Below, one piece after another: positions 1-44,060 of a stretch of DNA of 44,060 nucleotides. How positions within the stretch are numbered: the stretch's first letter is position 1; the number at the start of each line of letters is the position of its first letter. The position numbers and the translations under genes are program-made. The stretch comes from Myxococcota bacterium. GTDB taxonomy: Bacteria > Myxococcota > UBA727 > JAHDBA01. The notes below the pieces were generated by a model. The model was given only the letters and a program-made list of their open reading frames with translations, searched no databases and was not told where the DNA came from. The DNA is taken from positions 55,659-99,718 of the forward strand of contig JAHDGS010000001.1 of NCBI GenBank assembly GCA_020627505.1. Reading direction: 5' to 3'.

Positions 1-22
1 AACCATTTAACTTATGAAAAAA

Positions 23-98
23 GAAGCCGCGTTAACGCTATTGGGGTGAGGTGTCAGCGACATGTGCGATGACACCGAGGGGGATGGGACATCCCCCT
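23..98 (-). repeat. Structured dispersed repeat, copy A (three hairpins plus TTGGGGTGA box), directly 3' of groEL
   Basis: GAAGCCGCG..TTGGGGTGA-GGTGTCA(13 nt)TGACACC-GAGGGGGATG(GGA)CATCCCCCT; same architecture with compensatory changes at 40662-40759. Confidence 0.75.
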
Positions 99-104
99 TA
101 AAAG

Positions 105-1763
105 CTAAAAGCCCATACCACCCATACCGCCCATACCACCCATGCCGCCAGGTGCAGCAGGTGCAGGTGCAGCAGCTTTGTCATCAGGTGTATCAGCGAT
201 CATCGCTTCTGTTGTTAGCAATAGACCCGCAACAGATGCCGCGTTTTGAAGTGCAGTCCGTGTGACTTTAGTTGGGTCGATGACGCCCCACTTGATCATG
301 TCACCATATTTCTCAGTCGCCGCATTGAAGCCCCAAGCAACGTCTTTCGAATTCTTAACTTCATTCACAACAACAGAACCTTCCCAGCCCGCATTTTGTG
401 CGATTTGGCGAAGTGGCTCTTCAACAGCACGTTTCAACAAGTTGATACCGAATTGTTGCTCACCGGTAACTTCTGTCTTCTTAAGTGCTTTTGTTGCTGC
501 ACGAATCACAGCAACACCACCACCAGGAACAATGCCTTCTTCAACAGCAGCACGTGTCGCGTGAAGTGCGTCTTCAACGCGTGCTTTCTTTTCTTTCATT
601 TCAACTTCAGTTGCCGCACCAACTTGAACAACAGCAACACCACCAGCAAGTTTCGCCAAGCGCTCTTGTAGTTTTTCACGATCGTAATCGCTTGTTGTCT
701 CTTCAATCTGTGCACGGATTTGTTGAATGCGCGCTTGAATATCTTTACGTTTACCAGCACCATCAACAATGACTGTGTTGTCTTTATCGATCGTAACTGT
801 TTTGGCTGTACCCAAATCTGACATGGTCACGTTTTCAAGTTTCTGACCAAGATCTTCAGAAATCACTGTTCCGCCAGTCAAAATTGCGATGTCTTGAAGC
901 ATGGCTTTACGACGATCACCAAAACCAGGTGCTTTGACAGCTGCAACATTCAATGTGCCGCGTAGTTTGTTCACAACCAATGTCGCCAACGCTTCGCCTT
1001 CGATATCTTCAGCGATAATCATAAGTGGTTTACCTGTTTTGGCAACCATCTCAAGAACAGGAAGAAGCTCTTTCATGTTGGCAATTTTCTTTTCATGAAT
1101 CAAGATCGCTGGGCTCTCAAGTGCAGCTTCCATGCGCTCAGGATTTGTGACGAAGTATGGTGAAAGATAACCACGATCAAATTGCATACCTTCAACAACT
1201 TCAAGTGTTGTTTCAAGGCTTTTCGCTTCTTCAACTGTGATGACGCCTTCTTTACCAACTTTATCCATTGCTTCAGCAATGATATGGCCGATTGTGTCGT
1301 CACCATTCGCAGAAATCGTACCAACTTGCGCGATCTCTTTTTGAGATTTTGTTGGTTTTGCAATCTTATGCAATTCTTCAACGATTGATTTCACACCCTT
1401 ATCAATACCACGCTTGATTTCCATTGGGTTGTGACCCGCTGCAACAAGTTTAGAACCTTCTCTAAAAAGTGCTTGTGCAAGAACTGTTGCAGTTGTTGTT
1501 CCATCACCTGCATTATCAGAAGTTTTTGAAGCCACTTCTTTCACCATTTGCGCACCCATGTTTGCAAATTTTTCTTCAAGTTCGATTTCTTTCGCAACTG
1601 TCACACCGTCTTTTGTAATCGTTGGTGCACCGAAGCTTTTTTCGATAACGACATTACGTCCTTTTGGTCCAAGTGTGACTTTCACTGCGTTTGCAAGTGT
1701 GTCGATACCAGTCAACATTTTGTCGCGAGCTGTCGAATCAAAAATAATTGTTTTTGCTGCCAT
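105..1763 (-). CDS. groL: Chaperonin GroEL
   Basis: [25 protein letters not shown]-terminal GGM repeats; 552 aa. Confidence 0.99.
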
Positions 1764-1808
1764 TTTATTCTCCGTTTAAAATCTTAAATATTTAATTGTT
1801 GTTGATGT

Positions 1809-2105
1809 TTATTTAATAATGCCAAGAATATCGTCTTCACGAAGAAGGATGTACTCTTTACCATCAATTTTCACTTCAGTTTCTGCATATTTTGAAAACA
1901 AAACTTTGTCATTCTTTTTAACATTCATTTGTTTGATTGTGCCATCTGTGTTGCTTTTGCCTGGGCCAACAGCGACGACTTTACCTTCAAGCGGCTTGTC
2001 TTTTGCTGAATCAGGGATGATGATTCCGCCGGCTGTGGTTGTTGTACTTTCAATACGCTCAAGAAGAACACGATCGTTTAATGGGGTGAAATTCAAAGTT
2101 GCCAT
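1809..2105 (-). CDS. groS: Co-chaperonin GroES
   Basis: PLNDRVL, TAGGIIIPDSAK, REDDILG; upstream of groL; AGGAG RBS. Confidence 0.99.
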   Translation of the reverse strand: MATLNFTPLNDRVLLERIESTTTTAGGIIIPDSAKDKPLEGKVVAVGPGKSNTDGTIKQMNVKKNDKVLFSKYAETEVKIDGKEYILLREDDILGIIK

Positions 2106-2166
2106 TTCAATTACTCCTGCCCGCGAAATGTTGATCGAATGCGCGCGGGATCACATTCACGGGGCC

Positions 2167-2194
2167 AAGGTAACCACAGAAGATATCTGGTCAA
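2167..2194 (-). promoter_or_regulatory. Possible sigma70-type promoter of groESL
   Basis: TTGACC-16 nt-TACCTT on the minus strand about 60 nt upstream of groS. Confidence 0.35.
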
Positions 2195-2369
2195 CACCTT
2201 CATTTTATCCTTTCAATGATATCAGCTGAAAGGTCAATCGAAGTAAATGATGCGGTTAATACAACTACTCTATTTTATTAGATAAAATCGTTCGATATCT
2301 ACCAGATGAGATAAACGTGCATTTTTTTAGTTTGATCTGACTCAAAATAGTATGAAAATGTTCACATTT

Positions 2370-2399
2370 TTGCAGATCTCTCAGCCGATTTGCTAAAAT
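2370..2399 (+). promoter_or_regulatory. Possible sigma70 promoter with extended -10, overlapped by an imperfect inverted repeat
   Basis: TTGCAG-18 nt-TAAAAT with TGn before -10; GCAGATC-N8-GATTTGC palindrome overlaps it. Confidence 0.35.
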
Positions 2400-2416
2400 A
2401 TATAAAGAGGTGAGTA

Positions 2417-2965
2417 ATGACAGTCTTGACTGTATCCGATGTCAGCATGTTTTTTAAAAAAGCAATTGATGAAGCCGATCATGACCTTGGTACAGGCCTG
2501 ACAGAAGCCACAAAAGCATATTTACTTGGGCTTTTGTCTGACCCAACACACACCGAGAAACTTGACTTTGAGACCATCGCCTTTGCGACTTGGTTTGAAA
2601 GAGCAGATGCGGCAACAAAAACAGAAGCACTTGAAATATATAGGAATATTGGCGACACAACCTTGTATAGAGCCGGTATGCTCAATGCGTATGATACCCA
2701 TAAATGCTTATCGCCTGAATACTTTTCAGATATTGGTTGCATTGCTTATCAACGTCTCGCTGGCTTACTTCAAAAACGTTCGGCAGTCCAAGCAACTGTT
2801 TTTGATGAGTTATCAGGGCGTTTTGAGGATTTAATTTCTTTATTGCGTTCAGTGGTTGGTGCCCATTCGAAAAGTGATAAAGAACGACTTCGAGACGAAA
2901 TTGAACGGCTGATGCGGCCAGATTCGTTCCTAATTATTTCTCCACAAGGCAAACTCGTTCATTAG
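2417..2965 (+). CDS. Conserved hypothetical helical protein divergent from groES
   Basis: GAGGTG RBS; motifs YRNIGDTTLY.AG, YFSDIG..AY..LA, VFDELS.RF resemble an uncharacterised proteobacterial family. Confidence 0.8.
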   Translation: MTVLTVSDVSMFFKKAIDEADHDLGTGLTEATKAYLLGLLSDPTHTEKLDFETIAFATWFERADAATKTEALEIYRNIGDTTLYRAGMLNAYDTHKCLSPEYFSDIGCIAYQRLAGLLQKRSAVQATVFDELSGRFEDLISLLRSVVGAHSKSDKERLRDEIERLMRPDSFLIISPQGKLVH

Positions 2966-3050
2966 TTGCGAAACGCGGGCTTGCGCTTTTCCAAGATTTT
3001 GTTAACACAACGCATTCTAAAAGATCTCAATGATCTGGGAGTCAATAATT

Positions 3051-3434
3051 ATGTCACGTTTATCAAATTCACACATGACCGAGTACGAAACACTCGCAGT
3101 TTTAATTCCGACTGCTGAAGAGTCACAAATCAAGTCTTTTATTGAACGATCGCGCACACTCATTGAAAAAAATGGTGGTAAGCATATTCAAGCGCAAAAC
3201 TGGGGAATCAAAAAGCTCGGTTGGGAACGCGATGGTCAAACAAAAGGTATTTACATTCAACACCGCTACCTTGGAAAAGGTGGATTGGTCAGCGAATATG
3301 AAAGAACGTTGAAGATCGACGAATCAGTTATGCTCCGTCAAACAATTGCCCTCCGAAAAGGCGTTGTGTCAGATACAGTTGAAACATTAAATGATGAATT
3401 AAAGCCTAAGAAAGACGAACCGTCTGCAGCTTAG
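3051..3434 (+). CDS. rpsF: 30S ribosomal protein S6
   Basis: EYETLAVL.P, WGIKKL, G.Y, E.ERTLKIDESVMLR; GGGAG RBS before ATG 3051. Confidence 0.93.
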   Translation: MSRLSNSHMTEYETLAVLIPTAEESQIKSFIERSRTLIEKNGGKHIQAQNWGIKKLGWERDGQTKGIYIQHRYLGKGGLVSEYERTLKIDESVMLRQTIALRKGVVSDTVETLNDELKPKKDEPSAA

Positions 3435-3452
3435 TCTACGAGGAGAAATAAA

Positions 3453-4055
3453 ATGGCATCTCAAATGCAAGTTATTTTAGCGCGAGACGTTCCAAACCTT
3501 GGCCGCGTTGGTGAACTCCACACAGTCAAAGCGGGCTATGCGCGTAACTACTTACTGCCACAAGGCATGGCGATGATGGCGTCGCTGAAGAAAGTAAATG
3601 AGTTTGAACACAAGAAACAATTGATTGCACATCGCATGAAACTTTTGAGAAGCGGCTCGGAACGAAAAGCTGCTGAACTCGAAAAAATTCAGGTCACCTG
3701 TACAGTTAAAGTTGGTCATAATGATAAGCTCTTTGGCTCAGTGACAGCTCGAGAAATCGCTTCTCAACTCGCTGGTCTTGGCTATGTAATTGATCACCGT
3801 GATTTAAAAATAGATGGACCATTGAAATCATTGGGTCTACATGAAATTGCATTGCGTCTCGAAGCTGATGTCAACACGACTATTAAGGTCGTTGTTGTTG
3901 GCGAAAAAATCGATGCAGAAGTTGAAGAAGAAGAGATCAACGAAGATGAGAAACTTGCTGCTGAATCAGCAGATGGAAACATCGATGTTGACGCAGAAGA
4001 GGCAGCTCTTGATGCGCCAGAATCTTCTGAAGTTGAGACTTCAGTTGAAGCTTAG
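3453..4055 (+). CDS. rplI: 50S ribosomal protein L9 with acidic C-terminal extension
   Basis: MQVIL..DVPNLG..G, VKAGYARNYLLP, KLFGSVT. Confidence 0.98.
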   Translation: MASQMQVILARDVPNLGRVGELHTVKAGYARNYLLPQGMAMMASLKKVNEFEHKKQLIAHRMKLLRSGSERKAAELEKIQVTCTVKVGHNDKLFGSVTAREIASQLAGLGYVIDHRDLKIDGPLKSLGLHEIALRLEADVNTTIKVVVVGEKIDAEVEEEEINEDEKLAAESADGNIDVDAEEAALDAPESSEVETSVEA

Positions 4056-4076
4056 AGCAGATTCCACACAGAGAAG

Positions 4077-4101
4077 AAGCTTCCTTAGGGGAGCTTTTTT
4101 T
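4077..4101 (+). terminator. Intrinsic terminator after rplI
   Basis: AAGCTTCC-TTAG-GGGAGCTT hairpin ending in a T run. Confidence 0.75.
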
Positions 4102-4407
4102 GTGTCGTCATCTGTGTTCTTTTTAAGTGCGCTATGGGCTTGTGGTGAAAACGCAATTCCAGCTCGACTCACTGATATTGAAGAACGAACAGGTGACGCC
4201 TATAATGGAGAATATATATTTCAACTCAACTGCCAAATCTGTCATGGGCAAAATGAGAATAATACACTGCCATTAGATGGTTCTATCGAGAAAATGGAAT
4301 ATGCCAACATTCTTTTGAATGGCCGCGGGCAAATGCCACAGTTTAGGGATGTCTTAACTAACCAACAAATTGTAGATGTGATTGAATATATTCGAGATAA
4401 ATTTTAG
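4102..4407 (+). CDS. Monoheme class I cytochrome c lipoprotein (start uncertain: 4102, 4045 or 4012)
   Basis: LWAC lipobox, CQICH heme motif, GRGQMP axial Met, LT.QQI.DV.EYI C-terminal helix. Confidence 0.85.
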   Translation: MSSSVFFLSALWACGENAIPARLTDIEERTGDAYNGEYIFQLNCQICHGQNENNTLPLDGSIEKMEYANILLNGRGQMPQFRDVLTNQQIVDVIEYIRDKF

Positions 4408-5306
4408 GTTTCTATAGACAGCACAAATAAAGTCCCCATCGTAAACCGTGGGTTCACTTCATTCACTGGGCGAAGCTGTTCATCCCCCGAAGCGCTCCGA
4501 TAAGTAAACCCGTCTAGGCCAAGGGGACCGTAATAGCCCTCTTGTTTTATCTGCTCGACAATATCTCGATGCATTGTAAGCGCATCTTGAAGTATCACTT
4601 GTGAAGGCAATCTAGGCAACCACTTGTGGCCGCGGCATAGACCATGTTTCGTCATATCCTGTTTCAACATGGCCAAATAATCGATATGCCCATTTTCATG
4701 AATCCACCACTGTGTGCTGAAATCCATCATTCTCTCAACCCAGGGCTCAAGTATAAATCCCCCCTGCTCCATCAATCTTGCAAATGAACGAACTTGATCT
4801 CTTATCAACATATCCAATCCTAAGACCGATTGTGTCTGCACATCATCAAGATAAGTAAAGCCACGCCCACTTGTGCCGAATCTTGGTTTCAGAACCCATC
4901 TATCAAACTGTGGGTGCCCGATGATATGGGTTTTCATATCAGCCATGCATTGTAGTGCATTTTGAAGCTCATCTGGCGAAAAGGACTGCGAGACGTTCCA
5001 AGTCGAATCGGATCGAAGTGTCCACGCCTTATCAGAAAGACTATTCACAACTGCCGAATCCGAACCAAATAGAACGCCTTTTGCTCCCTGAATATATTGA
5101 TGCACATCTCGATTATTTAGCCAGGCGACCCAACTGTCTTCAGGAATCCAGCTCTTCTTTTTGACTTCTTTGATTGTTGCAAGAAATTGTGTCTTCATTT
5201 GAAAAAAAAGCACACTGTCGGGATCAATTGGAGAACGTTTATCTTCCCCACCAATATTGATGATGCAATGATGCTCTTTCAAGATATATCTGTGAAAAGG
5301 ACGCAT
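4404..5306 (-). CDS. ATP-grasp fold protein, putative amino-acid/peptide ligase
   Basis: WVLKPRFGTSGRG, FILEPWVER..DFS, GYYGPLGLD, EVNPRFTMG. Confidence 0.8.
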   Translation of the reverse strand: MRPFHRYILKEHHCIINIGGEDKRSPIDPDSVLFFQMKTQFLATIKEVKKKSWIPEDSWVAWLNNRDVHQYIQGAKGVLFGSDSAVVNSLSDKAWTLRSDSTWNVSQSFSPDELQNALQCMADMKTHIIGHPQFDRWVLKPRFGTSGRGFTYLDDVQTQSVLGLDMLIRDQVRSFARLMEQGGFILEPWVERMMDFSTQWWIHENGHIDYLAMLKQDMTKHGLCRGHKWLPRLPSQVILQDALTMHRDIVEQIKQEGYYGPLGLDGFTYRSASGDEQLRPVNEVNPRFTMGTLFVLSIET

Positions 5307-5315
5307 GACTGGCCT

Positions 5316-6206
5316 TTATATATGCTGATTAGTTTGTCGTTCTTTTTCGTGCCGATGTCTGAGTTTTGCATCAAACATATCGCGAGACATGGTTTTTGAT
5401 GACCGAATATAATCGATAAAATCATCACTGAGACCTGCTGCCTTTCGACTCTTTCGGTCAAAAGTGCGGCCCTTTGCACGGGCACCACATAATGGAAAAG
5501 GCACAGCATCTTCATATGCGGCAATATCATTTGATTGGTCGGTTAATTTCTTCAACCAGTGTTGTGCAAATTTCACATGTCCAACTTCATCATCATGAAC
5601 AATCTGAATCAATCGAGCGCTCTCATCATCACCGGCCGCTTTAAATGCATCGCGATACATTAAAGATAGGTCGAGGTTGGCTTGTTCGAGCGTCAGTCCC
5701 ATTGCAGCCAAAAATGATTTAACACCTTCAAGACCTGGACGATGGGTCGGTACCGTACGCCAAAAATAATCAGGTAAACCATGTTGACCAAAGATATGAC
5801 CGAAGTCTCTTAACCGTTCTAAGTACATCCGACAGTGTTGCTGTTCTTCTTCAAGAATGATGAGCCAACCTCGGAGTATCGGCTTTGGCGCATCAGCATA
5901 TGCACAGATGGCCCACGCAAATAACTCAACAGCCATCAACTCGTGATTTGCAAAACGTTCAATGCATACGGCACGGGCTGATACTTCTGTTAAAGCTGAG
6001 AGTTTAGGCATCGCCATTTTTTTATCGCGCATACTGATAGATTGATGGCGGTTGGGCCGCTCGATGCGGAAAGGTAAACCTGGATACACATCTTCGAATG
6101 ACAATAATTCACCATCATCAGTTCGCGGTGGTTTCAACTTGTGTTCAAGCGAATCAGCACAAAGTAATTGCTCACAAAAAACATAAGGCGAATTGGTCTT
6201 TGTCAT
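5316..6206 (-). CDS. DUF455-family ferritin-like diiron protein
   Basis: FANHELMAVE, EEEQQH, LTLEQANLD, DDEVGHV carboxylate/His ligand pattern; R..AGLS.DFI tail. Confidence 0.85.
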   Translation of the reverse strand: MTKTNSPYVFCEQLLCADSLEHKLKPPRTDDGELLSFEDVYPGLPFRIERPNRHQSISMRDKKMAMPKLSALTEVSARAVCIERFANHELMAVELFAWAICAYADAPKPILRGWLIILEEEQQHCRMYLERLRDFGHIFGQHGLPDYFWRTVPTHRPGLEGVKSFLAAMGLTLEQANLDLSLMYRDAFKAAGDDESARLIQIVHDDEVGHVKFAQHWLKKLTDQSNDIAAYEDAVPFPLCGARAKGRTFDRKSRKAAGLSDDFIDYIRSSKTMSRDMFDAKLRHRHEKERQTNQHI

Positions 6207-7057
6207 GCCGATAATTGGCCTGTTAGACTGTCTAGCTCACTTTGGGCAAGCTTTGCATAAGGTGTTGAACCTGATTGAATCTTTTGAAATTCAGCCACCG
6301 CTTCACTTCGATGCCCAAGAGATAGCAGTGCTCGCCCCAGGTGATACCGGGTAAACTCGACATCGCCTTCTCGAAGATTCTTGCTTTGTTTGAGGGCCCG
6401 AGACAAAACTGTAATGGCTTCATTAGGTTCTTGACGCGCAAGATGAACAACACCAAGTGTTCGTAACGCATATTGTTTATCAGCGGGCGCAGCAAGCTCA
6501 AGGGCTTGCTCACCATACTCAAGCGCAACATCAAGGTCGACTTCAAGCTTCGCCAGTGTGTAGGCATAATTATTATACCATAAGGCACGATCTTCAGGGA
6601 CGAGTATACTTGGCTCTAAGTCATCGAGCGCCATACGGGCACGATCGTATAAGCGCTGCTCACAATAAATCGCCGCAGGGACAAGTTTCGCAGCATGATC
6701 GTCAGTATGAACCATCATATGGTTTTTAAGCGCATGCTCTGCTTCTGAAAAATCTCCCGCCGTAAAAAGGCTCGCGATCAATAAACGACTCGCTTGCGCA
6801 TTGTCGTTTTGAAGTAATAAGACACGACGACTGGCTTCAATCGCTTTTTGATGATCACTACGCTGATGTGCTTCAATTGCTTCACGCAACAACATTTCGG
6901 CATAAGCATCTCTTGTTCTGCCTGGGAGACGCTTCGGATCTGTCGTCCACGCCGCTTTCAACTTATTCCGCCTTAAAACATAAGACCCCAGAACGACTGG
7001 CGCGTAAACAACTGCAGAGCCTGCGATCAAAACGCCTAAAATAACGAGTAAAGACAT
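6203..7057 (-). CDS. Membrane-anchored TPR protein
   Basis: N-terminal hydrophobic helix; TPR signatures (YNNYAYTLA, TLGVVHL, YHLGRALL); ATGA overlap with the DUF455 gene. Confidence 0.85.
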   Translation of the reverse strand: MSLLVILGVLIAGSAVVYAPVVLGSYVLRRNKLKAAWTTDPKRLPGRTRDAYAEMLLREAIEAHQRSDHQKAIEASRRVLLLQNDNAQASRLLIASLFTAGDFSEAEHALKNHMMVHTDDHAAKLVPAAIYCEQRLYDRARMALDDLEPSILVPEDRALWYNNYAYTLAKLEVDLDVALEYGEQALELAAPADKQYALRTLGVVHLARQEPNEAITVLSRALKQSKNLREGDVEFTRYHLGRALLSLGHRSEAVAEFQKIQSGSTPYAKLAQSELDSLTGQLSA

Positions 7058-7148
7058 GCTTATTTATAGATCAAGTTACTGCAAAAAATCACGCTTTTTC
7101 GGTCAAAGATCCGATATGCAACATGTAATTCCTTGGCATAATTAAAGG

Positions 7149-7832
7149 ATGTGGGGAAAAAACGACCATCTAAAACAATTACGATTCTGTTCTATTATTT
7201 TTTTGAGCATATTCGGATGTGCCGAAGAGGAACTGGATGACGCCCAGACTAATAATACCAATGTCACGCTTGAGGGCTGTGCCGAAAGTGAGCATCTCTG
7301 TTCAGATGGGTCACGTGTTCCAGTGATGTTAGATTGTTCATATACGTGTCCTGACGAGAATATGATGCCAGAAGATCCACCTGATTTATGTATTGATACA
7401 GGCGGCCAATATGGAGAGGCATGCGAATTTAAATGTGGTACCGATATCGGGGTCTGTCTCGAGCCACAAGAGGTGTGCCTTTGTTCTCCAGGGCGGCGTT
7501 TCGATGCAACAAATGGCTGCGTGGACGATCCTGATTGCGGAAGTGCAACAACCGCAGATGCAAACAGATGTCGAGAAACCGGCGGAACGTGGTGGTACGA
7601 TGCCTGCGATAACTTCAATTGCGGCTCGCCTGCAACATGTGATGAAAACGCTCCACACGTCGGCGCATGCCAATGCGAGTTTGATCAAAACTTCAATTCA
7701 CAGCAAGGCTGCATATCGGATGTAAGTTGTGATAGTGAAGTCCTTGAAGGATGCCGTGAGGACAATGATTGTCCACTCGGGCAACAGTGTGACCTCGGTT
7801 TTACTGGAATGCCGCCTGGGATTTGTTACTGA
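7149..7832 (+). CDS. Cysteine-rich lipoprotein with two tandem C..TGG modules
   Basis: IFGC lipobox; many Cys; repeated C..TGG.(Y/W)...C..F.CG...C.C....F....GC..D..C. Confidence 0.85.
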   Translation: MWGKNDHLKQLRFCSIIFLSIFGCAEEELDDAQTNNTNVTLEGCAESEHLCSDGSRVPVMLDCSYTCPDENMMPEDPPDLCIDTGGQYGEACEFKCGTDIGVCLEPQEVCLCSPGRRFDATNGCVDDPDCGSATTADANRCRETGGTWWYDACDNFNCGSPATCDENAPHVGACQCEFDQNFNSQQGCISDVSCDSEVLEGCREDNDCPLGQQCDLGFTGMPPGICY

Positions 7833-8887
7833 GCTTGACTGGGTTGCTTCGCCATCAGATGTAAGTCAATCCGCTCTTGAATCGCATCCGGACTATTTTC
7901 GCCATCGTAGACATAACCATCAATATACATTGAGGGTGTGCCACGGACTCCCAGTGTCTTGCCCAATTCAAGATCTGCTTGAATACGTTCGTGCATCGAC
8001 GAAGCACCGACACACATTTTGAACGCTTCAATATCAAGCCCTATCTCAACTGCTTTATTTTCGTAGAAGGTCGCACCAAGCTCAGATTGGTTCATATAAA
8101 GTTGGCGTTTATAGTCGGTAAATCGGCCTTGTTGATGTGCACACATCGAAGCGATCGCCGCCGAGAAAGCATGCTCATGAAAACTTAATGGAAAGTGGAC
8201 AAACTCAACTTTTAGATTCTCTTTATTTTTTAGTGCCAAGATATCAAAAAGTTGATCTGCTCGGGCGCAATACGGGCATTGAAAATCTGTGAATACAGTC
8301 AGTGTAACAGGAGATTGTTCTGAACCAATGAACGGTGTGTCCGAGGCCACATTCAACGCCGCATCACCAGGATACCAGGATGCAAATGGCAGTTTTAAAT
8401 CATGCGCAGCTTCAAGCCTCTTTGTCTCTGTTGTGAGGTCTTCGCCTGATTTATAACTAATATATTCCTGCAAAATACGTGGCTTAAGGGTTTCGAAATC
8501 GTTTTCGTGCCCACCCAGGTTTTTGAAAAAAGTCAGTAGCGTCTCGTCTGATGCAGCAGAATGGATGGCTTCTCGCTCTTTCAAATAAGCTTCAATACCA
8601 TCTTTCAAAACAGGATCTGACGACATCCATTTGTTCTTAAAGTATGCTTGAATACTCTTGGCCCTTTCAAGTGCATGTGCGTAGCGTAAAGCCTGTTCTG
8701 TTGCCGATAGACTATCGAATAGTTCTGGTTCGCGTGTTGCGTCGATGATTTGGCCGTCAACAATGATTTGACTTTCTGTGACAGTCGATGTTCGATCGGC
8801 TTCTGTTGACGAGGCTGTCGATGTATGTTTCGTGGTCTGACAAGATATCAATAATACGAGTACAAAATAAATAACGATTCGATGCAT
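7826..8887 (-). CDS. DsbA-family thioredoxin-fold lipoprotein
   Basis: LISC lipobox after start MHRIV (8887); FTDFQCPYC, HFPL.FH, GTP cis-Pro motif. Confidence 0.92.
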   Translation of the reverse strand: MHRIVIYFVLVLLISCQTTKHTSTASSTEADRTSTVTESQIIVDGQIIDATREPELFDSLSATEQALRYAHALERAKSIQAYFKNKWMSSDPVLKDGIEAYLKEREAIHSAASDETLLTFFKNLGGHENDFETLKPRILQEYISYKSGEDLTTETKRLEAAHDLKLPFASWYPGDAALNVASDTPFIGSEQSPVTLTVFTDFQCPYCARADQLFDILALKNKENLKVEFVHFPLSFHEHAFSAAIASMCAHQQGRFTDYKRQLYMNQSELGATFYENKAVEIGLDIEAFKMCVGASSMHERIQADLELGKTLGVRGTPSMYIDGYVYDGENSPDAIQERIDLHLMAKQPSQAQ

Positions 8888-8915
8888 AGAAAATCCTTTA
8901 GTACACTGAATGACC

Positions 8916-10127
8916 TTAATATTCGGAATGAAATGTGTAGCCAGAAGCCTCAAGACCTTTTTTAATATCAGCAATATGTTCTTTCCCGCGCGTTTCGAGC
9001 TCGAGCTCGATACTCACTTTTCCAACTTCAAGATTGGTATAAATACGCTCATGATGGATTTGTTTCACATTCGCACCCAGCTCCGCGATACGACTCAACA
9101 CCTTCGCCAAGGCCCCTGGGCGATCTTCAGCGGTGACCGTTAATACAAATGCACGGCCACTCTCGATCAAACCACGCTCGATAATCTTAGACAATAAATT
9201 CACATCTATATTACCACCACAGTTGAGGGTGACGACCTGACATCCTGACAAACCATCAATTTTTTCCGCGATCAGAGCAGCCATCGCTGCCGCACCAGCA
9301 CCTTCAGCAACGGTTTTTTCCCGCTCAATAAAATATAAGATGCCTCTGGCAATATCATCTTCTGAAACGGTCACGATTTCATCAACATACTGCTCAACAT
9401 GTTTGAGACAATGGTACCCAACACAGCCGACAGCAATTCCCTCTGCAAGGGTTGGATGTGCGTTCACAGTCACAGGCTGCTGATTGGTGAGCGCCATTTT
9501 CATAGACGGCATGACGGCTGCTTCAACCCCGATGATACGGACAGAAGGTTTAAGGGATTTGATCGCACATGCAATGCCAGAGATTAATCCTCCCCCACCG
9601 ACTGGCACAACAACCACATCGAGATTTGGACAGTCTTCAAGCATTTCAAGACCAATTGTCCCCTGTCCCGCGATGATATATTCGTCATCATATGCAGAAA
9701 TGAAAATCGCGTTCCGTTTGGCAACCAGGTGTTTGGCATGGTCGACCGCTTCTTGAAATGAGGCGCCATGTAGGACCGTATTTGCACCGTATTGTGCGGT
9801 TGCAGTGACTTTTATGAGCGGTGTGGCTTCCGGCATCACGATTGTTGCATCAATACCAAGCCGCTTTGCATGATAGGCGACACCTTGCGCGTGATTACCT
9901 GCAGAAGCAGCGATAACACCGGCACGCCGTTCATCATCAGACAGCATCAACAATTTATTCAGTGCGCCACGGGCCTTGAACGATCCTGTTAATTGAAAAT
10001 TTTCATGTTTGACCCAAACATCATAATCTCTCAAATCAGAAATGGTTTGACTCTTTTTGAGCGGTGTTCGAAGCACCTGCCCACGAATTCGTTCTTCAGC
10101 TTTTTGTATATCTTCGAGTGAAATCAT
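8916..10127 (-). CDS. ilvA: Threonine dehydratase (PLP) with C-terminal ACT domain
   Basis: KHENFQLTGSFKARGA, SAGNHAQG, PVGGGGLISG, GGNID, ACT EDRPGAL. Confidence 0.95.
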   Translation of the reverse strand: MISLEDIQKAEERIRGQVLRTPLKKSQTISDLRDYDVWVKHENFQLTGSFKARGALNKLLMLSDDERRAGVIAASAGNHAQGVAYHAKRLGIDATIVMPEATPLIKVTATAQYGANTVLHGASFQEAVDHAKHLVAKRNAIFISAYDDEYIIAGQGTIGLEMLEDCPNLDVVVVPVGGGGLISGIACAIKSLKPSVRIIGVEAAVMPSMKMALTNQQPVTVNAHPTLAEGIAVGCVGYHCLKHVEQYVDEIVTVSEDDIARGILYFIEREKTVAEGAGAAAMAALIAEKIDGLSGCQVVTLNCGGNIDVNLLSKIIERGLIESGRAFVLTVTAEDRPGALAKVLSRIAELGANVKQIHHERIYTNLEVGKVSIELELETRGKEHIADIKKGLEASGYTFHSEY

Positions 10128-10185
10128 ATTCGCCTAAAGGTTAAAAATTGGGACACCGTCATATTCTCAAGTAACATATCGCAGA

Positions 10186-10779
10186 ATGTCTTATGCACGT
10201 AGCTCAAAATCAAGAAATCGATGGCGACTCTTTAAAGAGTTTGTCATCGGCGGTACGATATTTTTGGCCGTGTCTGCCTCCGCTTTTTTGCTCGCATCAG
10301 GTTTAATGTATCCCCCGATATCAGCGCCTTCAGCGCAGGTTCTTTCACCTTCAACATCGAGTTGCCAACGACCACACACACACACTGAGAGGCTCGATTT
10401 TAGTGAACAAGTCGATTTATATCACCAATGCCTCGCAGATCATTCGATGTCTTGGACACTCATCCGGCTCAAAGCAGCCACAGCTATCTCCAAAGAAAAT
10501 GATATGTTTTTTCAACGTCATCGATATCAACAGTTGATCGTGCAAGACCTCAAACGAGCGGCACATCACGCACAGCGTATAAACGACCACGAGCTTGCGC
10601 TTTTTACTGCGCTCACCGCATATCGTCTTGGAGAACAAACAATCACGCAAGCGCTTTTAGAGCATTTTGCCAAATTGACGCCCCAATATTTACATCAATG
10701 GCAACATCTTAGGTTGTTACTCGAAAGTGCGATTGTCTATCAGCGTCAAGTGGCATCCACGCCGCTGCTTTTGCACTAA
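10186..10779 (+). CDS. Hypothetical membrane-anchored helical protein
   Basis: 197-aa ORF with N-terminal TM segment filling the ilvA-tsaD gap; overlaps tsaD 3' end by 71 nt. Confidence 0.65.
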   Translation: MSYARSSKSRNRWRLFKEFVIGGTIFLAVSASAFLLASGLMYPPISAPSAQVLSPSTSSCQRPHTHTERLDFSEQVDLYHQCLADHSMSWTLIRLKAATAISKENDMFFQRHRYQQLIVQDLKRAAHHAQRINDHELALFTALTAYRLGEQTITQALLEHFAKLTPQYLHQWQHLRLLLESAIVYQRQVASTPLLLH

Positions 10780-11791
10780 GCTGCCCCCGATATCCCCGTC
10801 GATAGTATGCATGAGCCGCCAAACCAATCATCGCAGCATTATCAGTGATGAATCCAGGCTGAGGGAGCTTAAGCATAATTCCTTTCTTCTGAGCGAGTTG
10901 TTGCATTTCGTGACGCAAACGTCGGTTCGCGACAACACCACCACCCAGCACAAGTGTTTGTCTTTTCGTTTGCTTCAGGGCATTTTTGGTCTTGAGAATA
11001 AGGGCATCAACAATACGCTTCTCAAGTGAAGCCGCGATATCACACGCCAGTTGATAATCAAGCTCACCTTTCTGTGACACATGTTTTTCAATTGCTAAAC
11101 GAACTGCATTTTTCAGTCCGGAAAAAGAGAATTCAAGATTGTTTTTTTGGCGGAGGCCAATCGGAAAGTCAAAACGATTGGCATCTCCATGTTCAGCCAA
11201 TTGGCTAATACGTACACCACCGGGGTATCCAAGTCCCATCAATTTCGCACTTTTATCAAATGCTTCTCCGGCAGCGTCATCTCGCGTTTCACCTAAAATT
11301 TCAATATCTCCGATACCACGATAATCATATAGCGCGGTATGCCCACCAGAAACAATCAGTGCGAGAAAAGGTGGTCCATCCCATGCTCTCGCTCGTTGTC
11401 CATTTCGATCAACACAAGCCGCCCACAGATGCCCTTCTAAGTGGTGAACTGGTAAGAAATCACAGCCCAAAGAGATCGCGAGTCCTTTTGCATAGCCACT
11501 ACCTACAAGCAGGGGGCCAATCAGTCCTGGCCCGATTGTCGATGCGACACAGCAGATATTTTGAAAGGAAATGCCAGCTTGTACGATAGCTTCATGTGCA
11601 ACCTCAGGTACATGATGGATGTGGTGACGCGATGCAACTTCTGGCACAACGCCACCAAACTCAGCATGAATATCGATTTGAGAGTGAATGACATTTGATA
11701 ATACATGGCCATCAGCCGAAATCACAGCTGCTGCACTTTCATCACAACTCGATTCGATCGCTAAAATACATCCTGACATATTTGAAGCCAT
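10709..11791 (-). CDS. tsaD: tRNA N6-adenosine threonylcarbamoyltransferase
   Basis: ILAIESSCDE, GGVVPEVASR.H, HHLEGH, SGGHT, DDAAGEAFDK, TDNAAMI; start may be 11779-11806. Confidence 0.98.
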   Translation of the reverse strand: MASNMSGCILAIESSCDESAAAVISADGHVLSNVIHSQIDIHAEFGGVVPEVASRHHIHHVPEVAHEAIVQAGISFQNICCVASTIGPGLIGPLLVGSGYAKGLAISLGCDFLPVHHLEGHLWAACVDRNGQRARAWDGPPFLALIVSGGHTALYDYRGIGDIEILGETRDDAAGEAFDKSAKLMGLGYPGGVRISQLAEHGDANRFDFPIGLRQKNNLEFSFSGLKNAVRLAIEKHVSQKGELDYQLACDIAASLEKRIVDALILKTKNALKQTKRQTLVLGGGVVANRRLRHEMQQLAQKKGIMLKLPQPGFITDNAAMIGLAAHAYYRRGYRGQLSAKAAAWMPLDADRQSHFRVTT

Positions 11792-11892
11792 AGATTGACC
11801 TACCATTCTTATGTGAGAGGTAAAATGTCATTTTCTTGATTTGCTTCACAATTTGGTTGAGCGCATAATCATTGTAATTTAGACTTGTATAT

Positions 11893-12948
11893 ATGGTGAT
11901 TCCCAACCGGCTAAATTGTACACTTTTCATAGGTTTATCCCTACTTTTAACCAGTTATCCCCTTTTGGCAGAGGAAGCGCAGAAAAAGACGATCATCATT
12001 CGTGAGCCTGCTCCAGCTACAACAACACAAATAGAACCGCCTTCTCAAACCACGAAAAGCGAAACACTGCAAAAAAACAACCAAGACGAAGACGTACGAC
12101 GTTTTGAGCACGTCGAACTTCCAGCTCGAAAGATTCCACCAGAGCAGTCTGATATCGATAATGCCTGCAAATATTATGATGCTATTAACGATTGGCGATG
12201 TGAACAAAGTGCACTGAAACATTTTTATATTAATGAGCAAATTGAAGTTGAGTTTAAAGGAATTGAAGCGCCAAGCCTTGAGATCAAACGTCATCAACAA
12301 GCAGCTGGAAATGACTGCGTCATCGGCTTAAATATTCAATTTAAGGCATCGCAAAACATTCTTATTAATTGGCTTGAAACAAGTCTACTCGAAAATGGTA
12401 TCGCGAAGGGAGTTCGCCCAGATTTTTTACCTGAAGCATTTGATGTCCAGCAAGCTCGACCAACGACAGTTGAGGCTGGTGCGCTTGTGAAAGCGACACT
12501 GATTCCGAACCATGAAACATGTTTGGCACCACTAACACTTGAACATGGTGTCTCTTCTCATGAGACCCGTATCACCTTACCTTTTACAATGGGGGATGAA
12601 AAAGGGTTTATTCGTTGGACACGGACTTTAAGCACGGAAGAGGCATATGAACTCGAAGCCTTACGGATGCGCTCTCCACCGATTAAGCCTGCTTCGTTCT
12701 ACCCATGGCGCAGTTTAACTGGTCTTGGGCTCGTGGTTGTCAGTGGCGCCCTAATTGGTGTGCCAGCACTGATCAATGGTATTGAAAGTGGCGATACTGG
12801 TTTTGTTGCAGCGGGCGCTGTTTTAGGTGTTGGGGGGCTCGCCTTACTTGGTTATGGTGTTTATAAAGAAGTCCCTGAGTATCGAATTTTCAGAGAAAAA
12901 ATGGACCGTTACGAGACTTATCAGGACAAAATTCTACTTCAAGAGTAA
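11893..12948 (+). CDS. Hypothetical exported protein with C-terminal Gly-rich hydrophobic helices
   Basis: Signal peptide ending LLA; two hydrophobic segments near the C-terminus. Confidence 0.8.
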   Translation: MVIPNRLNCTLFIGLSLLLTSYPLLAEEAQKKTIIIREPAPATTTQIEPPSQTTKSETLQKNNQDEDVRRFEHVELPARKIPPEQSDIDNACKYYDAINDWRCEQSALKHFYINEQIEVEFKGIEAPSLEIKRHQQAAGNDCVIGLNIQFKASQNILINWLETSLLENGIAKGVRPDFLPEAFDVQQARPTTVEAGALVKATLIPNHETCLAPLTLEHGVSSHETRITLPFTMGDEKGFIRWTRTLSTEEAYELEALRMRSPPIKPASFYPWRSLTGLGLVVVSGALIGVPALINGIESGDTGFVAAGAVLGVGGLALLGYGVYKEVPEYRIFREKMDRYETYQDKILLQE

Positions 12949-13070
12949 GTTCAAAACACACCTATCTAGATATGTACACCTGTCTCAATATTAAGCACAG
13001 CTGGTCAAAACTTTGGAAAACATTCTAAATATTCGTAGATTCATCATTCAACGTCTCGAAACGGTGATTT

Positions 13071-14255
13071 ATGAAAAACGTGCTCATTTATGCCATATTC
13101 TTTTATTTATTCGTTAATACAGCTTGCCTCGGAAACCCTTCATATAAGATAGAAGGTCAAAGCGAAGATCGTATTACGCTCGAGGACGCACAAGACGAAC
13201 CAGAAAATAACATCGATGAAGCTCAAAATGCCTCGACCATTTTCAATATTCAAGCAGGAGAAGAAACAGAGACGCAAATTCCTGCTGCGTGCGATGGCTT
13301 TCGTGAAAATCAAGAAATTATCGCTTGCGTGGATACATTCCCAACGACCATCTCTGGGGACACAAATCGAGGACAATCCGTTTTTGATAAATATGCCTGT
13401 GCAGACGATATTGATGAATCAGGTCCTGAACAGATCATTCGTGTTGAGCTCAATACACCGAGTTACCTGTTTGTATCTCTCAAAGACCCAACGGATGATG
13501 AAGTCGATGTCGATCTACATATTTTGAGTGATCTATCAAATGACGGCTGCCTCGATCGCGGGCATCTTGATGCTGGAGATTTTTTGCCCGCAGGAACCTA
13601 TTATATTGTTGTTGACTCCTGGGTTGATGCCGAACAATATATCCATGCAGGTGCCTATACACTTGACGTCCATCAACTCAGCCTCGACGCCATGCGACAA
13701 GCAGGTTTGTCTGATACGTTGTCAGAGGATACATTGACAGCTTTCGCACGTGCGCGGAAAACACATGATGTCTCCGGAACGACTTTTGCAGTTGTTGATT
13801 TCTCTCGACCGGCAAGTGACACACGGTTTTTTCTATTTGATATTGCGTCTCGCGGTTTGTTGTTTCGCGAACAAACATCTCATGGTTTAGAAAGCGCGAC
13901 ATCAGCAGATGCAGCGATCGCGAATTATTTTGATAATCAACCCGCCAGTGATGCTTCATCACTTGGGGTTGCCATGGTTGGTGATTCTCTATCGTCTGAG
14001 CATGTCGAACTTGTGGGACTTGAACCCAGTCTGAATTCGGCCTTGCAAGAACGTGGCACGACACTACGCCAATTTTCAGCTCTTGAAGCCGATTTCATTG
14101 AACGCTCAGGTTTTACCCAGCCAACACAAGCTGGAGATATCGGTCTAGCACCTGATGTGTATGAGGCTGTTATTGATGAAATGCCTTTCGGTAGCTTTGT
14201 CTTATTCAGCCACCATGAGATCGATTGGAAGAATCATTCTATCTACTTCGAATAA
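13071..14255 (+). CDS. Lipoprotein: PPC-like beta domain plus degenerate YkuD_2 L,D-transpeptidase domain
   Basis: TAC lipobox; DVDLHIL..PAGTYYIVVD; VVDFSRP...RFFLFD...SHG..S...F.N.P.S..SSLG...L.GLE; catalytic His/Cys not present. Confidence 0.8.
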   Translation: MKNVLIYAIFFYLFVNTACLGNPSYKIEGQSEDRITLEDAQDEPENNIDEAQNASTIFNIQAGEETETQIPAACDGFRENQEIIACVDTFPTTISGDTNRGQSVFDKYACADDIDESGPEQIIRVELNTPSYLFVSLKDPTDDEVDVDLHILSDLSNDGCLDRGHLDAGDFLPAGTYYIVVDSWVDAEQYIHAGAYTLDVHQLSLDAMRQAGLSDTLSEDTLTAFARARKTHDVSGTTFAVVDFSRPASDTRFFLFDIASRGLLFREQTSHGLESATSADAAIANYFDNQPASDASSLGVAMVGDSLSSEHVELVGLEPSLNSALQERGTTLRQFSALEADFIERSGFTQPTQAGDIGLAPDVYEAVIDEMPFGSFVLFSHHEIDWKNHSIYFE

Positions 14256-14337
14256 TCTGTCTCAATCCTCGAAATGCTTGAACATTTGCTTGACGAAACT
14301 GTTGTGTATTCGATAAAGAATAGCATCGGAGGCCGCC

Positions 14338-15063
14338 ATGAATCAGCAAGAAAATCGAAACGATATGCCACGAATCGATATGCAATTGCGTGTGAGATAT
14401 AATACCCCAGAAAGCTCTGGAGAAGGTATTGCAACTGATATTAGTCCACGTGGCCTACGTCTAGTGAGTGACGCTGAACTACAAGAAGGCCAAAGCTGTG
14501 ATATCATCATTGATTCTGGTGATGCCGAAGATGGTGAACTCTCCAATCAAGCGCAAGTCACATGGTGTCGATCTCGACTCAGCCCTTCGGGACAATCTAA
14601 ATATGATATCGGACTCCACTTAAACGGAACGTGGTTTCAGAACAAGCGTGGCCGACTTGCTAACGCGCTCGCACATATTTTCGCATTGAATAAAGTTGAG
14701 CCTGCACGTCAATACGAGCGTACAAAAGTTTCTTTTGAGGCAGAAAATAAAAATAATCCGACTGAAATACTTCATATTGCCGACCTTTCTGTGGGTGGGA
14801 TGAAAATCGAGGCGCCACAAGCGTTTTCAACGAAACCTGAACGCGGTCAACAAGTCGTTGTTCTCTTCGTTGTTGACGATAACTCATATTCTTTGGATGG
14901 CCATATCGCATGGACGAAGCAGAAAGACCCAATGATACCTGATAGTGTCGATGCACTGGGTATTTGTTTTACCGATGCAGGCCGTACAGAAACAGAACTC
15001 CTTGAAATGATGGCACGTGGTGAATGTGAGCCAACCCATCTTCAAATAGACTACACTGTATGA
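14338..15063 (+). CDS. Tandem PilZ-domain c-di-GMP-binding protein
   Basis: Two RxxxR + DxSxxG sets (RNDMPR/DISPRG; RQYER/DLSVGG); GGAGG RBS. Confidence 0.88.
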   Translation: MNQQENRNDMPRIDMQLRVRYNTPESSGEGIATDISPRGLRLVSDAELQEGQSCDIIIDSGDAEDGELSNQAQVTWCRSRLSPSGQSKYDIGLHLNGTWFQNKRGRLANALAHIFALNKVEPARQYERTKVSFEAENKNNPTEILHIADLSVGGMKIEAPQAFSTKPERGQQVVVLFVVDDNSYSLDGHIAWTKQKDPMIPDSVDALGICFTDAGRTETELLEMMARGECEPTHLQIDYTV

Positions 15064-16079
15064 GTGTTTCACAAGACCGGTTGCGAGACCGTGTTTTAGA
15101 GCTGTGCGCAATCGATGCAACGACTGGCCAGGAAGCGGACTCATGTGCATTCTTATATGATGATTTGAAACAACACTTCGAACATGTAGAAACACTGCAG
15201 GTTGGAGATACGCCAGGTCGCTATAATATTTTAGCCTATGATGAAAAGCCGCGTATTTTGCTGACATCTCATATCGATACCGTTCCTCCTTTTATTCCAC
15301 CGCGTTTTGAAGATGGTATACTTCATGGTCGTGGTGTTTGTGATGCAAAGGGCATCGTGATTTGTATGATTGAAGCCGCCCTTATACTCAAATCACAAGG
15401 GCATCACGATGTGGGACTTTTATTTGTTGTTGGAGAAGAAACCAATAGTGATGGTGCCAAGGCAGCAGCTCAGGGCTTCGCGCCAAAAGTTGACTTTTTT
15501 ATCAACGGTGAACCGACTGAATTGAAAATGGGATCGTCAATGAAAGGCGTCTGCGCTTTTAAGCTCAGTGTCCAAGGTATTGCAGGTCATTCTGCTTATC
15601 CAGAAATCGGCCGTTCGGCGACGCATCAACTTGTTGCAGATCTCGCACGTCTCAAAGAACATCCATGGCCGAACCATATCGAATTTGGTCAGACCACATT
15701 GAATATCGGTTCGATGCAAGGTGGTGTCGCGGGTAATGTGATTGCCCCACATGCTGAGGCGCATATTGTGGTCCGAACAACAATTGCTGTTGAAGAAATT
15801 GAACAACAGATACGTCAGTGTATTCATCCTGATACTCATATTGAGTTTCTAACAGCTTCATCGCCAATGCGTCTTCATACTGTCTCCCCCTTTCCACAGA
15901 CAATTGTGAGCTTTGGATCAGATATCCCGCATTTGCGTGAACTCGGAACAGCTATTTTATATGGCCCAGGCTCAATTTTAGATGCTCACACTGACCATGA
16001 GCACGTCCGTCTTGATGATTTGGTGCAAGCGACGCAAACCTATATCGATTTGGTAGATTTATTGCCCAAGCTCAGCTAA
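15060..16079 (+). CDS. M20-family metallo-deacylase (ArgE/DapE-like)
   Basis: SHIDTV, GRGVCDAKG, GEE, GEPT, GHSAYP, AHTDHE; adjacent to dapD. Confidence 0.92.
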   Translation: MSVSQDRLRDRVLELCAIDATTGQEADSCAFLYDDLKQHFEHVETLQVGDTPGRYNILAYDEKPRILLTSHIDTVPPFIPPRFEDGILHGRGVCDAKGIVICMIEAALILKSQGHHDVGLLFVVGEETNSDGAKAAAQGFAPKVDFFINGEPTELKMGSSMKGVCAFKLSVQGIAGHSAYPEIGRSATHQLVADLARLKEHPWPNHIEFGQTTLNIGSMQGGVAGNVIAPHAEAHIVVRTTIAVEEIEQQIRQCIHPDTHIEFLTASSPMRLHTVSPFPQTIVSFGSDIPHLRELGTAILYGPGSILDAHTDHEHVRLDDLVQATQTYIDLVDLLPKLS

Positions 16080-16087
16080 AAGAAGCT

Positions 16088-16942
16088 ATGTCTATTACAT
16101 CACAATATGAACAGCTTCTCGAGGAGATCTCTGCGCTTTATCAATCAAATTCACTTGAGGCAAATGCAGTGACACTCGGCTTGTTTGAAACCTTCTTAGC
16201 GGCAATGGAACGTGGACATATACGTACAGCTTCTCGGGATGAAGCGGGCCGTTGGTCTGTTGAGCCACGTATCAAGCAGGGTATCTTGGTCGGATTTCGA
16301 CTCGGGCAATTAACCCCTTTTGGTTCGCCCCCCCTCCAATTCTTCGAAAAAGACACATATCCATCAAGAACCTTTACTGCGAACGATGGTGTTCGTGTCG
16401 TTCCCGGCGGAACCAGTGTGCGTCGAGGTGCTTACTGCGCCAAGGGTGTCATCTTGATGGCACCATCTTATGTCAATGTCGGTGCCTATATTGACCACGG
16501 TACCTTGATCGATTCAAATGCGCTTGTCGGTAGCTGTGCACAAATTGGTCAACGTGTGCATATCTCAGCAGGTGTGCAAATTGGTGGGGTTATCGAGCCT
16601 ATTGGGGCACAGCCAGTGATTGTCGAGGATGATGTCCTCGTCGGTGGTCAAAGCGGAATTTTTGAGGGTACGATCGTTCGAAAAGGTGCAGTGATTGGCG
16701 CAGGGACGATTTTGACCAAGAGCACAAAAGTTTATGACCTTGTTAATGATACGATTATTCATGCATCGGCGGAGCATGCGCTTGAAATTCCAGCAAATGC
16801 CGTCATCGTACCCGGTAGCCGAGCTGTTCGCGGTGATTTTGCAAGTACACATGGGCTTCATATTCAAACACCACTCTTGATTAAATACAGAGACGAAAAA
16901 ACAGATGCACAAACCGCATTGGAAGACGTTCTCAGAATATAG
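16088..16942 (+). CDS. dapD: Tetrahydrodipicolinate N-succinyltransferase
   Basis: KQGILVGFR, RVVPGG..VRRGAY, VGSCAQIG.RVHISAGVQIGGVIEP, KYRDEKT. Confidence 0.96.
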   Translation: MSITSQYEQLLEEISALYQSNSLEANAVTLGLFETFLAAMERGHIRTASRDEAGRWSVEPRIKQGILVGFRLGQLTPFGSPPLQFFEKDTYPSRTFTANDGVRVVPGGTSVRRGAYCAKGVILMAPSYVNVGAYIDHGTLIDSNALVGSCAQIGQRVHISAGVQIGGVIEPIGAQPVIVEDDVLVGGQSGIFEGTIVRKGAVIGAGTILTKSTKVYDLVNDTIIHASAEHALEIPANAVIVPGSRAVRGDFASTHGLHIQTPLLIKYRDEKTDAQTALEDVLRI

Positions 16943-16945
16943 TTT

Positions 16946-18103
16946 ATGCGTTTTCAACGATTCATCTACGGCATCACAGTTCTAACCCTAATCGTTCTTT
17001 TGATATCAGATGCGAGCCGTGCAACTACCGACACCTGTGAGCCACCTCGAAGCATGCTCCCTGTTGGTACGCAGCTATATGCGCTTAATTACCCTCTACG
17101 CTCGCCTATCGAACCGACCACTGAAGAGATTTGTATACAGATTGTAGCGGAACAAGATGGCATCGAATTGATTCTCACACCCGATAATCTTCTATTCTAT
17201 CGACCCGCTCAGTCGAAACAAATGGAACCTCAGGAGCAGACAGAAGCATCTTCTTCTTCTTGGGCCGTTCGAAATCAAGCTTCACCATCAAATATATTTC
17301 AACCTGAAATAGCTGAACCGAGTCCAGTCTTGCCGCAATCATCTTCGATGACGCATCTTGTGTTTGGCGTAGGACTGCGTACCGATATCGTCGCAACAGA
17401 TGCACAGGGCATCAGCGCGCCAACCGTATCATCGATCAGTCCATTTGCATTATCGGCACAAGTCATTCCTGCGAAGGTCAACGGATTTGCACAGATTCGA
17501 TACGTCTTTATTCCTTCAACTGAGGGCCTTCAACTCAATCACCATATGTTGTCATTGATTGGCGGCTATCACATTCACATTCGTGATATAGCGAAAACAC
17601 AATTGGCGATGAGCCCAACATATGAACTTCAAGGTGCTTTGACGAGCCAAACAGCTTCACGTCGACTGATCACTAAATCGATGTTAAGATTGCCGTTTTC
17701 AGTTCATCAGTTTTCTCAGAATCGCCTTTCTAAGCTTGATTTTTTGATAGGCCCTTCGCTCTCTCTTGAGCACCCAAATGTCGCACGCCAATATGAAGAT
17801 GCTGTTGCTGCAGGAACAATTCAGCCACTTCGTCAAGATATCCGCGCAGGAGATGGATTCACGAGTACATCGACAGCACCAGTTCTTTCTTCGCGCAATC
17901 TACTATTGGCACCAGGTATATACACCCAGCTTTCACTGACAAAATATCTCGAACAAACATCGCTGATCAAAGCCATTGGTTTTTCATTTGAGCTGATGCA
18001 TAGTTGGCAACCAGGTCCTGGTCTGCGCGGAGAACTCGCTTTTGCTGATGCATCCGATACACGTTTTATCGCGGAGATCACGACCCTCTATACTTTTGAA
18101 TAG
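16946..18103 (+). CDS. Hypothetical exported protein, possibly an outer-membrane beta protein
   Basis: Signal peptide; alternating beta-strand pattern; aromatic C-terminus (LYTFE). Confidence 0.7.
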   Translation: MRFQRFIYGITVLTLIVLLISDASRATTDTCEPPRSMLPVGTQLYALNYPLRSPIEPTTEEICIQIVAEQDGIELILTPDNLLFYRPAQSKQMEPQEQTEASSSSWAVRNQASPSNIFQPEIAEPSPVLPQSSSMTHLVFGVGLRTDIVATDAQGISAPTVSSISPFALSAQVIPAKVNGFAQIRYVFIPSTEGLQLNHHMLSLIGGYHIHIRDIAKTQLAMSPTYELQGALTSQTASRRLITKSMLRLPFSVHQFSQNRLSKLDFLIGPSLSLEHPNVARQYEDAVAAGTIQPLRQDIRAGDGFTSTSTAPVLSSRNLLLAPGIYTQLSLTKYLEQTSLIKAIGFSFELMHSWQPGPGLRGELAFADASDTRFIAEITTLYTFE

Positions 18104-18157
18104 CCTGAGTATTTTAGAATTGGCATTTGGGGATGTGCTGGGCTAAATTCAATATAT

Positions 18158-18658
18158 ATGCGTCTTCTTATCTCTTTTTTAAGCATATCAAGTATGTTGT
18201 TCTTGGTGAGTTGTTCAACAGAATCAACGTTTGTCGAAAACTATTGCTCCCGTGCTGCGCAATGTGTTGAAGTCAGCTCGGAAACAGGTCTACCTATCGA
18301 TGGTGTAGGACGATCACTTGATTCCATCGATGTCTGTGCTGTCGAGCAACATGGCTATATCGATTCTTTATACGCCATGGACTTAAAATCATGTCATATT
18401 GTAGCATCAGCCTACGAAGCTTATTTGCAATGTGTGGCAAACTCTCTCACCGATATCGATCCCTGTGCACCTTGGAAAGCTGAAAACGATCATCCGTGTG
18501 TTACAGCATTTGAAACTTATCGCCATCTCGCAGGTGGCGATACCGATACAACTTACGCACAATATTGTCCCCGTTTAGGCAAAGACACATTATCGGAACC
18601 AACACCTGGTAGTGGCTTTAGCGACTTTATCCCGCAGCAAGGAGACGGCGATGCATAA
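18158..18658 (+). CDS. Cys-rich helical lipoprotein
   Basis: LVSC lipobox; ENYCSRAAQC, AYEAYLQCV. Confidence 0.82.
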   Translation: MRLLISFLSISSMLFLVSCSTESTFVENYCSRAAQCVEVSSETGLPIDGVGRSLDSIDVCAVEQHGYIDSLYAMDLKSCHIVASAYEAYLQCVANSLTDIDPCAPWKAENDHPCVTAFETYRHLAGGDTDTTYAQYCPRLGKDTLSEPTPGSGFSDFIPQQGDGDA

Positions 18659-19016
18659 AAATGTACGACGAAAATTTATTGCTGTATCAATCTTCTTGCT
18701 CTTGTCCGGCGCCTGCCAAAATCAGCAGAGTCTGCTTGAAAATGTATGCTCTCATCTCGCGTTTTGTGCGCTAACGGGCGGACAAGATATTCAAGCTAGT
18801 TGTGTCACAACACTTCAAGCAGAGCTTGATGCCGACCGTGCAAATACCGAGCAAGTTTGCCAAGATATTGCAGTATTTAAGGAACAATATCTAACATGTG
18901 TTTCGTTCGCAGATTGCACCGCTTTAAACAATGGTGTTGCTTGTCAAAATGAATGGGCGCAGGTTAGCCAAGTTTTGACAAATGTCGCCAACGGTCAATG
19001 TGCTGCCAGTCAATAG
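18651..19016 (+). CDS. Cys-rich helical lipoprotein, paralog of the previous gene
   Basis: AAGGAG RBS before ATG 18651; SGAC lipobox; ENVCSHLAFC, FKEQYLTCV. Confidence 0.82.
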   Translation: MHKNVRRKFIAVSIFLLLSGACQNQQSLLENVCSHLAFCALTGGQDIQASCVTTLQAELDADRANTEQVCQDIAVFKEQYLTCVSFADCTALNNGVACQNEWAQVSQVLTNVANGQCAASQ

Positions 19017-19651
19017 ACTGACTCTAATTTAGGTTGATTGAAGTCGGTCAAACTTTTTGGGCTTGGTGGAAAATGTCCCCCCGATAGGGAAGGCATCTCA
19101 TACCATTGGTTTTCGTATTGGGCATACCAGGTCGTTAGATCAAATGAATAAAATCGAATCACGTGATGAACAGCACTGATATCTTCTAAACGCATTGTCA
19201 CATTCGGGGAGATATTCATATGTTGCAAACGTCTTTCAAGCGCCAACATAGAATCACCATGAACAGGGGTTATTTCCGTATCTAAGAAAATATTCAAGAA
19301 ACGTTCGACACGCCGTTTATCTAAATGAGATGGACGTGGGGCCAGCATTTGAAACGCATGATGCTCAGGCTCTTGTACGAGAATCATTGTGCCAAACATA
19401 TCAGAGCGAATATCAATATGACGAAAAGAACGTGTTTTCATTTCTTTCGTCAGGCATATCTTGCACGCAGTTCGCTGATTCGACGGCTTTCCATCAAGTT
19501 CATTTGAGTCTTCATTGGCCGCGTGCTGATCATTTGCACTTCGAACAATCGAATCTGAAACGAGCAGTTCAGGAAAAAAAGCTGAGATGATAACACTCAC
19601 TGTCCAGCCAATACTCAATAAAATCACAAGAAATCCTTGGCGGCGCAGCAT
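19010..19651 (-). CDS. Hypothetical membrane-anchored protein
   Basis: 213-aa ORF, N-terminal TM helix, downstream of gyrA. Confidence 0.7.
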   Translation of the reverse strand: MLRRQGFLVILLSIGWTVSVIISAFFPELLVSDSIVRSANDQHAANEDSNELDGKPSNQRTACKICLTKEMKTRSFRHIDIRSDMFGTMILVQEPEHHAFQMLAPRPSHLDKRRVERFLNIFLDTEITPVHGDSMLALERRLQHMNISPNVTMRLEDISAVHHVIRFYSFDLTTWYAQYENQWYEMPSLSGGHFPPSPKSLTDFNQPKLESVY

Positions 19652-19705
19652 CTGTTCACTCAGCTTTATTCGGTTGCATACGATTCATCAACGAACCAAT
19701 ATCAA

Positions 19706-22348
19706 TTAGTTCGACTGTTCGTCTAATTCATCATCGTTGACGATTCGTGCGACACCCACCACATGTTCACCCTGGTTAACATTCAGAATACGAACACCTT
19801 GTGTGTTTCGACCCATCACAGAAATCTCTTTTGCTGCAAGGCGAATGGCCTTGCCGCCGTTACTGACAGCCATCAGTTCGTCATGATCTGATGCATTGAT
19901 GACACCAGCAACGGCGCCATTTCGTTCCGTCGTTTTGATCGAAATCACACCCTTACCACCACGTCGCTGTGTCGGGTAATCAGTGATTGCTGTTCTCTTG
20001 CCATAACCATTCTCAGTCACAACCAACATCGGTGCTTCTTCATCAACGATGTTCATCGAAACCACCCGATCAGTCGCACTGAGCTCAATGCCTTTCACGC
20101 CTGTTGCCGTTCGCCCCATTTCGCGAACATCGGCTTCAGAGAATCGTATTGCTTGCCCACTCGTCGTGGTTAGCATGATTTCACTATCCCCCTTAGTAAT
20201 ATGCGCAGCAAGTAGATTATCTCCCTCTGCAACACCCGCACCAAGCAAACCAACACTTCGGGGGCGTGCATATTTGACTAAATCTGTCTTTTTGACTTTC
20301 CCGTTCACAGAGCAGGTCACGATAAATGCTTGCCCTTCCTCTTTCGGAAATTCTCGAACCGGTAATATCGCCTCAATTCGCTCGTCTTTATCGAGTTCAA
20401 CAAGATTGATAATTGGTCGACCTTTCGCAGTTGGAGAAGTCTCCGGAATACGATGAACTTTTAACCAGTATACTTTACCTTTATTGGTGAACAGCAATAG
20501 ATATGCGTGCGTCGATGCGACGAAAACATCTTTAACAAAGTCTTCATCCTTTGTCTTGGCAGCAGATCGTCCCTTCCCGCCACGTTTTTGCGCACTATAA
20601 ATGGCCAATTTAGAACGTTTAACGTACCCAAGATGAGACACCGTCACAACAGCATCTTCTTCTGCAATCAAATCTTCTAAATCAATATCTTCAACAGCCT
20701 CTGTGATCTCAGTCCGACGTGGCATCGCATACGAATCCCGAATCGTCACCATTTCTTCACGAATCACACCCATCAATGTTGGGAGGTCGCTAAGAATTTT
20801 TTTCAATCGAAGTACTTCTGTGAGTATCGTCTGGCCCTCTTCTGAGAGTTTATCCCGCTCTAAGCCAACGAGGCGGGACAGCCGCATTTCTAGAATAGCC
20901 GCAGCCTGGGTTTCATCAAGACGCGCAAAACCTTGTTTCAACCAACCGTCAACCTGGTCTGTCGGGCCATCAACAAATAAGGCTATCTTATTCACATTTG
21001 CAAGATCAGCTGTTTGCAATCGACTTTTAGCCTCTGCCGTTGTTTTTGAGCTCCGAATAATATCGATGACTTTATCGATGTCATCAAGTGCAACCAACAA
21101 ACCAGCAATAATATGAAATCTTTTCTGCGCTTCTTTAAGCTCATACCTCGAACGACGAGTGACCACTTCTCTTCTAAAATCAACAAACCGTTTTAATGTT
21201 TCAAGAAGAGAAAGAACTTTTGGCTGTCCATTCACAATTGCCAACATGTTGACCGGAAAACTCACCTGAAGTGCAGTGTGTTTATAGAGCTGATTCAGAA
21301 CAACATCAGCAACCGCATCACGTTTCAAATCGATGGCAATCTGCATACCATTTCGATCCGATTCGTCACGAATCTCCGCGATCCCTTCAATTTTCTTGTC
21401 ACGGGCAAGTTGTGCAATTTTTTCGACCAACTTCGCCTTATTCACCTGAAATGGAATTTCATTAATAATGATCTGGGTGCGCTTCGATTTTTCATTGTCG
21501 ACGATTTCTGCACGCCCACGCAATTTAATACTACCACGGCCCTTGGCGAATGCAGAGTAGATGCCGGCTCGCCCACATATCATTCCACCGGTCGGAAAAT
21601 CTGGCCCAGGAATACGCTGTAACAGACTGTCCATTGTCACTTCTTCGCCGCCAAAATAATCGGCATCGATCACATGCAAAAGCGCATCGATCACTTCACC
21701 CAGATTATGTGGTGGACAACGGGTCGCCATCGCCACCGCAATTCCCTCCGAACCATTCACCAATAAATTGGGGATGCGAGTCGGAAGAACCGAAGGTTCT
21801 TTGGTCGTGTCATCAAAGTTTGGAATGAAGTCGACCGTTTCTTTTTCGATGTCGCGAAGTAATTCTTCAGCAATTTTTTGAAGCTTTGACTCCGTATATC
21901 GATAAGCCGCAGCCGAATCACCATCGACAGAGCCAAAGTTGCCTTGGCCATCAATGAGTGGTGCACGCATATTCCACGGTTGTGCCATTCGAACTAAAGC
22001 ATCATATACTGCGGAGTCACCATGCGGGTGATATTTCTTAAGCACTTCACCGACCACACCCGCACACTTCGAATACTTACGGTTAGAGAGTAACCCCTCA
22101 CCATACATCGCGTATAAGATACGACGATGAACGGGCTTGAGCCCATCTCGAATATCAGGTAAAGCGCGACCAACGATCACACTCATTGAGTAGTCACGAT
22201 AGGATTGACGCATTTCCTGAACAATATTGATACTCGGAAACCCTGTTCCACTACCACTCGGCGTTCCTGGTGGCAATGTCACTCCACCTTGGTCGTCAGC
22301 AGCTTCAATAATTGTGTCAGGTGCGTTTTCTGTCAGCTCTGTGGTCAT
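19706..22348 (-). CDS. gyrA: DNA gyrase subunit A
   Basis: [34 protein letters not shown], GyrA-box QKRGGKG; start MTTELT avoids overlap with the upstream gene. Confidence 0.99.
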
Positions 22349-22364
22349 GTTCTCAATGCCTTTA

Positions 22365-23513
22365 TTAAGATGTTGTATTACCTGTCGTCTTCGGACGCAC
22401 GTTCTTTTGCTCAGCTGCATCGTTCGATGCGACAGGCGCTTTCTTCGTGCCAAGTATTGACGTCTCGGTCAAACTAAGATCTGAATGAATTCCATCAATT
22501 TTGATATCCGCTCTTAGGCGCTCCAACAATGTACGCTGAGTCGTGCTACGATTACGAGCTAAGACTGTTTTCTCGACAGTCTCTCGAACTGCTTCAAACG
22601 TTTGTTCTTCACCAGGTTTTTTGTCAAAGACTTTGATCACATGATAACCGAATTTCGTTTTGACAGGGCCGACAACCTCACCGACTTTAGCCGCAAAAGC
22701 AACATCTTCAAACGGTTTAACCATTCTCCCCCTCGAAAATAACCCGAGGTCTCCTCCCTTGGAACGGCTCGGACCTTGTGAGTACTCATGTGCCAAGGCA
22801 GTAAAATCAGCACCAGGTTTTTTTGCGAGCTTCAAAATGTTTTTCGCTTTTTCAAGCGCATCTTTATCTGCTTTCGTTTTCGCTTTTTCAATATCATTTT
22901 CGCCTGTTGCCTTGATCGGTGCCGGCTTGATCAAGATATGACTTGCCTTCAAGCGATCTTTAATTTGATAACGTGTTTTATTCTCTTCAAAGTAACGGCG
23001 CAAATCAGCCTCTGTGACTTTCTCTACAGCCAATACGGCATCTAAAACACGATCTCGAACCAAACGTTCTGTCACATCTCGTTTAACATCTACATCTTGT
23101 TGCTCTGTTCGTTTCAAGAAATTTTGATATGCGGCCTCAGAACCATAACGCTTCTTTTGAGCACTAAATGCGGCTTCAATATCTTCAGGCGATGGGTACA
23201 CGTTTTTCTCTTTCGCGTATCGTTTCAACACATACATGTCGACAATTTTGCGCGCCAGGCTATTTTCAACACGCTTTTTAAGCGGCCCAACAACATCTCG
23301 ACGATTTTTCTGAAAACGCATGGTCGAACGCGCAAACATGGCATCAAATTCTGACTTCGAAACCACTTCTCCGTTAATACGAAAAGCGATTGCTTCCCCA
23401 TTCTCTGTGGTAGACGTCTGACGACCATCCACTTTTTTTTCTGATTGACTTGGACATCCTGCTAGTGTCAGCGTACCCAAAAAACATAAAACCAATAACC
23501 ATAAACGATTCAT
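22365..23513 (-). CDS. Parvulin (PpiC)-type peptidyl-prolyl isomerase lipoprotein (PrsA/SurA-like)
   Basis: LAGC lipobox; [32 protein letters not shown]. Confidence 0.95.
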
Positions 23514-23522
23514 TGTCGAACC

Positions 23523-24944
23523 TCACACATCAAAATACAAGTCATAATCAAGTGGCGTCGGCTGCAAGCGATTCTTATCAACCTCACTTTCACGCTTATA
23601 AGTCACCCACGACTCAATCAAATCTCGCGTAAATACGTTACCTTTCATTAAGAAATCACAATCTTCTAACAAACAGTCCAAAGCCTCATCAAGCGTCGAT
23701 GGCATTTGAGGAACATCCTTAAGCTCTTCTGGACTCAAACCATAAATATCTTTATCAAGCGCCTCACCTGGATCGATCTGGTTCTCAATGCCATCGATAC
23801 CAGCCATCATCAAAGCTGCAAAAGCGAGATACGGATTGGCTGAAGGGTCAGGAAAACGCGTTTCAATTCGAACGGCCTTCGGTGAAGACAATCCTACCGG
23901 AATGCGAATCGCGGCAGAACGGTTCCGCGCCGAATAAGCCAAATTAGTTGGCGCCTCATAGCCCGGAACAAGTCTTCTATAAGAATTAAGTGTCGGGTTT
24001 GTAAATGCAGCAAGCGCACGCGCATGTTTTAAGATACCACCAATATAATGTATGGCCATCTCAGAAAGACCACCATATCCCTCGCCAGCAAATAGAGGCT
24101 TTCCATCAACCCATAGTGATTGATGACAATGCATTCCTGAACCATTATCACCGGCAAGTGGCTTCGGCATAAATGTTGCGACTTTACCATAGGCTCGAGC
24201 CACGTTCTTCACTGTGTATTTCAGCCACATCGTTTTATCTGCACAGCGAGTTAATGTATCAAAACGAAAATCAATTTCTGCCTGACCTGCTGTCGCGACT
24301 TCGTGATGCTCTCGCTCGATTTGCAGACCAAGTCCATCTAGTAGTTCAACCATTTCGTGTCGAATGTTGGCCATGGAATCATGCGGCTGTACCGCGAAAT
24401 AACCGCCTTTGTGTGGCACTTTATAAGCGAGGTTTGGCTCCTCATTTGCACCGACATTCCATGCACCGACCTCTGAATCAACAGAGAAAAATGACTTGTT
24501 TGGTTTGACCTGGTAGCGAACGTCATCGAGTAAGAAGAACTCAGGTTCGGGCCCAAAAAAGACTTGATCAGCAATGCCCGTGCTTTTCAAAAATGCTTCA
24601 GCACGACGCGCAACTTGTCGCGGGTCTCTGTTATAGGGTTCTTTTGTAATCGGATCGAATACGTCACAAATCAGTGATAAAGTGACTGACTGGTAAAATG
24701 GGTCGATTTGTGCCGATTCTGGATCAGGGATTAAAAGCATGTCACTCGAATCGATCGATTTCCAACCACGACAACTTGAACCATCAAATCCCAAGCCATA
24801 TTCGAAGACGTCCTTAGACAATTGAGAAACGGGCGTTGAGAATCTTTGCCAGGCACCTAATAAATCAACAAATTTAAAATCAACCATTCTCACATGGTTT
24901 TCTTCAGCAAATTTCAAAACATCTGCAGCTGTTTTTATCGTCAC
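23523..24944 (-). CDS. glnA: Glutamine synthetase type I
   Basis: [40 protein letters not shown], adenylylation-type DKDIY; GTG start after AAGGAG. Confidence 0.99.
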
Positions 24945-25062
24945 GATATACGCTCCTTGATCACCCCAAGCAGACAATTTTCAGGTCACTTTGTCAATGC
25001 GAAATTCCGGGAAATATCGCCCCTATCTTTTTGAAATATTTATTAAATTTAGTTCCTTAGGA

Positions 25063-25497
25063 TTAGAATGGTTTGACCTCAACCAAAATAATCGTTCCGA
25101 TCAAAATGAATACAGGAAGCTCATTAAAGATTCTAAAAAAACGATGTGTTTTGACGTTCTTTCCGTCACGGAAGGCAGCATAATATCGCCAACAAAAACC
25201 GTGATGAACCACGAGCAGAAATACAAGAAATAACTTTGCATGAAGCCATTTCATCTCTCTTAAATAGTTCAAACCACCGTAGCCCGCGATCAACCAAACA
25301 CCAAAAAAGATTGTCAAGATCGCACCTGGCGTCATAATTCCAAATAGTAGTTTTCGCTCCATCGTGACAAAGCGCGCATGTCCGACGCGATCATTCTCAG
25401 GGTTCATGGCATGATACACGAACAATCTCGGCAAGTAGAATATACCTGCCATCCAAGTCACCATAAAGATAATATGAAACGCTTTCACCCACAACAT
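25063..25497 (-). CDS. hemJ: Protoporphyrinogen IX oxidase HemJ
   Basis: WVKAFHII..V.WMAG.FYLPRLFVYH, MERKL, WLHAKL, FNELP, VKPF. Confidence 0.96.
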   Translation of the reverse strand: MLWVKAFHIIFMVTWMAGIFYLPRLFVYHAMNPENDRVGHARFVTMERKLLFGIMTPGAILTIFFGVWLIAGYGGLNYLREMKWLHAKLFLVFLLVVHHGFCWRYYAAFRDGKNVKTHRFFRIFNELPVFILIGTIILVEVKPF

Positions 25498-25570
25498 ATG
25501 ACTCTTTTATCACTAAAAGCACCAAAAACAACCATCTTTGAAACGCGTCAGTATTCCTCTTAGTTGAATT

Positions 25571-25599
25571 AAAAAATCCCTCGGATCGCGAGGGATTTT
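25571..25599. terminator. Intrinsic terminator (bidirectional shape) downstream of the 25621-26748 gene
   Basis: AAAATCCCTCG-GATCG-CGAGGGATTTT perfect stem with A/T tails. Confidence 0.8.
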
Positions 25600-25620
25600 A
25601 CAATGATCGTTGTTTTAAGA

Positions 25621-26748
25621 CTATTCAACTCTAGTCAAGCTGACAAGTAGATAGCTCAAACGTCCAGTATCGACCCCCCAATCCGTTGCCCGAAAGTGAT
25701 AAGTCGAGCCAATAGGCAGATTTAAAGCAGGTCGCATATCAAATGTCCCTTGGAAAATACGATCGTCAGGGTTTGGAGAACTATCAATATCCCAATAACC
25801 AAATTCGAAGCTTTCAAGTTCATCTATAGTAAATCCACTACGATTTTGGGTAGATGTTTCTGTTAGTTCTTCTTCAGTTGGATTGAGTGAACTGTACAAA
25901 ATCGTTTCAGCAGGCGCATTATATTCTTCATCATCCCAAACATATTCACCACCACCAAAACCATAAGAACAAATCCATAACGGAATCGTATTGCGTTGGT
26001 TTCTCACACAGAAAATTGGATCTGGATAATCATCTGTTGAGTCAACTGTATTGTTAAATCCATCCCACAGATCTTCTCCCTCTGCATCTGGTGTGGCCGC
26101 GATCTTATACAGCGTTGAAATAGCCCATCGTGACTCAGAATCAGGCCCATCAACGCAATAACTTGCAGTTGGAACAAAGTCGTTGTTCGTATATTCTTGT
26201 TCGTCTAACAATCGGCCATTTGATGCCAGGTATTGCATCCCTTCAATTGGGTCAGCAAGGCCATACATGACTTCACAGTTTTGGCCTAAACCACAATCTT
26301 CAGAACCTGTACATGATTGCATACATGTTGTTTGTTCAAAGAGTTCAGCGTTCGGATCATAGGCATCTGACACGACAGCACATACATTTGTTCCTCCCTG
26401 ACACCGGTTATCTAAATCACAAGCTTCACCGACTTCACGATCAAATACAGGGTCATTAACAACTGGCTCTTCAGGATCCTCAACCGGCACATCTTCAGGA
26501 ACCTCAACAGGCTCAGGTTCTGGTACTTCGGTTTCTTCTGGTGCTGGTGTTGTAATAACTGTTGTATCAGGCTCATCACCTGGACGGTCGATCTCTTCAT
26601 TCTCGTCAAGAACGTTGTCTGGTTCTGATGCTTCATCTTCATCCATGCCTGCATCAACAGCAACATCATCTGATGTACATGCAACAAAATAACCTTGTAT
26701 GCAAAAAACGGCAAGAATGCCTAAATATCTAATATGACTAACTTTCAT
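25621..26748 (-). CDS. Acidic lipoprotein with Pro/Glu linker and Cys-rich module
   Basis: GGAGG RBS; FVAC lipobox; PEPEPVEVPED linker; Cys-rich block; C-terminal DPIFCV...WDID..P.PDD segment. Confidence 0.88.
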   Translation of the reverse strand: MKVSHIRYLGILAVFCIQGYFVACTSDDVAVDAGMDEDEASEPDNVLDENEEIDRPGDEPDTTVITTPAPEETEVPEPEPVEVPEDVPVEDPEEPVVNDPVFDREVGEACDLDNRCQGGTNVCAVVSDAYDPNAELFEQTTCMQSCTGSEDCGLGQNCEVMYGLADPIEGMQYLASNGRLLDEQEYTNNDFVPTASYCVDGPDSESRWAISTLYKIAATPDAEGEDLWDGFNNTVDSTDDYPDPIFCVRNQRNTIPLWICSYGFGGGEYVWDDEEYNAPAETILYSSLNPTEEELTETSTQNRSGFTIDELESFEFGYWDIDSSPNPDDRIFQGTFDMRPALNLPIGSTYHFRATDWGVDTGRLSYLLVSLTRVE

Positions 26749-26866
26749 GTTTCCTCCACAAATTATGTGCCAAGTATCGCCTTAAGACTAAAGGAGTTGC
26801 TAAAAATATCAAATTTGTCATCAGATCTACTACACCATGTTGTTTTCGGTTGAATAAAGATGGGGC

Positions 26867-26895
26867 TTGCAACTATCTACATATATGCTTAGAAT
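26867..26895 (+). promoter_or_regulatory. Sigma70 promoter of rpmG
   Basis: TTGCAA-17 nt-TAGAAT, 28 nt upstream of ATG. Confidence 0.65.
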
Positions 26896-26923
26896 CGACG
26901 CTGATCTGGTATAGGAGGCCGAG

Positions 26924-27091
26924 ATGGCAAAAAGTGCACGAGAATTGATTAAACTGGAGTCAACAGCAGGTACAGGCTATTTCTACGTGACCGACAAAAA
27001 TAGAAAAACGTCTAAAGAAAAGTTGGTCCTTAAAAAATATGACCCGAAAGTCCGTAAGCATGTCGAATTCAAAGAAACAAAACTGAAGTAA
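26924..27091 (+). CDS. rpmG: 50S ribosomal protein L33, cysteine-free (C-minus) form; not in the ORF track
   Basis: Hand translation [55 protein letters not shown]; AGGAGG RBS. Confidence 0.98.
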
Positions 27092-27115
27092 GTTTTTTTA
27101 AAAATGAAATGACAT

Positions 27116-27145
27116 AAGGCTGCCTAGTGCAGCCTTTTGTTTTTC
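27116..27145 (+). terminator. Intrinsic terminator after rpmG
   Basis: AAGGCTGC-CTAGT-GCAGCCTT followed by a T-rich tail. Confidence 0.85.
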
Positions 27146-27179
27146 CTTTTTATTTAACAAGATAGCGAAATCTGTTAGA

Positions 27180-27194
27180 CGATAATCATTATCA
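27180..27194. promoter_or_regulatory. Fur-family box upstream of the lpdA RBS
   Basis: cGATAATcATTATCA, one mismatch to the 7-1-7 consensus TGATAATnATTATCA. Confidence 0.55.
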
Positions 27195-27206
27195 TTGGAG
27201 GATTTC

Positions 27207-28613
27207 ATGTCAGAAACACAATACGATATGGTTGTCATCGGCTCAGGACCGGGTGGATATGTGGCGGCAGCACGCGCTGCTTCAGTTGGCCTTAAAACAG
27301 CAATCGTCGAAAAAGATGGCTTTCTTGGTGGGACCTGTCTGCATCGTGGATGTATTCCAACAAAAGCATTGCTCCATGCGGCAGATGTTTACCATGAAAT
27401 CAAAGATGCCGCAAAGATTGGTGTTACCGCCGATGGTGTTCGTGTTGAATGGGATAAAGTTCAGAAGTACAAAAACCAGATTGTCAAAGCAAATGCAGGT
27501 GGTGTGTCTCACATTATGAAGCGTAAGAAAGTCGATGTCTTTCATGGCTTTGGTAAAATGAGTGGCGCACGCACGGTTGTTGTTGAACATGATGATGGCA
27601 ATGTGACACACCTCACAGCGAATAAGACAATCCTCGCTGTTGGATCGAAACCACGCGAACTTCCGTTTGCGAAATATGATGGCAAAACAATTATGAGTTC
27701 TGATCATATTCTAAATGTAGACCGCGTCCCGGGTACACTCACCATTATTGGTGGTGGTGTGATTGGGATTGAGTTTGCCTCGGTCTTTGCACGACTTGGA
27801 ACCAAAGTTACAGTCCTCGAAATGCTGCCTCAAGTTCTTGGCCCTGCCGATATCGATTGCTCGAACCTCTTAGCGAAAGAACTCAAGCGACAAGGTGTTG
27901 AAATCAAAACAAATGTCAAAGTCAGTGCAGTCAAAACCGATGGTGTGGCAGCAACAACAACATTTTCAGATTCAGAAGGTCATACGCACGAACTTGCGAC
28001 AGAGATTTGTCTCGTTGCCGCCGGTCGCCCCGCTCTGACACAAGGCATTGGGCTAGAGACGACACGTGCGGGTCTCGACGGACGAGGCTTCATCGAAGTC
28101 AACGGCATGATGGAAACAGCTGAGCCGGGCATTTATGCTATTGGTGATTGCGTGAATACGCCATGGCTCGCACACATCGCATCAGCTGAAGGAATAATCG
28201 CCGCAGAACATGCTGCCGGTATGACACCTGCCGCATTTAACTATGACTATACACCAAGCTGTGTCTACTCCGACCCGCCGATTGCTTGGTCAGGCCTAAC
28301 TGAAGCGCAAGCCAAAGAACAAGGCTATAATGTCAACATCGGTCGCTTTGATTTTAGTCATAATGCAAAAGCAATGATACTTGGCAAAAAAGCAGGTTTC
28401 GTCAAATTTGTCACAGACGCTGATTATGGTGAGATTCTTGGTGTCCATATTATTGGTCCAAACGCAACAGATCTCTTAGCAGAGCCTGCCTTCGCGATGC
28501 AGATGGAAACCACCATTGACGATATTGCGACAGCTGTTCATGCCCATCCCACAACATATGAAGCGATATATGAAGCGGCGTGTATTGCAGCGGGGCGACC
28601 GATTCACGGCTAA
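27207..28613 (+). CDS. lpdA: Dihydrolipoamide dehydrogenase (E3)
   Basis: GSGPGGYVAA, GGTCLHRGCIPTK, GGGVIGIE, HAHPT..E; GGAGG RBS. Confidence 0.97.
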   Translation: MSETQYDMVVIGSGPGGYVAAARAASVGLKTAIVEKDGFLGGTCLHRGCIPTKALLHAADVYHEIKDAAKIGVTADGVRVEWDKVQKYKNQIVKANAGGVSHIMKRKKVDVFHGFGKMSGARTVVVEHDDGNVTHLTANKTILAVGSKPRELPFAKYDGKTIMSSDHILNVDRVPGTLTIIGGGVIGIEFASVFARLGTKVTVLEMLPQVLGPADIDCSNLLAKELKRQGVEIKTNVKVSAVKTDGVAATTTFSDSEGHTHELATEICLVAAGRPALTQGIGLETTRAGLDGRGFIEVNGMMETAEPGIYAIGDCVNTPWLAHIASAEGIIAAEHAAGMTPAAFNYDYTPSCVYSDPPIAWSGLTEAQAKEQGYNVNIGRFDFSHNAKAMILGKKAGFVKFVTDADYGEILGVHIIGPNATDLLAEPAFAMQMETTIDDIATAVHAHPTTYEAIYEAACIAAGRPIHG

Positions 28614-28631
28614 AGCACTGACAGCGTGATA

Positions 28632-29330
28632 ATGAATCAGTCTACCATTCTTGTTGTTGATGACGATCCTGCGATTCGTGATGTCATCACATACGCCCTT
28701 GCGCGAGAAGGGTTTGAAGTGTGTGAAGCCCGAGATGGCCACGAAGCCATATCTCAATGGGAACATGTTCAACCAGCGTTGATTGTCCTCGACATCGGAT
28801 TACCTGAAAAAGATGGCTATTCGATTTGTCGCTCAATCAGAGCCCAGGCACAAACACCGATTATTTTCGTGTCTTCACGTGATGAGGAGCTCGATAAATT
28901 GTTGGGACTCGAAATGGGTGGTGATGATTATCTCACAAAACCATTCAGTCCGCGGGAGTTGGTTGCTCGGGTTAAAGCGGTTTTACGACGACTGCATGCC
29001 CCGACGCCGAAACCGGACACAAAGACACGACTGCAATTTGGGGAACTCATCCTCGATTCGCATACGTACGAAGTCTTCTGGGAAACGAATCCGATTGTTC
29101 TAACCGCAACAGAGTTTTCCATGCTTCGCTCTTTTATGGAGATGCCGCGAAAAGTCTTTTCTCGAAATGAGCTGATGGCGTCTGTTTATGGTTATGATGT
29201 TGTGGTCAGCGACCGTACTGTTGATAGTCATATTCGACGGCTCAGAAAAAAATGTGCTGCAGCAGGATGCGAAGCACTCATTCGTACACATCACGGAAAA
29301 GGTTATCAGTTAGCTGAACCCACCACATGA
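28632..29330 (+). CDS. OmpR-family response regulator, CreB-like
   Basis: VVDDD, LDIGLP, KPFSPRELVARV, DRTVDSHIRRLR; in operon with a kinase and creD. Confidence 0.93.
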   Translation: MNQSTILVVDDDPAIRDVITYALAREGFEVCEARDGHEAISQWEHVQPALIVLDIGLPEKDGYSICRSIRAQAQTPIIFVSSRDEELDKLLGLEMGGDDYLTKPFSPRELVARVKAVLRRLHAPTPKPDTKTRLQFGELILDSHTYEVFWETNPIVLTATEFSMLRSFMEMPRKVFSRNELMASVYGYDVVVSDRTVDSHIRRLRKKCAAAGCEALIRTHHGKGYQLAEPTT

Positions 29331-30916
29331 CGCATAGTACAAGAACATTTCGACTTCAACTCAGAACGGTTGTTCTACTTATTATGATGATGACACTGCT
29401 TCTACCGATTGGTGGCATTATGTTTTTTCGATTATATGAGAATGAAATTGTGCGTCAGACGGAACGAGAGCTGGTGGCACAGGCCGCATTCATATCATCA
29501 TTTTTATTAAATGCGACAGATCATAGTCAGTTAGAGAAACGGTCCGTCAGTCCAAAATGGCCAGGACTGAAAGACCCGAATGGTCGTTTCCAGCCACTTG
29601 AGTTTCATACAGATATTACGAAAGAGTATATTCGGGGGCCGCGGCCAGAGCCGCAACAACGAGACATCCCCCCAAAACCGGAAGCCCTTTTGTTTGGAGA
29701 CTATGTTTCTGATTTTTTGGAGACAGCCAAAAAAACAACGCTGGCAGGGATGAAAGTCCTTGATGCCAATGGTATCCAACTCAATCGAGGTGCAGGTCAC
29801 GGGCAATCTTTTGCCCACATTCATGAAGTCGCACAGGCGCAAAATGGTATACCAGAGATCGTCTTGCGCGCTCGAGAATATGACTCTCCATTTCCACGGC
29901 TTTCATCTCTGAGCCGTGGTTCAGGTATTCGTATGTTTCTGGCCTATCCAGTGATTAAAGATCAAAAATTGTTTGGTATTGTTTATCTGTCTCGAACACC
30001 AAAGCGGCCTTTTAAGCAGCTCTATATCGATCGATATCAGCTATTGGTTTTTCTTTTATCAATTGTCGGTTGTGCCGTACTCATCGGTCTCTTTATCTCA
30101 TTTATGTTGACGCAACCACTCAAGAAGCTTGCACACAAAGCGGCTGACTACGCCCAAAACCCGCAGCAACATCAAGCCCATATTGCCCGGCCAATGACAC
30201 ATGAGATTGCCAATGTCGATGATGCCCTTGATTCGATGGCACAAAAATTGGCAGCACGAATGGCGGCTCTTGATCGTTTTGCGGGATATGTTTCTCACGA
30301 GCTCAAAAATCCGATTGCGGCCATTAAAGGATCGCTTGAACTCATCACTGATGATGATGATATGTCTGTCGAGCAGCGCCACAAGTTTGTGAACAACGCA
30401 TTTGAAAGCGCTTCTCACCTTGAACAAATTCTTTCAAGACTTGTTGAACTGACAAGGCTTGAAAATGAGCATCATAGCCACGCTAAAATATCCCTCTCTC
30501 GACTCCGTGAACTGACTGGCGAAATTGTAAAAGAATCGGCGCCACTTCAGCTGACCTGGCCCGATGAGTTGGATATCGAAGACATCCATATATCTGAACC
30601 TGCCTGGCATCATATTATACATAACCTGTTTAGTAATAGTGTAAAGCATCAGGCACAACATGTCGTATTCTCAATCAAACAACAGTCTTCAACGATTGTT
30701 TTGACCTACCATGATGATGGAACAGGAATTTCTCACGGAAATCTAGACAAAGTCTTTCAGCCATTCTTTACCCTGCACAAATCCTCAGGCGGAACAGGAC
30801 TTGGATTGACATTCGTGAAAACCTTACTTGAACAAAGAGAAGCCACAATCGAACCTGTCTTTTCAGATTCTGGCGCTCAATTTGTCATCACAATACCTTT
30901 TGGTCGAAACGAATAG
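29327..30916 (+). CDS. Sensor histidine kinase, CreC-like
   Basis: Two TM helices, HAMP, SHELKNP, N-box NLFSNS.KH, DDGTGI, GGTGLGL; ATGA overlap with the regulator. Confidence 0.93.
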   Translation: MTHSTRTFRLQLRTVVLLIMMMTLLLPIGGIMFFRLYENEIVRQTERELVAQAAFISSFLLNATDHSQLEKRSVSPKWPGLKDPNGRFQPLEFHTDITKEYIRGPRPEPQQRDIPPKPEALLFGDYVSDFLETAKKTTLAGMKVLDANGIQLNRGAGHGQSFAHIHEVAQAQNGIPEIVLRAREYDSPFPRLSSLSRGSGIRMFLAYPVIKDQKLFGIVYLSRTPKRPFKQLYIDRYQLLVFLLSIVGCAVLIGLFISFMLTQPLKKLAHKAADYAQNPQQHQAHIARPMTHEIANVDDALDSMAQKLAARMAALDRFAGYVSHELKNPIAAIKGSLELITDDDDMSVEQRHKFVNNAFESASHLEQILSRLVELTRLENEHHSHAKISLSRLRELTGEIVKESAPLQLTWPDELDIEDIHISEPAWHHIIHNLFSNSVKHQAQHVVFSIKQQSSTIVLTYHDDGTGISHGNLDKVFQPFFTLHKSSGGTGLGLTFVKTLLEQREATIEPVFSDSGAQFVITIPFGRNE

Positions 30917-30963
30917 GTGCTTGTCATCTTTGAGATAACGACAACAGTGCGTGCAACATCAAA

Positions 30964-31002
30964 TGTGCAAAAGTTGTGACATTTGCGTAGCACTTTTGTG
31001 CA
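30964..31002 (+). promoter_or_regulatory. Candidate response-regulator direct repeats upstream of creD
   Basis: TGTG at 30964, 30975 and 30997 (11-bp phase), typical spacing for OmpR-family sites. Confidence 0.35.
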
Positions 31003-31055
31003 TAGGCGTTTAGTTCATCAATCTACCGTTATGATGATCTCGAAAAGGAGATCGT

Positions 31056-32582
31056 ATGAGCAATACAAAAGATAATGAAAAACAACAAAGTGACTGGACA
31101 TTCGGAGAACAAATCGATGATGCTTCCGTATCGACGCATTCGAAAGAGGATGCAGTGAAACAAAAATATACTCGACTACCGGCTCATCACAGTGAACCTT
31201 CTTTTTGGAAAAGACACCAACGCGCGCTGAAGTTATGCCCACTGGTTATTCTTTTACTCCTATCAAATATTCCACTTTCAATGGTATACAACTTAGCCAT
31301 TGAGCGTCTTGACTATCGTGCAGAAGCGACACGAACGACTGTGAAAGCATGGGGGAACTCAGGTCGAACCTCTGGTCCCATTTTACAGATACCAGTGGAA
31401 CGGACCATTCAAGTCAAAAATGACGATAAGTGGGAAGACAAAAAAGTTGAAGAGATTGTTTTTATTATGCCAAATGAACTTTCTGTCACAGCTGATGCTG
31501 AACATCATACACGGCAGAAAGGAATATATGATGTCTTACTTGGTGATATCGAAACAAAAATGGAAGGCCATATATCTAAGACACGTTTAGAATCTATTTT
31601 AAAGGAGACGAATGTTCGACCGCTTCTTCAGAAAGCAAGCCTTATCGTTGCCATACCCGAAACATCTGGCATCAAAGCAGCAACGCTTAACTGGCAAGGT
31701 GAACAACCTGTGGTCAGACCCATATCAAATTTACCACTATTCGAGAATGAGCGAGGAACCGGTCTCGTGATTGAGCTGTCGCAAAATATTTATCAAATGA
31801 TCGAAGATGAAAACTACACAGGGACTTTTTCAGTCTCGCTTAAATTAGCGGCAACTGATCATTTTAAAATGCCGATTTCTGCATCATCACATACATTACA
31901 TGTTCGCTCTAATTGGCCGCATCCAAGCTTTTCTGGGGCCTATCTACCTGATGAACGTGAGATTTCTGAGCAGGGTTTTACCGCTCACTTTACAACAAAT
32001 GCGCTACAAAGTGGTCTAACGCATGTGTTGACGCATCGACAACGCTTGGATTCAGAGCAATCTTTTGAGCTCGCCTTTAAAAATCCAACGGATGCTTACG
32101 CACAATTCTTACGCACAACCAAATATGGGATGCTCCTTATCTTACTAACATTTGGCATGTATTTTATTTTCGAATTATTAAGTCGGGAACGTTTGCATAT
32201 TATTCAATATGGACTGGTTGGACTTTCTTTAAGCGTCTTTTTCTTATTATTACTTGGCTTCTCTGAACATGTTGGGTTTGGTTTCGCTTATCTCATTGCA
32301 AGTTGTGCGACCGTTGGCTTGGTGGCGATTTATTTATCTGCCGTATTAAGTAACAAAAAATTTGTTGGCCTTCAATCTGGTTTGATGGGCCTGACATTAT
32401 GGTTCATGCATCACCTGGTTGGTATGGAGCAAGGATCCTTACTCGTCGGTGCACTCGGTGCTTTTGCCACACTGAGTACCATCATGTGGACATCAAGGAA
32501 TATCGACTGGTACAGTCTTGGGAAAACTCAAGAACAACCTCAGCCGATGACAGCGAATACATCTTCACTGAAGGTCTTTTAA
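31056..32582 (+). CDS. creD: Inner membrane protein CreD
   Basis: GPIL.IP, SNWPHPSF.G.YLP..REIS..GF.A, R.TKYG.L.I.LTF, H.IQY.LVGL, LLLGFSEH.GF..AY, R.IDWY. Confidence 0.95.
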   Translation: MSNTKDNEKQQSDWTFGEQIDDASVSTHSKEDAVKQKYTRLPAHHSEPSFWKRHQRALKLCPLVILLLLSNIPLSMVYNLAIERLDYRAEATRTTVKAWGNSGRTSGPILQIPVERTIQVKNDDKWEDKKVEEIVFIMPNELSVTADAEHHTRQKGIYDVLLGDIETKMEGHISKTRLESILKETNVRPLLQKASLIVAIPETSGIKAATLNWQGEQPVVRPISNLPLFENERGTGLVIELSQNIYQMIEDENYTGTFSVSLKLAATDHFKMPISASSHTLHVRSNWPHPSFSGAYLPDEREISEQGFTAHFTTNALQSGLTHVLTHRQRLDSEQSFELAFKNPTDAYAQFLRTTKYGMLLILLTFGMYFIFELLSRERLHIIQYGLVGLSLSVFFLLLLGFSEHVGFGFAYLIASCATVGLVAIYLSAVLSNKKFVGLQSGLMGLTLWFMHHLVGMEQGSLLVGALGAFATLSTIMWTSRNIDWYSLGKTQEQPQPMTANTSSLKVF

Positions 32583-33430
32583 ACTGAAGCTGAAAGTTCA
32601 TTCAATAAATGGGGACCATATTTCATCAATGTGGTCCCCACTTGTACAATTTGGGCACCACATTTCATATGCTTTTTAACATCTAAGGCTGTTTCAACAC
32701 CACCGCAGCCAATCATTTCAATTTCTGGTCTAAGGCGTTTTCTGAGATGACTGACATTGGCCAAGGCAATGGGAAGAATCATGGGTCCGCCTATACCACC
32801 ATGTCCGTCTTTGGGCACAATCACTGATTTTAAGTCTTCATCTAGCCAGAGTGCATTGCCTGGACTATTGATGGCCGTCACAAAAGAGACAGATGAACGA
32901 TTGAGCAGTTCTGTAATTTGATCGAAATGTATTGGGTCAAAATAAGGAGGGAGCTTGACCCCCCAAGGCTTGTCAAAAATGATACCAAGCTGCTTGAGTA
33001 AATATTCAGTTGTTTGAAAATCATATGCCACTTGTGGTTTTCCATCGATATTTGGGCAGGACAAATTGACTTCGATCGCCAGCGCCTTCGAACAATTCGC
33101 ACGATGCGCCACACGTATTAACTCATTGAGAGAAAGTCCTGCGATCGATAATATGATCCGATGTGCGCGCATTGAATTCAGTGTGATGAAGTTAATATAT
33201 GCATCAATTCCAAGATTCGGTAAGCCCATCGAATTAATACTTCCACCAGGTATCTCTGCATACCGTGGCTTTATATTACCCTGACGCGGATGAAGAGTTG
33301 CTGTTTTAGTGACGATCAGTCCTTTCGTGTTCTTTAGAAGTATTGATAGCTCGTCTAACGTTGTGCAATGAACACCGGCCGCATTCATCACATGAGATTT
33401 GAGTTGATGTCCTAGAAAAGTATGTCTCAT
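32579..33430 (-). CDS. pyrD: Dihydroorotate dehydrogenase class 1A (soluble, fumarate-type)
   Basis: MNAAGV.C, R.GN..PRY, GSINSMGLPN.G, EVNLSCPN, GVKLPPYFD, GGIGG...P.ALANV. Confidence 0.93.
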   Translation of the reverse strand: MRHTFLGHQLKSHVMNAAGVHCTTLDELSILLKNTKGLIVTKTATLHPRQGNIKPRYAEIPGGSINSMGLPNLGIDAYINFITLNSMRAHRIILSIAGLSLNELIRVAHRANCSKALAIEVNLSCPNIDGKPQVAYDFQTTEYLLKQLGIIFDKPWGVKLPPYFDPIHFDQITELLNRSSVSFVTAINSPGNALWLDEDLKSVIVPKDGHGGIGGPMILPIALANVSHLRKRLRPEIEMIGCGGVETALDVKKHMKCGAQIVQVGTTLMKYGPHLLNELSASV

Positions 33431-34686
33431 CGAAATTGTCTTTTAGCTTCTTGAATCTGCCGCATATACACACATGCTGTCTCGTAAGGCCTGTCAGCTT
33501 GGCGAATGCCTCGCCCGACAATGCAAAAGTCCGTGCCTTGGCGTATGACATCCTCCGGCGTTCTATATCGCTGACCTGCTTGATCTTGGCCTTGTTCTAT
33601 CTTCACCCCCGGTGTACATATTTGATATTGGCGAGAAAGCCCAACCGGTCTTTGTTGCATAACCACACCGGCACATGACTCGAGCGCTGGCAACATCTCG
33701 ATGATTTTCTTCGTATATGCTTTGTCGATCAAGTTATGTGATGACGACATTTCCCCAAGCACCAGCAGCTCTATTTCGTGGTAGCCACACGCTCGATCAA
33801 GCGCCTCAACGCTCTCACGTCCAGCGATACCGTGACAAATAATAGCATCTGCCCACTTCGTATATTTGTATCGACTTTGTTCGAGTTGTCGAACCATGAT
33901 CGAGCCAATATCAGCGAACTTTCTATCTTCGATCAAATAGAGTTGATACCGGCGTTTGAGTTGATTCAGTTTTGCGATCGTCAGATCATTAAAGTCATGA
34001 ACGACATCAGCATGTATTTTGAATATTTTGACCACTTCAGCCAGTGACTCAATGATATGAAGAAGTTGTGCACTATCTTCGACATCAGCAGAAAATATGA
34101 GCGGCGATTTTGTGACGTCATGGAGCTTTAACTTGTGACTCGGTATTTCTTTAACCGAATTCTGACTGATGTCATCGAGTGTAAATAAGTATTTTAAAGA
34201 GATGTTTTCCTCAGCAAAGCGCGCTTTGACATCGCGATTTCGAATGCAGACCGCGAGCACTTCTTCTACGTATATGCCTTCTGCGCGAAGGTCTGTGATT
34301 GCTTTAAGGGTTGAAGCACCTGTCGTGATCACGTCTTCAATCACTGTGACGTTCGTCGTTGCAGAAGATATTTCTGACGGTTTCAGTAACAGAGAGCTAT
34401 CGCCATATGCTTTTTCTTCTTTTCGGAGAAGCCACATTGGTCGATTCGCGCACTGTGATATCAGGCTTGCTAATGGTAGCGCCCCCCATGGTACACCTAT
34501 TATTGCGTGGGTCGATGTCGATAAACTCATCGCCATCTGAGTTGCAATGCGTTTAAATAAGCGTGGGTGAAAGCTCAGCTCTCTCAGATTTAAATACAAA
34601 TTCGATTGCTGTCCTGATTTTAAAACGAACGTCCCCGTTTTGAGTATCTGCTTCTCTTTTAATTCTAAAATAATATCTTGCATCAT
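33427..34686 (-). CDS. Bifunctional UMP synthase (N-terminal OPRT, C-terminal eukaryote-type OMP decarboxylase)
   Basis: G.FVLKSGQ.S..Y.NLR, RKE.K.YG, VIEDVITTGAS; SADV, K.H.D, EDRKFADIG, WAD, EMSS, TPGV, D..GQ.Y.TP, IVGRGI. Confidence 0.93.
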   Translation of the reverse strand: MMQDIILELKEKQILKTGTFVLKSGQQSNLYLNLRELSFHPRLFKRIATQMAMSLSTSTHAIIGVPWGALPLASLISQCANRPMWLLRKEEKAYGDSSLLLKPSEISSATTNVTVIEDVITTGASTLKAITDLRAEGIYVEEVLAVCIRNRDVKARFAEENISLKYLFTLDDISQNSVKEIPSHKLKLHDVTKSPLIFSADVEDSAQLLHIIESLAEVVKIFKIHADVVHDFNDLTIAKLNQLKRRYQLYLIEDRKFADIGSIMVRQLEQSRYKYTKWADAIICHGIAGRESVEALDRACGYHEIELLVLGEMSSSHNLIDKAYTKKIIEMLPALESCAGVVMQQRPVGLSRQYQICTPGVKIEQGQDQAGQRYRTPEDVIRQGTDFCIVGRGIRQADRPYETACVYMRQIQEAKRQFR

Positions 34687-34744
34687 CTGCCTAGAGGAGA
34701 TGGCATCGAAGCCACCTCCATCAAATGTGATTGTTCGAATACCA

Positions 34745-35641
34745 CTACCATGTCTTTGGTAATTGATTCGAAAGCTGTAAACCTCGCATCAAACGTGTTA
34801 GCCCAATGCCACCACCAGAGCGTGGAACAAAGTCAAGACTGAGAAATTGGTCCATTTCTCGCTCAACCCGCTCCTTAGAGAATTTGCTGTACAATAGTTG
34901 GGCGTACTCACCATTTTCAATCGTATCGAATCCTTGACGCATTTGTTCCGGATCACAGCTGCGCTCAGCGGAGCCGATTGTCTCCATACCATGTACCAAA
35001 ACATCAACCTTCGCCGACATATCAGGTCTCCCATCATATCGCTTCATATTCCAAAACGGATTTGTCTGTTCAGGGAAGTCTCTTAAAAAGAAGACAGGCC
35101 CATTTTTCTCACAAAGCCCTTGTTCATGCTCATTCTCCAACGTGTCCACACCATATCCTTGCGCTATCTCTTGATAAAAGCCGCCAGGAAACGCCGTTTT
35201 GTCTCCCATACCAAGGTGTTCTAGTAACTCGCTTTCAAGAGAAATAAGTTCTTCAACACCACCATGCATTTCAAACTCAAACATTGGAAACATCCAATGG
35301 TGGCGTCCTGCTGTCGGGTTTGGTTCATAGCGATAGCTTGTGGACACGCAATAAAATCCTGGTACATTTTTTTTCGTCAACAATTCCCACTCTAGCCACA
35401 TTTGCCCCGTCTGCGGCAATGGCCACGTCTCCCCTGCATAATCAAATGTTGCGATGGTCTTCGGGTCTTCACATGCGGCCAGAATACTCAAACGGTTTTG
35501 GGTGTGTACTTCTAGAAATCCTTTCTTTTCGAAAAACTGACGCATACGCGACACAGTCCAGTGAAACGGCCGTGGATCAATATGTGGAACCCAGTCATTA
35601 GAAACGCCTGGAACTGCTTTTGGGGTTAACGTATTAAACAT
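34745..35641 (-). CDS. Class IIb aminoacyl-tRNA synthetase paralog (Asn/AspRS catalytic domain only; asparagine synthetase AS-AR-like)
   Basis: 298 aa, no OB-fold; motif 1 MRQFF..KGFLEV.T, LPQTGQMWLE, motif 2 SYR.E....GRH...F.M.EFEM, motif 3 SGGGIG.TRL; AAAGGAG RBS. Confidence 0.88.
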   Translation of the reverse strand: MFNTLTPKAVPGVSNDWVPHIDPRPFHWTVSRMRQFFEKKGFLEVHTQNRLSILAACEDPKTIATFDYAGETWPLPQTGQMWLEWELLTKKNVPGFYCVSTSYRYEPNPTAGRHHWMFPMFEFEMHGGVEELISLESELLEHLGMGDKTAFPGGFYQEIAQGYGVDTLENEHEQGLCEKNGPVFFLRDFPEQTNPFWNMKRYDGRPDMSAKVDVLVHGMETIGSAERSCDPEQMRQGFDTIENGEYAQLLYSKFSKERVEREMDQFLSLDFVPRSGGGIGLTRLMRGLQLSNQLPKTW

Positions 35642-35876
35642 CTTTGACTCCTTTGATGTTGAGGTGAAATAAAGACTGTAAGAATTTGGGCAAAAAAAAG
35701 TCGGCAATCATGCCGACAAATAATTCGAAGCTCGAAACGCCTATCTTGAACGACATCAAGTGATCTGGAACATGCCAAAAAAAAAGCCGGCTAAAATGCC
35801 GGGACAATAGTAGAAACACATCCGCTTTTGGTTGCTGCCAAAACTGCTGATTCGTTATCGAATGTGCGCATGTCAT
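35634..35876 (-). CDS. Putative leader (attenuator) ORF, 80 aa
   Basis: ATG 7 nt after TTGCTG-16-TATTTT; open through two terminators; stop lies just past the downstream ATG. Confidence 0.45.
   Translation of the reverse strand: MTCAHSITNQQFWQQPKADVFLLLSRHFSRLFFWHVPDHLMSFKIGVSSFELFVGMIADFFLPKFLQSLFHLNIKGVKDV
35692..35717 (-). terminator. Leader terminator 2
   Basis: GTCGGCA-TGAT-TGCCGAC then T8 on the minus strand. Confidence 0.8.
35777..35802 (-). terminator. Leader terminator 1
   Basis: CCGGC-ATTTTA-GCCGG, C, then T9 on the minus strand. Confidence 0.7.
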
Positions 35877-35921
35877 GAGCGCAAAATACACGAGTCTGTC
35901 GAAACAGCAAGTCTCCAGGAT

Positions 35922-35972
35922 AAAAAAACGACATGTCCCTAGACCATCACCCGGATGGAAAAGCAACATGTC
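35922..35972 (-). terminator. Probable terminator of the small lipoprotein gene
   Basis: GACATGT...CCATC/GATGG...ACATGTC interrupted stem followed by G and T7. Confidence 0.55.
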
Positions 35973-35989
35973 ATTTTTGAGCTATCAAA

Positions 35990-36181
35990 TTATGATTCGG
36001 CTTCTGCGTCCTCTGCCTCTTCTTCAGCCTCAACACCTCCGTCAAGACCAGCATCGACCTGCTCGCATGCTGGTTGACCATCCATGCCACATTCCTCTTT
36101 ATCTTCACCACATGCGATCGAGATCACAGTCAGAAGTGTCAACAGACCTACTGTCACTAACGCTCTTACATTACCTTTCAT
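35990..36181 (-). CDS. Small acidic lipoprotein (63 aa)
   Basis: GGGAGG RBS; basic n-region, h-region, SIAC lipobox; CGMDGQPAC; own promoter and terminator. Confidence 0.8.
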   Translation of the reverse strand: MKGNVRALVTVGLLTLLTVISIACGEDKEECGMDGQPACEQVDAGLDGGVEAEEEAEDAEAES

Positions 36182-36210
36182 GTTACCTCCCTTTCGGATA
36201 CGAAATATGA

Positions 36211-36226
36211 AGCAGAGAGCATGCCA
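36211..36226 (-). promoter_or_regulatory. Sigma54 (-24/-12) promoter
   Basis: TGGCATG-CTCT-CTGCT with exact GG-N10-GC spacing, 30 nt upstream of ATG. Confidence 0.6.
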
Positions 36227-36367
36227 TTTTTCTTAAACCAAAATATTTCAATGAGTTATAATGTCTGGCATCTTAATTATTCAAGAAATCAGCAGTCACT
36301 GTGACAAATATGTCATGTCTTGGGTTCGACAGAGGACAAGAAAGATCATAGTCGCTACACTACCAGA

Positions 36368-37474
36368 GTGACGAAAATATATTTGGTGACATTTTTATTA
36401 TTGACGACTGCTTGTCATAATCAGACAGCAGCAGATCCGCCTGAACGTCATTCATCTGATGACACATATTATGAGTATATTGTTCCAAATGATGACACAC
36501 TTGATGAAGGCCAGGATGAAGAAGCAGAGGATGTGAATCAGAATCCCGTTGATGAGCCACTTTTTGTGCCTGAAATCGATCCAAGTGATTTCTTGTGCAA
36601 TCGTTTCGGCTACAGTGAGCCTTTACCACGTCCTTCGCTTCGTATTCCAGATACAATACCGACAAATGTCGAAGAACGAAATCAACTGGTGTATGACTTG
36701 ATTCGAGATCGGTTGCCTCAAGCACTCGAAATTCTCGATGGTGCCTTACAAAATACTGCTGAAAATTGTGTGACACGATTTTCAGCTAATATGAATACAC
36801 GCGAAGACCTCGCACGACAAATGCCAACACTTGTGCATGAATGTGGGCACTTTTGGTGGTTCGAAAACTACAGTTCAAGTGACGCTGCCTTCGCTGTCGC
36901 ACCAGGGATTCGCAATACCTGTTCAGGCGGAGGGCCTTCAACCCAATTTGGGCGTTCATTTGCACGCGGCTTGATACGGAATGACGCTGAAGAACCGAAA
37001 TGGCCACCTTGCGCAGGTGCGCAAGTGGATCAATGTGATATTTATGCTGACACTTATCTTGGTGGTGATCCCGCGGATGCAGCAAGCGTCTCATCAGGTG
37101 GGCAAGGCTTCGATTCACTTTTTGAAGAAGTCCTTGAATATGTCAATGGTCTCAGTGCAGGCATTGCCTTTGAAGAATATTTTGGTGATCGACGTATCTC
37201 GATTCGAGATGGCGTCTCAACGACCTTGTGGTATCTTGCTCGTTATCTCAACTATGCAAAAGTCAATGAACCTTCCGTTTATGAATTACTCAGTGAAGAC
37301 CCATGTTGGCGAGAATCGATTTTGATTGTGTGGGCACGTGGAATGTATTTTTTGAATCAAGCAAACAACTTAGATAAACTCAGTATTGTTTCAGAAGATG
37401 TTGAACGGCTCTTAAATCAAGAACATATTCAAGAGGTTTTTTATGAACTCCAGCGAGTCCACGGTTGTCGCTAA
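36368..37474 (+). CDS. Lipoprotein with HExxH motif (zincin-like)
   Basis: TTAC lipobox after GTG 36368; LVHECGH; downstream LFEE..EY. Confidence 0.8.
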   Translation: MTKIYLVTFLLLTTACHNQTAADPPERHSSDDTYYEYIVPNDDTLDEGQDEEAEDVNQNPVDEPLFVPEIDPSDFLCNRFGYSEPLPRPSLRIPDTIPTNVEERNQLVYDLIRDRLPQALEILDGALQNTAENCVTRFSANMNTREDLARQMPTLVHECGHFWWFENYSSSDAAFAVAPGIRNTCSGGGPSTQFGRSFARGLIRNDAEEPKWPPCAGAQVDQCDIYADTYLGGDPADAASVSSGGQGFDSLFEEVLEYVNGLSAGIAFEEYFGDRRISIRDGVSTTLWYLARYLNYAKVNEPSVYELLSEDPCWRESILIVWARGMYFLNQANNLDKLSIVSEDVERLLNQEHIQEVFYELQRVHGCR

Positions 37475-38126
37475 AGCACGACACACATATCTAAAACCAT
37501 TTCGGTCGGCCTTCTTTGAAGTTGACAATCGTTCTCTTTCGGCATTTGATAAGCTTGCGTTGCTCTTTGGCTATAGTATCTCCCCCATTTTTTTGAGTAT
37601 GATATGCATATTGGCTGCATGGTTTATCTGGTTACTAGAGGGCAGTCGCCCAATGTTGCATATTCTCACGGCAACACTTCCGGTGACGATATTTTTTGGA
37701 CTCGGTACGATGATTTATCTCTTTAAGGCACTCAGGAGAATATCGCATATTCGTTTACTTGAAGAAGGTGTGCTGACTGACGGCCATATCGTTGGCAAGC
37801 CAAAAGATATTGTCGATCACGAATCTAAAATCGTCCTTGCAAGAGACTATCAAATTGCGTTTGAAACAACGGAAGGCGATAAAATAACCTTCTTTCAAGA
37901 AACCAAATTAATGGCAGCTGTTGAAGATGAGCCATATGAGGCTGTTCTTTACATGAAAGACAACCCTTATAATGCAGTACTTGCCGACGGACTGATTGAA
38001 GGCCTTTTATTCGATGAAGAAACCAGCAGAATTCGATTTATGAATACCCGTTCACATATCGGAGCCTGTATGAATATCATCTCTATTCTTGGTTATATTG
38101 GGTTCCTGATTTATATTTCTCTTTAA
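37443..38126 (+). CDS. Membrane protein, DUF3592-like
   Basis: Two TM helices, LL..G..T.G.I, Y.I.F.T..G, VLY....P..AV..DGL, C-terminal TM. Confidence 0.75.
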   Translation: MNSSESTVVAKARHTYLKPFRSAFFEVDNRSLSAFDKLALLFGYSISPIFLSMICILAAWFIWLLEGSRPMLHILTATLPVTIFFGLGTMIYLFKALRRISHIRLLEEGVLTDGHIVGKPKDIVDHESKIVLARDYQIAFETTEGDKITFFQETKLMAAVEDEPYEAVLYMKDNPYNAVLADGLIEGLLFDEETSRIRFMNTRSHIGACMNIISILGYIGFLIYISL

Positions 38127-38127
38127 C

Positions 38128-38796
38128 ATGCATTCGAAAGAAACATCACTCACACTTTTTCGGCAAGAGCTACTCAAAAACAATCATCGTCAGCTTCGGT
38201 TACTCGATAAGCTCATTATTTTGAGTGGTGGTGGTGTCGCGTCGTTTATCTCGATTTTCATGCTCGTCGGTATTATTGAAGTCCTATATGTTATTCCAAG
38301 ACAGCTTGTCTCAGGAGATATAGGTGTTGCAGGTTTTCTACTCATTCACGGTGGGATGTTTGCCGGTATTCCAAGTATATTCTTTTTTATAGGGTTAAAA
38401 AAACGACGCAGTGTCATTCACTTACTTGAACGTGGCCGTACAGTGCGCGGTACTGTTCAACAAGGACGCAACACCGGGCTCAGCGTCAACGGCCAACCGG
38501 AGAAATATTACACCCTTCAATTTACATTGCCGAATGGCACAGCCGTGACTGCTGAGGATAAAACACTTAAACATTGGGCGGTCACCGATGATGTCAAAGA
38601 GTTAATTTTATACAACCCAAACTTTCCAGCAGAAGCGGTCATGGTGGATGGTTTAACGACGTCGCTCAAAATCGACGAGCGCTTGAAAGAGGTCCGCTTT
38701 TCTTCTTGGCGGTACCTCGGTTTTATAGGTCCTGCTATCGTGATCGCTGCTATCTTGTGCGCCCCTGTTTATTGGGCTTATCTTTTCTTCGTTTAA
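38128..38796 (+). CDS. Membrane protein, DUF3592-like, tandem paralog
   Basis: Same motif series as the preceding gene (DKL, LLERG..V.G.V, ILYNP..P..AV.VDGL). Confidence 0.75.
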   Translation: MHSKETSLTLFRQELLKNNHRQLRLLDKLIILSGGGVASFISIFMLVGIIEVLYVIPRQLVSGDIGVAGFLLIHGGMFAGIPSIFFFIGLKKRRSVIHLLERGRTVRGTVQQGRNTGLSVNGQPEKYYTLQFTLPNGTAVTAEDKTLKHWAVTDDVKELILYNPNFPAEAVMVDGLTTSLKIDERLKEVRFSSWRYLGFIGPAIVIAAILCAPVYWAYLFFV

Positions 38797-38844
38797 ACTG
38801 CTTTTCAATACCTCGTCTTGGGCTTAAACTCATATAAAGAGGAT

Positions 38845-39387
38845 ATGATGAAAAAGATACTCGCATTTGGTGCAAGCAATAGTTCTCGCTCGATTAACAA
38901 AACCTTCGCGACATATGTCGCGAATCAGCTCAACAGTGTTGAGGTCAATCTCATCGATCTCAACGACCTTGAAATGCCAATCTATAGCATCGATAGAGAA
39001 GAGGCCGATGGAATCCCCGAGCTAGCGCATCGGTTTCGACAATTAGTTGCAGAATCAGATGGTATCGTTGTGTCGTTTGCCGAACACAACGGTTCTTATG
39101 CAGTCGCCTTCAAAAATATATATGATTGGGCATCCCGTATTGATGGAAATGTTTGGGCTGGTAAACCACTATTCTTGCTTGCCACATCTCCTGGCGGACT
39201 TGGTGGGAAGTTTGTATTAGAAGCAGCGACCAATCGATTCAGCTTTCAGTATGAAGCACCGATTGTTACATTTTCGTTGCCGAGTTTTCAGAAAAATTTC
39301 TCAGCCGAAGACGGTGTAATTGAACCAACGCTAAAGGCCACTTTATCAGAAAAAGTCGCCGTGTTTCAAAAGGCGCTTGATGCTTGA
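38845..39387 (+). CDS. NADPH-dependent FMN reductase
   Basis: ILAFGASNSSRSIN, AEHNGSY..AFKN..DW.SR, ATSPG..GG; AGAGG RBS. Confidence 0.93.
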   Translation: MMKKILAFGASNSSRSINKTFATYVANQLNSVEVNLIDLNDLEMPIYSIDREEADGIPELAHRFRQLVAESDGIVVSFAEHNGSYAVAFKNIYDWASRIDGNVWAGKPLFLLATSPGGLGGKFVLEAATNRFSFQYEAPIVTFSLPSFQKNFSAEDGVIEPTLKATLSEKVAVFQKALDA

Positions 39388-39413
39388 AAAAGTTCCGAAA
39401 ATCTAAGAAACCC

Positions 39414-39755
39414 ATGTACTGCGTCATCTACAAGTTCAAAGCGAAGCCAGGATTCGAAGAACAGTTCGAAAAGAATTGGCGTATCCATACAGATAACATC
39501 TACAAGCATCTTGGCAGCCTCGGTTCTCGCCTTCATAAGCTTGATGAAGAAAGAAGCTATATGGCCTATGCGCAATGGCCTTCAAAAGATGTGTATGCAT
39601 CAGAAAAAACTGAGCACATGACCCAGTTCTCAGATGCCGACCTGCTAGCACAAAAGAACCTTGCTGATTCTTTAGAATCTAGTGAAGTCATTTTTGAAGG
39701 TGAAGTGATTGACGATCGGCTAGAGGTGGTCACCCATATTCATGACCTTATTTAA
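39414..39755 (+). CDS. Antibiotic biosynthesis monooxygenase (ABM)-like small protein
   Basis: VIYKFK.KPG.EEQF...W, GSLGSRLH, AYAQWPS. Confidence 0.8.
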   Translation: MYCVIYKFKAKPGFEEQFEKNWRIHTDNIYKHLGSLGSRLHKLDEERSYMAYAQWPSKDVYASEKTEHMTQFSDADLLAQKNLADSLESSEVIFEGEVIDDRLEVVTHIHDLI

Positions 39756-40007
39756 GATTCTGATAATGATGACGTCATTTTTCTCATACCTATAAAACAC
39801 GAAATGTTTTTGACTGGTGATAAAACGATATCCTTTCTTAGAATATGGAAAGTGTCGACCCAAATCATACTCACAAATCTTTTGTTCAATATCATGGTAC
39901 AATCGGTCAATATACTTATCTGCCTGATGGACGCCCCACTGCTGATATGAATAATGATAAATTGACTCGAGATCTTCTTCCGCTAGTGGAGTGAATTTTA
40001 TATTCAT
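39720..40007 (-). CDS. parE: Type II toxin, ParE/RelE family
   Basis: FTPLAEEDL.SI..YS...WG..QAD.Y, H.VFYR, IIRIL...M. Confidence 0.92.
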   Translation of the reverse strand: MNIKFTPLAEEDLESIYHYSYQQWGVHQADKYIDRLYHDIEQKICEYDLGRHFPYSKKGYRFITSQKHFVFYRYEKNDVIIIRILNKVMNMGDHL

Positions 40008-40017
40008 GAGCTAGGAT

Positions 40018-40278
40018 TTACTGAAAGTCGTTGTTGGATATTTTCTCTTTCATTCTTAATTTGAAATCATCTTTCGCGACTTTTCGTGGTTCACCGCTCT
40101 CTTCTCCAAGTCGCAATGCCTGATTCATTGAGTCGATATATTGTTGTCTATCTTCTAATAATCTTAACGCAGAACGTATGACTTCGCTCACAGAGGCGTA
40201 TCGACCAGAGGCAACCTCAGCCTTCAAAAAAGTATCGAAATGATCTCCTAAAATGATTGATGTATTTTTCGCCAACAT
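40018..40278 (-). CDS. parD: Type II antitoxin, ParD (CC2985-type RHH)
   Basis: KNTSI.LG.HF..F, V.SGRY.S.SEVIR.ALRLLE, L..GE.SG; GAGG RBS before ATG 40278. Confidence 0.93.
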   Translation of the reverse strand: MLAKNTSIILGDHFDTFLKAEVASGRYASVSEVIRSALRLLEDRQQYIDSMNQALRLGEESGEPRKVAKDDFKLRMKEKISNNDFQ

Positions 40279-40292
40279 AAACCTCATTCTAA

Positions 40293-40313
40293 ATATACCA
40301 TATTCTGGTATAT
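40293..40313. promoter_or_regulatory. Probable ParD autoregulatory operator
   Basis: Perfect inverted repeat ATATACCA-N5-TGGTATAT 15 nt upstream of the parD start. Confidence 0.65.
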
Positions 40314-40387
40314 CTATCAAACCTCCTTTATACCTTCCGATTGAACTTGAGGATTCGTGTGTTTAAATCTCGGAAAAGATGATTTAT

Positions 40388-40509
40388 TTACCCTAAAAGA
40401 GCTTCTGATACCCGATTTTCAGCTTCATGGAGCGTAATGCCATTGTAAAAATCTTTTACCAGCCGCCATGGCTTTCGCCGCAGGTTGTACAGTTGTATTT
40501 TTGATTCAT
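40388..40509 (-). pseudogene. Internally deleted DUF2199-like gene
   Basis: MNQKYNCTTCGESHGGW* fused out of frame to LVKDFYNGITLHEAENRVSEALLG*. Confidence 0.65.
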
Positions 40510-40576
40510 TGTTCGAAGAATAACTCTTCTATTGATAATGTGCAGAACGGATATCTTTAGCTCTTTCACCTTTTAA

Positions 40577-40630
40577 CCCTTCGACTCTTCGACCCTTCGA
40601 CAAGCTCAGGGCATCGCAAGCAGAGGGACC
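40577..40630. repeat. Nested REP-like palindrome (CCCTTCGACAAGCTCAGGG type)
   Basis: CTTCGAC three times at 8-nt period, intact CCCTTCGACAAGCTCAGGG core, degenerate outer right arm AAGCAGAGGGACC. Confidence 0.6.
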
Positions 40631-40661
40631 AACAAAATTTTATTCGTATAACCCGAATGCG

Positions 40662-40759
40662 GAAGCCGCGGGACGCGATTGGGGTGACGTGGAGTGGAGT
40701 TGGGGTGAATGTTTTGGCGGCATGCACGGCAAAACAGAGGGGGCTGCATCAGCCCCTCT
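40662..40759 (-). repeat. Structured dispersed repeat, copy B, directly 3' of SRP RNA
   Basis: GAAGCCGCG..TTGGGGTGA(x2)-TGTTTTG(13 nt)CAAAACA-GAGGGGGCTG(CAT)CAGCCCC; covaries with copy A. Confidence 0.75.
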
Positions 40760-40768
40760 AATAAATAA

Positions 40769-40847
40769 AGCCCCGCACATGACGCCGAACCCTACCCTTG
40801 CTCTGTTCCCAGCCTGGGGGAGTTCAGGACGACGCCATTGCGAGGCC
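40769..40847 (-). ncRNA. ffs: Signal recognition particle RNA (small, 4.5S type)
   Basis: Helix 8 motif CAGG-CTG-GGAA-CAG-AGCA; closing stems GGCCTCGCA/TGCGGGGCT and ATGGCGTCG/CGGCGTCAT. Confidence 0.88.
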
Positions 40848-40937
40848 TGGAGGATCGAGAGGGATTCGAACCCTCGGTACGTGTGAACGCACACACGCTT
40901 TCCAAGCGTGCACCTTCAGCCACTCGGTCACCGATCC
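40848..40937 (-). tRNA. tRNA-Ser(GGA)
   Basis: Acceptor GGATCGG/TCGATCC, anticodon arm CACGC-TTGGAAA-GCGTG, long variable arm, GGTTCGAATCC, encoded CCA. Confidence 0.97.
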
Positions 40938-41134
40938 GTGAACTTTCAGTTAGCATATCCAACCAAAATCACCAGGAAATATTCATGATATCCAGTATCA
41001 GAGAGAGCAAAGGATTCCAGCAATATGCTGCACTCTAACCAGCTGATTTAAATAGATTATTTATTCTGTCTTTCCATGTCGACCATCTTGATCATCCCCG
41101 TCAAAAAGCTAGTCTCTGCAAGTAAGGAGTTTTT

Positions 41135-42727
41135 ATGAGTACAGATTTTTCCCCCCCAGAAGATTTATTTGGTGAGAACGAAACATCGCCTTCGGCATCA
41201 GCGCCCCAAAATAACAATCAAGGGCGAACTTTATTACTTCGCTTTATATCGGGATTATTCCTTTTCTTTGTCGTTGTTGCAGCGGCCATTATTGGATTTT
41301 TCACAGTCGCATCACTGACTGATAACTGGACCGAAGCTGGCATCTTTATCAAACTTCTCATATTTGTCGGTGCATTTGTCATTGGTGTCTTCGTGCCTGT
41401 TGTTGCAGCCCTATGGATGCGGAAACAATTACTCAAAACATCGATTTCTGGTCCTTGGCGACGCACCTTGCTTTATATCACTGCGGCAGCCGTTCAAATC
41501 GGCTTCGTTTCGACGATATTTTATATCAGCTCCAAACAACCTGCCGATGTGAGCTTTAAGGCACAGGAAATAGTGAAAGAAGAATTTGGTGAAGTGCCGG
41601 TCGTCAGCTCGACGTTAGATAAAGCGACAGCGCTCCTCACAGAAAACGAAACACATGTTGTGACTGAGCAAAACCAACCCAAAAAAACCGAGCCAACAGG
41701 GAATGCACCTGCCGAGGTAGAAGTTTTAGAGAAAGAAGAAGGGCAACTTGAATCTGATCCTGAATCAGTGCCAACACAAGATGCTCCTGTTCAGGAAAAA
41801 GAAGAAGACCAGGTCGAGTCTGGTCGTGAACCCATGCCAACACCCGCACAACTCGCAAAAGATGAAGGGACAGAAACCATAGAAGGCGCACTTGAAAACG
41901 CACGCGAACAGGATCGCGACGACGAACACGAAAATCTTGGCGACGCCAATATCGTTTCTCCTACAATCAAAACGACAGATAGCGAGTTCATTCTGTCCTA
42001 TACCGACCTCGAAGGTCAGCCACAACAAAAGGCATATGACATTTCATCGTTGCGCTATGAAGGAAAGCTATCTGAACGTTTTCATATGGCTGCAACCGGT
42101 AACGTCATCACAATTATCGGTGGACGTACTCCACTCGCTTTTTTACCAGACCTTGATGATCCTGTTGCGATACCAGCTCTCAAAGTCGGCTCCACAATCA
42201 CTGATTTCGGAACCATTCTTCAACTTCATCAAGTCTTTATCGCTTCAACTGGTGCCGTTGTTGCCGAAGTCACACTTGCTGATGATTCAAACAAAGCCAA
42301 AAAAGCCATCGTTCTATCGAATGTTGAAACCCCGAATCAGGCATCGATAAGCCGCGTGACAGGTATGGATATTCCAGGAAGGAATCTCGCACAATCAACT
42401 GACATCACGATAAACGATGTCAGTGAACATGGTCGTGTTGTTTTACGTGAATCATTCGAACTCGGCGTGAAGAATAAGACACAAGGCCGATACCAACAAC
42501 GCTTACTATCTGGCGTCATTGATAATATGAAACATATGGTCGAAAAGGCCTCAACTGAAACTCGACTCAGCTTTGGCGCACAAGTCTATGATATGTCGAA
42601 ATTCCTGTCAGTCGTGATAGACGATGAAGGATTTATCTTCTTTGAAGCTGAACTAACAACCAAAGGCCAGCAAAGCTTCTCAATCTCTCCTTTAGGTGAT
42701 ATTGAAGTGGTGAACCCAGGCGAATAA
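41135..42727 (+). CDS. Hypothetical membrane protein (3 TM, acidic linker, beta-rich C-terminal domain)
   Basis: AAGGAG RBS; 530 aa; three hydrophobic helices; imperfect 22-aa tandem repeat in the linker. Confidence 0.85.
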
Positions 42728-42744
42728 TATACGGACAATCATAT

Positions 42745-43914
42745 ATGACAAAGCAATCTTACTTATTTACAAGCGAATCTGTCACAGAGGGCCACCCTGA
42801 TAAAATGGCTGACCAAGTTTCTGATGCCATCTTAGACGCCATCTTAGAAGCGGATCCAAATCCTCGTGATGCACGTGTCGCGGTGGAGACCCTTTTCAAA
42901 ACCGGCTTTTGTATGGTGGCTGGCGAAGTGCGAACGCAAGCATGGGTCGATGTACCGGCGATTGTTCGAAAAACGATTTGTGAGATCGGTTATACATCAT
43001 CTGATATGGGTTTTGACGGCACAACATGTGGCGTCATGTCTGCGATTGAAGGTCAATCGCCGCATATTGCGATCGGTGTTGATGCAGCTGAAGAAAAAGA
43101 TATGGGCGCCGGTGACCAAGGTTTGATGTTCGGTTTTGCTTGTAACGAAACAGAAGAACTCATGCCGCTTCCGATTGCGCTTGCACATCATTTAACAAAG
43201 AAACTTTCGACAGTTCGAAAAAATGGAACATTACCTTGGGTCCGTCCTGATGGTAAAAGTCAGGTCAGCGTTCGTTATGAAAACGGAAAGCCCGTTCATA
43301 TTGATGCCGTCGTTTTATCGACACAGCATGCTGAATCGATCGAGTTGGGTGACTTACGAGATGCACTTCAAAAAAATGTAATTGAGACAGCATTACCTCC
43401 TGAACTCATCTCAAACAAAACAGAATATCATATCAACCCAACGGGTATATTTGTGGTCGGTGGTCCAATGGGCGACGCAGGTATCACAGGCCGAAAAATT
43501 ATTGTTGATACCTATGGTGGCATGGGTCGCCATGGTGGTGGTGCATTCTCCGGTAAAGATGCCTCAAAAGTTGATCGTTCAGCAGCCTATATGGCCAGAT
43601 ACGTTGCTAAAAATATTGTCGCGGCAGGTCTTGCAGAACGCGCTGAAGTTCAGCTTGCATATGCGATCGGTGTCGCCGATCCTGTGAGTGTTTTGGTTGA
43701 CACCTTTGGCACCAACCAAGTTGATGAAGAAAAGATCGAAAACGTTGTTCGTGAACTCTTTCCGCTGAAACCAGCTGGACTGATCGAACACCTTGGTCTT
43801 ACCAAACCGATTTTTCGCCCAACGGCGGCCTATGGTCATTTCGGTCGCTCTGAAGCATCATTTACATGGGAACGTGCAGATATGGTCGAGCACCTCAAAG
43901 GTGCACTTTTATAA
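42745..43914 (+). CDS. metK: S-adenosylmethionine synthetase
   Basis: [39 protein letters not shown]. Confidence 0.99.
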
Positions 43915-44060
43915 ATGCGGTCAGAGGGTTTGCCCAACTGGATTGAGCGTTGTCTCGCCGGCATCGCCCTCATCGTACTATCGCCGTTACTTATCTTAAT
44001 CGCCTTCATCATTCGACTTGAAAGTCCCGGGCACCCAATATTTAAACAACAACGTGTTGG
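43915..44060 (+). CDS. Bacterial sugar transferase (phosphoglycosyl transferase), truncated by the window end
   Basis: Hand translation MRSEGLPNWIERCLAGIALIVLSPLLILIAFIIRLESPGHPIFKQQRVG; starts right after the metK stop. Confidence 0.85.
   Translation, partial: MRSEGLPNWIERCLAGIALIVLSPLLILIAFIIRLESPGHPIFKQQRV

Follow-up and report, generated by a model that had tools for sequence, protein, structure and literature searches.

Two terminator-like hairpins stand in series ahead of an operon that joins a paralog of the class II aminoacyl-tRNA synthetases (aaRS) to late genes of pyrimidine synthesis, and a single short open reading frame runs through both. The question raised by this locus is what such a leader does and what it responds to. 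The locus lies in a window of 44,060 nucleotides from an uncultured Myxococcota bacterium (assembly GCA_020627505.1, contig JAHDGS010000001.1, positions 55,659 to 99,718); all coordinates below are those of the window, and all elements lie on its minus strand. A first-pass annotation of the letters alone had read the leader as a tandem, PyrR-independent attenuator that senses UTP. Our results suggest that the double-terminator leader is probably an on/off switch read by the ribosome.

The operon and its first gene

The first operon gene (34745..35641) encodes a 298-aa class II aaRS paralog that consists of the Asp/Asn/Lys-type catalytic core only, the closest cores being those of AsnRS and AspRS. 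It is followed by a gene for a PyrE-PyrF fusion (orotate phosphoribosyltransferase and OMP decarboxylase; 33427..34686), which provides the sole OMP decarboxylase found in the assembly, and by the last gene of the operon, which encodes a class 1A PyrD (dihydroorotate oxidase; 32579..33430) and overlaps pyrEF by 4 nt. ATCase was not found in the window's clade, the window assembly being 70% complete. The paralog family is large, with more than 8000 matches at about 60% identity, and was carried by 4 of 401 genomes in a sample of the phylum. The best non-self protein is 63 to 67% identical to the paralog and the leader DNA, sought in 40 relatives, matched only the window's own genome; hence, the collections searched contain no close relative of the leader. 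The public sequencing runs listed were three DNA runs from one sample and no RNA run; the DNA contigs were identical to the window over 35400-36300, without variants, at low depth and with gaps. Literature searches on the paralog and on leaderless leader-peptide attenuators yielded no description of this element in the library covered.

Anatomy of the leader

The upstream boundary of the switch is a lipoprotein-like ORF of 63 codons (35990..36181), which lies outside the switch itself. It has a strong Shine-Dalgarno (SD) sequence and a gene-like codon score (0.412), and searches of Pfam and NCBIfam gave no match to it. Its terminator, T0 (35921..35975), is a long branched hairpin followed by seven T residues (-22.7 kcal/mol, z -5.2). 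Downstream of T0 is a promoter-like pair (35883..35910), TTGCTG (35910-35905) and TATTTT (35888-35883) with 16 nt between them, situated 245 nt from the paralog start. This had been annotated as a sigma70-like promoter; the pair is present, but it is weak, with 7 of 12 consensus positions, and falls below the 9/12 threshold of our promoter scan.

The leader ORF (35634..35876) has 80 codons and no SD sequence. Its ATG (35876) is 6 nt past the -10-like hexamer, so that the ORF would be leaderless, and its TAA (35636-35634) overlaps codons 2 and 3 of the paralog, the frame ending 5 nt beyond the paralog start. The ORF passes a small hairpin, TTTTGG/CCAAAA (35826..35843; -5.3 kcal/mol, z -0.44), and spans both terminator-like hairpins. 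The first of these, T1 (35777..35802), has a stem (35802-35787) of five GC pairs with a 6-nt loop, followed by a C and nine T residues (-9.2 kcal/mol, z -2.4); the second, T2 (35692..35717), has a stem (35717-35700) of 7 bp with a 4-nt loop, followed by eight T residues (-12.6 kcal/mol, z -5.3). There are 10 T residues in the 20 nt preceding T1 and likewise 10 in the 20 nt preceding T2. Every element of the initial description (the promoter-like pair, the ATG, the 80-codon frame, the hairpins and the U9/U8 terminators) was found in its place on the minus strand.

The SD sequence and start codon of the paralog can be read directly (35639..35653, with AAGGAG at 35653-48 and the ATG at 35641-39). 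As the gap between T2 and this ATG is 50 nt and the promoter scan, at a threshold of at least 9/12, listed nothing within it, transcription would have to pass the terminators. The leader frame is open also upstream of the weak promoter, through T0 to an ATG at 35969 (111 codons), and read-through from the lipoprotein gene is therefore possible. Frames other than the 80-codon one cross single terminators.

Which features of the window exceed chance

Hairpins followed by at least eight T residues occur at 26 sites in the whole 2.77-Mb assembly, counting both strands, and T1 and T2, which are 86 nt apart on the same strand, are two of them. Only 4 of the 2101 ORF-called genes of this genome have two or more co-directional terminators upstream; all four were weak or within coding sequence and were rejected as other double-terminator leaders. 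A wider list of cases in which a terminator is followed by a gene comprises 70.

Several further features were at the level of chance. The TTTTGG/CCAAAA hairpin had been singled out in the annotation and does exist, but its z score is that of a chance hairpin; as pause hairpins, the small hairpins generally were no better than chance (z 0.14 and +1.35 for the others). Folding of the whole leader was no better than that of shuffles (z -1.04), and shuffling the window's own leader produced an ATG or GTG frame across both terminators in 9% of cases (p~0.09). The leader ORF has a codon score of 0.019 versus 0.239 for genes, below 99% of 80-codon windows of real genes in the same genome, and in three GC-rich relatives (L010, L042 and L062) the GC3 of the leader frames was 0.51-0.68 versus 0.86-0.95 for genes, with no coding excess; both tests are uninformative because the sequence of the frame is dictated by RNA features. 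Searches of Pfam and NCBIfam with the leader ORF gave no match.

A search of Rfam 15 over 35300-36400 at E<=10 returned only sub-threshold matches, which lie on the terminator and not in the leader proper, and the leaders of the loci of eight relatives gave no match at E<=0.1. No known riboswitch or leader RNA family was recognised, and this absence counts against a structured aptamer. The PyrR motif (RF00515), which was detected in the B. subtilis and L. lactis controls, had no match over 35300-36400 at E<=10 or in the 70%-complete genome, a result that fits the claim of PyrR independence.

Recurrence of the leader layout at homologous genes

Of the homologous loci, we compared the best 80 of 403 in a collection of genomes and the best 80 of at least 556 in one of metagenomes. 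The main comparison set comprised 47 non-Bacteroidota loci with 41 scorable paralog genes, for which 287 neighbouring genes served as controls. A proximal co-directional leader terminator preceded 20 of the 41 paralog genes but only 21 of the 287 neighbouring genes, a 12-fold enrichment before the paralog family (Fisher 4e-10; as the compared loci are related, this and the P values that follow overstate their independence). Two or more terminators were present before 5 of the 41 paralog genes versus none of the 287 neighbours. In the sister locus, L010 (support 0.98), the genes are arranged as in the window, pyrEF and pyrD included, and the 650-nt leader has four hairpin-plus-T8 terminators in DNA of 66% GC; these four follow a divergent gene and thus end no upstream gene. 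In the relatives L079, L085, L086, L082, L045 and L075, only 2-18 nt separate the end of the last terminator from the start codon, which leaves no room for a promoter.

Open frames are also common in these leaders. An ATG or GTG ORF, required to start at least 40 nt upstream, passed the first hairpin or stopped no more than 12 nt short of it at 22 of 24 loci versus 9.0 in shuffles (P 4e-9), while the controls were flat (reverse complement, 11/24 versus 9.4; reversed sequence, 7/24 versus 7.8; window shifted 100 nt upstream, 11/23 versus 10.2 expected). A TAnnnT hexamer ended 4-14 nt before the leader-ORF start at 16 of 23 loci versus 5.6 expected (P 8e-7), and the promoter-like pair of the window is placed according to this family pattern. 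An SD-like motif preceded the leader-ORF start at only 2 of 23 loci and is absent before the window's ATG. The annotated layout of a start codon at the 5' end and a frame into the terminators is therefore non-random across 23-24 loci, although the frame of the window alone does not exceed chance. In L041, L061, L075, L079, L085, L086 and L088, the leader ORF ends inside a hairpin or no more than 12 nt from it, and at 7 of 23 loci, the window included, its stop lies at -4 to +8 of the main start. We dropped the overlap of stop codon and main start as evidence: many main genes begin ATGA, so that one frame in three ends there. In the Patescibacteria, the leaders are short, with the hairpin only ~40-65 nt past the -10. 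Nearly all of the 80 metagenome loci are low in GC and without leader terminators; proximal ones were present in L144 and L148 only, too few for a replication set (ORF reach at 1 of 2 versus 0.6 expected).

Evidence on the signal

The genes downstream of the leader in the window include genes of pyrimidine synthesis, which is a point for UTP. Across the family there is an excess of T in the 5' flanks of the hairpins (+0.10 versus -0.01; p 2e-5), which is modest in the stricter set (+0.088 versus +0.018; p 0.035). These T-rich flanks fit the proposal of UTP as the signal; however, the device also occurs ahead of the paralog in genomes in which pyr genes were not found. In two 1.5-Mb genomes (G402 and G403) with the device before the paralog, neither PyrB nor PyrD was found. 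Among five genomes of Patescibacteria with the device before the paralog, OMP decarboxylase was found in one and carA in none, and in the genome with the decarboxylase the leader of the pyrE-pyrF operon is free of terminators. Hence, the attenuator by itself is no proof of pyrimidine regulation, and such regulation of the paralog does not follow from the leader alone. On the sequences compared, the evidence for UTP is mixed, and UTP is a candidate signal.

Discussion

Our results support the initial reading of T1 and T2 as an attenuator in the 5' leader of the operon of the paralog, pyrEF and pyrD, and the idea of a frame that begins at the 5' end of the transcript and runs into the terminators fits the non-random pattern across 23-24 distant homologous loci. 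The enrichments of terminators, of frames that reach the first hairpin and of -10-like hexamers just before the frame start make likely an attenuator of the pyrBI/pyrE kind that is leaderless and coupled to translation. RNA polymerase would start on the ATG at 35876 or a few bases from it, would meet T1 at ~75-100 nt and T2 at ~160-185 nt into the transcript and would terminate there unless a ribosome were close behind. The coupled ribosome, having initiated without an SD sequence at the 5'-terminal ATG, would mask the 5' arms so that the hairpins cannot form. Because a single frame crosses both terminators and closes 5 nt past the paralog ATG, one such ribosome could suffice to bring the polymerase past T1 and T2, and translation might then pass on to the operon genes for the aaRS paralog, PyrE-PyrF and PyrD. 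The switch would thus sense how tightly translation trails transcription, as do the pyrBI and rph-pyrE attenuators of E. coli. As T-rich stretches precede each hairpin, slowing of the polymerase at low UTP is the most likely input, and we give about an even chance to the reading as a whole, that is, a tandem, ribosome-coupled attenuator with this input.

There is a lesser chance, though one to be taken seriously, that the same coupling device reports the general status of translation or growth, or another nucleotide, rather than UTP; any condition that lets ribosomes match the polymerase would open the switch. The layout is tied to the paralog and not to pyr genes, as is apparent from the genomes described above without found PyrD, PyrB, carA or, in 4 of 5, OMP decarboxylase, and from the pyrE-pyrF operon of one of them, which is without the device. 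Moreover, the leader peptides have no common sequence or dominant codon. Against this stand the T-rich 5' flanks of the hairpins and the presence of pyrEF and pyrD in the operon of the window clade (the window and L010); it would also seem to lack an obvious logic to shut a biosynthetic gene when translation slows.

It is unlikely that the terminators are governed by a factor other than the ribosome, with the frame being incidental. Candidates would be an RNA that binds a small molecule, a protein that binds RNA and a factor for processive antitermination that loads early in the leader. Terminators in series are a typical target of processive antitermination, and the two to four serial terminators of the window and L010 would suit such a mechanism, as would the want of a coding signature in codon usage or GC3 and the ~0.09 probability of the window frame taken alone. 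However, there was no Rfam match for the window or the loci of eight relatives and no PyrR site, leader structure was no greater than in shuffles, and the Patescibacterial leaders are short between the -10 and the hairpin. A non-ribosomal factor would also leave unexplained both the reach of the ORFs and the spacing between the -10 and the frame start, together with their flat controls.

We consider it improbable that there is no switch, and that T1 and T2 serve the lipoprotein gene as back-up terminators or insulators, or form the 3' ends of small RNAs, with the operon expressed from a weak promoter overlapping T2 or by constitutive leak. T0, T1 and T2 all lie downstream of the lipoprotein gene on the same strand, a -10-like TACAGT is present at 35680-35675, 34 nt ahead of the paralog ATG, and there are weak matches of Rfam small-RNA models over the T2 hairpin and tail. 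Yet the TACAGT has no -35 and the promoter scan lists nothing there, and the small-RNA matches are far under their gathering scores and cover the terminator only. Insulation also fails to account for the 12-fold enrichment before the paralog family, for the four terminators of L010 behind a divergent gene or for the terminators of several relatives that leave no space for a promoter before the start codon. Least of all do we expect a trp/his-type leader-peptide attenuator that senses an amino acid, such as asparagine if the paralog is an asparagine synthetase: the paralog is indeed nearest to AsnRS/AspRS cores, and the Patescibacterial leader ORFs of L088 and L075 end in Asn codons right before the hairpin, but the window leader has 2 Asn in 80 codons without a codon run, Asn accounts for 27 of 632 residues over 20 leader ORFs with no residue dominant in the six pre-hairpin codons, and no alternative antiterminator pairing or stable alternative fold stands out.

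The ribosome-coupled attenuator that we propose has both likenesses to and differences from known systems. In E. coli rph-pyrE, a ribosome that ends the upstream frame near the terminator suppresses it. Leader ORFs of several relatives (L041 and others) likewise stop near or inside a hairpin, whereas the frame of the window crosses both terminators, and the upstream frame is a dedicated mini-ORF rather than a real gene. The pyrL leader ORF of E. coli pyrBI has its own ribosome-binding site; in contrast, the leader ORF of the window has no SD sequence and begins at the predicted 5' end. Background on pyrBI comes in part from two reports (PMC4824070 and PMC6524683). According to the first, a terminator is suppressed by ribosomes that stand on it or close by, and terminators within the first ~100 nt of a frame escape suppression unless pausing brings polymerase and ribosome into step, as it does at pyrBI (PMC4824070). 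The pyrBI leader resembles that of the window in having an intrinsic terminator with ~8 U residues within a leader ORF before pyrimidine genes, a U-rich sequence upstream of the hairpin (in the window, a putative pause region), relief only by a closely trailing ribosome and no need for a repressor protein or an antiterminator hairpin (the last two, in the window, by proposal). It differs in that the window has two serial terminators, and the sister locus four, and an ORF of 80 codons versus the 135-bp leader gene of E. coli; furthermore, the genes behind the device of the window are those of an aaRS paralog and of late pyrimidine synthesis (pyrEF and pyrD), in a bacterium that is unrelated and uncultured and where the role of UTP is putative.

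In mycobacteria, leaderless polycysteine short ORFs are reported to act as cysteine-responsive attenuators (bioRxiv 10.1101/834739). These too are leaderless first-cistron short ORFs that steer the genes behind them through their own translation, as predicted for the window, but they carry runs of Cys codons, whereas the window leader has a single Cys and no run, and its outputs are intrinsic terminators inside the frame. The Salmonella mgtCBR leader (PMC3641672) is similar in having more than one translation-read attenuator in series, as is predicted here; it differs in using two short ORFs with different signals and alternative stem-loops rather than one frame over both terminators. PyrR attenuation (RF00515) also places terminators in the leaders of pyrimidine operons, but no PyrR motif was found in the window or the assembly.

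It is possible, and we advance it tentatively, that the leader of the window belongs to a class of leaderless attenuators, coupled to the ribosome and with between one and four intrinsic terminators, that crosses phyla (Pseudomonadota-type MAGs, Bdellovibrio-like MAGs and Patescibacteria) and travels horizontally with the uncharacterised AsnRS-like ligase gene. Such a device may, in the window clade, provide repressor-free UTP control of a non-canonical pyrimidine pathway (the ligase, PyrD 1A and the PyrE-PyrF fusion, with no ATCase found). To our knowledge, the enteric pyrBI and pyrE are the only textbook cases of ribosome-coupled attenuation that dispenses with an antiterminator. If our interpretation is correct, lineages very far removed from one another, the Patescibacteria among them, would use the same principle in a form that is leaderless and has several terminators, and a large, uncharacterised family of aaRS-like enzymes would stand out as being under tight control. 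The element is small (~250 nt), and neither in vitro tests nor E. coli reporters would need the host in culture. As the enzyme of the window clade stands beside late pyrimidine genes in genomes in which the early ones were not found, the condition that opens the switch may provide a handle on what this enzyme makes.

Anatomy of the leader

The features named in the first-pass annotation (a leader ATG, an 80-codon frame, two terminators and the start of a synthetase paralog) are all present on the minus strand at 35634-35990. A lipoprotein-like ORF of 63 codons (36181..35990) is followed by its terminator, T0, a long hairpin with T7 (35975..35921; -22.7 kcal/mol, z -5.2), and then by a promoter-like pair, TTGCTG (35910-05) and TATTTT (35888-83), with a 16-nt spacer. 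This pair had been called sigma70-like; the hexamers are there, but they match consensus at only 7 of 12 positions, below our scan threshold of 9/12, and the promoter is therefore absent from the scan's list. The ATG at 35876, 6 nt past TATTTT, opens a frame of 80 codons that ends in a TAA at 35636-34 and encloses both T1 (five GC pairs, a 6-nt loop and C plus T9; 35802..35777; -9.2 kcal/mol, z -2.4) and T2 (seven pairs, a 4-nt loop and T8; 35717..35692; -12.6 kcal/mol, z -5.3). The TAA falls 5 nt beyond the ATG of the paralog (35641-39), which has a good Shine-Dalgarno (SD) sequence, AAGGAG (35653-48). The TTTTGG/CCAAAA sequence described as a small hairpin is present, but it folds no better than shuffles (z -0.44), nor do the other small hairpins of the leader (z 0.14 and +1.35). 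Upstream, the frame stays open via T0 to an ATG at 35969 (111 codons; 35876-35969), so that three terminator-like hairpins lie inside one open frame.

Across its two strands, the assembly has only 26 sites at which a hairpin with a GC-containing stem is directly followed by at least eight T. Both T1 and T2 are among them, 86 nt apart on one strand. Loosening the terminator rule puts a single co-directional terminator in the 250 nt upstream of 157 of the 2101 ORF-called genes and two upstream of 4, all four cases being weak or inside coding sequence; this count missed the window's own leader because the longest-ORF start of the paralog overlaps T2. When the terminators are kept fixed, an ATG or GTG frame running from at least 40 nt before T1 across both of them arises in 9% of shuffles, and the codon score of the leader frame (0.019) is lower than in 99% of 80-codon windows taken from real genes (mean, 0.239). 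Taken alone, the window has a leader with a genuine double terminator and, given these last two results, a frame that is not demonstrably translated.

Terminators at homologous loci

Among 41 genomes, the leader DNA matched its own genome only, and no close relative of it was found in the collections searched. We therefore compared homologous paralog loci: the best 80 of 403 in the genome collection, three from the same order, and the best 80 of at least 556 in metagenomes. Within 47 non-Bacteroidota loci, a co-directional terminator ends no more than ~130 nt from the start of 20 of the 41 scorable paralog genes versus 21 of 287 other genes (Fisher, 4e-10), and two or more terminators precede 5/41 versus 0/287 (2e-5); as the loci are mutually related, these P values overstate independence. 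Bacteroidota loci gave no enrichment (2/30 paralog genes versus 10/131 others). At several loci only 2 to 18 nt lie between the terminator end and the start codon, which leaves no room for a promoter between them.

The window's protein groups (support, 0.98) with that of a sister locus, L010, which has the same gene order (paralog-PyrEF-PyrD) and carries four tandem hairpin-plus-T8 terminators in a 650-nt leader in 66% GC DNA (L010:3330-3976). These cannot be the ends of upstream genes, because the leader adjoins a divergent gene. A G follows every U tract at this locus. The stem CCGGC/GCCGG is common to T1 and L010, the stem CCGCC/GGCGG occurs in the proximal terminators of L041, L042, L044, L054, L062 and the metagenome locus L144, and loci sharing terminator stems carry different lineage labels. 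This recurrence of stem sequences within clades suggests joint transfer of leader and gene as one cassette. L044 and L054 have a -35 region in common. In the Patescibacterial loci L061, L063, L066, L067, L071, L079, L083, L088 and L089 the order is Dus (tRNA dihydrouridine synthase), leader, paralog, DnaX, and the leader promoter overlaps the end of dus; L020 and L053 have a GatA-type amidase upstream in place of Dus.

A frame from the probable 5' end into the terminator

Counting each near-identical pair of loci once and using thresholds chosen on the same locus set, we looked for a frame that opens with ATG or GTG no less than 40 nt before the first leader hairpin and either runs past that hairpin or ends no more than 12 nt short of it. 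Such a frame exists in 22 of 24 loci, against 9.0 in dinucleotide shuffles (P 4e-9); a 20-nt minimum gives 23/24 against 14.1 expected. Controls were flat, whether the reverse complement (11/24; 9.4 expected), the reversed sequence (7/24; 7.8 expected) or a test moved 100 nt upstream (11/23; 10.2 expected). The metagenome loci supplied only two further cases (1/2; 0.6 expected) and hence no independent replication. As in the window, a frame crosses two terminators in L044, L054 and L042, and that of the metagenome locus L148 extends through the first terminator, its stop codon lying in the second terminator's loop.

In 16 of 23 loci (5.6 expected; P 8e-7), the end of a TAnnnT hexamer lies 4-14 nt upstream of where the leader ORF begins; the window is one of these, its TATTTT being at 6 nt. 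An SD-like motif precedes the ORF in 2 of 23. In 7 of 23 loci, the window included, the end of the ORF falls at -4 to +8 relative to the main start. Leader peptides are not conserved across loci, the leader ORFs have no amino-acid enrichment (Asn, 27/632 residues), and none of the amino acids predominates in the six-codon stretch leading up to the hairpin. The GC3 coding signature is absent from leader frames of GC-rich relatives (0.51-0.68 versus 0.86-0.95 in the gene). To judge from these comparisons, it seems to be the act of translating, starting right at the 5' end and continuing into the terminator, that is under selection.

Proposed mechanism and alternatives

The leader is a real tandem attenuator and most likely a leaderless, ribosome-coupled form of a known type, a reading to which we give about an even chance. 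By analogy, its features fit the coupling principle of E. coli (PMC4824070): a ribosome sitting on or close to a terminator stops its hairpin from folding, terminators within ~100 nt of the start of a frame normally escape this suppression, as the ribosome is still lagging behind, and leader pause sites set the pace in pyrBI. T1, owing to its position 75-100 nt from the predicted start, would terminate by default and be passed only if the polymerase were delayed; with one frame through T1 and T2, a single coupled ribosome would pass both, and the stop at the paralog start would allow hand-over to translation of the operon.

The likeness to pyrBI is a frame through the terminator; rph-pyrE is alike in action, but its frame ends at the terminator. 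Unlike both, the window's leader has tandem terminators and belongs to a different gene and lineage. The pyrL leader ORF has its own SD, whereas none precedes the window's leader ATG. Leaderless regulatory short ORFs that sense cysteine are known in mycobacteria (bioRxiv 10.1101/834739) and tandem translated attenuators in Salmonella mgtCBR (PMC3641672). The literature searched gave no description of the paralog leader or of a link between the paralog and pyrimidine genes.

It is possible that the operon of the window is read by read-through from the lipoprotein gene, or from a weak -10 element, TACAGT (35680-75), downstream of T2. A structured sensor is disfavoured by the lack of an Rfam family match in the window leader or 8 relatives' loci, by a whole-leader folding z-score of -1.04, by the short Patescibacterial leaders (only ~40-65 nt from -10 to hairpin) and by the lack of a PyrR site in the window or in the genome (70% complete), the last of which fits the PyrR independence proposed earlier.

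The paralog and its pyrimidine linkage

The paralog (298 aa) has the Asp/Asn/Lys-type catalytic core PF00152 as its sole domain; it matches asnS/aspS models weakly, and its closest solved structures are distant. On its 3' side lie a PyrE-PyrF fusion and then a class 1A PyrD. In a phylum sample of 401 genomes, 4 carry it; the top-ranking non-self proteins share 63-67% identity with it, and the family, with at least 8000 matches, is carried by Bacteroidota, Patescibacteria, Dependentiae, and Rickettsiales-like and other Pseudomonadota MAGs. Two homologues (P0027 and P0064) are named 'transposase' in NCBI records, which looks like misannotation given 59% identity to a PF00152 protein.

As in the window (32579-35641, minus strand), PyrD and/or PyrE-F are linked to the paralog, in several arrangements, in 19 of 80 genome-collection loci (the best 80 of 403), among them L003, L005, L010, L011-L019, L059 and L076. 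In two further genomes, G031 (99% complete) and G023 (92%), the paralog adjoins PyrD/PyrE-F and PyrB (aspartate carbamoyltransferase) was not found, a combination compatible with a role for the paralog in pyrimidine precursor supply. Neither aspartate carbamoyltransferase nor the carbamoyl-phosphate synthase large subunit was found in the window's MAG (2.77 Mb, 167 contigs, 70% complete), and the sole OMP decarboxylase found in that assembly is the window's pyrF. The only early-pathway candidate found there is a dihydroorotase-like amidohydrolase (L093; G000:C156:16446-17723) scoring 198 bits versus a family cut-off of 279. The window sequence was found in DNA runs of one algae-metagenome sample, with no RNA run among the matches listed, and contigs from those runs, compared at 35400-36300 with gaps in coverage, are identical to it. 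Elsewhere in the window, a convergent CreB-CreC-CreD-like two-component cluster (28626-32582, plus strand) overlaps the pyrD end by 4 nt, and a ParD-family antitoxin-like ORF (40018-40320, minus strand) adjoins a small ORF (39720-40007, minus strand) with no family match.

The signal

UTP, the signal first proposed, is the natural guess; it is possible, unproven and, in our estimate, rather doubtful. T accounts for 10 of the 20 nt before T1 and the same before T2. The T excess is +0.10 over 31 leader terminators, some of these being second terminators that have the first one's U tract ahead of them, versus -0.01 at 148 further terminator-like sites from these loci (p 2e-5); a stricter comparison gives +0.088 for first terminators only (24) versus +0.018 for strong controls (36) (p 0.035). 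Against UTP, L054 and L044 come from 1.5-Mb genomes in which neither PyrB nor PyrD was found, and both have double-terminator leaders with spanning frames. Among five Patescibacterial genomes (completeness unstated), carA was found in 0/5 and OMP decarboxylase in 1/5, and the one positive genome has its pyrE-pyrF operon behind a promoter but no leader terminator. The presence of the leader in genomes without found pyr genes, together with this bare operon, indicates that the device goes with the paralog rather than with pyrimidine genes generally.

The paralog may provide a precursor of pyrimidines through a route not yet described; speculatively, a chemically possible one would activate the beta-carboxyl of Asp, as AsnA does. 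The signal sensed by its leader depends on the paralog's product.
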